From Hydrolagus colliei (taxonomy: Eukaryota): a DNA stretch of 64,000 nucleotides. The notes below the pieces were generated by a model. The model searched no databases. It saw only the letters and a program-made list of their open reading frames with translations, and had not been told where the DNA came from. Every line of letters starts with the position of its first letter. The stretch's first letter is position 1. Below are positions 1 to 64,000 of this stretch, piece after piece. The DNA lies in contig CM068757.1 of the NCBI GenBank assembly GCA_035084275.1, forward strand, positions 5,766,001 through 5,830,000. Direction: 5' to 3'. The translations under genes and the position numbers were made by a program.

Positions 1-1324
1 TCATTGAGAAGACAATTAACTAATGATATCAAGACTAAAATAACCTTAAGCCAGATAGAATATGAAACCGTTTGCAGTTAGGATTGGTTTAATCGAGCTT
101 CACATTTAGTGAATTAGGAAAATGTATTCTGGTTGTTCGATTTGTGAATGGCGGAGACCGAGAAATGATCCAAAGACATTACAGTCATCTAATTGCGGGG
201 TTTCTTGTGATACGATAGAATGCGAGAGCCAAGCTCTCACTATTTATAACGTTTGCAGTTGCTCCCGCGAGACCGTTGCTCTACAATGTGTTTCTTGGCT
301 CTTGCTAACCTGCGCCTAACACTTCCCAGAATGAGCTGAGCAGGATGCATCCCTCCACGGAGAGAGTCCATTCCATTTCAAACACAGGGGAGATTTCCAC
401 GGGTTCATAGTGTACATATGTGGAGTGCTCGGTGTGATTTGGCCACTCTTTCTTTCAGAGGGCTCGTGGCTGAAGCAATTTATTTAACCGAAGCGACAGG
501 GCCAAAATTCAATTTTCTTGTTTGCAAACGCGTGCTTAGAAGTTACTACCAAATTAAACCGCAATCTCAACCATCTCTCCCAACGCTAAATTAGCCCTAG
601 TGACCGTACTTGCAAGCACAAAGCTGAACATTTCGGTGCTAAATATGACTAAAATTGTGAACAAGACTGTTGCAGGACAACTCTATTTGGTTTGACATCA
701 CTTTGGACAGGTAGCACAAAGAATGCAGCTCTGATCTGTTCATTGTTTCCTGCTCTCCCTCCTTTGACCTGTTTCACAAGGTAGAATGTGTTCTTCCCAC
801 CCGTGCATTCCATCTGTGGCCGTGACTGGGTCCGCAGGGCAGTGGAAAACAGAATCCATTTTGCTCTACTGTAATCTATATTTCAAGCCTTCTGCCGCCT
901 GCTTTTCTCAGTGGAATCAATTCAAACAGCGAGGGAATTGCCTCATCCACTTGATTCTCCTGATTTCATCTGCCAGAACCCAATTCCAATGAGTCTCACT
1001 GAGAGGCGTGCAGAAAACAAGCCAGGCATATCTGGAATCACTAAGCTCTTCCTGTTGAGATAGGTCACCAAAGATTGCAGATTTCTTACAAGAATATTAC
1101 TTCAAAGGTGACCTGTTCCACTCAATACGGTGACTGCTGTTATCTTTAAAGCGCGAGTGTTTGGATGGCCTAGAAACTGGGGCCTTGATTAGAGGGCTTC
1201 GGTGTGATTCCCAGCTATCAGAGGCAATCAACACTCCAGATGATACGTTCCTCTGGGTTTCAGCCAGGTTTCTAGGTGAAACATAGCATTTTCATGGAGA
1301 TACGATCAGATATAATCTGCCGTA

Positions 1325-1660
1325 ATAATCCTAATCCTTTGATATGGCACCATTCACGGAAGGACAGTCATGTAAAACGAGCTTCACAAGATTTCACTAC
1401 AAAGTGACTGTATTTTGCAGGTGAACTTGACAGTTAATCTGTTCACCACAATGTCCCACAAACAGCCTTGAAGTGAATGACCGATTTTATCTGGGCAATT
1501 GTTGGCCAGTAGTCCAGCAGAAACTCCCTTTTCATTTCAAATCAGTACGATGGCATCTTCAACATCCACTGGGACAGGCAGGCGGTACGTGGGTTTCACA
1601 TCTCATCTGAAGAATGGACCCTCCGTGATGCATGGCTTCTCCAATAGACACTACCTTGTG
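1325..1660 (-). mobile_element. Old degenerate SacSINE1/AmnSINE-like Deu-domain SINE
   Basis: Reversed tail (taataatcc) followed by 'aactcccttttc...atggcatcttcaacatccac...gggtttcacatctcatctgaag', matching the reverse complement of the shark DeuSINE body as I recall it. Confidence 0.6.
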
Positions 1661-1765
1661 TGAAAGACACTGTATAATTGCAACCCGAACCTTAATGTGT
1701 AGGGGGTAAATTCCAGACCAGCAAAGGACGATTCTAATCTAAACAAGCAATAACCCAGCTGACTA

Positions 1766-2079
1766 GTTCTTTAGCTCAGTGGTTAGAGCAGTTCCCTTAC
1801 AAGTATGAGACCTGTGTTCGAATCCAAGCAGATCAGGGCGAAACCTTGGGCAGGTTTTCTTACCCCACCACCTAATAATAATCCCTCAAAAAAAACAATA
1901 ATAAAAAAATTGGTTATTTCAATCCATGACTGTTTGTGGGAAACTGCTGTGCGCAATTGGCTGTCGCATTTCACCCACAAATGTAGTCAATTCACTTTAC
2001 AATATATTCTGTGAAGTGCTTTGAGACGTCTAGAAGATGTGAAAAGTGCTTTATCAAATGCAAGGATTATTATTATTAT
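1766..2079 (+). mobile_element. Full-length tRNA-derived Deu-domain SINE (young chondrichthyan family)
   Basis: Box A (tagctcagtggttagagc), box B (gttcgaatcc), Deu core (tgtttgtggg..ctgctgtgcgcaattggctg), 3' stem-loop and (TTA)n tail; near-identical copies elsewhere in the window. Confidence 0.92.
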
Positions 2080-2535
2080 AGAGTTGCTGATTAACAAAGA
2101 ACTGCACTTCAGAAACGTCATGCAACATCACGTCTAATGGACGAGTGAGAGCGACATCCGCGACAAAGTCTCAGCCAGTTCCAAAACTCCTGTGAGATTA
2201 AAAAATTTCCATAAATTGACAACTCTCCCAAACTCCAATGCAAACTGAGAACAGATAAGGGGGAATCGGTTCACAATTCTACGCGTTAAGTCTTCATCAT
2301 CAAATAAGAAAGCAAAATAAAGGAAACCCAGGCGATGGACAGCAGATCGATCAGAGCCTGAAACAGAAAGAAAAAAACACCACCCATTTGATTGCGACCT
2401 TTGTCAGAACGGGAAGCGTGGAGATGACATTTCACAGCTGAATACATTTTCAGACAGGAGCATATTGACCTGCCATGAATTTCCAGCCATTCCCTGATTT
2501 TATTTCGGATTTGCAGCATTCATCGGGCAATACCG

Positions 2536-2585
2536 TTTGCATTTATACAGCGCCTTTCACATCCGGAGGGCGTCTCGAAGAGTTG
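2536..2585 (-). mobile_element. Short L2-type 3' tail
   Basis: gcatttatacagcgcctttcacatccggagggcgtc is the reverse of the recurrent L2 tail. Confidence 0.7.
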
Positions 2586-4365
2586 TACGTTTTCCCTGTG
2601 TCCTTTTTTTTCCAACAAGGGGGAGCGAAAAGCTCAAAAAGACAGACAGCCCCCCCAAAAAATGCTAGTTACACCCGAGGTGGTTTGGTTCATGTGTAAA
2701 TCACCAAATAATCAACTCGGTCTGAGGCAAACACAAGCAACGAACTCATGAACCCGTGACCTGAGGGGAAAGGTCAGAGAGTTGCCAGCTCAGCAGTTAT
2801 CTAGCCCTTCACATCACCCGCAGCTTCCTTGAAATATATGAAAGTCTTCAACGCTGTCACAACCATCCATGAAAACCAGGTCTGATGTCTCAGCTGACTC
2901 TCTTCTCCACCCCCATTCATTGTGCATTTCATAAAGAGCAAAGCGTCAAGTAAACAAGTAGATCAATTTTACCTTATGAACATCTTTGTATGAGCTACTG
3001 AACTTCTGACTTATTTCCCAGCCTAATCACTTTGTTAGACTCGGGCAAAACAGGATCCAGGTTTGCCGTTTACATTAAAAGACTGCCTGCAGACAGAATC
3101 CAGGTCGCTGTACCGCAATATAACAGGATTAAAGAAGCTGGCAGGTAGCAGAATATAAAATCAGTCTTCCCTTCGCTATAAACATGCACTTGCAACAAGC
3201 TATCGACTAAATGCGGCATTTGTTAAAAGCATTGGCATTCACAAGTGCACCAGGAGAATCTCCGCACAATTTCAGGCTGTCATTCAACGCAGTGTAAAAC
3301 CGTCTGATTGCAGCTAAGACTAACCGTGAGGGAAGCCATGTTGTGGCAGAAACATTGGTTGAATTTAAGAAAAGAAATTTGAGAAAAGAAAAGAAAAATT
3401 ATCAGACATACATTGGAGGGAGGGAGAAGGGACGTGGAAGAGCATTGAGCTCCGCAAATTGTGTGCACATGACTTTGCAGCAGTCACATTGCACTGATTT
3501 ATGTTGAGTTTACCTTGCCCTGCACTGGCAATAGCTGGCTGGTAGAGGCGAAAGTCATCATGAGTAACAGTGAGTACCAGCCGATTTCGTATAACTGCAC
3601 GTACACTATCAGACACGTGCAATGTGGAAGCACAGAGAGACAACGCAATTCACCTGACAAGTAAATAACAGTGGCAAGAGAAAGGCGTCTGACAATCAGA
3701 CTGTTTCCCATTCTCCTCTTAACTGTGCGCTTGTTTGGGTTCTATAAGATGGCAGTAGGAATTAAAATAAACACAATGGCAACAGTAAGAATTGTTGTCA
3801 GTCTTGCCATTTCATGTCACCTGAGTGCAGATAGTAAAGAAGAGTATTCGACAGCATTCGAGGCAGTACTAACTGCATACAAAATTAAGTATTGCTGATT
3901 CATTTGTGTATTCTGTCCCGTTTCATTTGTATTAACAAGATAACAGGTTACAAAAAGGGTCAAAACCTAGTTTTGCTTGGTTGACGTTTACCTGTTCCTT
4001 TGAAAGTGTACAGTGAGAATCCGTTATTACATTAAGTTGGCCAATAACTCACAAGTGACAAAGCAGTGAGTGAGTTATAGTTAGTGCCATGAATGGAATA
4101 TAAATCATACCCCGAGGGTCTTCTTAATGTATTCTGTTTATACCACACACCGAACGTTAACCCGCTGGAGAATTAGGGAAAGGTGTTTGGGTAGAGATAA
4201 CGCGGATGTATTTTTTTTGTGGTGCTCTAGATTCTTTAGTAGTTTCTTTCCACTAGGCTGGAGATATTAGCAAGTGCTAATCGGATGCTTTGCTGCACTT
4301 TTAGGATGGTATACATTGAGTAATCGCTTCAGATCCATTGGCAAAGGACAGCTCCAGTAATGAGA

Positions 4366-5530
4366 ATCAATCAATCAATCAAAACTTACATTTATATCAT
4401 GCCTTTCACGTCGAGAGGACGTCCCAAGGCGCTGTACAGTTAGGTAGGGACAAGAGCAGGGGGGGGGAGGGGTTGGGGCAGGACGAAGAAGAGTAGGAAA
4501 ATTGACTGTATATTTGTGGGCGAAACGCAGCAGCCAAATTGCGCACAGCAGTGTCCCACAAACAATCATGGAAGTGGGATTGAGGGAAATGGGGTGGAAA
4601 AGATGTCAAGGGGAGGGATCGGGGCAGGCAGAAGGAGAGCAGGAAAGCCGACTGTATACTTGTGGGCGAAACGCGGCAGCCAAATAGCGCACAGCAGTGT
4701 CCCATAAACAGTCGCAGAAATGGGGCCAGGGGAGAAAAGGGGAAAAGAGGGTAAGGGGGGAGAGGAAGGGAAAGGTGGTATAAAGCAAGGTCAGGGAGGA
4801 AGAGGGGGGGAGAAAGGGGGGCAAAGGAGAGAGGGAGGGAAAGGTAGGTGGGGGGAAAAAATCAGGGAGAAAGGGAGGCAAGAGGGAAGAGGGAGAGAAA
4901 GGGAAAAGGGGGAAGAGAAAGTAGGGAAAGGGAGTGACGGGAGAAGAAGGAAGGCCAAGGGGTTGGGGGGGGGGGAAATCAAACAATAACAACAATAAGC
5001 AACAAAATCAACAACAAAAGCAATAATGTTAACAATAAAAACAATAATCATCAACGACTAGCAACAGTCCAGCAGTCACTCCTTCTCCCCGCCGCCCGCC
5101 CAAACCATCTTCAAAACAGCGGGAAACAGGGCCCAGTGCGGCCTCAGGCCCAAAAGCCGACCGGCTCCTCAGCTGGTGTCCCCGGCGACTCGGTGACGGC
5201 CCTGGTACCTCGGACGCGGCGTCTCCGGCCGGTTCGCTCAGCAGCAGCCGCGGGCGCAGCTCGATCGCCATGCGGATCTCGCGTGACCCGAGATGATCCT
5301 TGGCTTGCAGCGCCAGACCGGGTGAAATGCCTCGCGGGGGAACCACCCGAAGACCTCGCTGTCGAGCGTGTTCACCACGCCCACCGACGATGAAAGTCCG
5401 TGTTCAGGCGGACCTGTCCCAGCTCCCCGCAGACGTGTGGTGTGTAGCTCTGCATCCTGTACAAGATGGTCCAAATCTCAGTAGCGGTTTCGGTGGCAGT
5501 TACGCCTAAACCTCCTCCGCCGCCGGAGAT
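4366..5530 (-). mobile_element. Composite non-autonomous retroelement: CpG-rich head, pyrimidine tract, duplicated Deu domain, L2-type tail
   Basis: On the minus strand: GC/CpG-rich head (5050-5530), TTG-rich linker (4980-5050), C/T-rich tract (4720-4975), two Deu cores (about 4650-4714 and 4503-4568), L2 hairpin tail (4381-4440) and (TGAT)n end (4366-4380). Confidence 0.65.
4720..4975. repeat. Polypurine (G/A) low-complexity tract
   Basis: Almost exclusively G and A on the + strand. Confidence 0.9.
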
Positions 5531-8409
5531 AATTATCCTAATTATCAATTATTTTAAGGACGACGGTATTTCAAAAAAGTTGTGTCTGAAAGACTCTATA
5601 GAGGCATGGCAATCAAAAATATCCAATTAAAAAAAGTAGACATCTGGTTCTGGGCATTTTACTGAGTTTCTAACGTATCCTGCTTTACTGCATCTAAAGA
5701 TTTTATTTGCATTAAATGCAAAATACAAGCTGTGGAATATAGAACATTTTCTGTAATTCTCACAGCCTTAAACATACGTCTGGTGTTAAGTGGACCAGGA
5801 AACTCATCGTGATCTGATCTAACCTCCATGTGCACAACACATGTGGGGGCAAGATAGAGTACAGTACATCTAAAATACACCCATTAGAATTATTACTTCA
5901 TAACTAGACTTTTTTGGACAGTTAGATTTTTTAAATTCCAATTTCCCACATTAATACAGTCAACTCTCGCCTCAATGTGGAATCCCTGACTCTCAATATA
6001 TCATATTGAAATGTGCAGGGCCCAATAAATGTCCCCCCACCCCTTCGCACCATGCCTTCCCCCCTCCACCCCCACCACCCCCCCACCCCAAGTGTAGCTT
6101 CTGTTGTATAATGTCACATAAAGATTACTTTATCTTTGAGTTCTGCCACCGTGGGCTGTTCTTCCAACATTAAATTGTGTATCTATAATTGGCAGCCACT
6201 GTGTCTAGTCTTACACTCTGTCCCCTGATTAAAAAAAAGATTTTCACCATCTTTCTCCTCTCCTGACTATACTGCCGTGTGAAGAGACCATACCAACTTC
6301 CAGCACAGCCACAATGCAGGACAGGGATCTGGATCTCATAGGTTTTAATCACCCGCGTTTATCTGCCTCTTGAGTTTACTTTACTGGAGTTTATGTGCTC
6401 AATCAGCATAACATCGCTCTACCAAGGTCGACTAAATCGTCACAGCATCTTCTGGGTCGTGCTCTCACTTTCTAAAACACCTTCCCGTATATTACCTAAT
6501 CTCTAAAACAGTCCTGATCACAGCAAATTGTGCTTGAGCAACATCAGCAACTCCGAGCCACCCATTAGAAACTGCCGCACTTTCCTGTTAAGTGAAAAAA
6601 AGCGTTATGGCCTTGAGTCTTTATTCCTTAAAATGTAGAATTTTTGATGCAGTTATAACAGCTAGCAAAGAATTGTGGTCCTGACCTTTTAGCTAGTGTG
6701 TAAAGCACAAAATCCTGACTGTCACCTTGTGTTTTTTAAGCTGCAACGTCATCTCAACAAGCAATTTTAACCCATTTCATTAATTTGATTTTTTTTGAAT
6801 CCCTCCTCATTCTATTTTAAATTTGCCACAATTTATTCCCATCCACCAAGGGCAGCCTGGAATCCCAAATAGCCACCGTTGAGGGAGAATGGGTGTCCGT
6901 CGGCAAGACTCACGGGAAATCCGGTTGGCAGCAATGGAAGGCATCATTGCATCACCTGACCAGCTGTGGAGGAGACAACAGTAGCAGATCGCAACTCTCG
7001 TTCTAAATTGCCACAAATGAGAGCGCTTTTTTTTTAATCACCAGAATTGGAGTTGGATGGCCTCCAAATCAAGCGCTTGTCTGAACCAGCGCCGCGAGAC
7101 AAGGGGCAGGCAGCTCACTGGAGACGAGATGGACAGTTCCGTTGTGGTCCAGTAACCCACTCACATAATTGACGCTGAAGGGAGTTGTAGGAAAGTCGAA
7201 TTGGCAATTGGCGTAACACCACCGCTTCCGTAATACCATCCAAGCCTCCTATGACCCTCATTAAGGCTCGAAAGGGTCTTTAGGGGGAAAATGAGTGAAT
7301 TAGCTGGGTCGTACAATGGTGCTGTGTTATTACAGCTGTTTACTGTAATGAATGCATTTGCTAGACGTACAGGTGATACAAAAACAGCTCCAGCTTTGTG
7401 ACAACTTAGGCAGTTTAAGGCTGGCAGAGAAAAGCGGGAGAGGATTTTGCTTTGTGAAGCAGACTCGGGCTCCTGGATATCTGGTCCATCTGTGGGCTTT
7501 ATAATAAGACGCAACAGCTTGAAGCTAAAGATTTGCAATTTAGTTGTTTTTTTTGCCTATTCTGCTGCTGAATCTGCGGGATTCATTTCCCAACAAAAGC
7601 ACAAACCTCGGATCAATTCAAAATTGATTATAATGTTTGCGTTGGTTTTTTTTGTGTGTGTTTGTGTGTGTGTGTGTGATGATAAGCTTTGTATGAGATC
7701 CTGTGATACAGAGTTGCACTTCTGGCTAAATCCTATCAACACTAAATGTCCAATGAAGCTACTTCATTCAACAGCTATATACAGCATACAACATGTTGTT
7801 GTATATACTATATACAGTACAATGTGTTGTTGTCACACAAGTGACATCCTGTTAAAGCCACATGTAACATTCTGTTCAATATTAAACGTATACAAACATT
7901 CTTCAGTATAGCACATGAACTTAACACTGTGAACACCCTGTAATCTCGGTTTTGTTCCTGGCTCTTGTCTGTCTTGTCTAGTTTGATTTAAACAAGGCCG
8001 ACTGTCACAAGCTGGTTATTTATCGGTTCACACCGCTCTCAGATAGGTCAATCAGATGATAAGCAGCAGCAAACAGGAATGGGCTGACTTTGGAAAAGTC
8101 CATTATAATTTAAAAACTTATTCCCAGTGACGGTGAACTCATGGCCCTCAAACTCATGACAATCAAATAACTCAATCAGATAAAGTCCCATGCTGTTACG
8201 CAAGGACCTGACTGCATCAACTCTAATTGGAGAGGGGAGGGTTGGTGGTGTGCTCAAGAAATGCCGCAATATTACTTATGCTGCCCTTTCACTGGGAGGC
8301 CAGACAGCACAGACAGACATTGATACTGTACCTCCTGCTCCACGTCACTTCGAATTGGGGCCAAAGAAAGGCAAACACCTGACCCACCTTTGAAATTCAA
8401 ATCAGAATG

Positions 8410-8510
8410 CAGGCATTCGCCTACGCAAAACGCAAGTGACTGCACTTTACAATAAATCCTGTGAAGCACTTTGAGACACCTTCCCATTGCAAATGCAAGG
8501 ATATATTACT
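8410..8510 (+). mobile_element. DeuSINE 3' fragment
   Basis: cactttacaataaatcctgtgaagcactttgagac...aaatgcaaggat. Confidence 0.65.
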
Positions 8511-9299
8511 GAATAAAATGTAAGTCATTCAGCCTGATCCCCAATTTATTTGCTCATGCCATTTATTATCTAATCCCATTCCCTCACCTTCTTTCCATAT
8601 CCAAGCAAATCCTACATATTATTAGAGGCAATGAAAAAACATGAGATGTGTGAGCGGTCTTGCCAGCGTTCTACTTAGTCAAATATTCGCTTCACCATTC
8701 TAAGTGTGATTCTCTTCTTGAAGAGAAACATGAATGTTGAATGAATTGGCTGGAGTCAACACATTTGTAGGGTTAACAATATTTGATGTGATGGCTGGAG
8801 TGTTTTCGCTGCAGATTTTGAGACCTGTTTGTGGTACCTTTACTTTATCTCAATGCCTGATTTATATGCATCCTGAATTACTTAGGAGAACAGAACACAG
8901 AGTTGGCAGAAATCCACCAGGGCTGTTAGCAGAACCAAACTTGTCTCCCATCTGCTCATTTCAGTCATATCAACGACTAGAATTAGTCCACAGCAGGTCC
9001 ATCCAGCCGTAGCCTCAGGCCAGTTTGTAAAATGTAGTTACTGAGAAATAATATTCTTGCTGAATAACAAACCAATACTTGGGAATACTTTTTAAAAAAA
9101 ATATCATGTGTCTTCTAAAGGCTAGACTCGGGCAGTTCGAAATGGAATCACACAGAACTGGTGTACTTGGCTCTAGTACACAGCTTCTGGTCTGATCGCT
9201 GGCCCTTTCATTAGAAATCAAATCAATTTGTTTGCCTACTAGCTACGCACACTTTGACAGGACAAAAACATGTCCAAAAGGTTCAGTGATGCCAAACAC

Positions 9300-9495
9300 A
9301 GGTCCGGGCCAACAATCTCCAGATAACATTGGTCACTCACTTCATTTCATGGCTGTTTGTAGGACATTGCTGTGTGTAAATTGGTTACCATAGTACACCC
9401 ACATTAAGAAATCACTTTTCAGTAAAATTCTGATAAAAACGCTTTGAGACATTTCAACCACGTGACAAGGAGTTATCCCAAACTAAAGGATAATT
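9300..9495 (+). mobile_element. Old DeuSINE fragment
   Basis: ggctgtttgtaggacattgctgtgtgtaaattggtt...aaacgctttgagacat. Confidence 0.6.
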
Positions 9496-10552
9496 TCAGA
9501 CCTTTCTACCATCAGAGCTTGTCTGTTTTACTTCCGGTAGAGCACAAGTGCATAAAATTCGAAGACCCTGTTGCTCTGTTTGTAGGGCAGATTTACAGTA
9601 TTGTCCTTTGGTGAAGTAGTTAAGACTGAAGATTAAACCTGTTTAAAACCAACTCTGATAATAACCTATAATTACAGGAATCTGCTACAGTTTTACTGAT
9701 CTTGAAGGCCACCCATTTGTCACAGTCATTTTGGTTCGAAGAGTTCAGCCAAGGATCTGTCAAATGATGCAACTGAAAGCTCTCTGCTGGTTGAAGCTGG
9801 TCGGCAGCTGAATGCACAAACAGTTTCGATCTAACAGCATCAATTTCTAATGTTGAAGGATTATCATGTTTCTGATGTGTAAAACTATCCTTAATTAGCA
9901 GATAAATTCAGGGCAACTGCACTAGCCTTTCATTCTTCATTGAGACGTTGCTCCTCAGTTCACTTTGTCATTTTAATAACAATGGCATTTAAAGGCAAGA
10001 GAATGCAGTGCAGTAACTTAAAACGTGCTTCCTCAAACTATTTTCGCCCCGATAAGTAATTACATTCGGTTGTAATTGGCAAGGAATGTTGACTCATTTG
10101 CGAAACCATCAATCAAATGAATTCTCGAAATATGATCTGGAGTAGAGATAGGCAGGCAGAGTGATTATCTAATTCAAGGCTGATATAAAAGTGTTCTACA
10201 TCCATTATGCAGATTTGTTCACTGGAACTCGTTGTTTACTGGAACTTGTCTCACATCCACACAGATGATAAACATAAATTGTAATATAACCAGTTCAAAC
10301 TACAGCTTCAACTGCAAAATAAATGAATGGCATATTGAAAATAGAAGCGGCTCTTCCTTGACCCTTCGTTGCTGGATGATGGAATGTGCTTTTATACATG
10401 CTCATCACTCTCCCCCAGCGAGATAGCAAAACGAAGAGTGATTTTGGAAATCTGGCCCCTGATCTTTCATTATTCCATCTGTTTACTTGCAAAATGAAAG
10501 TATCCTCTGCATAGTGTGGGCCACGCATTTGGGAAGTATAGCAATATGTGAC

Positions 10553-10622
10553 AACGCCTTGGGATGTCTTCCTGACGTGAAAGGCACTATGAAAGTGTAA
10601 TTTGTTGTGGTTGTTGTTGTTA
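10553..10622 (+). mobile_element. Short L2 3' tail with (TTG)n
   Basis: cgccttgggatgtcttcctgacgtgaaaggcactat...gttgttgttg. Confidence 0.8.
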
Positions 10623-10782
10623 TCTTCTACCACAACCTCACTGTTCCAGGGAGCCATCTGCAGATAGTCCAAAGCCTCTACTGCTACACAGGGGTAATCA
10701 CCAAATCCTGGCCACAATGCCTGAGCTCAGAACATTTAAGAGATAGTCTGATGTTACAATAGGAGACTGCAGGATTAGTACT

Positions 10783-10910
10783 TATAACATTCGTTGAGTT
10801 TGATACAGCGCTTCATCCCATCTTCTAGACACCTCAAAGCGCTTCACGGAATATACTGTAAAGTGAATTGATTAAATATTCTGTGCGCAGCCACAAATTA
10901 CGCACAATCC
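10783..10910 (-). mobile_element. DeuSINE 3' fragment
   Basis: tcttctagacacctcaaagcgcttcacggaatatactgtaaagtgaattga. Confidence 0.8.
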
Positions 10911-11142
10911 AGAGGAATAATTTCAAATAGGTCAAAGTTCTTTGTTTATCAAAACTCTAGTGGCTATTTCTATGTAGCTGATGTGCATTATATATATATA
11001 TATAGTATATGGATACACACACACTCACACATATAATTTTAAGTTCCAGTAATTATTAAAAAGCAAAGGAGAGCTCTCCAGAAGAAATGTCCAGCTTGTC
11101 CAATCCTGATTTTTTCCCTGTCACAAAATTATAACACACAAA

Positions 11143-11184
11143 CACGCATACAAATATATAGTTCACGCATACAAATACATAGTT
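11143..11184. repeat. 21-bp tandem duplication
   Basis: cacgcatacaaata(t/c)atagtt x2. Confidence 0.85.
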
Positions 11185-12440
11185 ATGCAGGTAGATTTAT
11201 GTCCTCTGCCCAAACCACAATCTCAGGATAAATGACGGTGGTTTAAAGGGTCAAACAAGTAAAACAGACTATCTTGATATGCACTGTCCCTGCCCCACCT
11301 AAAGCACCTATTAAATATTCTAAAGTTGATCTCAGTTGCATTCCCAGCAGATTAATGCACCCATCAAACACTTCTTGTCCAGGACAGTGTGGATTGTGAA
11401 TGAAATTCATCAACCAAGGGTTAAGGTTAAACGTATTGTTGTCATCAGTCAGAGGTATCACCGCAGCTCCATCTCAAACGTCTGGGAGAGTAAATAATAC
11501 AAAAGCGACTAAGGTAAGGCAACCTGGAAGTAGCTCTGGTAAGCAGCCTGCGGACAGGTGGTGATTTGCTCATCGTCACTCGCTGCCTGCTCGCTCCTAC
11601 ATTTATAATGTTTCCGATTATGAAAAGCAACTTCATCCCTATTAAAAACACATACCTAGTTCTGCACTTGCGCATTCCACCACACCTAAGATCCCAGGGA
11701 AAACCAGCAAAAGGTTTAAAAATCCTACGTTAATCCTTGTTGCTACTCTGGGCTGCCACCAAGAGAAAGTCGTGAGCAGCCACATTGATCAGGGAACCAG
11801 GAACTTAGCTAACCACCGTAGTCTGACAAGTCTGACTGAAAGACAGTGAAATTTCCAGCTGAAGATGAAACCTGCAGCAGGAACACTGAAGGCAGTTGTT
11901 AGCTCCATAGCAATGGGCAAGAAGAAGCTAACTACAGGACTGAGTGTGGGTATCAAACCTTCTAAACAGTCAGCGTGTGTATCAATCATCATTTACTTGC
12001 CTAATTTACATGAACATGACCTGTAGGATTTTTTTTTATCAAGGAAGTACAACCAGCGGAATTGATAAACTCATCACACACAGAAAAATGACAGGCTAGT
12101 TCTCCTCTCTGTCGCAGACGGGAGGGTGTGTTCACATTAAAAATGGGTGTCTGGGTTGACGGGATGTCTTCGCTGAACGATCCCGTCTCAGCACTCCATT
12201 CACGCTGAACGCATTTGTCCCTTTAGTCCCACCTTCCATTGTTTCACAATGGAACCAACCCGGTCATCAACACTTTAACATGGCACTTTAACAAGACTGT
12301 TAATCTGAAAAGCCTTCGAAAAGGCAAGCCAGTCCGTGACGCCGCACATTACACTCGTCAATGTGGTTAAAAGATACTAGTGGGAGCGCACTATTGGCCA
12401 ACAGTGGAATATTGGGCATTATTATTCATTATTATCGGGC

Positions 12441-12742
12441 ATGAATCCTGTAGCTCAGCGTTTAGAGAACTCGCCTTACAGGCGAGAGACCTGGTTTCAA
12501 TTCCAGGCAGGGCAAAACCTTGAGCAAGTGTCCTTACTCAACACGCCTGATAATAATAATCCCTCAAAAATAAACAATAATAAATTGGTCATTTTCAATC
12601 CACGACTGTTTGTGGTGACACCGCTGTGCGCAATTGACGTGAGCGTTTCGCTCACGTATATAGTCAATTCACTTTACAGCTCTGTGAAGCACTTTGAGAT
12701 GTCTAGAAGATGTGAAAAGCACTATATCAAATGCAAGGATTC
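12441..12742 (+). mobile_element. Full-length tRNA-derived DeuSINE
   Basis: tgtagctcagcgtttagagaactcgccttacaggcgag head, Deu core and tail stem-loop. Confidence 0.92.
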
Positions 12743-12867
12743 AGCACTCTTTAGTAGGCCCACATAACACATGTCCATCAGTACAGCAAAGTGAGTCAGA
12801 GTGGGAAATACAAGGTCCCATTCCCAATTGATCTGTCACTAGAAGCCATGACAACTCAATGCAATAC

Positions 12868-12922
12868 CAATTTATGTTTGTATGGCTCCTTTCATGTCTG
12901 GAGGACGTCCCAAGGAGCTGGG
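12868..12922 (-). mobile_element. Short L2 3' tail
   Basis: cctttcatgtctggaggacgtcccaaggagctgg. Confidence 0.75.
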
Positions 12923-14204
12923 ACTCAAACCAACAATGCACGTCTGGTTCAATATGGGTTTAACAAACACCAGAATTGAGGTGAAAATATATTCTGATGT
13001 CCCCATGAGCAAAGTTACACTCTCACACACACACACAAATAGCATAATGGAAAATATTAAGGAGGAATGAAGAAAATATAATGTGTTACAAAGCTAGATG
13101 AGAGCAGATGGGAGATTATCACCCATCAAATGAGTACCGTACAAGGTCCCCTTGGGGCCAACTAACTCTCAAACCTGTGGAAAACTTCACGCGTTTTGTC
13201 ACAGCTGCCAAAAAAACAATTCAGGAAAACGGGTGAGCCAATGGCTTAAAATTGACTACTCACAGAACAAGGTCTTCAAATGATGGGCTAATAATTAATA
13301 AGGCTAGGCTGCCAAAAAGAAAAGTGGATATAACACTTTAGTGGTCATGACTCCGGAAATATACTGCTAACATAATAATTCTTCCAGACTTTCAGTTCCC
13401 TTATTTCCCTCACCGACAAAAACACAGTGGCCGTACTTCACAAGTAAACAAAACTCCAGTGTAGCGCTTGTAAGATCTGTCGACCGCGTATTAAGGTGCT
13501 AAACAATTGGACGGGGTGTGAAGAGTCTTGCTCTGTGCTTCTGCAACGTAAAGCCGACTGCGAGACGTTGAAAGGCGGGAGAATTCGGCAGCCACGACAC
13601 AGGGCGCACGGTACATCTATGACTCTGGTCCTTTGTATGTGGCGTTGCAAAAGGACAGTGTGTACGGGTCTCTTGCATTCAATTGGCAATGAGCTGATTT
13701 TAATCAGAAGCATGGAAACACGCCACAATGGGATCGCTAGTTCCCATTACATGGTATTAATGCTCAAAATGAAGCGCAATTCCTTTATTATTTACCAGCT
13801 GCTACTTTGTTAGCAGAGAAGCATGCTCGGAGAAAAAGCCCAGGTGGATGGGGAGTTGGTCCTGTGTGTGGGGGAGCCCCTGTGTATTGGAGCTCCAGCT
13901 GTGTGGCTGCCACCTGCAGCAATGTTCTCTGAGCTGGTGCCAATCCAGCGAGTTACTGAAGCTTCGGGACAGTGTGGGAATTCCAGCCCATCTGCTGTGC
14001 ATTCTTCAGGAGGAGATAAACAAAATATTTACTGCCAACGCAACGCTTCGCGTTCATTGTGAAGCCGCATCTCAATTATTTATTTGAGCCAGAAAGAGAA
14101 TAAACCCGCCAGCCAGTCGATCCGAAATCAACCCTCACCTCACCTCCACGTGCAATGGAAATTGGTCACCCCATGTAATTGCCCGACTAATTTTGCCCGC
14201 GAGG

Positions 14205-14320
14205 TATGCAGTCAGTTCATTGTACAATTCACTGTACAAGTGCTTTGAGACGTCTCAAAGACTTAATAAGGTGGATATTTTATATTGAAATCAAGGAATA
14301 TTAATAATTATTATTATTAT
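14205..14320 (+). mobile_element. DeuSINE 3' fragment
   Basis: aagtgctttgagacgtctcaaagac...caaggaatattaataattattatt. Confidence 0.6.
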
Positions 14321-15379
14321 TCTAATCATACTCGGACCAGGATGCTTTGGATGATCAACTTTGTTTCCGAGGGCAAAAGTGGACTCAAGAAATGCTATGG
14401 TCCCGATAAAGTATCATCTCGATACCTTATCACAAGCTCATTCGGGAACCATACATCAGCCAGTGAGAATGGGCAGAAATGGTTCTCACAGTGCATAAAA
14501 TGTTTGGTAGATAAAAATAAATCCCATGCTTTTACAGAGGCAGCATCACTTACAGCGCCACTGTAGCACAGCATTTCCTGCGCTATAGAAACAATTGAAT
14601 AGCACTGAGAAGTCACTCGGAATTGATGTCAGCATTGCTTCCATTATTCATAGGCAGGCAGTGTTACCAAAGCATCATATCACATTAAATGATTTATCTT
14701 AGTCCATTAAATCCCTTTCTGAAATTACTGTTCCACTTACTGGTTCATAATAACTGCTAAGATAGAAAAAGAAAAGCACCTCTGAATTACTGAAGCCTTT
14801 GCTGTGTTGACCCAGCGTGTCCTATATCAGGAAAAACACATTTCAAAGTACCCTTCTTCAAAGTGATACTTATTTTTTAATTAACATTAAAGGAAACCAT
14901 TCAAAATCTTTGGTCGGGTTGAAGTTGCTTAATGAATTGCAAATACATTTGTGGAAGAGTCAATTTACTCATAATGAAGGATCAAAACTCCAATTTGTTT
15001 TATTATTCACAATAATTGAATGAACATTAACTATTCTCTTAACTGGGGATTTGTAACACAGTCACTTTCAATCTACAAAGCAAATTGCTCACAGTAAAAC
15101 CATTCAGCACCTTTATCTATTTAAGAGTAATCTGATGAAATCTCCATCTTTTTTGTGTTCCAATCACTGCCTCTCAAAAGATTGTTCTTAATGGGGCAAG
15201 CCGGCAATTTTGTGCAATGCTGTATCCAAACATCGAGGTTTAAAATAATCATTGCATCTGAAATTTTTATGCTGAAACAACAGCTAATTGCCTTATCAGC
15301 AGACACAATCTTGATGTGGCGATATCAACCAGCTTCATAAACATTTGGCTGCAAAGTACACAATACACATATAAATTCT

Positions 15380-15500
15380 CTCTCACAAAATTCCAACCAC
15401 AAGATATAGTCAATTCGCTTTACAGTATATTCTGTGAAGTACTTTGAGACACCTCGATGACGTGATAATACACTATATAAAATGTAAAGATTCTCATTAA
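15380..15500 (+). mobile_element. DeuSINE 3' fragment
   Basis: atagtcaattcgctttacagtatattctgtgaagtactttgagac. Confidence 0.75.
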
Positions 15501-16284
15501 ACTGTCAGTCATTTGTAATCTGTGGGAATGAGTTTACAGTTTCCTATGGCAAAGAAAATAATTTTACCCCCAGGTTTTAAACCTTGCTGACACCTTGGCT
15601 TTCTTTCCAGTTCTGCTTGTATGGTTTAAAGAACTAATCTCACCTCCAGGGGACTGGGATCAGATTCTGAGACAATTACAAGCTGGCAATCTGAATCGTA
15701 CTTTGAAAGACCAGCTCACCCCAGACAAGTTACCATCAAAAGACTTGTGCAACAGATACTAAGGAAGGTATTTGGTACAATCAATTACTGTATACCTCTG
15801 GATGTCTTACGGTAGTGTCTCCTGCAGGTTAAGGCTTGCATTTTGCTGTTGGACAAAACTTTTAACAGCCTCCGTTGATTTGTTTTAATAGATACAAACC
15901 AACTATTGTGAGTAAAACCAATCCTCCGGGGTTAAGTGGGTTAAAAAATACTGTTACACTTTGCAGTGATGTAGTGGTTTGGCTTTTTAATTACCCCATT
16001 AGTTGTATTAATGTTTTATTAAGGGACCAATTTACTTTACCTGGTGCTGTTCTACATTATAAGAAAGTTACACGAGAAGGAACAGTACATCATTGTGAAC
16101 GTTATCTATAAATTATGTGACTCAGTAAACCATGCGGCTGCCTTTGTTGTGTTAATAAATTGAACTTGTTGTTAAAGCGATACCATTCCTCCATGAAACA
16201 AACACAAAAATCGCTGGGAACAACATTCCTCTACGGCTAGCCAGTTGCTTCTGTAAAGCTGATCACAACTGTCGTTTCAACAGG

Positions 16285-16551
16285 TCTCGAGCATGGCTCG
16301 TTCAGATGGACGTGAAAGATTCCCATGGCATTATTCAAAAAGACAAGGGCATTTCACCGGGCCAACAACCACATAGAAAAGTGATCATTCGATTGGTCAC
16401 GGTTTGCAGGACACTGCTTTGTTCAAATTGGTTGCTGCAATTGCCTATAAATTACACAGTTACTACACTCTGCAGTAAAATTCCTGTGAAACCTTTTGAG
16501 ACGTCCTCCAGTTGTGAAAGTTGCTGTATCAAATGCGAGGATAATTATTAA
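16285..16551 (+). mobile_element. Old SacSINE1-like DeuSINE body and tail
   Basis: cagatggacgtgaaagattcccatggcattattc...ggtttgcaggacactgct...aaattggttgctgc...aaatgcgaggataattatt. Confidence 0.7.
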
Positions 16552-17220
16552 TAGCATCATTGCAAGCAATAACTATTACAGTACTTTATTTCATTTTATT
16601 TGGGGGGAAAAATGTGATTTAAAGACCTTTATTTCTTTACAAATGGCTTGCATGAGGTGACTAACACTCTGCGTTAGGTCCCATGTTTATGACTTATTGA
16701 TGTGGCTTCTACACGAAGGGTGTGATTATTTTTACGTAGCCCTCCCCCACCCTTTCACCAAAAGACACTGTATTAAAACAAAACCCACTTCTAATTAGCT
16801 CGTAAGGTAATATTTAAAGTAAAGTATTTAGGTAACCTAATTGGTTTAGTAAAAGAAGTTTAGACCTCAAACAAGCTCCACGCAAAGCATTAGAATAGGA
16901 TGACTGTGCAATTACTTTAAATTATTTGCAATTAACTTTGCCAGTAAAGCCCGAGGCTACAGCATCAAGATCAGCATATTATAGTAGAGCTGGGAAGAGC
17001 GAGCAAGATGTGCAATTATCATAAAATAGATGTAATTAGCTTTACATCTACAACCTGGAGAGGTGCTGCCTCCAGGCTTCCTTTCGTCAGGGAACTGCTG
17101 AGCACAGGTGGTGGAACAGTCAAAATTCGCAGGCACAGTCAAAGCTAGCTACATTTTCTGGCTCCACACACCTACCTCTGTTTACCAACCCAGTTTGGAG
17201 TCGATTGGCTTTTCCAAGGG

Positions 17221-17423
17221 TTATCAATCCCTTCGAAAGTAAATCCGTAAAATAATTTGAGCACTCAATCCATGACCGTTTGCGGGACACGGCCACACAC
17301 AATTCGCTGCCGTGTTTCGCCCACACATTAAACAGTCAATTCGGTTTACAGTCTATTCTGTGAAGCACATGGAGCATGTTGCCTGAGATAAGGCGCTATA
17401 TCAAATGCAAGGATTATTATTAT
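17221..17423 (+). mobile_element. 5'-truncated DeuSINE
   Basis: caatccatgaccgtttgcgggacac...tttcgcccac...caaatgcaaggattattattat. Confidence 0.85.
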
Positions 17424-17594
17424 CGGCCATCATCTGCCCTAACAATGAATGTCATTGATACAGCACTGAAGCTTTGTAGAAGTATGCAGTGTGGGCATTT
17501 CATTCCTAAACACAATGTTATTCCTTTCCAGGTGCCAGCATTAAAAAAAATTCCCCAGTTGCCTAAGAGTATTCTTTTGTAACTTGGGAGGATT

Positions 17595-17715
17595 TCAGAA
17601 GCAGTGGCTTGAGTAGAGAGCATCAGTGCATTCATACACAAATCAGCCTGACGAATGATGGACTTCACGAGAGGGATGTGGGAGGGTATAAGGAGTAGAA
17701 TAGGAGGGCTGGAAA
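17595..17715 (+). mobile_element. Degenerate CR1-like 3' fragment
   Basis: gcagtggcttgagtagagagcatcagtgcattca resembles the CR1 ORF2 C-terminus also seen at 26830-26870. Confidence 0.4.
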
Positions 17716-19184
17716 CTAGTGTTGCATGTGAATACCTGCATAGTCGAAATGCCCATTTCAGTTTCATACAGTCTCTTGTGATTTATCTGACATTCAGTTA
17801 CTTGTAATTGAACCCACAACCTGCTGACACCTGAACAGCAAGAGTGCCGCAAACAGAACCCGTAACAAGTCTTTCGGATACTTATGTAACACACAAGTGC
17901 AACTCGTTCAGTGACGAAAGAGAAGATCTTTACTTTAAACAGTGAAAAAAAGTTTTTTTTTAAAAACGCGCAGATAAAAGCTTTAAAGGATATCGTCAAA
18001 AGAATTATTTTATAAAGAGGCCACTTCAGAATGAAATAGCTCATTGATTCCCTGATGTCTTTGAACAATCATGAAAAGTATTCCCATTCCGAGCCCTGGT
18101 TTGAGTTCCTGTTGCTCGTGAAACGGCATCATTGAGCTCGGACACTGTGTGTAACCTTCCTCCGCAAGTGCCTGGTCTAATAAGCAACACGATCATGTTG
18201 ATGTTCTGCCATTCCATCATCCTGTCACTCGGTTATCACCTTGTAATTAGTTGTTGTAAGCAATTAAAAAGACAACACAGGCCCTTTAAACCCTCGCCTT
18301 TGAATCAATACAATATCACGCTAGGGAAAAAGCTTGCGTTTCCTTCACCTCTAAAGGAAGCGAATCATAACTCACTGCTTCTCAGGGCAGTGCAGAGTTA
18401 TGGTCTTTTGAGAGGAAGAGATGTCAACACATTCCGACTCGGATGATAACCTATATATTAATCCTAAACTATGCACAATTTTGTTCACTATCCCCATAGC
18501 ATTAAATGTCAGAATTCGTTAGAGCTCTGTATCGTCAGTATACAGCAGGCTGGAGATTAATTAGTCCTACAGTTGACTGCTGTTGCCCCCTCTTCGCACA
18601 GAGTCGGGGGCGCTGGCAGATGAAACGTAAACACAATTTTTAAGTGACACACCAAAACCCGTACTTCTCATCACTGATCTAGTCCGAACGGCACAAGAAC
18701 GCAATCAATTATGCCATTAGTCTTCATAAAGTGGTGGTGCTCACAAAAATGATGGAATCTTGAAAGCTGCGCTGGCTCTTTCTGGGAAATTCAACTCCTT
18801 CAGGCGGGCAATAACAATAACATCTGTGCACCATGGTGGACAATGAAATACCTGAGTGCCTTTATTCAGCATCTATAACAAAGCGTTCAGCATGTGACAG
18901 CACTAGCCACTTGGAGTGGGTTGGCGGCCTGTGAAAGAACTGGCAGAACTCTTTTCTTGTGGAATGCCATTTGAATCTGAACGAAAGCATTCAGTGTTGG
19001 GAATTTAAATAAGCCAGCAGCTCAAGCCGCGATAATTTGTTTGTGGCACACACCGAGGAGGTGACCGTTCCATGTGTATTGCCAGTACTTCGCATCAGAA
19101 CCATAGACATGACAACATCGGACACTGAGCTTGAATTTTGCAATCTACTTCCTGAGCATCAGTTAATACTTTCTAATGCTTTCC

Positions 19185-19293
19185 TACCAACGTGAAAGGT
19201 GCTCTAAAAATGTAATTTTGTTGTTTTGTAACAACAACATTACACTTGTAAAGCGCCTTTCACGTCAGGAGGACGTCCCAAGGCGCTGGACTG
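19185..19293. mobile_element. Two L2 3' tails joined tail-to-tail (inverted)
   Basis: cgtgaaaggtgctct...ttgttgttttgt followed by aacaacaacattacacttgtaaagcgcctttcacg. Confidence 0.85.
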
Positions 19294-20430
19294 TTACTGT
19301 TTCAGAACCCAATTTACGAAGCACTGAGTAGCTGCTACAGACTTCATGAACAAAGCTAGAGATACATCTTGCGTTGAAATATTAATTTCAAACGGGAAAC
19401 AAACTCAAATTCAAAGCCAAGTGCGATCAACCATTTGTATTCTGAAAGCCCAAATAGACATCAGTTTCAAAAGTTCTGAATGCGGTTTTATTCACTGAGT
19501 GATCTGCTTTATCTTGTTTATTCATTGGGAAAGTGGTATGACATTCAACTAGTGTACGGAAAGTAAAAACATGCAACAAAAAAAGCTCCCCAACACAAAG
19601 AGTTTATGTGGCTTTCAAAAGATGTCAAGTGAAAATTAGCTTGAAATGTTTCTGTTTAGTGCTCCCATATCAGCTGGAGTCCACAGTAAAAGATTGGTTT
19701 AATAAAGGCATCTGTATTCACATCTCTAATTACACCCTTATTGAAACCACGGAAAACAGGCTCAAAGGGAGAAACCACATCAAATAAATATTTCTTTTGT
19801 AAATTGTGATGGAAAGAACACTTAAGAATGCATCATTGACACAAAATCAGTTCTGCAAGTACACTCGAGACCTATACATACTAAACCTGCCAGCCTCATT
19901 GCAGAGGAAATATTTACATAAGACATACTACCGTGAGCACAGCTCCAAATGTGATTTGAATCCCAGTGAGGACTGCTGCACTGCCCTGAGCTAAGGAAAG
20001 CACTTGCATTCTTATAGCGCTTTAACACGCTAAAATGGATCAAAATACTTCGCTGGTGATTGTTCAGTCCAGTGATTGTTTTTGGAGGCAAATTCAGCAG
20101 CAAGAAGTGAAAGTTGTATTTAATTTTATAGTTGATCGACTGCTAAAAATAAACCTTAGTTAGGGATACCATGCAAAATTTTGACATGGACCAAAAATGC
20201 TGTCAAAACTGGTTGGTAGTCTGTCCGGGCTGAATTTAAACCCAGTGTCACCTATCATTCCAAACCTATTTAAAGCTCAGAAGAAATGCCATGCATCTCA
20301 ATGTGTTTGTTTTGGGCTGTTTGACAGAACAATCAATCTAGTTAGCTCATAGCCCTCCCTTTTCTCAAAACCAACTCCTTTTTTCCAACCAATCTTCATT
20401 ACAGTGCCCCAAAAGGTGTATTTACCTTTC

Positions 20431-20645
20431 ACAACAACAACAACAATTTACATTTATATAGCACCTTTCACGTCGGGAGGACGTCCCAAGGCGCTAAACA
20501 AGAGGCGTGTGACCCGAGCTGGGAGGGGAGTGTTTGGGAAGGGGTGAAACATGAAGGGGAGGTAAAAGAGTTCGGGGTGAAACAAAAGGCACGATCGAAG
20601 AGGAAAGTCTTCAAATCGGCCTTGAAAGAGGAAAGGGAAGAGGCG
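20431..20645 (-). mobile_element. L2 3' end (ORF2 C-terminus, 3'UTR and tail)
   Basis: Minus-strand translation 'ASSLSSFKADLKTFLF' resembles the L2 ORF2 C-terminal motif; hairpin tail and (TTG)n follow. Confidence 0.85.
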
Positions 20646-20998
20646 AAACAACAAACTTGATATAGAATATACCGGTATAGAATATTGCCGCAAAGCTCTT
20701 GGTTACTTGGAAGCTCCACGATAGATACTCGCCACAAAAGAATATGTGACTAAAAGAAGCTTAGTGCCATGCTAAACACAGTGCTTTAGAAAATGTCAAA
20801 CCCAGCTCATGCTGCACACAATGTATGGGAGAACCTATTACTGAAGGATAAGGAATATTAAAAGTTCACTGTATTTTAACAAGATCAGGAATTAGGCATA
20901 TTTGTAGAGCATAGTGTCCTAATCATATGATGTATGCCATTTACCCAGTCAGTTATTGCTTGCACATCAATAATAATTAAACCCAAGTTATTAACTTC

Positions 20999-21016
20999 GG
21001 GGGGGGGGGGGGGGGG
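20999..21016 (+). repeat. Poly-G run (18 nt)
   Basis: Direct observation. Confidence 0.9.
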
Positions 21017-21469
21017 AAATCAAGCTATCAGGAAGGTTTCAGTTACAAGGTAATGGGTTCACAAATGCTTGGCTCCTCGAAACAACCAAATGTAGTCCTG
21101 GAGTTGCGCTGCGGTGTCAGGAACCTACAGATTAAACATTAAATCAGCTGCCTACAGCTGATTGTATTTGCAGTACTACAAATACAGTACTGCACTTCAC
21201 AGATAATACTATGAGGTGCGTTGAGACGCCCTCCTGACATAGAAGGAATGATATCAAATGGAAGGATTATTATTTTCCGCTACAAGCGTCACGCTGATAT
21301 GAAGCCACGAAGGGGACTCTTAAGTAATATGCCCTTGAAGCCTCACGCCACACAGAAAATCATTACCAGCTAATACTCGTGCATGCACAAGCTACAAAAA
21401 CTCTGGCCGCAGTCACTGATTGTTCATCAATCTCAATTTGAAGCCAGCACATCTTCTCCCAAGGCCTTT

Positions 21470-21545
21470 ATAGCGCCTTGGGACGTCCTCCCGACGTGAA
21501 AGGCGCTATATAAATGTAAATTGTTGTTGTTGTTGTTGTTGTTGC
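21470..21545 (+). mobile_element. Short L2 3' tail with (TTG)n
   Basis: agcgccttgggacgtcctcccgacgtgaaaggcgctatataaatgtaaattgttgttg. Confidence 0.9.
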
Positions 21546-22227
21546 CAGCTTTATAGTGCAGGCACCATGTGTGTGACATGTGTGTGTGTGTGTGCGCGCG
21601 TGTGAGTGTGTATGTGCGTGTGTATGCGTCTGCCATCGTGTTCCACACATTCCACCCTGTTCCCACCTGCCGTGAAAATCAAGACACTTCGAGTTGAAAT
21701 CCAAATATATCTAATGAGGTGAAAATATTCCCATTTTCCTGACTGCAAACGTCCTAAATGATAGCAGAAGAGGCAGTTTCGACCCAGTCCCCTGTGGTCC
21801 CAAATTGCCCAAATTCTGAGTGTAATCTCAGTCTTGCTCAGAGAGGCGACACCGTTTGGCTGGTGATTTGTGCTTTTCAGAGTCTGTTTTAAACAGGAGT
21901 GTTTCTCCTCATCAAATTCCCATTGTGCTTGACCTGGGCGTGCTTGCTGCTGGAACCGAGAGAGAGAGAGAAAAAAAATCCATTCCCCAGTCGTCACACC
22001 ACTCATCTTCTCAGACATGAAGTTCACCAGAATAAAGAAAAGTGGAGCAGCATTCATGGACTCGCAGAACAAATTACTGTGAAATCTCATCGTAAAATGT
22101 CTTGTATACCTTCAATAATGTGGCCTGAAATGGGCACTGCACAATTACAATATACTACAGAAACTTAAGTGCAATAACAATTTATATTTATACAGCACAC
22201 AGCTGTCCTGACTGGGAGCCTGAGCTA

Positions 22228-22269
22228 TGTGTGTGTGTGTGTGTGTGTGTATGTCTCTCTGTGTGTGTG
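22228..22269. repeat. (TG)n microsatellite
   Basis: Direct observation. Confidence 0.9.
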
Positions 22270-22365
22270 GGCTCACAAGATTAAGTCTTGTCCCAAAAAA
22301 CAGCACCTCAAACAATACAGTTTTGGAGTGTCAAATGCGTCAGTGAGTTAAGATTAATAATAATC

Positions 22366-22640
22366 ACCACACCCCTGATAATAATCCTTCAAAAAAACAC
22401 AATAATAAATTGGTCAATTCAATCCACGACTATTTGCGGGACACTGCTGTGCACAATTGGCTGCTGCGTTTCGCCCACATATACACAGTCAATTCACTTT
22501 AGGATATATTCTGTGAAGAGCTTTGAGACGACCTCCCGACGTGAAAGGCGCTCTACAAATGTAATTTTGTTTTGTTGCTTTGTCTAAAAGATGTGAAAAG
22601 TGCTATATCAAATACAGTACAAGGATTAATGTTATTATTA
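22366..22640 (+). mobile_element. 5'-truncated DeuSINE with an L2 tail nested in its 3' hairpin
   Basis: Deu core at 22430-22480; L2-type tail at about 22530-22581, after which the SINE tail resumes (gtctaaaagatgtgaaaagtgc). Confidence 0.85.
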
Positions 22641-22644
22641 AGCA

Positions 22645-22680
22645 CTCAATGCGGGCCTTGAGCTCAATGCGGACCTTGAG
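22645..22680. repeat. 18-bp tandem duplication
   Basis: ctcaatgcgg(g/a)ccttgag x2. Confidence 0.85.
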
Positions 22681-22994
22681 CACTCAACCTTTAAAGGAAA
22701 GCAATTAATGATAACGATAAACAATAATGGAGAAAAATGCCAACACACTATCTGGTCAAAGATGTTGCAGCATTACCTACAAATGCCATGGAAATGTTCA
22801 TGACTTGTTTAATTCCCCCTGCATTGCACGGAAACATAAGTGCTTAGGGGTGAAATGTTCTGGGGAAATTAAATTGTCAAACGTCCATGTAATTTCATTT
22901 ACTTATCGTTGTTTTTGCAACGCTCAGCATTACCTTGAGGATATCCCAGTTATTGCAAGACTCAATCTCGAATGCGTTGGCAGCAGATAAAGAG

Positions 22995-23112
22995 CCAACT
23001 ATTCCGCCAACAAAATACAGTCAATTCACTTTGCTCCGTGAAGTTCTCGTAGGCGTCTCAAAGACATAATAAGGCGCGATGTCAAATGCAAGTGATTATC
23101 ATTATTATTATT
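22995..23112 (+). mobile_element. DeuSINE 3' fragment
   Basis: aatacagtcaattcacttt...aaatgcaagtgattatcattattatt. Confidence 0.75.
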
Positions 23113-23489
23113 AACCACCGCACTGAATCATGATAAGAAATATGTTCAACATTTATACTGATCCACAAAATTGGGAGCCAGAAATAAGGCACCAGAATTC
23201 TGAGAATTCAATGTGAGCTTCACGCCATAAATATGCCCAGCGTTTGCCGAAAGATTGATTCGTGGAATCGAACCTTTGAGACCTTTTTTTTGACAACAGC
23301 GACAACTTGCATTTATATTGCGAGGTAGTGTCTTGGAGTGCTGCAAACACAGCAAGGTGGAGTGCTGTTCTGAGAAACAAATGGTTCCAATTACTCGGGA
23401 AATCTGTAGTAATTTTAATCATAATATAAACTCATAAAAAATCTGAGAGAAATCGACCATGATTTAGAAACCGCTGTTTCAATTCTATT

Positions 23490-23642
23490 TAATAATAATA
23501 ATAATGCACTTGATAGTGCCTTAGCACATCTTTGAGTTATCTCAAAGCGCTTCACAGATTATACTGTAAAGTGAATTGATTGTTCAATTTGTGGGCAAAA
23601 CACGGCAGCCAATTGCGCACAGCAGTATCCTACAAACAGTCG
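23490..23642 (-). mobile_element. 5'-truncated DeuSINE
   Basis: aataataataat...ctcaaagcgcttcacag...ggcagccaattgcgcacagcag. Confidence 0.88.
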
Positions 23643-24770
23643 CCCACCATTCACCTCCCTCTCCCACCCCCACCCTGTCCCTCCTTAAACATACCAACCC
23701 TCTTTGGGCTATCGTAAGAGAAAAGTTTATGATATGAAGTTTATTCTTGCAAGCTGTGCTGTAAGGTTTGCTCCATAATAAAGAGTAAATATTCCCAAAC
23801 AAACAAGAGTTTATTGATTTCCAAGCAGGGCAAAACTAGGTAATCTTCACCATATTGAAAAATTATTAAAATTCTTTTGATGAGCTGCATCTTTTGAAAT
23901 GAATATAACTGGCTATTTCACTGCAGTACAAAAAAAACACTCTATGAGATTGCCAAGCTGTTGCTGAAGTTCTCTGATAATGAAAAACCAGTCTGGAATA
24001 CTAATCTGCCAATTGACTTCTAGCAGATTCAGAAGGTGAGGTAAGGTAGAAAATGATTGTCACACTATTGTCCCAAATTGACTACGTAGAGATAAATACA
24101 CCGTAAAACAGAATACATCAGTAAATGCAGTGGGCGGTTACAGCAAGTTAAAACATGGTTGGCAACATTCATCATTCCCAGTGCTGTACTGTGCTGGGCT
24201 GCGAGGAAGGCAAAACTTGCCTCGGTGCAACAGACTTGCCTCTCTCCAATAGGACACCAAAGAATTGAATCGCTACTTGCAGACTTAGGACATAAAAATA
24301 ACGTCTTAAATGTACCAAGGCAACAACAACTTGGATTTAAATAGCAACCCCTCACACAGGCAGACGCCCACTCGTCCACAATGGAAACTGTGAACTTCTC
24401 ACATGGACCTCTTTCATCTGAACCAATCTTGTGATCTTGGGAATCCTCCATTGAGAAGCAAGTTAGTAAATTGGCTTTCAAAATGGCTAAAAAAAACACA
24501 CAACACATTTGTGGGCACAGCCTTTCCGGAACTGGCCAAGAGCTGTGAAGTCGACACACGGTTGCTTCAAAGATCCAGGTATATTTTTGGAGGTGTTTCT
24601 ACACCATTAAATTGAGTCCACTCACAGCAGGAAGAGTTATCTCAGCCCTCAGTGCTGGCATCTCAATCACACAGGTGTATCGCTTCGAAGTTTACAGCAG
24701 GAAATCCGTACCAACACTCAAAATCATCCACAGAATCTAATAACAGCGCAAAAGATAGGTTTAAGATACC

Positions 24771-24976
24771 GTGGGTTGAATTTACGTTTGTTCTTAACCA
24801 GACCGCTATATAAAGAAACCAAAATATGCAAACGGTGACTGGAGTTGACCCGGAACCTGTGCAATTCCATCATTTCCAGATTTCCTCAATCCCATTCCAG
24901 AGCGAATGGTTAATGGGAATGTCACCAGCATTTGTCACTTAGAAATCCAGTTAGGAAATGTCATAAATTAGACCCC
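24771..24976. mobile_element. Possible degenerate MITE
   Basis: Imperfect terminal inverted repeats gggttgaatttacg ... cataaattagacccc about 200 bp apart. Confidence 0.35.
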
Positions 24977-25539
24977 ATTGCCCTTCTGTTTCATTGAAAT
25001 ATAGACTCACTCAGCCTAGAAGCAAAAAAAAACTGTCTTTGTGGGAGTGGGGAATTGAACCACTGTCTGTCATCTAGTCTGACATTTCACTCACAACATC
25101 ATGACTGCCTTCCGAGACTAAGACCAGAGCTGGTTGTGCTTTCAAAGCTGTCAGTCTGTCATCCTGCTACAAGCTGAATTGATGGTACTGTTAAAGTGGT
25201 TAGACTATGAACAATGGATTCAATTCCATCACTCCAGTTTGTTACAGAAATATTTTCTTCTCAACATTGAAGTCCTTTCTTAACCTTTTAATCTCAGGCA
25301 CTTTTCAATCAAAGCGTTGGATTTTTTTCAACAACAAAAAAAGCAGCCGGCAACATTAAGAATTGGTTATAGTAATTCTAACAAAAACTTGCATTTATAA
25401 AAGCGCCCTTCACATAGGATAACGGCTAAACATTTCACAGTCACTTTTAGCCTCCCGCTCACAGAGAAATTTCACCTGGGAATATATTTACTCTGTTTGC
25501 AAAACATTTCAGAGCGTCCAGAAGTTGGAAAATTGCTAA

Positions 25540-25672
25540 ATGTTGCTATACACAACTGTCTGCTGTGTTTCGCCCACAAAACACACTGTCAATCCACTTT
25601 ACGATAGATTCAGTGTAGCGCTTTGAGATGGCTCAATGACGTGATGACCCCTCAGATGCAAGGATTATTAAT
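25540..25672 (+). mobile_element. DeuSINE 3' fragment
   Basis: tgctgtgtttcgcccacaaa...agcgctttgagatg...gcaaggattatt. Confidence 0.75.
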
Positions 25673-26749
25673 ATTTTTAGCATTAACAATTCAGTCTTAA
25701 CTTTCAAGTTGGTTTTCTGCAGTTCTTAAAAGAAATTCACAGCCTTAATCTTCAAGCCGATATTCTGTATTTAAGAAATTGCCAAATTCCAAATAATCTG
25801 AAATGTTATATTTTTTTAAATGCCGCAAACCTAGACCCAGTGGAATTACTCCACAGTTACCCAATGTCAGTTAAATTTTTCTTATAAAGCAGAAGTGTAA
25901 AGGTTTAAGTCCTCGATTAGCCTATACCAAACACCGCTCTGTCACATTCTATTTTGCAGATGGCATATTCCATTAGCATTTCGCTCATTCTCACTCATAC
26001 CAAAGGAGCTCTCGGTTTCAGCCTATTTTACTCACCTCATCTCATTTGCCACCGGTGACTCTGCAGCAGGTGTGCAGGGGAGAATAATCAAGGGTTCTGC
26101 GTGCTCAGTCAACTGTTGAATGAGTATTATCGAGACATATGTCTTTGTACAGCATGAGTATCCACTCAACCAATCTCGATGCCATAAATCAACTGAAGAA
26201 AAGAAGAGGAATATTTAATGAGAAATTGTTTATAGGTGGATAATTTTGATGTCAGTGTAAAAGAAACGTGATCACTGTCACGTGTGCAGAGCATAAACTT
26301 CCAACAAAGGGGCAGGCTTCGTGAAAAGCATTGAAATAACTAGATAACTCTTTGTAGGACCCTTGTGCTTTGTATAATATTCTAGAATTTAAAAAAATGT
26401 AGAAGCCAGAGCGCCAAGGAGTGCATATATTGCTAACTAATTAAAAGGACAATAAATAGGAGCAAAGTAGTTGATCAATGGAGTTAGCATTTGCAAAGCA
26501 CACACAGGAAAGGACAGAGCAGAGATAAGTGGCCAACATGGTCAAACAGTGAGCTGACATTCCTCCCTGACAATCAAGGATTTATAAACTTTTTTTGTGT
26601 AAAGGGCACAATCGGTAATTTCTAAGCATTTACTGCACCGGTCGTTTAAAGGGCAGCAGTCTGAGGGTGCAGACTGCGAGTTGTGTGCAGTTCTGGGGGT
26701 GCAGAGTCACAGTCAGTGTTCAAACAGTGCTGCTGTTTGAATTCAGATT

Positions 26750-27200
26750 CAAGCTGTAGATCCAGAAAGAGAGTTCAGGAGCACTTCTTTACATAGAAGA
26801 TGCTGAGAACGTGGAACACAATGCCAGAAGTCCTGCTTCTTGAAGCAGAGAGCACCAACGCATTCAAAAAGAGACGCGCAAACCTGAGAAGGGAATAAAA
26901 TAATAATCCTTGCATTTGATACAGTGCTTTTACACATCTAGGTGTCTCAAAGCGCTTCACAGAATATACTATAAAGTGAATTGACTGTACATTTGTGGGC
27001 GAATCGCAGCGGCCAATTGTGCACAGCAGTGTCCTGCAAACAGTCGTGGATTGAAATGACCAATTTTTTATAATAGTGGAATAAGAGGGAGCCTGGAGGG
27101 GGAGGGAGAATTAGGGTGGAGGCTCAGATGAGGTATTGCCCACCAGGGACTAGATGAGCCAGAGAGCGGCTTTGCGCTGTAAATTCCATGTGATTCTACA
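26750..27200 (+). mobile_element. CR1-like LINE 3' end interrupted by a SINE
   Basis: 26765-26890 encodes a degenerate CR1 ORF2 C-terminus (approximately 'HFFT.KMLRTWNTMP...EAESTNAFKKR'); a 3'UTR-like end (...gggactagatgagcc...ctgtaaattccatgtgattcta) follows the SINE. Confidence 0.65.
26897..27075 (-). mobile_element. 5'-truncated DeuSINE inserted into CR1
   Basis: taataatccttgcatttgatac...caaagcgcttcacag...ggccaattgtgcacagcagtgtc. Confidence 0.9.
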
Positions 27201-30200
27201 GAAGGCGTAACGGCCAAAACCTCTGCACACTCAATTCACAACTGAGCTGCATCTTACACCCATATTTCATATGAGTGATCAGTCCTGGCAAAGGAAGTGG
27301 TTCGCAGCAACCTGGCAAATGACAGATAAAAGGGTAATGCTGTTGAGTGCATTGTATACATAATACACAAATGAAAGAACTCCCTACAATATCCTGGATT
27401 GTATTAACGGTGTTATATAGTGTGAAACTTCTTTGTCATTACAGAGAATGGAACGGTCGAAAGGGTGAGTAGCCAAGGCGTGGATCTGAGCCTCGGTTTC
27501 TGTTTGATGTGCGCTTTGTAATGAAAAAAGCGGTTCTTTGAAGCATGTTTTAAAATTATGACAGCGGTAAGTACTCTGCCTATGAGAAGCGTTCACACGA
27601 AGCAGAAAGCAGTTCAAATATTCATTACCGAAGTCTTGGCGGAAACAAAAAATTTGCTTTTACATCCAATAAAGCTCAAGATTGATTGCTTAGTATTTTA
27701 AACGGGACGTTGTTTGTCTGTGCTTTGATTTTAACAAGGTATCAGTTAGCTGTTAGCCACATTGAACCAGCAGCCCGCAGGCAACACTGCAGAAAAAGAA
27801 AGCTTCTCACAAATTATTATTATCTATTACCATCCCCACAGTTGACATATTCAACATGATATTGGTGCATTTGCAATCTTTACCATAGTGGTCGCATCCT
27901 CTGTGGGTGTTAGAAACAGTTGTGTAATAAATTACAGTTAACAATTAAAGGATAAAAATCACGTGAATGCATTACTTTGAGGAACACCGTAAACACCGAG
28001 ACAGAGAATTTGGTTTTCAGCTGCGGATAAAGGCGGAGAAATAACGAAAGTGAAAAAAAGGTTTGAAAAAGCTAAACCACTGGAATGTCTTCAAAAGGTG
28101 CAACGCAGCGTTTGGCTTGCGTATTGTTGGTAGGAAACTGTAGCCAGCATTGTGTAGCCCTGGGCAGAAGCTCTACGGAAGACAAACACAATTTCCCAAA
28201 TCAGCACAGATGAAAATGACAGCAGGAAATGCCTGAAGATCATCCACAAGGCTTCCAACGAGAGCTCTTACTATAATAAGTGAGACATTCAGCTGGGGTT
28301 AGCATTCTTCAAAGTATTCACAATGGTAGAGAAGATGGCAGATATCCACACATATCCACTCTGTCTCGCACAAACACACACAAACATAAGGCTTCAGTGA
28401 CACTGAAGATTCTGATACACAAACCTTGAAATTGTGTCACCGGTTAGTGCATTAATTGAAACGCCTGCATGAAGGTTGCTATATGAATGCAAGTTGCTAT
28501 TGTTCATCCTATATGTAATGCATAGGGATCCTTCCCTAACCTGCCGCACAACACAAGCAGCAGAAAGGAACGGGAACTGTTCATTACAAAAGATCCATTG
28601 GTTGCTCATTGATATTGGCAGTAAGCAGTACCATTGGCCTTTACCAATCAACAAGCATCAAACCGTTCCACGCCACACGTTATCTAGTGTATAAGTAAAA
28701 CAGAATCCCGCAGTGTAAGTAGAACAGAATTAAAAGAGCTCCATGTTACAAACCATTATTTGTATCATTCACTATTACAGTTGGGTAGAGACAGACAAGT
28801 GGACACAGGTCAATGACAAGCAGGCAGACAGGCAGACAGAGCTCATAAATTTTAATTACTGCTTTGGCCAAATTCATTCATTAACTCCAAAACATACAAA
28901 ATTAGCTATTGCGGTGTTACCCAACCTGCCAGGCAGATCCCTCACATTCAGCCAATCTCAGCCGGTGTTCTGCACTCACCACATAGCAGTCTATCAACTG
29001 AAATGATTAGGGTTTGAACCATTTTATACGAAAGATCCCAAGATGGGTTCAGATGAACAAGGTGTTTTGGACGATTCGATTTTGTACTTTCAGGTTACCC
29101 ACCCTACTGTCTTCACCCAGCGAGTGAATTTTTAAAAGAGTCAGAGACCCGGACTTTCAACTGTGCATTCATCAGAAGAGCGATTTGATCATTCTGATAT
29201 TTTCCTTATGGCATGCGAAATAACCAGTAAGATATGGTACACCAGTCTCATGTGAGAACTATACATGCATTCTTTGTCTCCCCACTTCTGCCCACTCCCA
29301 CAACTCCCAGACACATACACATTCTCATGACACTGAAAGCAACTACATTTCATCTCTACCTCTCATTCATAGTTTCCCAGGAACTCAACACTATGCAACT
29401 CATTCGGTCTCACCTTCCTCGAACAATCCAACAGCAATGATAAATCGCCTTCACACAGGATAAAGTCTTGGAGTGTTGCAAGCTATCCTAACCCTGGCAA
29501 ACAGTGCCTCTCACCTCTCCAGTTGTTTACAACTTCTACAAGAGACCTCATCTCGTAGACCTACGCATAGGCCTGAAAATAAGTCTTCACTGGCCCATGC
29601 AGAATTCATCACATTGTGCTAAACAAGGAATCATACCACATGTAACCAAACAGACAAAAACCTCTAAGTTCCTCGGATTGTCAACCTCACATCTGTGGCT
29701 AACAACAAAGGTGATAAACAAAACCTATCTGCCACTTGAAACATAGCATCAATGTGCTCTTCACTGAAAAGTCTTGTCGATTTGATAAGAAAATATTCCC
29801 AACGGCTACACAAGAATGAATCAGAATTCGTAACTTAACAAATTGCCACTTTAAACCTTAGAGAATTAAAACAAGCTGAAATAGCATATCCTATCCAGAG
29901 AGTAATCAAAACGAACAGGGTCTCACACTTCGTTTCAGGTGTGCCGTTTATCTTGCCTTTCAGAGTAATTAGATTGGGAAAAGCTTGATTTGCAGATGGT
30001 GAGGCATGTAAATTAATTTCATGATTTAATTATAATGTACATTAATAATAGCTTGCATTTTGCAAGGGTTTCCCAGACTTCCTGACAAAGCACAAAAACA
30101 CCATCCTTTTGCTTTAAACCCTTTGAGCACTGAATCTCTTCTGCCCATGATACACTTCACTGAATGGAAAACCCCATGAGGCGTTTGGAGAAGTCCTCCG

Positions 30201-30851
30201 GACATGAAAAGTGCTGTATCAAATGCAAACATTTTATTATCACTTCAAAAACAGTTAGCATCAAAGAGAAATTAAAAAAAACTTGTACATATTCAATACA
30301 TTACACAGCATAGTCCACAAATTACAGTTAAGTTACAGGAAGCCTGTTAAGCTGAGTACATCGGGGACGGATGATTTGTCCAGTTTAAAGGGTGTCTGAG
30401 ATTTTCAGATTTTTGTCCGAATCAACCGGCATATTTAAAACAGGTTCTGTTTGATTTATTCAAAGTCTGGTGTTATTCTGCATCCAACCAAAGTGGATTC
30501 CACTGTACGTGGAAACACAAATCATTTCTGCTTCAGTAATGTAATGTTTTTTTCACGCTTGCTTTGAGTACCCGGGGCTATTTTTCTTCCTATTCTGGTC
30601 AGGTACCATCGTTTTAACAGGACAACAATCTGTTTACACCTGTGTTATAAGGCTGGAAACTGAAGCTCACAGCTGCATTTACAACTGCAGAGTAAACATT
30701 TGCTCCAATCTTCCAGAGTCACAACAGCCCTGAGCAGAACTCAGCTTCAAATGCTCTGACAGAGCGAGAGCAAGAGACACACGCACACACAAATTATAAT
30801 CTGCACACCCAGGCAGACATGGGGAAGCCCAATTTAGTTAAGTTTGGTGAA

Positions 30852-30915
30852 TACAACAACAGCAACAACAACTTACGTTTGTATCGCGCCTTTCAAGTCG
30901 GGAGGATGTCCCACA
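30852..30915 (-). mobile_element. Short L2 3' tail
   Basis: acaacaacagcaacaacaacttacg...gcgcctttcaagtcgggaggatgtccc. Confidence 0.8.
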
Positions 30916-33219
30916 TTGATCTCAAACATTTCTTCTACACCTCTTTCACGCGGCACATTAACTGCTACAAAATGCATTCTTGAAAATAACAAAAGGGGAA
31001 TTTTGTCATTCCGCGTTGAATTCATCTCGATCATCAATCATAGCCTGTCGCAAGAGTTATTTTCTGCTGATCGCACCCTTCACTATTCACATCAATCCCA
31101 GTGTCTCTTTCTGGTGTCCTGAACGTGATTGACAAGGAAAGTGGACAATTAAAGCGCGCAGTAAATTGAATCATTTTTCATTTGCCCTCCGGTGATGGCA
31201 GCTACCCAGGCAGTGCCAGTCGCGATAGAAAAATACCTTTCCCTACGTTGACCTCATGATGCCGTTTGGCTGTCGAGTGCGGGACAACTTTTGAAAGGTG
31301 AAAGAAAAAACATATTTGCAGGAAGGTTATTCAAAACTGTTTGGGGAAACATTTTGCTCTGTGTTGGCTAGCTATCTGATTAGAGGCAATACCAAGGTTG
31401 TGGGTGCTCAGTTAGCCAACCTGACTGTAAACCTCCCTCCCTCCCACCCCTCCCTCTAAAGTATAACCATCTTTACCTTGATATATAACAGACAAGACAC
31501 AGTATAAGCGCCAAGCAGTGGAATGTGTGTTGGGGGTTACACCTCTTTTGCCTAGGATGACACTCATCCACTGCGTACTTACAGTATTTGCAATACCAAC
31601 AAAATAACACCAGTCCCTGATAACGGCCTTTTGAGCTGTGGTGAATTTGCAAACTGAAAACGTACAAATATCCTGAGTAACGTCCTTTTCGATCAGTTGA
31701 TGAGGAATTCAGGCTCAAGCATAACATCGGTCAGGAATTAGGCTTCTCAGCAAACTGCGTTTGTGCTCACTCTCATTCGACCGTGTGACTGACATCCTTT
31801 TGTGGCATTACTATTATTTTTGTTTCCACCAGAAACGGCGTCCTCAGAGCACAAAAATTATGAATAATCCCACCCGCCTTGCTGCACGTCATGTGGTTTT
31901 CAATCTTGCTGCAGTTTTGCTGACAGCAAACATAAATATTGAAGCTACGTTTGACAACAACTGTCACGTCGAGCCAATGGGACACCAGCCTTGGAAATGA
32001 TTAATCAATTTGCAACACTTGCTGCTCAGTGAGCAGCCGACCTAGATACGTTTCAAGCAGGTCCATTGTGTCGCTTAATATGCATGATGAAGATGGTTGG
32101 AATCGGAAGCTTTCAAAAAGGGGTTGAAAGACGCTTGTTTTCACTGTGTAGCTTCCAAGTGTTGAGATCTTGCCTTCCATTTTATTTGCTTGAAGGTGCA
32201 CGGCCTTGTGACGGCCATACTGCAAAGCTGGGCTGTGCTTGATTTCAGAGCTGATTGATGGCTAACTCGCTATACAGTATTATATTCAAGCGATCTACAA
32301 CAAATGTAAACACTGAAGCTCTGAAGGAGAAAATGGCAGTGGGAGTGAGGGGGTGGGGTGGGTGGGTAGTGGATAGAGTTAAAGATTCAGAGAAATCCAA
32401 ATTGGTGGGCAATTTCTTTTTAAGTCAAATTTTTATTTTCTTCTTGCCATACTAAGGTTGGAAGCTGAGACGATGCTAGAATCCAAACCTTTCACGAGTG
32501 TGTTTCTGATAAAACTGTGAAGAGGAACTTTTAAAAATGTCCTACCAGTGCTACCAAATATTAATTGTTATTTCTCTTCCAGATTGATTGATCTCGCTGT
32601 CGTCAGTAAACTTCAGGAAAGTTGTATACAGTAAAACTCCTGTACCTTAATGCAGGGAAAGGAAACTTTAGTTCTTTTAGTTCCCAACTATCACATCAAA
32701 ATCAATTGTAAGGTGAGTTGGATGCAGGATTCAGCTACTTCCACTCTACCTCAATGATATACATTGATTTAAGACAAAGTAACCAACACCCACAGAACTT
32801 GTGTAACATTTCCCACACCTACTATTCTTGTGGCTCGAGAATACGGGTCAAGTTAATTTCAGTCATTGCTGAACTACGAGCAATTTGTGCAGTGAAATTG
32901 CACCCACCAGAATTCCCCTAACGGCTTCAACACACACTCCCATGTCAGATATCAAGGAGTACATTCTAACAATCTGAGCTGGATTGAAACTTGGGCTCAG
33001 AACAGACGGTTAGATAGGAATATTTCCTCCCACTCTGATTAGACCCTGTCCAACCCCTGAATCTATAAAAGGTTTCTGTAAAAAGGATCACAATGTTCAT
33101 TTATCGCTGAAATTAAATGGTCTCACCATCACTCAGTGTGCATTTGAGAGATGTCAGTGTTAGCCCAGGAACAGAACAAACTGAGTGTTGTGCGAATATG
33201 ACAAGCGCACGGAGTCACT

Positions 33220-33487
33220 ATCAACAACAACAAACAATGACAACAAATTGCATTTATATTGCGTCATTCATGTTGGGAGGATGGACCAACACACTGGATT
33301 TTACCTGCGTGAAGGGTTCTACATAAATGCAAAATGTTGTTATTGTAATAATAATCCTTGCATTTCATATAGTGTCTATTATGTCAAAACATACCACAAT
33401 GCTTCACATTAATCACGGTTACTCCAGCGCTTTGGGACATCCGCCCAATGTGAAAGTTGTTACATGAATGCAACGTGTTGTTGTTGA
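33220..33487. mobile_element. Cluster of four short L2/SINE tails in alternating orientation
   Basis: Minus L2 tail (33220-33295), plus L2 tail (33305-33345), minus SINE tail (33346-33410), plus L2 tail (33423-33487). Confidence 0.7.
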
Positions 33488-36400
33488 TGAGTGCGGTAAT
33501 GGTGTTGCAAACAGCGATATCCTGTATTTACCATAGACCATACAGTGAATGGATTCGGAAGTGAATTGCATGGAAGAGTATGCACGCTGTGGCCTGGGAC
33601 TAGAGAAGGGAGAAGGAGAAAAGCGATAGACGTTTAAATAACTTAGCAAAATAAAGCCGCAAGCTTCAAGGCTGTGATGTCAGCAGTTGCAAAATTGTCG
33701 AGAGGTGCTCAAGGCCACAGCTCCAGCAGATAAATCACACTTTATTACTTCTCCACGGAAGGCCACCAATTGTCACAAGGTGTCTTGAAGTGGGATTTCC
33801 AATGATTAAGAACGTTCCCTCCCCCCCACACACCTCCCTGCTGAGCAGGAGGCACAGAGGATAAAAATCTAAAGGGTTGCTCCTTCCCCCGAGTGTGGGA
33901 CACTGGAGATCATAACGAGCTGCCACAAATTAAGATAAAACTCTATTATATATTATAAACCACTGTAAATGTGAGGCCATGATCCTTTTCGGCGGCTTCT
34001 TTGTAAGTAGAATGACTTGTGAAACAGACACCATGGACCGCTCTATGTGACAGATTTATCCCCGCAAGGACTTCAAATTGAATGGGTTATCAAACCGGAT
34101 TTTGGTTACCAACATAACAATTGCATTTTTACAAGGTCTCTAGGGTTCATTCCCCATTCCCCTTCATCTGATAATACAGCATTAGCTGGGCGGACAACAC
34201 AGAGTTAGTTCTCTAGTGCTAAGGTAATTTTGGGTCACAACTGTGGTATTCCAAAGCTCATTTCTTCCCAATTGTTAAAAAAAATGACAGTATAAAATTA
34301 TGTATTTTGACATAACCCTTGCCCTTCACAAGACTTCTGAAATAATGACAGGAACCACAAACCACAATCCATAGTGGCACGAGTATTTAAGAGTTACGGC
34401 AAATCTCATTCTGCCCCCCACAGTAATCAGCTACAGTTGATAGATCCATTCACCAAACCCATCAACTATCACTGAAATACTCTCCACAATTAGATGTGAT
34501 GCTGCGCAGAAATGAATGAAGGCTCAATTATGGGATGAGCAAAAGATCCAAGTTCTAATGCTTTGTGGCAAATCATTAGTTGTTGCCCCAAACCTTAGGC
34601 TTTGCATTGAACACCCGGTAGGAATCTTAAAGTCTATTTTATGGTACTTCCTCAGGAGGAGATATTATTTTATCTCTCGATGGCTGAAATTTATTTGCAC
34701 TATAAAATCTGGAAGAATGGTTATTTGTCTACCCATTAAGGATAATCGGTCCAAATTATGCCAATAATTTAATTGCTTTCTACTTTTCACTTCTCGCATA
34801 TTCTGATTAATAAATCCACATTAACATGTTCAGGAATGTTTTCTCAGTGAAAGCTCTCAAACTCACTTCAAGAAAACAACAAGGTTTCAATTTTCCTGCA
34901 TTCGGCAACAAAGTAAACTGGGTTTTGTTCTGCAAAACGTACCATTAGACACAGTTCCAATCCTCCCAATTTCTATACAATTGTTTCTGGTTATGTCTCT
35001 CCTCTCCTGAAGATACCAAATGCTGAGCAATGGAGGTCGTCTCAGCAACTTTACCCAAGGGAGCCATTCACAAGCAAGTCTGGACAATGAACGATGGCGG
35101 ACAATTTACTTGTGGAAGGCATCAAAGTTTGCACGACAAAGTTTGCCCAATGTTTGCACGACAATCGGGGACCCTAGACAATTTCTCAGTAATCAGAGCT
35201 GCGAGACATTATCCTACGTGAAAAGCGATATACAAATTGTTGTTGCTGATTTCTCCAAGCCGACCCCAAGATTGTCGAGACCATTTGCAGTGACCCCCAA
35301 ATGCCCGTTCCGGCTGAGATCAGCAAACAACACCTACCAAATACTCACCCTGGACTTTCCCAGTGTGTTGCGGGACAGTTACAACTCTTGACCCCATCCT
35401 TAGCCACTGAGCCAATGCATGTTCCAAAATGTTACACAATCCAGTCAGTTTAAGGGAATAGTCTAAATGTTCAATCTAAGGGGATTTTTTTGAGCACTCT
35501 ATCAATTTATGGAGGGAAAAACACATGTCCCAAGTGTCTTACCCACAGTTTCTCCTTTTGAAAGGTTCCGACTTGAACAAGCACAAATTACTTCATTAAA
35601 ACTCAACACCGTTTCAGCAAAATGACCTGAAAGTGAACCGATAAGAAAATGCAAATGTGCTTTATCTCCATGCAACACATCAGTTACCGCTGAAACATTT
35701 AATACGACAAGTAATTTTTATCCCGTGCATTTAATTGAAAAATATATCAAAGCCATTTCTTATCTCCTTCTGGTTTCTTTCACTTTTAAGATAACTGGAA
35801 ATTCATAAAGTCTTAATTACAGAAAAGCCGATAAGAATTGTATCCAGCCCATACCAATGATACTGGGTGGTACAAGACAATGGCGGTTAAAAGCATGGAT
35901 GCACTGCAAACTCTCCTATATGCAGATCTCTGACATATAATTCAAATACTTATTACGTTATGTTAATTGTCCAGAACAATAAAAGTCATTTTCTTTCCCT
36001 GCACGTTTGGGGAATTAGTCTCTTGACTCTTTTCCCTTTCCCTGATAAGAAGACAGTCACAGCGGCTTGTGCTATTGGTATTGGGAATCAGCACTGGATG
36101 TACCATCAGTGGAGACCACCTACCAACAAGTTAGGGTTAGCAGAAGTCTACACAAAATCTTCTCAGGTGAGGAACAGTGCATCAGCAGAGAACCTCCAAA
36201 GAGAGAGAGAGAGAACTTCAGGTGGAGAGGAGAGAATCCAGAATAGCATATTGCAACCATGATAAATGCTGCGACGTTCCGTTTGTGCAAAACATTCTAC
36301 TCTCGGCAACGTAAAAGTTGAACCGAGGCATACCCTGTGCAACTTGCATCGGAAAATAGACTTAACTAAAAAACGTAGCACTACCTTTCCCACCTGCTTG

Positions 36401-36596
36401 TGACGTTTCCAGAAGTTTTTACACGTCAGTAACCTTCTGCTCTCCAAACCAGTGCTCATTAGAAACTAGGGCTCATAGTAAAAATAGTACATTTGTTAAT
36501 TTCTCATGAATTCAATACAAAGCTTCAAGTAGGACAGGCTGTGCATTTTGTTTCTGTAGTCACTCGGTAACAAGTTGCCCTGAACTGAAATACTGA

Positions 36597-36667
36597 CTGT
36601 CCAGCGCCTTGGGACGTCCTCCTGACGAGAAAGGCGCTAAACCAATGTAATTTTCTTGTTGTTGTTG
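36597..36667 (+). mobile_element. Short L2 3' tail
   Basis: ctgtccagcgccttgggacgtcctcctgacgagaaaggcgct...gttgttgttg. Confidence 0.9.
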
Positions 36668-38416
36668 AATCAGTCTGCAACGCGTTACTGCTGTTCATTT
36701 AGCACAGCGAGGTGGCAGGTTCAAGGTGCAGCCTTGCAGAAGGTCGAGGCAGTGAGCTGTGAGGTTGATTGTCAAACACTGGCAAGCAGATGCTGCATTT
36801 GATCGATAGGGCTGCTAATGGCTGATTGGAGCCTGATGGCTACCTTCTGTGTGTGATCTAGAAGCTCAAGGTCTCGGAGAGCAACGCCGCTCATGGAAGA
36901 GCTGCACTTTATCACCGGGTGGATGAAGGAATAAACAAGTTTCGAATTGATGCAAGTTAACCCACGGTGTGCTCGGAATTCTGCGTGTTTTGTTCAGTAG
37001 CACAGAATACCTGCACATTGCTTTGGGCTACTTCAAGATAAATAATTTAACGCAGTTCTTCTCAATTTATCTATTATTCAGGCCACAATTATTATTGTAA
37101 GCTGGCTGCCCGATAGATGAGCATCTTTTAAAAATCATTGCAACAATGGGGTTAAAGGCCTGTAATGGATTTAGCAAATCACCATTTCCTATTTGTCAAC
37201 ATCTCCTGTTCAGCGCAATGATTTAGTCCACACAGACTGACTTTACGAAGCAAATTACTTTGGAATACAAATTACTGCAATAATGCCACTTTGAACAAGA
37301 GGTTTCGGATGAAATACAATGGAAGGTGCAATTCAAAACATCTTGAAAAAGCTTCTTGGGGGTAATGGTGATTGTAAAAGTGTGCGTGTAATTAGATCAA
37401 GAATCTCAAATAGAATGCTTTCAGTGAGTCAGAGAGGGAAATCTTGTGGAAATAATTCACTTTTTAACACACAGAAAATGACACAAACGACATCCGATCA
37501 CTTCACGATTGATTTGATAAATGATTGATAGTGAAGACTTTGCTTTTGGAAATCCAAGGCTTTCTGCCGTGATTCATCCTGCTAAAAGATGCTGCTTAAT
37601 CTTGCTAATAGGAGGTTTATTTTTCGCTTCCTTTTTTTCTTCCCCACCCAAATACACTTTGTGCATGTTAACAGACGCAGGCAACAAACAGAAGTTTGGG
37701 ATTTGTAAAGGTAATTTGGGCAAGGTTGATGTTGCTGGTGCTCGGAGTCGGTGTCTTGGAGCAAAACAGAAGTTCAGTAGATCAGACAAGAGGTTTGGAT
37801 GAAGAAGACCCTTTGACACAACTGACCTCATCATCCTTTCAGTAAACCCACCATGAAAGTCCCACTGCGTTTGGTTCAGAACCTTATCCACCTTGAGCTG
37901 GAGGCTGGTGAGTCTCCTGGGGAGAGAGAAAGAATTGCAATGGGACACCTCTGGCCTCTCCTGCTGGCTGGTTACAAGGGGGCATTGAAGACCTTTCAAC
38001 AAAAGCTGGTAAATGAACTACACAGAAAGAAATACACAGAAGAGGTGAATAAAGGGGACGTTAAAGTGCTGCCAAAATAAAACACTTGCTTCAAATGTTG
38101 GGAGTAATGTCTAAAACTTCTCACACAATTTAAAAAAAAGGTTTTTTTTGCTTCGTCACTGAGCCTATTACTTGTCCAAGTTACTTGTTATGTGGTCTTG
38201 TTACTTGTTACTTTTGAGAGATTAAAAATAAAATCATCATTTCAAAGAATAACATTTGAACGAAACACATTTACAAAGAAAAGTGGCGTTGTCTTATCGA
38301 GTTGCGCTGACCGTCACAATGTGTTATTAGCTTCTGCCAGTTACCAGAGGCACAGAAAATGCAATTCAGGAACACTGCATGGGTCAATGAATTTTTCATT
38401 TTTCGCTATGAAATAG

Positions 38417-38525
38417 TGTCAGAGTGGCTCAGTTGGTAGCAATCTTGTCCATGCTGACATTGAGTGCAACTCTGGGGGAGCGCTAGTGTGCAAATCGGCT
38501 GCCACATTCGCCCACAAAATACCCA
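38417..38525 (+). mobile_element. Internally deleted SacSINE1-like SINE
   Basis: Head tgtcagagtggctcagttggtagca joined to Deu core tgtgcaaatcggctgccacattcgcccac. Confidence 0.55.
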
Positions 38526-38588
38526 CTTGAGTGTCGTTCGATGTGATGTTTCATCACCAATGGATTAAGGCTCTATGTCAAATTCCAT

Positions 38589-38868
38589 GATAATAATAAT
38601 CATAATCCTTGCATTTGATACACTGCTATGCGCAATTGGCTGCAGCGTTTCATCCACAAATATGCAGTCAATTCACTTTCCAGAATATTCTGTGAAGCGC
38701 TTCGAGATGTCTAGAAAACTTGAAAAGCGCTATATGAAATCCAAGAATTATTATTATTATTATTATTATCATGTCTTTGAGATGTCTCACAGCACTTCAC
38801 AGAATGTACTGTCAAGCGAATTGCGAGTATATTTTGCGAGCGAAACACAACAGCCAATTGCGCATTGT
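38589..38868. mobile_element. Plus-strand DeuSINE (38621-38768) nested in a minus-strand DeuSINE
   Basis: The minus tail (taataat..ccttgcatttgatac) is split from its continuation (38769-38868) by an oppositely oriented copy. Confidence 0.8.
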
Positions 38869-39196
38869 CCCCCCAAATCAGAAATAAGCTGGGTCAAGGA
38901 TTGAATTTTCCTTGGTGAGCCGCGCACCATCAAAAGGCTCGATCTTCGTTCCTGGAGTATATGACTATCTCCACATCACCAACGTGCAATGACGTTTTCA
39001 TAATGCAACAGTGCGCTCCCTGCTCGTGATCTGTATCATCCAGCTGCCTGGGCGGCCAAGGCTCACCAGTCACTTGACAAGACCACGTATTGATGGAAAA
39101 AATGTGGCCTGTCAATGAAAGCCTCCCCAAACATATCAGTGAGTACATTGATCTCACATCCACCCATTTCCCAAAGTCAGGGCTCATCGGTGCATT

Positions 39197-39500
39197 GTGG
39201 AATCCTGTAGCTCAGTGGTTAGAGCACTCGCCTCGCAAGCGAGAGAACTTGGATTCGATTCCCAGCAGGGCAAAACCTTGGGCAAGTTTCCTTACTCCAC
39301 ACGCCTGGTAATAATCCCTAAAGAAAAAACAATAATAATTTGGTCACTCAATCCATGACTGTTTGTGGGACGCTGCTGTGTGCAATTGGCTGCCGTTACC
39401 CTGTAACATGTAGCGCAATTGGCTGCTCACAATTATACGGTCGATTCACTTTACAGTATACTCTGTGAAGCGCTTGGAGACATTTTGAAGACTTGAAAAG
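39197..39500 (+). mobile_element. tRNA-headed DeuSINE with a local duplication in the Deu core
   Basis: gtagctcagtggttagagcactcgcctcgcaagcgag head; gcaattggctgc occurs twice (39382-39426); tail truncated. Confidence 0.9.
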
Positions 39501-40254
39501 TGGAGTGGAGTGTGCATGCCAATGTTTAAAGCCAGTGCATGGTATGGTCACAATCAGGACATCAATTTCTGTTACTCCAATGACAAGGCAGTAGATCTGA
39601 GCCTAACAGAAGAGGCACTGCTTGGCCTTTGCCCCCAATATGATGGCGATAACATGATAACGTTACAGATGGATGAGATGATGACACAAATCTCTCATTC
39701 GGAGAAGATGAAATCCTGCAAGACCATTAAATGAATCCTTACAGCGCAGAATCAATTTTATGAACAAAAACTCACAGATTAATGATTCGCTCGGAGAGCT
39801 GTTGAGTAATGCTTGGCTGGCAGCAACTACAAGGCAGCAATCTCACAGAGGGAGGGTTCAAATGACGTCATAAATCGCGAGAGCAAAGCTCAAATGGTTT
39901 ATGACTGTCATCTGATACTGGAGACGAGATTACAACCTTGAAATCACTCCAGAGTACCTATTATTTTCCATAATATGTGCTGAGAGGTGCAAGTGGGTTA
40001 CTTATTAGGCTAAGGATGTCATTTGTTTGCTGATGGAGTCTGTCAGTGATGGCCCTTGAGAGATCGGAGCCTCGAAGGACCCGATGCGAAACAATAACAG
40101 ATTGTGACAATCACTGCAAATTTACTGACTTCTAATCGGGAGCTGATTACCCCACCAAAAAAAATAACATATTCAATTTGCATTTCTGCAATGGCTTTCT
40201 TTAGCATAGCTGACTTGAGGTTTGGCGTGGTGGATGTTAGCACCAGTATGTTAA

Positions 40255-40437
40255 CACAAAAAAAATTGGGTCACTCAATCCATGATTGTTTGAGGAACAC
40301 TGCTGTGCACAATTGGCTGTCGCATTTCGTCCACAAAATATAGTCAACTCACTTTCCAGTATATTCTGTGAAGCTTTTTGAGAGGTCTCGAAGACATAAG
40401 GCAGGAGATTTATCAAATATAAGAATTATTATTATTA
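40255..40437 (+). mobile_element. 5'-truncated DeuSINE
   Basis: caatccatgattgtttgaggaacactgctgtgcacaattggctg...aagaattattattatt. Confidence 0.85.
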
Positions 40438-40474
40438 ACCTGGATAGACATACCTCAACACCAACAGTCTAGAT

Positions 40475-40863
40475 TTTATATAGCGTCTTTCACGTGAGGA
40501 GGGCATATCAAGCGTTTCACACATACATAGACACACACACACACCAGCAGCAGCAACAATATATTACTTTTGTGCAGCGATTTGCAAGTCAGGAGGACGT
40601 CCCAAGGCACTGGACAGTCAGGGATTTGCAGATATTTTACCAGCCAGCATGTGCAACCTGCACATTTCACGTCACCACTATAAACCTGTTAGAACATGTT
40701 GCGCTAGAGCACTCACCTATGCTCCTGAGCACAAAGTAAACATATATATATACTATACATATATATATACATACAAAAAGCAAGCCAAACTGCAGTAAAC
40801 AACGTCTTGGGACGTCCTCCTGACGTGAAAGGCGCTCTACAAGTGTGAATTTGCTGTTGTTGT
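40475..40863. mobile_element. Three short L2-type tails (two minus, one plus)
   Basis: Hairpin tail motifs at 40476-40520 (-), 40550-40618 (-) and 40795-40863 (+). Confidence 0.75.
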
Positions 40864-41858
40864 AATATTGTATCAAGAACCATAACTGTTGCGTGAGACA
40901 AACCTGCAACATAATATACCTCAGGAGCCACTGTAGACCAAGTCGACAGCTCAGCTCTCGTTGGGAAACCGACCAGAATATTCTAAATACTGTACTAAAG
41001 ATTGCCAGAGAACAGGTTCAAGGATATAACGCACTTGTGGGGTTCAGAAGACAGTGACAAACTGCTCGAGCTTCGCTGTTATTCTCCTTTTACCTGCTGT
41101 GCACTGTTCGGGGATGTGTTTTTGGCAGCACGTTGCCTGGAGGTTTGCTATTGCTACAATTCAACTTTAAGTTCCGTGCTGACCGGATAAGCTGAATCCA
41201 GATTTTTTTATCCCCAATTTCTTAATTCACTCGAAAGATGAGTCCAAACAAAATGCAGCTTTGCTTTGCACAGCCCAAAGTTTCCCCTGCACTTTCTAAG
41301 AGGCGCTGGTGATCTCCACTGAGAGATTGCTGCTAGTGGAGGCCTGATGGACCAGCTGGCCTTTTTTCTTGACCAGCCTTCTGGCTGGTCTCTTTCACAA
41401 ATTCAATTTGTGTTGAGTTTTGGGCCACTTCTGCACCAAAATGTTTTTTTTTTTAAAAAGTGCCCTTTTAGCACTTCTCCCTTTTGACAGGCAAAGTTTT
41501 GCCCTTTAAGGCAAGCCTTTAGCCTTTATATATTCATACTCCCTTCCCATTTTGCTTGATTGAAAAGCATTGATAATAACGGCAATTGTTACCATTAGCA
41601 ATAACTCAGGGGGATGAAGCAATGCAGTTGTTATTTGGAGAGAAAACAATTGTGCAAAAATGCTGTCATGAATCTTAATCCCTTTGTTATATATCAGTGA
41701 AAGTCCTTATTATATCATTGAGTGTGACGTGATGATGCTTTTCAGTCATACTACATGTTTGGATCATGGGCAACGGTAAACTGGTTTCCACATTTGCATT
41801 TGTAACGTAATGTTACACGTATGCCAAGGACAACCGTGCATCTGAAGCAGACACACAC

Positions 41859-41945
41859 AGACAGATACTATCACACACACACAAAGACAGATACTATCAC
41901 ACACACACAAAGACAGATACTATCACACACACACACAGAAAGATA
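41859..41945. repeat. Minisatellite, 26-bp unit x3
   Basis: agacagatactatcacacacacacaa repeated at 41859, 41885 and 41911. Confidence 0.9.
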
Positions 41946-44589
41946 CACAGGCAAACACACAGTCATACATACCTAGGCATCCATACACACACACACATGA
42001 GTATAGATATATATCCTGGGTGCTCAGCAGGTACTATTAAGTAAGCAGTTTGGAATGTTCTCCCAACATGAAAGGCACAATATAAATGTAAATTTGGAAT
42101 GTATTGTTCACACATACACCAATGTAAGGATTATTATTGGTACAGAACTCCCCCTGCTGACCCCATACAGATATGGCAGGGCCAATTTATTTCTATTCTC
42201 ACTCAAGATAGAAATATAAGACGATCGCACCGTGATTGCGATCACCAAACAGGTGGAAATTAAGTTAGTTTTATCTGGAAAATCACCTTGCTTCCAAAGT
42301 TACCTGCACCCACCCGCACGCACCCACTTATACACACAAACTATTAGGCAATCACACAGACAAGCAGACAGATTCATGCATGCACACACAGGCACAGACA
42401 AACACATAATCACAATCCGGACCTTGTGAACCCATCCCATCCTATTCTTTGGGACAACAGAAACTCCACATTACCACGCTGGTGCAATCGCATTCATCAG
42501 AATGAAATCACATTCATAAAATGGAATCAAGCCTTTCAACACTAAAGCATGTACTTTATCAGATTCTTTCTTTCTACCGGGGGTCAGCAAGAATCACTCC
42601 GCAGGCAAGGTTTTACATTACGTAACATGAAGAAAGTGACACAGGGACAAAGTACGACAGGATATCTTGCAGAACTGAAGCTGTGCATCTTCACATGCAG
42701 GACTCATGCCATTTGTACACGACTGTTTAAACCATCCGCGACGCTGAGCAAAATCAATACTCTTTCCTCACCAGCCTGGATCTCAGATACCAGCTGCTAC
42801 AGTAGATAAACAAATGAACCAGTTTACAATGGCCAAGTGTTAGCGTGGAAGAAAAGGCTGTGTACAGTTCACACTCGAGCGCGCTTAATTCATTCTATCA
42901 AGTTTCTCGTGGACAGGGGGAATAGATTAACTGTTTATGAAAGAACAAACAAGGTGCCCAATTCTGAGTATAACGCTCTCGAGACATCTGATATTCCACC
43001 AGTGGCATGCACGTAGGGACAGGAGAAAACTGGAACAAACATTATAATCAACATGACCGATAAATGTTCCTGCCATCTTGCTCCATGAGTTACAGGTGGG
43101 GAGACAGTGTTACGAACGCAGTTCCCAAAACTAACACAGGGTTTATGTGGCCCTCTTAGCTCTCTAAATAATCAAACTCGGGTTCAGAGAGTCAGTCCTA
43201 GATTAAATCCAGAGTCTTTTACAATTCAATAGACTTTTCATAATGAGCAGTACATAAAACCTCTTGTAAATCCTAAAAGATAGTTTCTTCTCTGTGGATT
43301 TAAAACGCACATCTTCCCATGGTGTTACTAGGGGAGTCGAATTCCGACAGAACTAAACAAGGGGACTGATTTTATGATTCGAACGGACTGATGAGGAGTT
43401 ACTCGATTAACAAGACAGACCTCTGGCTCGCACTGCGTTTTTGTGTGGGTACAAAATCACATCCTATTCTTAATGTTTAGAATGTTAAAGCTCTCGCTGT
43501 ACGCTCCGCAGGGTACCAGAGACTGACTGAATCTCTCCAATCCGCCCCTACTCGCACACAAATATAATAGGTAGATTGTGAAAGAGTTACCTTGGAAACC
43601 GGTTGACTCACGCTCGTTCCATCTGACTCTTATGGAGAAGTCACCGCTGAAGTCAAACAAACGCATTCTTAATATAGAATGGGACACGGAAACACAGGGG
43701 GGCTTTTGTTTCACTCTCAGTACAATGCTGATTTCCGAATGCCCTTTGAATCCACAAAAGTAATAACGTGCAATCGGCCTCTGGAAAGCGGGAAATGATT
43801 TCCGAGATGATCAGATGGATTTTTAAAAGCATTCAAGTCATTTCTTGAAAGCGAAATTGGTGCGTTTATCTGCAGGCCCCAAAATAATATTTCGGGGCTG
43901 AAAAGCAGCTGGTTATATGGGCCAATTTATATTCAGCACGATAACTTCCACAACGATTGTGTTTGCAAATACATTTAAGTCCACAAATATTCAATGATGA
44001 TAGCACAGCATCAAATCCACGGCTATGTTCTGATACATGTAAATTGTCCCCAGGTTTCAATTTTACTCCTCACGTAATCAGTTATAGTATTAGACATCTC
44101 AGCGAATAAAATCCTATTTAAGTAACACGCTGCCATAGACACTGCAACACCAGTCACCTCTATTGCCACTATCCAAAGTGCTCCACATAAACGTCTGTCT
44201 GTGCCCATGTGTGAAGCAATTTCCATTTGGGGCTTGCAGATAAAATACTGCTCTTTTCAAGCATGCTGCGTTTGCTTTCTCAATCACCACCTCCACCCCC
44301 ACCACCACTATCAACTTTATCAGTGGGAATATTGGCCAGTACACCGGGAGAAAGTCCCTTCTTTCTTCATGGGATCTGCAGGGTCCATTTCAACAGACAT
44401 ACTAGAGCTTGGTTTAACACCTGAGTCGAAGGAAGGCATCTCCAACAAAGTAATGTTACTTTTGATCTCCAATGCAGGGCTCCCCCATGACTTGGGACTT
44501 CAGAAATGCGTAATTCTTTGCGTGGACTGTTGGACTGACAAGGCTACTCATTACTTATTACCTTGTCCAGAAAGTGTAAACTGTTCAAA

Positions 44590-44800
44590 AACAACAACAA
44601 AATAATGTTTGTGTAGCACCTTTCATGTTGGGAGGATGTCCCAAGTCGATGGATAATCAATGTTTTGGACCCGAGCTGGGATCAGGAAGGGTGCAGGGCA
44701 GTGGGGAGAAGGAGGGTGGTCGAAGGTAAGGTGGAAAAGGAGGTGGTTTTCAGTTGGGTCTTGAAGGAGGCAAGGGAGAAAGTGAGGGACTGCGGGATGG
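44590..44800 (-). mobile_element. L2 3' end
   Basis: Reversed hairpin tail plus 'ttttcag.tgggtcttgaaggagg', the C-terminal ORF2 region seen in other L2 copies. Confidence 0.75.
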
Positions 44801-45189
44801 ACAAACATTGAAATTTATCTAACAGAACAAGACAAGCTATTTGAAGCCATGTCCCCTCTCATTGTTTGCCGCCAGAAGAACGGGAAACATCAAACAAGAC
44901 TAGATTTATGTGTATGTATATCGCTGCTCAACAATTTGTAATTAGCAATTAATCTTATCGCAAACAAAGCAATTATATGAAGCAAATCAAACACCAAGAC
45001 TCAGGTTTGACTCTGCTTTTTGAGCCAGGGAAATATGTAGATCAGTTTTCTTCACGTCAAAGGGCATTCAGCTGATTGTGATGGATAGTGACCCAAAACT
45101 CTAGTCCAGTTTTTCAATCAGCCTGATACTGTGCCTTGCCGACCACTTCTGACTCAGCTTTGATTCTCTGAAAGCGCACAGCGCAACAC

Positions 45190-45583
45190 ATATGGCTTCT
45201 TCTATTCCCCTGAGTTTAAAAGATTGTCGGGTGATTTGCTTGAGGTGTTTAAGATGATAAAGGTATTCGATAGGGTAAATGCAGCGATGCTGTTACCTCT
45301 GGTGGGGGACATCCAAACCAAGCTTGCCATAGTCTTAAAGTTAGAATCAGGCCATTTAAGAGAAATCTGGAATTTTCTCCCCACAAAAGCCTGTAGATGC
45401 TTGATCCATCCACACCTCCCAGAAGGAGTTTAATAGATTGTTGCTGGGCCAGGGTATCAAAGGATATGGAGAAAAAGCAGGAAATTGGAATTGACAGGAT
45501 TAATTGAGGTAATGATCAGCCGTGATGTAATTGGATGGTGGAACAGGCTTGAAGGCCTAAGTGGCCTACTCTTGTTCCTACGT
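45190..45583 (+). mobile_element. CR1/HER1-like LINE 3' end (ORF2 C-terminus and 3'UTR), degenerate
   Basis: Translation 'PEFKRLSGDLLEVFKMIKVFDRVNAAMLLPLVG' matches the CR1 motif (LE.RRLRGDLIEVFKI..G.DRV); ends gatcagcc...gaacaggcttgaaggcc..gtggcctactcttgttcct. Confidence 0.88.
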
Positions 45584-46823
45584 TACATTTGGCAAGATCC
45601 CGAGATAAGAAATGCAAAATGACACGTAAATCATCACTCGTGAGACCAAGAATTGATCAGGCTGCTCCATTTCCCCTTTCTTTCTGTCTCTCTGTCCACC
45701 CCCCCCCCCCCTCTCTCTCCTCAACTCTGTAGCAAAATTTGACCATGACGCCATACATCGCAATTTTCACCCACTCATTTCTTACAACTGGTTCAATGAC
45801 ATTAAGTTTCTCACAAACCAGGAGAATTTCATTCAACAGACTCGTTGGAATTTTCAGGCCTGTACTGGTTTTCTAAATCATATATCAGTTCCTCGTTTGT
45901 TTCGCCATCTTATTTTCTGTGGTAACATTCCAGATCCGTACCACATTTGCTAGATTTAAGGCTAGTTGTTAAAGAACGTTTGCTGAATCACCAAATAGGT
46001 CATTTTTTTTCATAGGTGGTGAAGAAACAACAATTGGAATAACCCATCTGATACTTTAGATAGTTAACCACTGCATCCTCTTACAGTGAATTATACATTA
46101 AATTAATTTTGCATTTCCCATTGGGAACGTGAGATGTGGTTAGATATGGACAAATGCGAACAGATGCCCTATCCTACTTTTCTACGAAATGTAAACTGAC
46201 TATGGGTCCCTCAATTATAGACAGACGTTACACTTCACGGTTCTGAGCTGGAAACAATTTAATTAGTCTAATGTGGAATTTTTAAAACCAGTTCTTTTTA
46301 TGATGCATGACACAATTGATTTAAACGCCACTGATATCATGATACGGCACTGTACCACCCAACACAGTTTGATATACAGCTTGGCACTAGGTAAGTTACC
46401 TTCTGGGTTCCTGATCAGAGAAAGTTATGGAGACAAGCGAGACATGATGTGATTATTTATATGATATGGAGTATCCTTACTTTCCATTTATTTCTTCAGT
46501 TGTGTTTCACACTCGCGGCATGAAGCAAAATCTTGATCAGCGGCATGGAGCAAATCTTGATCTTGCCATCAAATATTATTGTTCTAATAATCTTCGGATT
46601 TTCACTTTGAATTTACAGCACGATTCTGAGAGTTATTCAACTGAAGAAGATAGCTCAGCTGTTGCCCAAGAGGATCTTAATAACCTGAGCAAAACCCTGG
46701 GCGAATATCATCAGCTCTAACGACATTGTCATCATCTGTAATGGCAATTTGTAATCGGGTTATTTCCTAGTTGGAAATTTCCAAAAGGATCTGGCTGCAC
46801 TGAATTACTTAACCTAACTAAAA

Positions 46824-47095
46824 AACAACAACAACAGCAAAATTACACTTGTATAGCGCCTTTCACATCAGGAAGACGTCCCAAGGTGCTGGACAGTTAC
46901 TGCTTCAGACCCGATCTTAGGAGGTTGGGGGTAGAGGGCGGGAACGGGGGGCTTAGGAGGTGCTGATGGTCCATTGAAGAGGAGAGTCTTGAGGCGGGAC
47001 TTGAAGGAGGCTGGGGAGGAGGCGAGGCAGAGGGATTGCGGGATGGAGTTCCAGAGGTTGGGAGCAGAGTGGCTGAAGGCTCGCCCGCCAATGGT
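46824..47095 (-). mobile_element. L2 3' end
   Basis: Translation 'TIGGRAFSHSAPNLWNSIPQSLCLASSPASFKSRLKTLLF' is a typical L2 ORF2 C-terminus; hairpin tail and (TTG)n follow. Confidence 0.93.
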
Positions 47096-47654
47096 ACAAT
47101 GGTACAAAAATATTGCCACTGAAACAAAGTTAGCTTTATTGTAGCAAACTGAGCTGGACTAAACTTGGAGCCAGAAGTAACCAGAACACAAAACACATCA
47201 CCATCCTCGGCACACCATAGTCTTGCTTTGGGGCAGCTTGACATCCATCAAAGGGGAAGATTTATTTATGCCTGCTAACTCAAATGTTAGCTGTGATGCA
47301 AGTATTCATTCTTAAGTGCACAGACAGGTCCACATCGATCATTTCAGCTCTTTGATGCAAAGAATGCTGAGCCTCGATATTTGAATAGATCTTGCAAATC
47401 CGAGTTCACAAATAACGTCGGGAGTTTAATAAAAGCACAGCTTTTCCTTCTTTTCATTCAGTGGCTGAAAATTAAACCCGAGTTAAGAGACCAAGCGTAT
47501 TTATTTGCCAGCTGGTGCCTTTGTATTTAAGGTCAAAGCCGGTGCAACATTCAAATGGAAGATAATAATTGCATGCAATATGTGTCACCTCCTGACAACC
47601 GACAGGTGAACACAAAATACAATGCACCCACCGACCTGGCATTTGCTCTACTTG

Positions 47655-47733
47655 ACAGTATATCCTGTAAAGTGCTTTGAGATGTCCTCCTGATGTGAAG
47701 GGCACTATACCAAATGTAACACTTATTATTATT
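47655..47733 (+). mobile_element. SINE 3' fragment with an L2-type loop
   Basis: cagtatatcctgtaaagtgctttgagatgtcctcctgatgtgaagggcact...ttattattatt. Confidence 0.7.
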
Positions 47734-48202
47734 GTATTTATTAATTTCCATTCGGCTCCTATTCCACCCAGTACTACTTGCAATTCCCAATCCAAGAAGA
47801 AACACACGCAGAATAATGGTTAGCTTCTAGTGGTATGAAAGAGAGCAAATGGCTTTTTAAGTACATTAGAGATGCTATAAGCGTAGATCGTCCTCAAGAA
47901 CTTTACAGCTTCATTTCTTCATCACAGCCTGATTTATTCCGCAGCGCCGTTCACTTTGCCTCAGCAGCTCTCAAACCCAATTTAGTGTGTTTTGAACTCT
48001 ATTCAGAGTCATATCAACGTGAGAGGCACAGTATAAATAAGTCAAGATTCGATTTGCGGAGGCTTCAACCGTATTTAGCATACGGTCGTGAAGCACAAAC
48101 AGCACCCAATGCAGACACTGCGGTCATTTCCAAACAGGATTGTAACAATAGTTTGAATTGTTCTTCTGCAAAGTTTTCCAAAATGTTAACAGATTATTAA
48201 CT

Positions 48203-48700
48203 ACAACAACAACAAAATGACATTTGTATAGCAGCTTTCACGTCAGGAGGCCATCTCAAGACGCTGGACAGAGAGCGTTCCGGAACGAGCTGGGGTAGGG
48301 TTTGGGGAGGGTTGTAGGCAGGGCGGGGAAGGAGCTTGAATGGCTGAAGGTCTGCCCGTCAATGGTGGGGTGGGTGAGGCAAGGGGATGTGAAGCAGACT
48401 GGAGCCCGATGAGCGAAGGGAGCAGACAGGTTGGTTGGGGTCAAGAAGTCGCAGAGGTCTTTGAAGGTGAGGACCAGGATCTTGAACTGTGTCCTCTGTG
48501 TGATGGGAAGCCAGTGGAGTTGGGCGGGGTTGGGGTTGATATGGTCTTGGAGCCTAGTGCAGGAGAGGACATGGGCTGCAGCTTGTGGAGAGAGGCATTG
48601 GGGAGCCCGACAAGCAAGGAGTTCGCATAGTCAAGCCTGGATGTTATGAATGCATTTGTGAGAGTTTAGGCGGAGTTGGGCAATGTTGCGGAGGTGGGGG
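48203..48700 (-). mobile_element. L2 3' region, degenerate ORF2
   Basis: Minus-strand motifs 'SRLDYANSLLVGLPNASLHKLQ' and 'HWLPITQRTQFKILVLTFK', followed by the hairpin tail. Confidence 0.9.
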
Positions 48701-49117
48701 TTTAATCAAGATAAACTTGAAATTGACAACCCCTAGCAGTTTAGCATCTTGTGAATTGTCCAGCCTAGTTATGCAGGTGTATGCCATAGCTCAAAACGCC
48801 AGGTTTACATTCCTGGAAGCCTTTACACTGAGGAAGCACAAATCACATTCACTTCCAGCATAAGGACCCAATGACATTGTGGTGCAAGCACGTGCAGCTC
48901 TGAGTCTGCCACACAACTACCTGGCTGCCAGATAAATCTGTGATGATCAGAGACAAAGATCTAGCAACTACTCGAAAACAACGTGTGCGTTTCTTGGATC
49001 AAAGCAAATGAATACTGACGAAAAGAAGAAGTGAAGGAAAGCGCTGTTGCCACCACCCTCTCAACTTTGCCTTCCTGGCTAAAGGAGGATGTGTGGAATT
49101 ACATTGTCAGATGGCCT

Positions 49118-49159
49118 GGGTTGGGTGGGGCGGGGGGGGGGGGGCGGGGGAGGGGGGGG
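49118..49159 (+). repeat. G-rich run (potential G-quadruplex)
   Basis: Multiple G3+ tracts: gggttgggtgggcggggg... Confidence 0.75.
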
Positions 49160-51764
49160 AAATGTACGTTTAATTCATCGTAAAGGTCGGCTCGATTTCA
49201 ACTCCATCATTAAGAATTATATTTGTAAGAGACCTCTGGTGGGTGCACAGCTTCAAAAAGCAACCCACACAATTATTATTGACTCCATCAAGCTTGCAGG
49301 TACTGTAACGAGCTTCACGATTGGCTCTTGCAACTTTTGGTTGCTGAGGGCATCTCATTTCTGCTCCACTGTGAATTTAATGCTTTAGAGTGCATGGGCG
49401 CATTACAAAGTCAATAAGCTTCCACGAGCAATGCAATTTGGACTGCACGGATTTCCTCTACACTCATTTTGTTTTCACATTAAAAACTCCCTTGCAGGGA
49501 TGCAAATCAACTTATTAGGACAATCAAAGGTTTAGATGGGAATTAATTGAATTGGCAATAATCGTCATTTAACTAAAACCTAAATAGACTTGTACAAAAG
49601 TGCCAAGTTTTATTAGAGTGTGACGGGCTTTCCTATTTAAATGACACATCACAGCGAGTCTTTTAGCTCAGCAAGAACACAGGCTTGGCAGGGACCAAGC
49701 GAGGGTGACTAATTTAGTTGTCATTTTATGGTTTGGGAGCCGAAAGCTTGTAGAACATTTCTTCGAGACCCAGAAAAACAATAATGTATTCTAATGTGAT
49801 TTAAATTAACTGGACACATGCTCCCAGTGACAATTATGCAAAACTGTTTCGATCCTTAGAGCTAACAAGAAATTAACACTGTAAATGTAGTGTGACTGAA
49901 AGCCTTGCAAAATTAGGGATTCTTAGGCTATGTATGCTTGGAACATGTCAATTAGCAATTCAGTATTGGGGAAGCGGCATGCCACAGTCTGATAGACAGA
50001 GCAAGTAACGTCTAAATGTTGTTGCGATTTATCATCTAAAAATCTATGTGCTTTATAGGCTTCAAAGCACCCATTATTATGTCTAAGCAGCAAGGGTGAA
50101 GTGGTTTGGTTTAAACCAAGCCGTGTTTAAACTCCCTAACTTTTCAGAATATATCCTACCAACCTATCCATTTCCAATTTTGGCAGGACAGTAAAATGTG
50201 ACCGGGTAGCTCCTGTTTACATCTGCCTTAAACATCAGTTTACAATATAATGCCTGCACTTTAGTAGGATATTTTTCAGGGTGAGTGAGCGGAAGATTTA
50301 TTTCGTAGCTCAGCCAGTCATTTAGATAACTAGATCTTCAAACACTTGTTTGAGATGCACCAACAAGTACAATTTTGAGTAAACTCAAACTAATACAGTC
50401 ATTCAATGGTCTGCAAGTTGTTGGCCATGGAAAAGTGGACATAAAATCATTTTCTTCCGATTCAAACAGGACAACGATATGGTAAAGAATCCGGAAACCA
50501 TTGTGGACAAAGAATAATGAAGATATTTACTCACAATGCACTATATCAGTGGACATCATATTGTAATGCTGGCCAGCTGTGGCAAGTGATTTGACAAAAG
50601 AAGCAAGGAAGGCAGGATTTTCATCAGCTACAGACTGGAAGAGATAAACACTTTTGTTTCCACAAAACAGGTTCCATCACTCTTTCAGTTATTATCCCCC
50701 TAAACAGCAGCTACTACCTTTCTAAATCCAAACCCACACAGCAACCTGTTTATCATCACACCCTTTCTAACTCTGGTTTTATTTCATATATTTATCAAGT
50801 ACACAAAAGCTCCATTGACAAATACTGCCTTCACTACCATCTGTCTTTTCCAAATTAAAGCCATCATAAAGCCCAGGTTTAAGAAACTGGAACAAACGGC
50901 TGATGCAGTTTGGAGGTACTGAACAGTTCTGATTGGCGCTGTGGCTCATAGCAAACGTGCATGAAAACTGAAGATATTCTAATGGCGAGATTTATCAAAC
51001 GTAATAAAGTTAACAAGAAACACTCGTCAGTTTTGATTTGATGAGTAGCAAAACCACCCAGGTTATTTAAACTTCCTTCACAGGAACCCGTCAGTGCAGT
51101 ACTTTCTTTGAAGCTCTGTGTGGTGACGCTGAGCGATATCCCTAATTAATTTCCCATTACATGCAAGCATGGTCAGTGATAAACTTTCTGCCACTTAGTC
51201 CCAGATGTAAAAAAGTAACAATCACTAAAGGCTATGTGACTCATATAGATATTATTATATGGGCTTGTTGAGAACATCTGCCTTAACAGATCCCTCAGTA
51301 AGTAATTGGAAGTGGAAGATTATCAATACTCCACTATGAACAAGTAGTTGTAACAGATACAGCCCCGATATACTATAGTTTTCTTTTGGTGGAGCCTTAG
51401 AGTGAAAGACACTGTTATCTGATTTGTGGGTATGCAGCTGTTAGAAACCTATCGCTCTTGTCACTCAACATTACGTTAACTATGCTGCATGTTATGTAAA
51501 AGATATCCAATAAAAGGTTAACAATTTAATGAGCTTGAATTTAATGGACTTAATATTTAAGACGCATTTAATGTGGAACAATTTTGCTTTGGGTTGCAAC
51601 ATTGTTTTATTCTGAAGATAATTTAAAAGCCCTCAGTGATAGTCCTTTCAATGTGCAGAGCGCGAGTTGAGTTATGGAAGATAACAGAGATGGTAGGTGA
51701 CATTTTCAGTGTACAGTGAATCCCTAGGCATGCGGACTGCATCCCGATGTAAGTGGCAGCAAAT

Positions 51765-52041
51765 GCGGCAGCTAACAACAGCAATGGCCCACAAATAGCC
51801 ATGAAATCAGATCAACTGCAATTGCTGACCAGGGCATTCGGAGATATTCCATTCGCTTTTTAAGCTTTTGAACAATAACAGCAACTTTAATTATATAGGG
51901 TGCTCAAATCATGCAGGGCTCACACCAGCACTCCGCTGGAGCATCAGCTTGGAGTATGAGCTCAAAGTCCACAAATGGGGCTTGAAACCACAACCTTCTA
52001 ATTCAGAGGAGAGTGTGTTTCCAACCCAGCCCTGCTGGCAC
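51765..52041 (-). mobile_element. Old SacSINE1/AmnSINE-like SINE with tRNA head
   Basis: The reverse complement reads ggtgccagcagggctgggttggaaacacactctcctctgaattagaaggttgtggtttcaagcccc, the SacSINE1-type head as I recall it; Deu remnant downstream. Confidence 0.6.
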
Positions 52042-52234
52042 CTCAGAAAAGGCAAATAAAAATCGCCCGCTTTGGGTACTGCTATTTAGGATGCATACAT
52101 AAATATATGTGTCTGATTAAGGTACGTGACTTACCTGGGCCGACACACATGTGGTAGACAGCTCCAGGGAACAGGTAGAACAGTGACATGTGTCTGTTGC
52201 TGAATCCCTCTCTCTCGAGGGCTGTTGGTCAGTT

Positions 52235-52525
52235 CCTAGAAACTTTTATGTAATGATGTGAACCCTTCAATGCAGTCCTGACCTGCTGTATGCAATTCGA
52301 CGTGGATGACTGACTGATCCCTGCATAATCTGTGAAAGCGGCTTGGAACGATCGCATAGCATAGAAGTTAATAGCTGTGACCTTTACAGCTACTGGTAAT
52401 ACAGGGAGGGTACAGATTGAGTTTGTAAGTTGCTCTACAATTCTGCACACAGGTCAGACACAATTTGTCTGGCGAGTTTAAATCTCCTCAGGCGCTACCT
52501 TTCTACCAAAAGAGAGAGTAAGATA
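52235..52525 (-). pseudogene. Harbinger/PIF transposase fossil (HARBI1-like N-terminal region)
   Basis: 'ER*RLRRFKLARQIVSDLCAEL*SNLQ', a frameshift, then 'LPVAVKVTAINFYAMRSFQAAFTDYAGISQSSTSNCIQQVRTAL', which aligns by eye with HARBI1 '[38 protein letters not shown]'. Confidence 0.85.
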
Positions 52526-52794
52526 ATTAGCTGTAACTCAGTATATTCTCTTGGTCAGGTAATGTTTTTTTTCTCTCTCTCTCCAGCTACTGTTAAGCTT
52601 CAATATAACTGCAGTTCCAACTAAAGTATCTTCAAAGGAGCTGCACAAGCTCTCTTGGGTGGCCAATTGGGTGAAGGGTTCTGTCCAGTTTAACAGTGAA
52701 CCACATGGGACAGAAATGTACAAAATTCAATTCCTAGATTGTGCCATATTAGAAAAAGTGCATGAGAAGAGAGGTTAAAGGCCAAAACTAAATA

Positions 52795-52990
52795 TGTTGA
52801 CCGTTTTAGCCTCAAGAAAGTTTGGGGAAATTTTTTCCACAATTTTAGTCTGAATTCGGAAGCTACAAAATGCAGGGAAAAAAAAGTTTTCCAAATTCAG
52901 ATTGGATTTGAGGATTTTTCCAAATTTCTGCACGTTCTGAAATTTGGAATCACTGATTCGGAGGCTAAGACTGAGTGGATTTGGGGGCAG
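52795..52990. mobile_element. Fold-back MITE-like element
   Basis: Nested inverted repeats: ttagcctc/gaggctaa, aagtttggggaaat/atttttccaaattt, agtctgaattcggaa/ttccaaattcagatt. Confidence 0.5.
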
Positions 52991-53154
52991 TGGTCTCAGG
53001 GGACAAAGAGATTTTGTGCACTATAGACAGATAGTCTATAGTGCACTTGCTGCCAGGCATGAAGACTGGTCAGTTGGGGGTGAGATACTCGAGAGCTGCT
53101 GGGATGAAAATGAACACTAGCAATGGGAAGATTCACCACAGCAGTTCACAAACA

Positions 53155-53420
53155 TCAACAACAGAATTACACTTGTATAGTACCTTTCACATCAGGACGT
53201 CCCAAGGAGCTGGACAGTCAGTGTTTCAGACTCGAGCTGGGGACAGGCAGGGTGGAGGCAAACTGGGGATTTGGGGTGACCGGTGGGACCATCGAAGGGG
53301 CGAGAGGCGAGACTTGAAAGAGGCCAGGGAGGGAGCGAGGCAGAGGGACTGCGGGACAGAGTTCCAGAGGTTGGGAGCAGCGTAGCTAAAGGCTTGCCCG
53401 CCAACGGTGGGGCGGGTGGG
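53155..53420 (-). mobile_element. L2 3' end
   Basis: Highly similar to 46824-47095 (gagttccagaggttgggagcag...aaggcttgcccgccaa); hairpin tail present. Confidence 0.9.
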
Positions 53421-54774
53421 TTGGGGTTACATGGAGCAGGCCAGAGCCTGCTGAGCACAGGGGACGCTATATAAATGCGAGCTGTTGTGGTTATTCTACA
53501 GCAGTGCACCAAGCCGCACAAAATCTGGATACGTTTAGGAATGAATTAATGTGGCAACGTGCATTTCATTTGGATCGAGATTTCATTCAAACGGCAAATA
53601 ATTCCTACCGAGGCTTCAAATATTGAGCCATTTGAGGCTCTTCCGATGTGGTATTTTAGACATTGGCTGTTTAACAGCACTCCACAGATACAGAGAAAAC
53701 TTCACCTCTTAACAAAGTTTAAAATTCCTCTTTGATTACGGACGGGCAAAAATCTATGGCGCAATCCAGGTGTGCACCGGAGAATTGTGAATTGCATTTT
53801 GTTTTGCCAATGAGAAGAAAACAAGTACAGGAAAATTAGTTTCTCATCACTCCACAGTCTTGGGTCATTGCATTAGTAACACAAGGGCAAGGCTGCCTCA
53901 TCCGTTTTCTTTACACTTGAGAAATTATAATGGAACATAATAAACTTTAGCAGATTAAAATTGATCATTTCTATACTCTGTAACAATGGGTAATTGCACA
54001 TGTGGTGTTGTTGGAGAAGGAGTTTATTATAATAGATAGTGGATGGTTAGTGGCAGAACCAGAAAGGGAATTACAGGCCGTGAACTTCTGCTATCCTATA
54101 ATTCTTTTACAGTCTCAAGCAGTTAAGGTGCAAATGGAACTGTATTTCCTGTGTTGACTGATGATCAGCCAGGAAACACCAAAGGAGCAATGAGCAGAAC
54201 ATCCATCCTCAAAAACTCTGAGGTGCAAGCAGTTTTATTACTCAATTATTTTAATTGAATATAAACTTGATTCCATTAAAGATTATTCACTGATCTTCTT
54301 TACACACACATACACACACAAATACACACTCAGGCACTAACTTTAAATTTGTGGAAACAGTAAGAATTGTGACTTCTGAACATCTATGTGACAGAGTAAA
54401 ATTGAAGAAATAAATTGCGGAAACGATTACAAGCCTCCTGGAACCTCTTAGACAGTCGTCGACTGAGAGGTATTTTGGCTTTAAACAATTCAGAACGAGT
54501 ATTTACAGCAAACGTAACACAGCTCCCAGGAGTGAGGAACAGTAGACCATTTGGCCCATCAAGCCTGCATTGCTAATTTCATAGATCCATGCCCACATCC
54601 TCCAGAATCTTTTCCTTTAACCCTCACGCTATCCCCCATCTGTCCTTAAATCCCACCTAAAAACCTACCTCTTTGATGGGACCAACTCTCACCTCACTCT
54701 TCAACTTTCTCCATTGTCCTACCTCTGTCTTTGCGAAGCACTCCAAGACATTACCCTATGCAAAGGTGCTATAT

Positions 54775-54900
54775 AATAATAATGATTACATTTGATATCG
54801 CACCTTATCAGGCCTTCGAGATGTCTCAAAGCACTGCACAGTATATATTGTAAAGTGAATTTACTGTTTATTTTGTTTGGGAAATGTGGCAGCCAATTCT
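54775..54900 (-). mobile_element. DeuSINE 3' fragment
   Basis: gagatgtctcaaagcactgcacagtatatattgtaaagtgaattt...ggcagccaatt. Confidence 0.75.
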
Positions 54901-55554
54901 AAGTTCACAAAGATGCAAGTTCCTGTTGATCTGTACCCCAATCCTATTTGCCCATTTCACTAGCCACGTAATTATCTGCTTTCCTGAAACATTCTTACCG
55001 ACTCAGAATTACTGCAATGCATAGATGTAAAATTAAGTTGTGAGTCATTTTGTTCACTGAGAGAAAAAAAAGGAGTAATTTGTGAGGAGGAAAACCACAG
55101 AATCTGGAATACGAGACCCTGGGAAAATTCATAACAATAGCGTTTTTGCATTTCCTCGATTTTCACACACAAAATCTCTACTAACTAACCACAACTCCCT
55201 CATTTCTATTGTTACTCAGTGAATGAGCAGTTTTACACCGGCACTTCAACTAATGCAATGCACAAATCATTGAAGGACCAAAACTAATTTGTTAGCATCA
55301 AGTTTGTCATTACACTATTTCTTGTGCACATCCAACAACGTGGGTGGAAGTGTCACCAAAGGCATTAAGCATCAGAAAATAAATTTACAGGCTTCCAGTC
55401 ATCAACTCAACCTTGATCAAAAACTCACATGTAACCTGCAGGCCATATGATGAAGTTTGAATACCCGTAGTTCAGTTTACTATTGTTTTTTTTTCTAAAA
55501 GCACTCAATTTTCACATTTCCTTTTAACAGGGCTGTGTTAAATGTTCAATGCAA

Positions 55555-55825
55555 ACAAGCATTTCTCCCACAAAATATACAGTCAATTCACTTTACAGTA
55601 GATTCCGTAAACTGCTTTGAGCCATCTCGAAGACGTGACAAGGCACGATATTAAATGTAAGGATTAATATTTGTTATTAACTTCATGGTTGTTTATGGAA
55701 CATTGCTGTATGTAAATTTACTGCTGTGTCGGCCCACAAGAAAAAGTCACCATGCTTTACGGTATATCCTGTGAAATGCTCCCGACATAAAAGGCACTAT
55801 AGCAAATGTATGGAATATTATTATG
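55555..55825 (+). mobile_element. Two consecutive DeuSINE 3' fragments
   Basis: cagtcaattcactttacag...aaggattaat, then ttgtttatggaacattgctgtatg...ggaatattattat. Confidence 0.7.
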
Positions 55826-57457
55826 AATAGGAACTGGGACAGACAGGTTTCAGCTCAGCATCAATAATTTTGTTCCTTTTTAATTAACTATTAGGTCATC
55901 TCAGTTAGTGTCAGCATTCCACTATTAAAGCAAGGTTACTCCCTGGCACCAATTACAAAAGTGCCTGCTGTTAAAACCAATTTGGGGAATTGTTCACTGT
56001 TGAATTACACATCTCAATCCTAATTAATATAAAATTGTTTCCAAATTTGGAAAAATTGAAGACCACCTTCACCTTGATATTCCAGGTACCATCCTGGCTC
56101 AGTTGGTGGTACTCTCACCTCCAAGTCAGAAGGTTATTACCTATCCTAATTCTGTCATGTCGTCAAGGCGCACAATGATTAAACAGCATTGAACAGCATC
56201 CAGGGATTTGCAAGTGCCATCCATTTTGGATTGTTCTCTTTCCTCTTTGTGGTAGAATAAATTGTGTAAAAATTACAGTCACTGTGCGTTTCATTAAATC
56301 TTTCGGATATTAAGACTTAAAATACTCCTGGGTATTCCTTCATCATGTTACTAACTCCTTGTACTTTTCCTCTGGGCTGTAAAGCTGAATTGATCTTCTA
56401 CCTATATGCTGCCTGAGGTTGAGGGGGTTGAATTTGTGTGCTCCTAACCTACCTTATCATGCATCTGCAGATGGTTTCCTGAAGGCAGTTTGTTGAGGTT
56501 TTATTTTTATTTTACTAGACGCTTGTATTGATTTGTTTTTTTTAATTAAATGCACCGGATGAAAGCCCATTATTTATTGACGTGATGAACTGGACAGCCT
56601 CAGCAACAGGTGAGGGAAACTGCTGCATTGGAACACTTTCATTGGATTCTTCAATGATTGGTAATATGTGCTAACATTATTAGCTTCTAATAGGAGTTTC
56701 TATCATGCATCAGCAAGCTCAGCAAATGTCTTCACCCACCAGAAGCGTATAAAATAGACTTCCTCACCACAATCAGTGAATATTTCCTATCAGAGATTAC
56801 AATAATAAATAACTAAGGTCAGACCATTGAACGATCAATGCATGCACCAAACATCTAATCTAGGCGCACGTGATAAAAGATGGCCTTAGAAGCTCTGACT
56901 GCACTTCCGTGAAGGATCAACAGGGCCAAGGAGGAAACTCGGCAACAAACAGGATGAGAATCATTTGTGGCAAACGCTCCAAATGTCCGTCGAAAGTTGC
57001 CACAACCGAAATCTGTTCCTGATGGGACACGAGCACACTACACAAAGGCAGCGGAACAACACATTAATACTGGATTAGGAAAAGAATGCCATCTATATGT
57101 TTCAATCAATCACAAGTGAAGTCTCTCCCGGCACAGACTAAATGGGACGAATGGCCTCCGTTTGAGCCATAACATTCTACGATTCTAAGTGAAAAAGTCG
57201 AAGTCCCTCCTCTCTTCCAACTGTGCTTTAATACAATGGACAATAGTTGGACAATAGTCATAATCCACAAGTTATAAAGGCAATTCAGTTTGAGACAAAA
57301 GTTACAGAGTTTAATCTATTTTTCATTTTATATGACACAACTAGGTCTTAACTCCTTTTTGATATTGTTCTGCACTGTAGTTACAAATCTACGCCTCTAT
57401 GACTTACCTACAGGAGTTCATATCATGGTGCACTCTAATTATTTCAACATCGCTAGA

Positions 57458-57668
57458 ATAATAATAATAAACCGTCCAAAAAAACTACAATAATAAAATT
57501 GGTCATTTCAATCCACAACTGTTTGTGGGACACTGCTGTGCGCAATTGGCTGCCGCGATTCGCCCACAAATATATAGTAAATTCACTTTACAGTATATTC
57601 TGTGAAGCGCTTTGGGACGTCGATAAGATGTGAAAAGCGCTATATCAAATGCAAGAATTATTATTATT
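57458..57668 (+). mobile_element. 5'-truncated young DeuSINE
   Basis: Near-consensus Deu core and tail (agcgctttgggacgtcgataagatgtgaaaagcgct...caagaattattattatt). Confidence 0.92.
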
Positions 57669-57926
57669 GTCTTTGATATAAAAGTTTTTAAGATACAAGG
57701 TCAACAATATTCATACCTGACAGCTCACAAAGGCTACGTCAAGAGCAAAGCAGATGCAGCTTCACTTGTTCAGTATATCAGTTATAATATTAATCAGCAT
57801 CAAGTCTCAAGGAGAATCCTTCTTTGCACTCAACGATAACCCTGAGGTCTAATGTGTAAGGTGGTCTTCAACTGATGTGCAAAATATGCAGTTTGGGTTT
57901 AATCAAGGGTCACGACTCCATTCGTG

Positions 57927-58270
57927 TGGAGTCCTGTACCTTACAAGCGAGAGACCTGGGTTCAATTCCAGGCAGGTCCAGGGCGAAACCTGGGGCAAGT
58001 TTCCTTACTCCATATGCCTGATAATAATCCCTCAAAAAATAACAATAATAAATTGGTTAATCAATCCATGACTGTTTGTGGGACAGTGCTGTGCACAATT
58101 GGCTGCCACATTTCACCTATAAATATACAGTCAATTGACTTTACAGTATATTCTGTGAATCGCCTTGGGACATCCTCCTGACGTGAAAGGCACTCTAAAT
58201 GTAATTTTGTTGTTGTTGTCTAGAAGATGTGAAAAGCACCAAATCAAATGCAAGGATTATTATTATTATT
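57927..58270 (+). mobile_element. Near full-length DeuSINE with an L2 tail nested in its 3' hairpin
   Basis: Head ccttacaagcgagagacctgggttcaattcc, Deu core, L2-type tail at 58161-58217, then gtctagaagatgtgaaaagc...(TTA)n. Confidence 0.9.
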
Positions 58271-59921
58271 AAGTTATTCAAACCGTTCTTATTGGTTGCA
58301 TAAATAATGGCATCTGAAATCCCCTCTGCACTTATACATGTACAGATGGTTAACACAAGCCACAAATGGGCAACTTTCTGAACCCCACATTGCAAATTGG
58401 ACCCCACTGATAGAGAACTTCCTCCATGAATATTCTCACAAAATACATTGGTCACAAGGCTAGTTTGATGGTTATTTCATCGCCAGCCATAAAATAATTT
58501 CTCACTTTGATCCAGCTCATAAACACATCTCACCCACCTCACACACACACACACACAAACACACACATTGTTCTTCTGCTCAGATGACACAGTGCTGTCT
58601 TATTAATGTCATTCGCTCTCACATAGAACAAAACGACTCAACAGAAGGGATCTTCACACAGAAATTAAGTAGATTGTATCAGAAGTAAGTGCCTGTTTAG
58701 CAGGCAGAGAGAGATAACTAAACAAACCAGGGAGTTCTTACAGTATTCTTAGACAACAATGGGATTTTGACAGACAACGGCCATAATACAACATGTCCTA
58801 ATCCAAGCACATGAGGCTCTTTGAGGCTTCCACACTTTTTAAGTGGATGTCTGCCATTCCTTAAACGAGGGTAATAACACAACGAGCTCTCGTGGATTGG
58901 CTTTCATTGCTACATAACAATAATGACACCAAGGCTGCAGTAAGCCGGTGCAAGTCTCTACTTCCTTGTGTCGCTTGGCAGTGTGGGCGGTGTTCAGTCC
59001 CACACACGCCAGTCCTCTTCTGAAAGCGCTTTGCTTCCTCTGCACTAAGATTGAAAACTCACGGAAAAGACTTGGATTCACGTTGTGCTGTCAATCATTT
59101 CTCCCACTTTCTCCCTGGGTGCCCACCTCTCCCATCGCTGAGCACTTTACATGAATGGTACTATATAAATGCAAATTGCTGTTGTAGCGCTACCGATGAT
59201 CAGGGTGCAGTCGTGAATTTAAAGTAAGATGGCAATCATATTTAATTAATCTTTTATAAAGCAACATTTGCCTTACAGATTAGGAGTTCAGCGCAGATGA
59301 AACTCTTTATTGCATTGAAATCGTTGTCTAAGAAGCTACCGAGTGCTTCACAAATTTCTCCTGCAGTTGAATTCCCATCAAATATTTACCCAAAGCCTGA
59401 GTGTTCGCAAATTTCTTCACGGCAGGCAGGACGAAATTCCATGTGACAAACAGGAAAGACTTCACAGTCCTTTCAGCTGAGAGAAGCTGGCCCTGAGTAA
59501 TAACAGCTTTTGCTGTGGACAGAATGAGTCCATCCGCCCATCAGTATTACTGCTTATGACTAGACAGATCCCATATACAATGAGGACTGAATCATCATGA
59601 GAGTGGGTTTGAAAATTCTTTTTTTTGCAAGAAATGTAGGCAAGCAAAGCTTAGACACCACTAACGTAGACAGTCATGAGCATACCCGACACAGTTTAGA
59701 CATATGTTAATTGACTGCCAGTTACAAGTTGCATCATAAAGTCATGGGAGCGCAAAAGCCACAAATAAACCAGAAATAAACACAAGAAAGTAAGCTTCTT
59801 ACTGTACTCAACAGTAGATTGGGGTACAGGAAGTAGGATTGCCGTTGCAAAGGGCAGGGGCTGACACGATAGGCAGGTGTCTTAAAAGCTACCGAAAAAC
59901 AGCTTCAGCGCTGTAAATTTG

Positions 59922-59957
59922 AATAAAAATCCTTGCCTCTTGGCAAGGATTTTTATT
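59922..59957. repeat. Perfect 16-bp inverted repeat with a 4-nt loop
   Basis: aataaaaatccttgcc-tctt-ggcaaggatttttatt. Confidence 0.95.
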
Positions 59958-60049
59958 GATTTGGATGGGTGTAAAGTATCCAAAGACAACAATAATATAC
60001 AAAATGTGGCACAAGTATCATCAATCAACTAAATGCACAATTTCAATTG

Positions 60050-60113
60050 GAAGGGAATCCTCCTGATGTGAAAGGCCCTATAGAAATGCAATTTGCTGTT
60101 GTTGTTCTTGTTG
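60050..60113 (+). mobile_element. Short L2 3' tail
   Basis: tcctcctgatgtgaaaggccctatagaaatgcaatttgctgttgttg. Confidence 0.75.
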
Positions 60114-60611
60114 TAAGCATTATTCCGTTCAATTTATATAATTAATATTCAATTTATACAGTCGCCGCTTCAAGTTTTGCCAATTCCTCTTTGTGTCTCT
60201 TTGAACCAATCGGATGCATTGTGATGTTTCCTCAGTATTGAAAACCTATTGTGGATTCCTTAACATCCCGAACAGCTTTTCAATGATTACATAGCCGTAG
60301 ACATTAACAAATTTGCTAAGGTACACAAATCACAGTGAGAGATTGGCTCAAAATATATGGGAGTAGCTGTGACAGCATAGCAGGTATTAAACCAAATTCA
60401 CTGTGGTTTATAGCTTACAGTCAATGGGCAAAAAAGACATTTACAGAAGGAATCAGTTTGGCTTAGTTTCTAAGCAGGTCCACTCCTTCATAATTGGCAT
60501 GATCAGGTATTTACATCTAATTTGCAACAGAATTTAAAACGGTCTCTGAATCCCAAACAGGGAAATCACTAAGAAATGCGGCACATTGACCAACTGTAGA
60601 TAAAACTGCAC

Positions 60612-61477
60612 GAAAAAAACCCTGATCGCTCTAATCTCTCACACTACCATCCCATCTCCAATCTTCCTTGCCACAGTCCTGGAATGCATTATTGCAGGTC
60701 AACTTCAGTCACACCCTCTCCCTCCAATCCCTCCTCGAGCCCCTGAAGTCTGGTTTTGCGCTGTCCACAGCGCAGAGACAGCGCTTGTCAAAGTCACAAA
60801 CAACCATCTCCCTGTCTGTGACCAGGGCTCCCTCTGCATCATTGTTCCCCTGGATCGTTCTGCGGCGTCCAGTTCTACCTCCAGCTGTCCTCCACCACAT
60901 TGCCTGCCTCCGATCGTACCTTACCCCAAAAGCAGCCGAAACCCTTGTGCGTGTGTTTGTCACATCCCGTTTGGCTTACTTCAATGCACTCCTCGCCAGC
61001 TCCACCATTCAAAAAACCCAGCTGCCTGCATAAGACCCAGATAAAACTCCCACATCTCACCATTTCTGGCCAGGCTCTACTGGCTCCCCATCACCAAACG
61101 GATCGAATTCAAGATCCTCACAGTTGTGTTCAAATCCATTCACTCCCTGGCACTTCCCTACCTCTACGATCTCCTCACTCCCAAGTGCACCTCCCAGCCC
61201 CTCCGCTCAACTAGCACCAGCCACCTGCTCATCCCTTGCACCTTCCTTCCCACCATCGACAGTCAACCCAATACTCTGGAACTCTCCCTCAATCCCTCTT
61301 CCTTGACCACTCTCTCCCCTCTTTCAAGTCCCGACTGCAAACTTTCCTGTTCGACTGTACTTAGGGCCATCTCCCCCCAACCCCCTCCCCCTGACTTGAA
61401 GTCAGTCGCCGGCACTTTTAAGCAGTCTGAGACAATACACTGTGTGGAGGGCGCTTTATAAGCGCAAATTGTTGTTG
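60612..61477 (+). mobile_element. L2 LINE ORF2 remnant with the RT core deleted
   Basis: Frameshifted motifs 'HYHPISNLP', 'SLLEPLKSGF..HSAETALVKVTN...IVPLD', then a jump to 'HIACLRSYLTPKAAETLVRVFVTSRLAYFNALLA' and 'WLPITKRIEFKILTVVFKSIHSLALPYL'; degenerate tail at the end. Confidence 0.92.
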
Positions 61478-61878
61478 CGGTAATAGAAACACAGTAAATA
61501 TACGCCACTGCTCAGTGCACTCAGTGGATGTAGGCATCTGTTTTTCAAGTGACCCATTTTGTCTGAAGGAATGTGACACACTCCTACTTTGGGCCCAACC
61601 TAACTGACACTAACGCTTGCTGAACAACCGTCTGACGCACTTTGCTGGAGGAATGGTGTGCTAGAAAATGTGTTAAAGTTCACAATGGCAAACCAAACAC
61701 GGGAAGCCAATGCATTGGAGTCGTTCTAATTATGTCAGACTCAATTACACTCTCATAATCATTCTCGTGTAGCCACTACACAAGCTTTGGCTGACAGGTA
61801 ACTCTATTTTTGCCCAAATGACTCCTATTTACAGGACTGACCTCTTTGCAACAGCAAACCTCTGTTCCATTCGGTAAC

Positions 61879-62183
61879 TAATAATAATAATCCTTGCATT
61901 TTTATATAGAGCTTTTCAAGTCTCATCAACGTCTCGAAGCGCTTTACAGAATATGCTGTAACGTGAATTGACTGCATATTTTGTGGGCGGCCAATTGGAA
62001 CACAGCAGTGACCCACAAACAGTCGAGGATTGAAATGACAAATTTTTATTGTGTTTTTGGATGGATAATTATTAGGCTTGTGGAGTAAGGAAACTTGCCC
62101 ATGGTTTCGCCCTGATCTGTCTGGATTCGAACACAGGTCTCACGCTTATAAGACGAGTGCTCTAAACACTGAGCTACAGGAGC
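61879..62183 (-). mobile_element. Full-length tRNA-derived DeuSINE
   Basis: The reverse complement has tgtagctcagtgtttagagcactcgtcttataagcgtgagacctgtgttcgaatcc, a Deu core and a (TTA)n tail. Confidence 0.92.
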
Positions 62184-62394
62184 TTCTACACATCCTCAAG
62201 GGGCAAAGGTAAGAAAAAGTAAGGTATTCCAGGCAAAAAGCTAACCTGGGGAAAAAGCACTCTGTACCTCAGGTAAAAGAACGAAGATCCCATCTGCCTG
62301 TTTAATTGGATATTAGAGATAATGTAGCGTGCCACTATTTGAAGAGAGAAGGGAGTTTCTCCTGGTATACTGGCTAACAATCCCCCAAATAAAA

Positions 62395-62570
62395 TTGTTC
62401 ACTCGTTTAATGGTTGTTTGTGGGAAATTACTGCAATCGATTGCTGTCGCAATTGTCAACAAATACAGTCACTCCGCTTGACAGTGAACTCCGTGAAGCG
62501 CTTTGAGACATCCTTCCGATGTGGTAACGCGTTACATCAAATGCGAGTAGTCTTATTATTATTATTATTA
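62395..62570 (+). mobile_element. Old DeuSINE fragment
   Basis: ttgtttgtgggaaattactgc...aatacagtcac...gtgaagcgctttgagac...ttattattatt. Confidence 0.75.
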
Positions 62571-63524
62571 TTGTTCTCCTCCAATATTATTCACAGCCAG
62601 ATTTCGACGCAAACATCTTCTCGGTGAAATTGCTTGGCGGGTCAACTCCATTTGCTGCGAGACTGATCCACAAAGCCATTAATCTGTGACAAAGGAAAAT
62701 CTTGCAATCGCCAATCTCATTCGAGGTTTGCGATGTTTAAGACCTGTGACCTCTAGTTATATTCTCCGATCCTTTTATCTACATAATCTATATTTGCAAC
62801 ACTGCTTCCCTAGATTATAGGCTTCCTTACACACAACCAATATGTGTCGCAAGGAGTGTTTGGAGGATATTATACCACTCGCATTGCGCTTTTTGTGGGA
62901 CTTTGCATGCCAGACTGGAAAATGCAGCCTTATTGTGGACACATAGCTTAGTTATGAAGGGCACAATCCTATCTATCCAGTCGGCAGATCTAATTAAATG
63001 CGGCTTTTGCCTTTGCTATTCTGCCACAGCTGTCATGAAAGCTGTAAGCTTTGTCTTTGAGAATACATCCAAGGTAACAACACTTCCCATTCGGCCTTGC
63101 CATGGTTGAGTTACACCTGAGTTTTAATAATGTGGCCATGCTATTTATAAACATTAATTTGGATGTGCAAAGGCCAGTCTAAACACCAAAGAGATGGCAT
63201 AGTAAGATTTTCAAAGTAATAGGCAGTCTCCAAAATAAGTCTGGCTTAAGGCACAAGGATAATTAGCATTTCTTTTCCTGTAAAGAAAGGGAGCTCTGTT
63301 TGGATCTGAACATTTTGAAACGGCTCAGGTTTTCTGCTTACAGAGAACTGTGACCCTGCGGTGACATTGAAATCGTACAGTACCTGGCTGTGGCTCGCCA
63401 ATAGAGAGAATGTCATTTGTAACTTTGTCCACGTATTCCTTTCTGAATTACAGAAGCAACTGCTAAATAAATGCACGTTTGGCTTCTGCAAGAAAGATAC
63501 TGAGAAAACAGACAACCAAACTAT

Positions 63525-63580
63525 CAACAACAACTTGCATTTAGATAGCGCCCCTCACGCAGGGTAGCGTCCCAGAGTGT
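63525..63580 (-). mobile_element. Short L2-type tail
   Basis: caacaacaacttgcatttagatagcgcccctcacgcaggg. Confidence 0.65.
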
Positions 63581-64000
63581 CGAATGCTTGTTGCGTTCAT
63601 TTTAAATCAGTGCCAAGCCCCTTTAGTATCAGTCATGATCGAACACCATCTTTCTATGCCCATGTCATCATTCTAAGGGAGACTTGAAAGTCACAAGTCA
63701 CTGCTTGTTGGATGAAAAGAGCCTTGTATTGAAAGGAAGGATTGAAGTTAAACGCTTCGAATTCACATCAAGAAGTGAAAATATGAAATAAATGAACAGG
63801 ACATCAGTCCCAATAACCACAAATTGCTTTAAAGGTCACTTAACAATCAAAAAGCCCTGTGCATTTTGTGCATGTTAACTGTCATGTTCAAAATAGACAT
63901 CCATTCTTCACAATAATTAAATTAGGGATGTCATTACCTTTTTCCCCCATCTAGAAAGGATTAGAGTCAGGTAAATCATCAATCAGATGGCATATCTTGG

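Follow-up and report, generated by a model that had tools for sequence, protein, structure and literature searches.

Structure of the Element

On the minus strand of the window, i.e., the whole stretch of 64,000 nucleotides analyzed here, lies a 1.2-kb element whose modules are found at the positions given for them in the original prediction. The CpG-rich head described there is borne out: positions 5076-5527 contain 48 CpG dinucleotides, with an observed/expected ratio (o/e) of 1.02 and a GC content of 65%, compared with 0.51 and 42% for the 64-kb window as a whole. The statement that this head lacks a tRNA is likewise in agreement with our results, as ARAGORN identified a tRNA in none of ten family loci and Rfam yielded no family near threshold and two weak matches, neither of them within the head proper. 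The tandem-repeat listing showed no array in the head, and Pfam searches with 75 of the window's 84 long frames returned no gene. Elsewhere in the window, a 26-nt tandem repeat is present in 3.7 copies (41846-41961).

All features of the element are read on the minus strand, from 5′ to 3′, and three structural stages of its family, termed A, B and C and described below, serve as reference. The element opens with a leader (5460..5524) of (GGC)n and ACCGC repeats, a remnant of the family terminus AAGATGGCGGC whose first 5 nt are gone, and homology to the family starts at 5524. There follow a region assigned below to a decayed H2B variant coding region (5171..5459), which extends from an RRKRR-QSY stretch to KYTS and is frameshifted and eroded by A-to-G changes, as judged by DNA alignment and tree, and two remnants of RUNDC1 coding sequence. 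The first remnant (5119..5170, approximately residues 28-51) directly abuts the H2B part and was aligned to stage A and B copies, while the second (5067..5118, approximately residues 87-105) lies 3′ of a family-wide deletion of ~110 nt and is 81% identical over 32 nt to the stage A copy L083. The (TTG)n-rich linker (4980..5066), longer than in stages A and B, and the pyrimidine tract (~4715..4979), already present in stage A and later, were both part of the original prediction. So was a tandem unit of 146 bp, and this duplication is real: with ggggcagg at 4475 and 4621, its members are 79% identical over 150 nt and 92% identical over a 64-nt core. The upstream member contains the first copy of a SINE-derived block (4650..4713, 92% to copy 2), and the downstream member contains the second, 73-nt copy (4500..4572), which had been labelled a Deu core and, across all 73 nt, is up to 89% identical to the 3′ body of tRNA-headed SINEs in the window. 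A C-rich spacer (4442..4499), by eye similar to the short C-rich 3′UTR of a LINE, leads to the hairpin tail and (TGAT)n end that had also been foreseen, namely a LINE-type 3′ tail with a two-stem hairpin (4385..4441), the outer stem of which is damaged in the window copy, and a (TGAT)n terminal repeat typical of stage C (4365..4384).

The Head Stems From Host Genes

Translated copies of the family read like H2B. PDB H2B chains were matched by copies L017 (E 1.6e-15) and L008 (E ~3e-9), and the Pfam family Histone was found in one of eight copy frames with an E-value of 1.5e-4, which is under the curated cut-off. In a parent search that covered 20 fetched histone loci, the best intact host gene was an H2B variant gene (G000:C194:23475-23918) with 77.7% identity to the family majority sequence, while other H2B genes reached about 70-72%. 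The window copy itself aligned to this variant gene with 69.7% identity over 277 nt (5459-5188, E 3e-26); its alignment with canonical H2B extends across no more than 36 nt. A tree with 54 rows, for which the bootstrap was not fully settled, gave a support of 100/99 to the branch parting the H2B variant and 46 element copies from seven other H2B genes. The front of the window copy's head is the decayed coding region of an H2B variant gene of the source genome. By eye, the leader at 5460..5524 may loosely resemble the N-tail of the variant. A protein search using the decayed H2B frame gave no match, none of the window's own three head frames was recognized by Pfam and tblastn of the parent H2B against the window returned nothing at E 1; the H2B signal thus sits at the DNA level and in sister copies.

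The parent H2B variant gene features a TATA box and an AATAAA signal and has no stem-loop directly after the stop codon. Its product has a Ser/Gly/Arg-rich N-tail, and the exact protein is absent from the protein collection searched. At least four divergent H2B variant genes reside on the small contig C194 (L066, G000:C194:20500-25500; L067; L068). Tandem arrays of canonical histone genes with a spacing of ~12-13 kb are located on G000:C45 and at C1:155.35-155.46 Mb; the N-tail of their canonical H2B is unlike the usual vertebrate type.

The second component of the head became apparent from five "histone" loci on contig C28, which represent older copies of the element in which H2B is followed by a more extended stretch, and this stretch matches a RUN-domain protein at 59%. 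In addition, copies free of H2B exist (seven matches, two of them being duplicates). These stage A copies comprise ~80-100 nt upstream of an ATG, a reading frame and the same linker and tract as the family, and complete representatives also carry block and tail. Their frame is 63% identical over amino acids 1-110 to RUN domain-containing protein 1 from Callorhinchus milii. We presume that the ~80-100 nt ahead of the ATG correspond to the RUNDC1 5′UTR, a status that has to be inferred because the parent gene was not found in the assembly: all 33 matches fall within amino acids 1-115, and the lack of any RUNDC1 sequence past amino acid 115 implies that the parent gene is either missing from the assembly or lost. 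None of the six loose ends listed, out of 59, points toward a RUNDC1 gene. The claim that the head derives from a LINE-type 5′UTR and promoter is accordingly not upheld, the head being host coding sequence from an H2B variant and RUNDC1.

A Dispersed Family

A search of the 1.0-Gb source genome with the head resulted in at least 798 first-look candidates, a number that includes a younger, UQCC2-headed branch; the 40 candidates that were scored are 74-82% identical, self excluded. With a 222-nt probe from the 5′ half of the head, at least 129 candidates were obtained. We examined 42 loci, 30 from the head search and 12 new ones from the 222-nt probe, among them the near-identical duplicates L005 and L006. 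Head, pyrimidine tract, SINE block and tail occur in this order in 33 of the 42 loci, SINE block plus tail in 35, and two blocks were detected in 13; since the loci are the top matches to the head, the sample is biased toward long copies. Together with the number of candidates, this collinearity establishes the postulated dispersed composite and speaks against a single-copy head. The summed contig depth over a 40-nt RUNDC1 remnant amounts to 65,000-88,000, compared with ~45-50 for single contigs, and, though no copy number, hints at more than 1,000 copies.

Six interrupted loci were displayed, several of which carry later insertions. At locus L007, a CR1-like open reading frame is found behind the head and the element picks up again ~2.1 kb further on. 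Going by this arrangement, the CR1-like frame is a later insertion into the linker, and the head thus fronts no LINE in the 42-locus sample, which answers in the negative whether it also precedes full-length L2 elements. A fixed 3′ end combined with variable 5′ truncation, a mark of non-LTR retroposition, is seen in the family. Target-site duplications were not obvious by eye in nine copies, for eight of which both ends were displayed; L2 often leaves none.

The 5′ End as a Putative Promoter

A shared 5′ end had been proposed as a check on the family and was indeed observed. Either AAGATGGCGGC or AAAATGGCGGC forms the start of full-length C copies, the flanks of which are unrelated, a start at the motif being found in 12 of 50 loci with a strict filter and in 10 of 30 with a looser one. 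B and early C copies open with the same AAAATGGCGGC as A, and in stage A a AATGGCGG motif is situated ~20 nt inside the shared 5′ stretch. We take the 5′ motif AAGATGGCGGC, which is lost from the terminus of the window copy, to be a match to the YY1 motif. The YY1-like site CCATCTT named in the original prediction exists at 5463-5469 and is private to the window copy (one of 30 aligned copies), i.e., the named site is not that of the family, and the prediction of a YY1-like motif near the 5′ end stands in that AAGATGGCGGC is conserved at the very 5′ end. According to the cited text of PMC8384218, TATA-less human transcription starts are enriched in YY1 motifs immediately downstream. We consider it somewhat more likely than not that the AAGATGGCGGC motif acts as a promoter.

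Stages of Assembly

Three structural stages and the younger UQCC2-headed branch are observed. Stage A has the presumed RUNDC1 5′UTR, the ATG and codons 1-110 as its head. In stage B, H2B coding sequence stands in place of RUNDC1 codons 1-27. Stage C, the window's family, would have arisen through the ~110-nt deletion in RUNDC1, a longer linker, erosion of H2B, amplification and duplication of the block. The order from A via B to C is deduced from the collinearity of A with RUNDC1 from Met1 onward and from the rising share of G at A-to-G sites: of 25 such sites, G occupies three to five in stage B, a number that rises to 15-17 among basal C copies and reaches as many as 25 among the other C copies. 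A shared derived deletion and shared changes furthermore indicate that the copies descend from the element's own masters and not from repeated copying of mRNA.

Most B matches, approximately 20 copies, belong to a segmental-duplication cluster at G000:C28:8.41-8.70 Mb (L072-L076, L175-L178), which consists of blocks of 1-2.6 kb that are 81-93% identical. Pfam labels these stage B copies histones. The stage A copies L143 and L145, which reside on different contigs, have ~135 nt in common upstream of the shared 5′ stretch, which reflects either an extended 5′ form or an ancient duplication. The window copy falls within a clade of 14 (support 95/85), of which 12 were scored as two-block copies.

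A search with the UQCC2 Pfam family returned 150 matches from 283 candidates. Of 25 UQCC2 loci, 24 join the C body in the middle of H2B, and the 25th (L181, G000:C29:7649803-7649934) comprises UQCC2 exon 1 with a splice donor and is probably exon 1 of the real UQCC2 gene. The UQCC2 piece in the element ends at the exon 1 donor of the gene; the acceptor in the C consensus is not canonical. With a median pairwise identity of 96.6%, vs. 85.9% in C (12 copies each), the UQCC2-headed branch is young and is placed by sequence as a sister to the window's clade, not as its descendant. Its members L182-L205 carry a further GC-rich piece of ~180 nt and an AT-rich stretch upstream of UQCC2, and L200 and L204 contain an expanded 12-nt repeat at the UQCC2 junction.

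SINE Block, Tail, and Partner LINE

The 73-nt block has 17 other matches, located at the 3′ end of tRNA-headed SINEs in the window and up to 89% identical over the full length. Copies and 3′ fragments of these SINEs, which resemble CmiSINE, occur at window positions 1780-2080, 39210-39500 and 57460-57670, among others, and their middle part is presumably CORE-like. An abundant LINE carries the same hairpin tail behind the end of its open reading frame in 19 of 25 copies, as expected from the claim that element and LINE share their tail, and one tail-sharing LINE copy has an RVT_1 match (E 9.5e-10). From ORF2 motifs, we assume that this LINE belongs to the L2 clade. Within the window, the shared hairpin tail also accompanies the ORF2 ends of 5′-truncated LINEs at 60604-61477, 46827-47100, 44590-44820 and 20432-20660. 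According to the cited part of PMC5499810, CmiSINE and SacSINE1-CM have a 3′ end of ~160 nt in common that includes the L2-2_CM tail, cross-species Deu matches are placed further 5′ (SacSINE1 124-258) and the hairpin tail homologous to that of the local SINE is tied to L2-2_CM. The partner LINE is likely of L2 type, an assignment resting on the ORF2 motifs and, for the sister tail, on PMC5499810. The search with LINE protein sequence gave 145,114 candidates genome-wide. No intact autonomous partner LINE was recovered. A LINE with tract and block in its 3′UTR was not seen in the 14 loci viewed out of 30. The pyrimidine-rich 3′UTR of the H2B gene, considered as a source of the tract, gave no alignment.

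Among complete C copies (n = 35), 22 keep the LINE tail; in 13, a switch to the SINE-type hairpin, which ends in (TTA)n, has taken place. The (TGAT)n end marks stage C, with (TTG)n forming the terminus in stages A and B. Across ten tails, 90.8% of cells conform to the pairing of the hairpin and one pair is changed on both sides; covariation in these ten tails does not exceed the shuffle control, and the tail hairpin of the window copy folds no better than shuffles (z -0.43).

Age, Coding Constraint, and A-to-G Bias

C copies differ from their majority sequence by a median of 10.0% (29 copies) and the window copy by 14.2%. CpG transitions in the C family amount to 16.9%, compared with 3.7% elsewhere, and CpG decay in the window copy stands at 12.8% vs. 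the median of 16.9%. The window copy is therefore an old, decayed copy, and the notion of a young element with intact CpG has to be abandoned. With 31 CpG in the parent H2B gene and 35 in the majority sequence (~290 nt), the CpG richness of the element is inherited from GC-rich coding exons. These values also bear on the model put forward in the original prediction, a young bipartite L2 derivative with a LINE 5′UTR promoter as its head. Such a derivative would account for the tail shared with the LINE, the missing tRNA head and the YY1-like 5′ motif. It is at odds with the divergence and CpG transitions just given, with the H2B and RUNDC1 origin of the head and with the finding that the head leads a LINE open reading frame in none of the 42 loci; moreover, the cited part of PMC5786205 lists bipartite elements for RTE, Ingi, Vingi and R2 only. 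We consider this model hardly credible.

Changes from the parent gene are distributed over the three codon positions as 17/22/13, which indicates that no protein was conserved. Some copies do hold long open frames across the histone fold and, in one copy on C28, the H2B frame is almost complete, as would be expected had the element encoded a functional histone-like or fusion protein that aided its spread. We regard this as very improbable, because changes are not concentrated at third positions, the consensus is frameshifted with its 5′ ATG reaching a stop within approximately ten codons, and the single Pfam Histone match among eight frames lies under the curated cut-off.

Where parent and B agree, A>G changes were found in C at 21 of 59 sites and T>C changes at three of 43 (Fisher p 8e-4), while a host-gene control branch showed 2/54 and 2/40, respectively. 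Both in the RUNDC1 part (4/20 vs. 2/15, p 0.68) and in block and tail (1/29 vs. 0/45), the bias lacked significance; in the pyrimidine tract, the numbers were 8/18 for A>G and 19/92 for T>C (p 0.04). Drift of the copies after insertion is mostly C>T and G>A. We give an even chance to the view that the bias was caused by ADAR acting on master RNAs. An origin at the DNA level or in reverse transcription, through transcription asymmetry, GC-biased conversion or enzyme error, is a serious possibility of somewhat lower standing. It would be in line with the lack of a significant ADAR neighbor preference at the A-to-G sites (p 0.77 and 0.27), with the gradual accumulation of A-to-G changes over the stages, with the likewise frequent T>C changes in the tract and with a fold test that gave no signal vs. 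controls, four of 30 random sets being equally stable. Pairing as a fold signal for ADAR was rejected, with values of 0.92 for changed sites, 0.89 for old G sites and 0.87 for random sets. On the other hand, GC-biased conversion is symmetric, so that an approximately five-fold strand asymmetry is not expected from it, the host-gene control branch is free of asymmetry and, once inserted, copies change mostly through C>T and G>A.

Proposed Origin and Mobilization

Taken as a whole, the window copy very probably represents a decayed non-autonomous retroposon composed of an H2B variant-RUNDC1 head, the tract, a doubled block and a LINE tail; Pol II is the likely source of its transcripts, starting at the YY1-like motif, and L2 the likely source of its copies. 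In the mechanism we propose, a 5′ transcript of RUNDC1 would have been joined to tract, SINE block and LINE tail. The cited text of PMC3747384 describes LINEs with stringent recognition of the 3′ tail, and the joining may have supplied a TATA-less Pol II start as well as the 3′ signal needed by such LINEs. The H2B variant coding region would then have taken over the front of RUNDC1. Transcription by Pol II would start from the 5′ YY1-like motif, and the L2 enzyme would copy the element upon recognizing its tail.

The junction between H2B and RUNDC1 fits GT-AG, yet also features 1-3 nt of microhomology. No B or C copy retains the H2B gene's own TATA box, 5′UTR or first ~35 codons. As B starts with the motif of A and without the 5′ end of the H2B gene, internal replacement is favored, and capture of H2B within an A element, through template switching or conversion, appears moderately likely. 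Capture by splicing is conceivable, albeit with a probability well below even. A broader role of splicing is implied by exon trapping, according to which heads were spliced from upstream host genes as in SVA_F1 and masters rely on nearby host promoters instead of an internal one. The exact fit of the junction to a GT donor where the H2B coding sequence ends and an AG in the A head, the UQCC2 piece that stops at the donor of exon 1 and the precedents in the cited parts of PMC6139936 and PMC12593883 are consistent with it. As an acceptor, though, the GAG is weak and lacks a pyrimidine tract, the 5′ portion of the H2B gene named above is found in no B or C copy, the AAAATGGCGGC start common to A, B and early C suggests that both flanks of H2B derive from A, and the 5′ ends are sharp. 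These observations render exon trapping unlikely, and we retain internal replacement within an A element as the preferred route. Only tentatively do we extend it to a chimaera lineage driven by L2 that would serially swap in the fronts of host genes (RUNDC1, H2B variant, UQCC2 and more) as Pol II promoters, keep the YY1 initiator and be recoded by ADAR in each generation.

Comparison With Known Elements

In the literature searched, Repbase and Dfam being outside its scope, no H2B- or RUNDC1-headed element was found. By its architecture, the element is neither an SVA nor a Pol III SINE nor a bipartite LINE. With the local CmiSINE-like tRNA-headed SINE it has the 73-nt block at the 3′ end in common, and with CmiSINE (SINE2-1_CM) and SacSINE1-CM of C. 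milii a homologous hairpin tail and tail switching, as far as these are described in the cited part of PMC5499810. Unlike CmiSINE, as characterized there, it is devoid of a tRNA head, A/B boxes and CORE, its block is duplicated, Pol II transcription is predicted and its length is 1.2 kb as opposed to ~0.35 kb. Non-tRNA host RNA combined with a LINE tail and SINE-like amplification are also features of snoRTE/PlatSINE1 from platypus and of bird SINEs with GC-rich heads; in the cited parts of PMC5499810 and PMC7245038, those heads are non-coding RNA or unassigned and the tails are of RTE type, whereas here protein-coding exons are linked to an L2-type tail. Processed pseudogenes generated by L1 are likewise dispersed dead copies of coding sequence (PMC3747384, in the text cited), yet the present copies end in a LINE tail instead of poly(A) and stem from the element's own masters and not from the mRNA of the parent.

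The closest principle is that of SVA_F1 with MAST2 exon 1 and chimpanzee pt_SVA_D6 with STK40 exon 1, which are likewise composite with a 5′ part replaced by a GC-rich piece of a host gene and, according to the cited parts of PMC6139936 and PMC12593883, resemble the present case in a single founding event followed by amplification. The host-gene head of SVA_F1 has been proven to be an internal promoter (PMC6139936, in the part cited). An amplifying subfamily whose head is a fixed piece of host gene sequence is also what we find here, so that the SVA-like composite nature of the element, as predicted, is upheld by its host-sequence head and the collinear modules in 33 of 42 loci. In contrast to SVA, the chimaera element lacks Alu, VNTR, SINE-R and poly(A) and ends in a LINE hairpin and a microsatellite. 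It differs from SVA_F1 in that two genes supplied the entire head as host coding sequence, in that heads are replaced serially, and in its host, a cartilaginous fish and not a primate, which the RUNDC1 and SINE resemblances mark as chimaera-like. We regard the family as an independent parallel to SVA_F1 beyond mammals.

The prevailing view is that SINE heads originate from small RNAs and that stringent LINEs such as L2 spare host mRNAs; in this family, protein-coding sequence serves as the head of an L2-tailed element that has spread in at least hundreds of copies. Owing to the surviving stages, head replacement, the exchange of tails and the A-to-G bias can each be tested in individual steps, and the serially head-swapping lineage, if true, would constitute a SINE-like family built entirely from parts of mRNAs, its assembly being recorded in a full fossil series. 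At the level of genome annotation, copies are at risk of being mistaken for paralogues of H2B, RUNDC1 or UQCC2 and for CpG islands.
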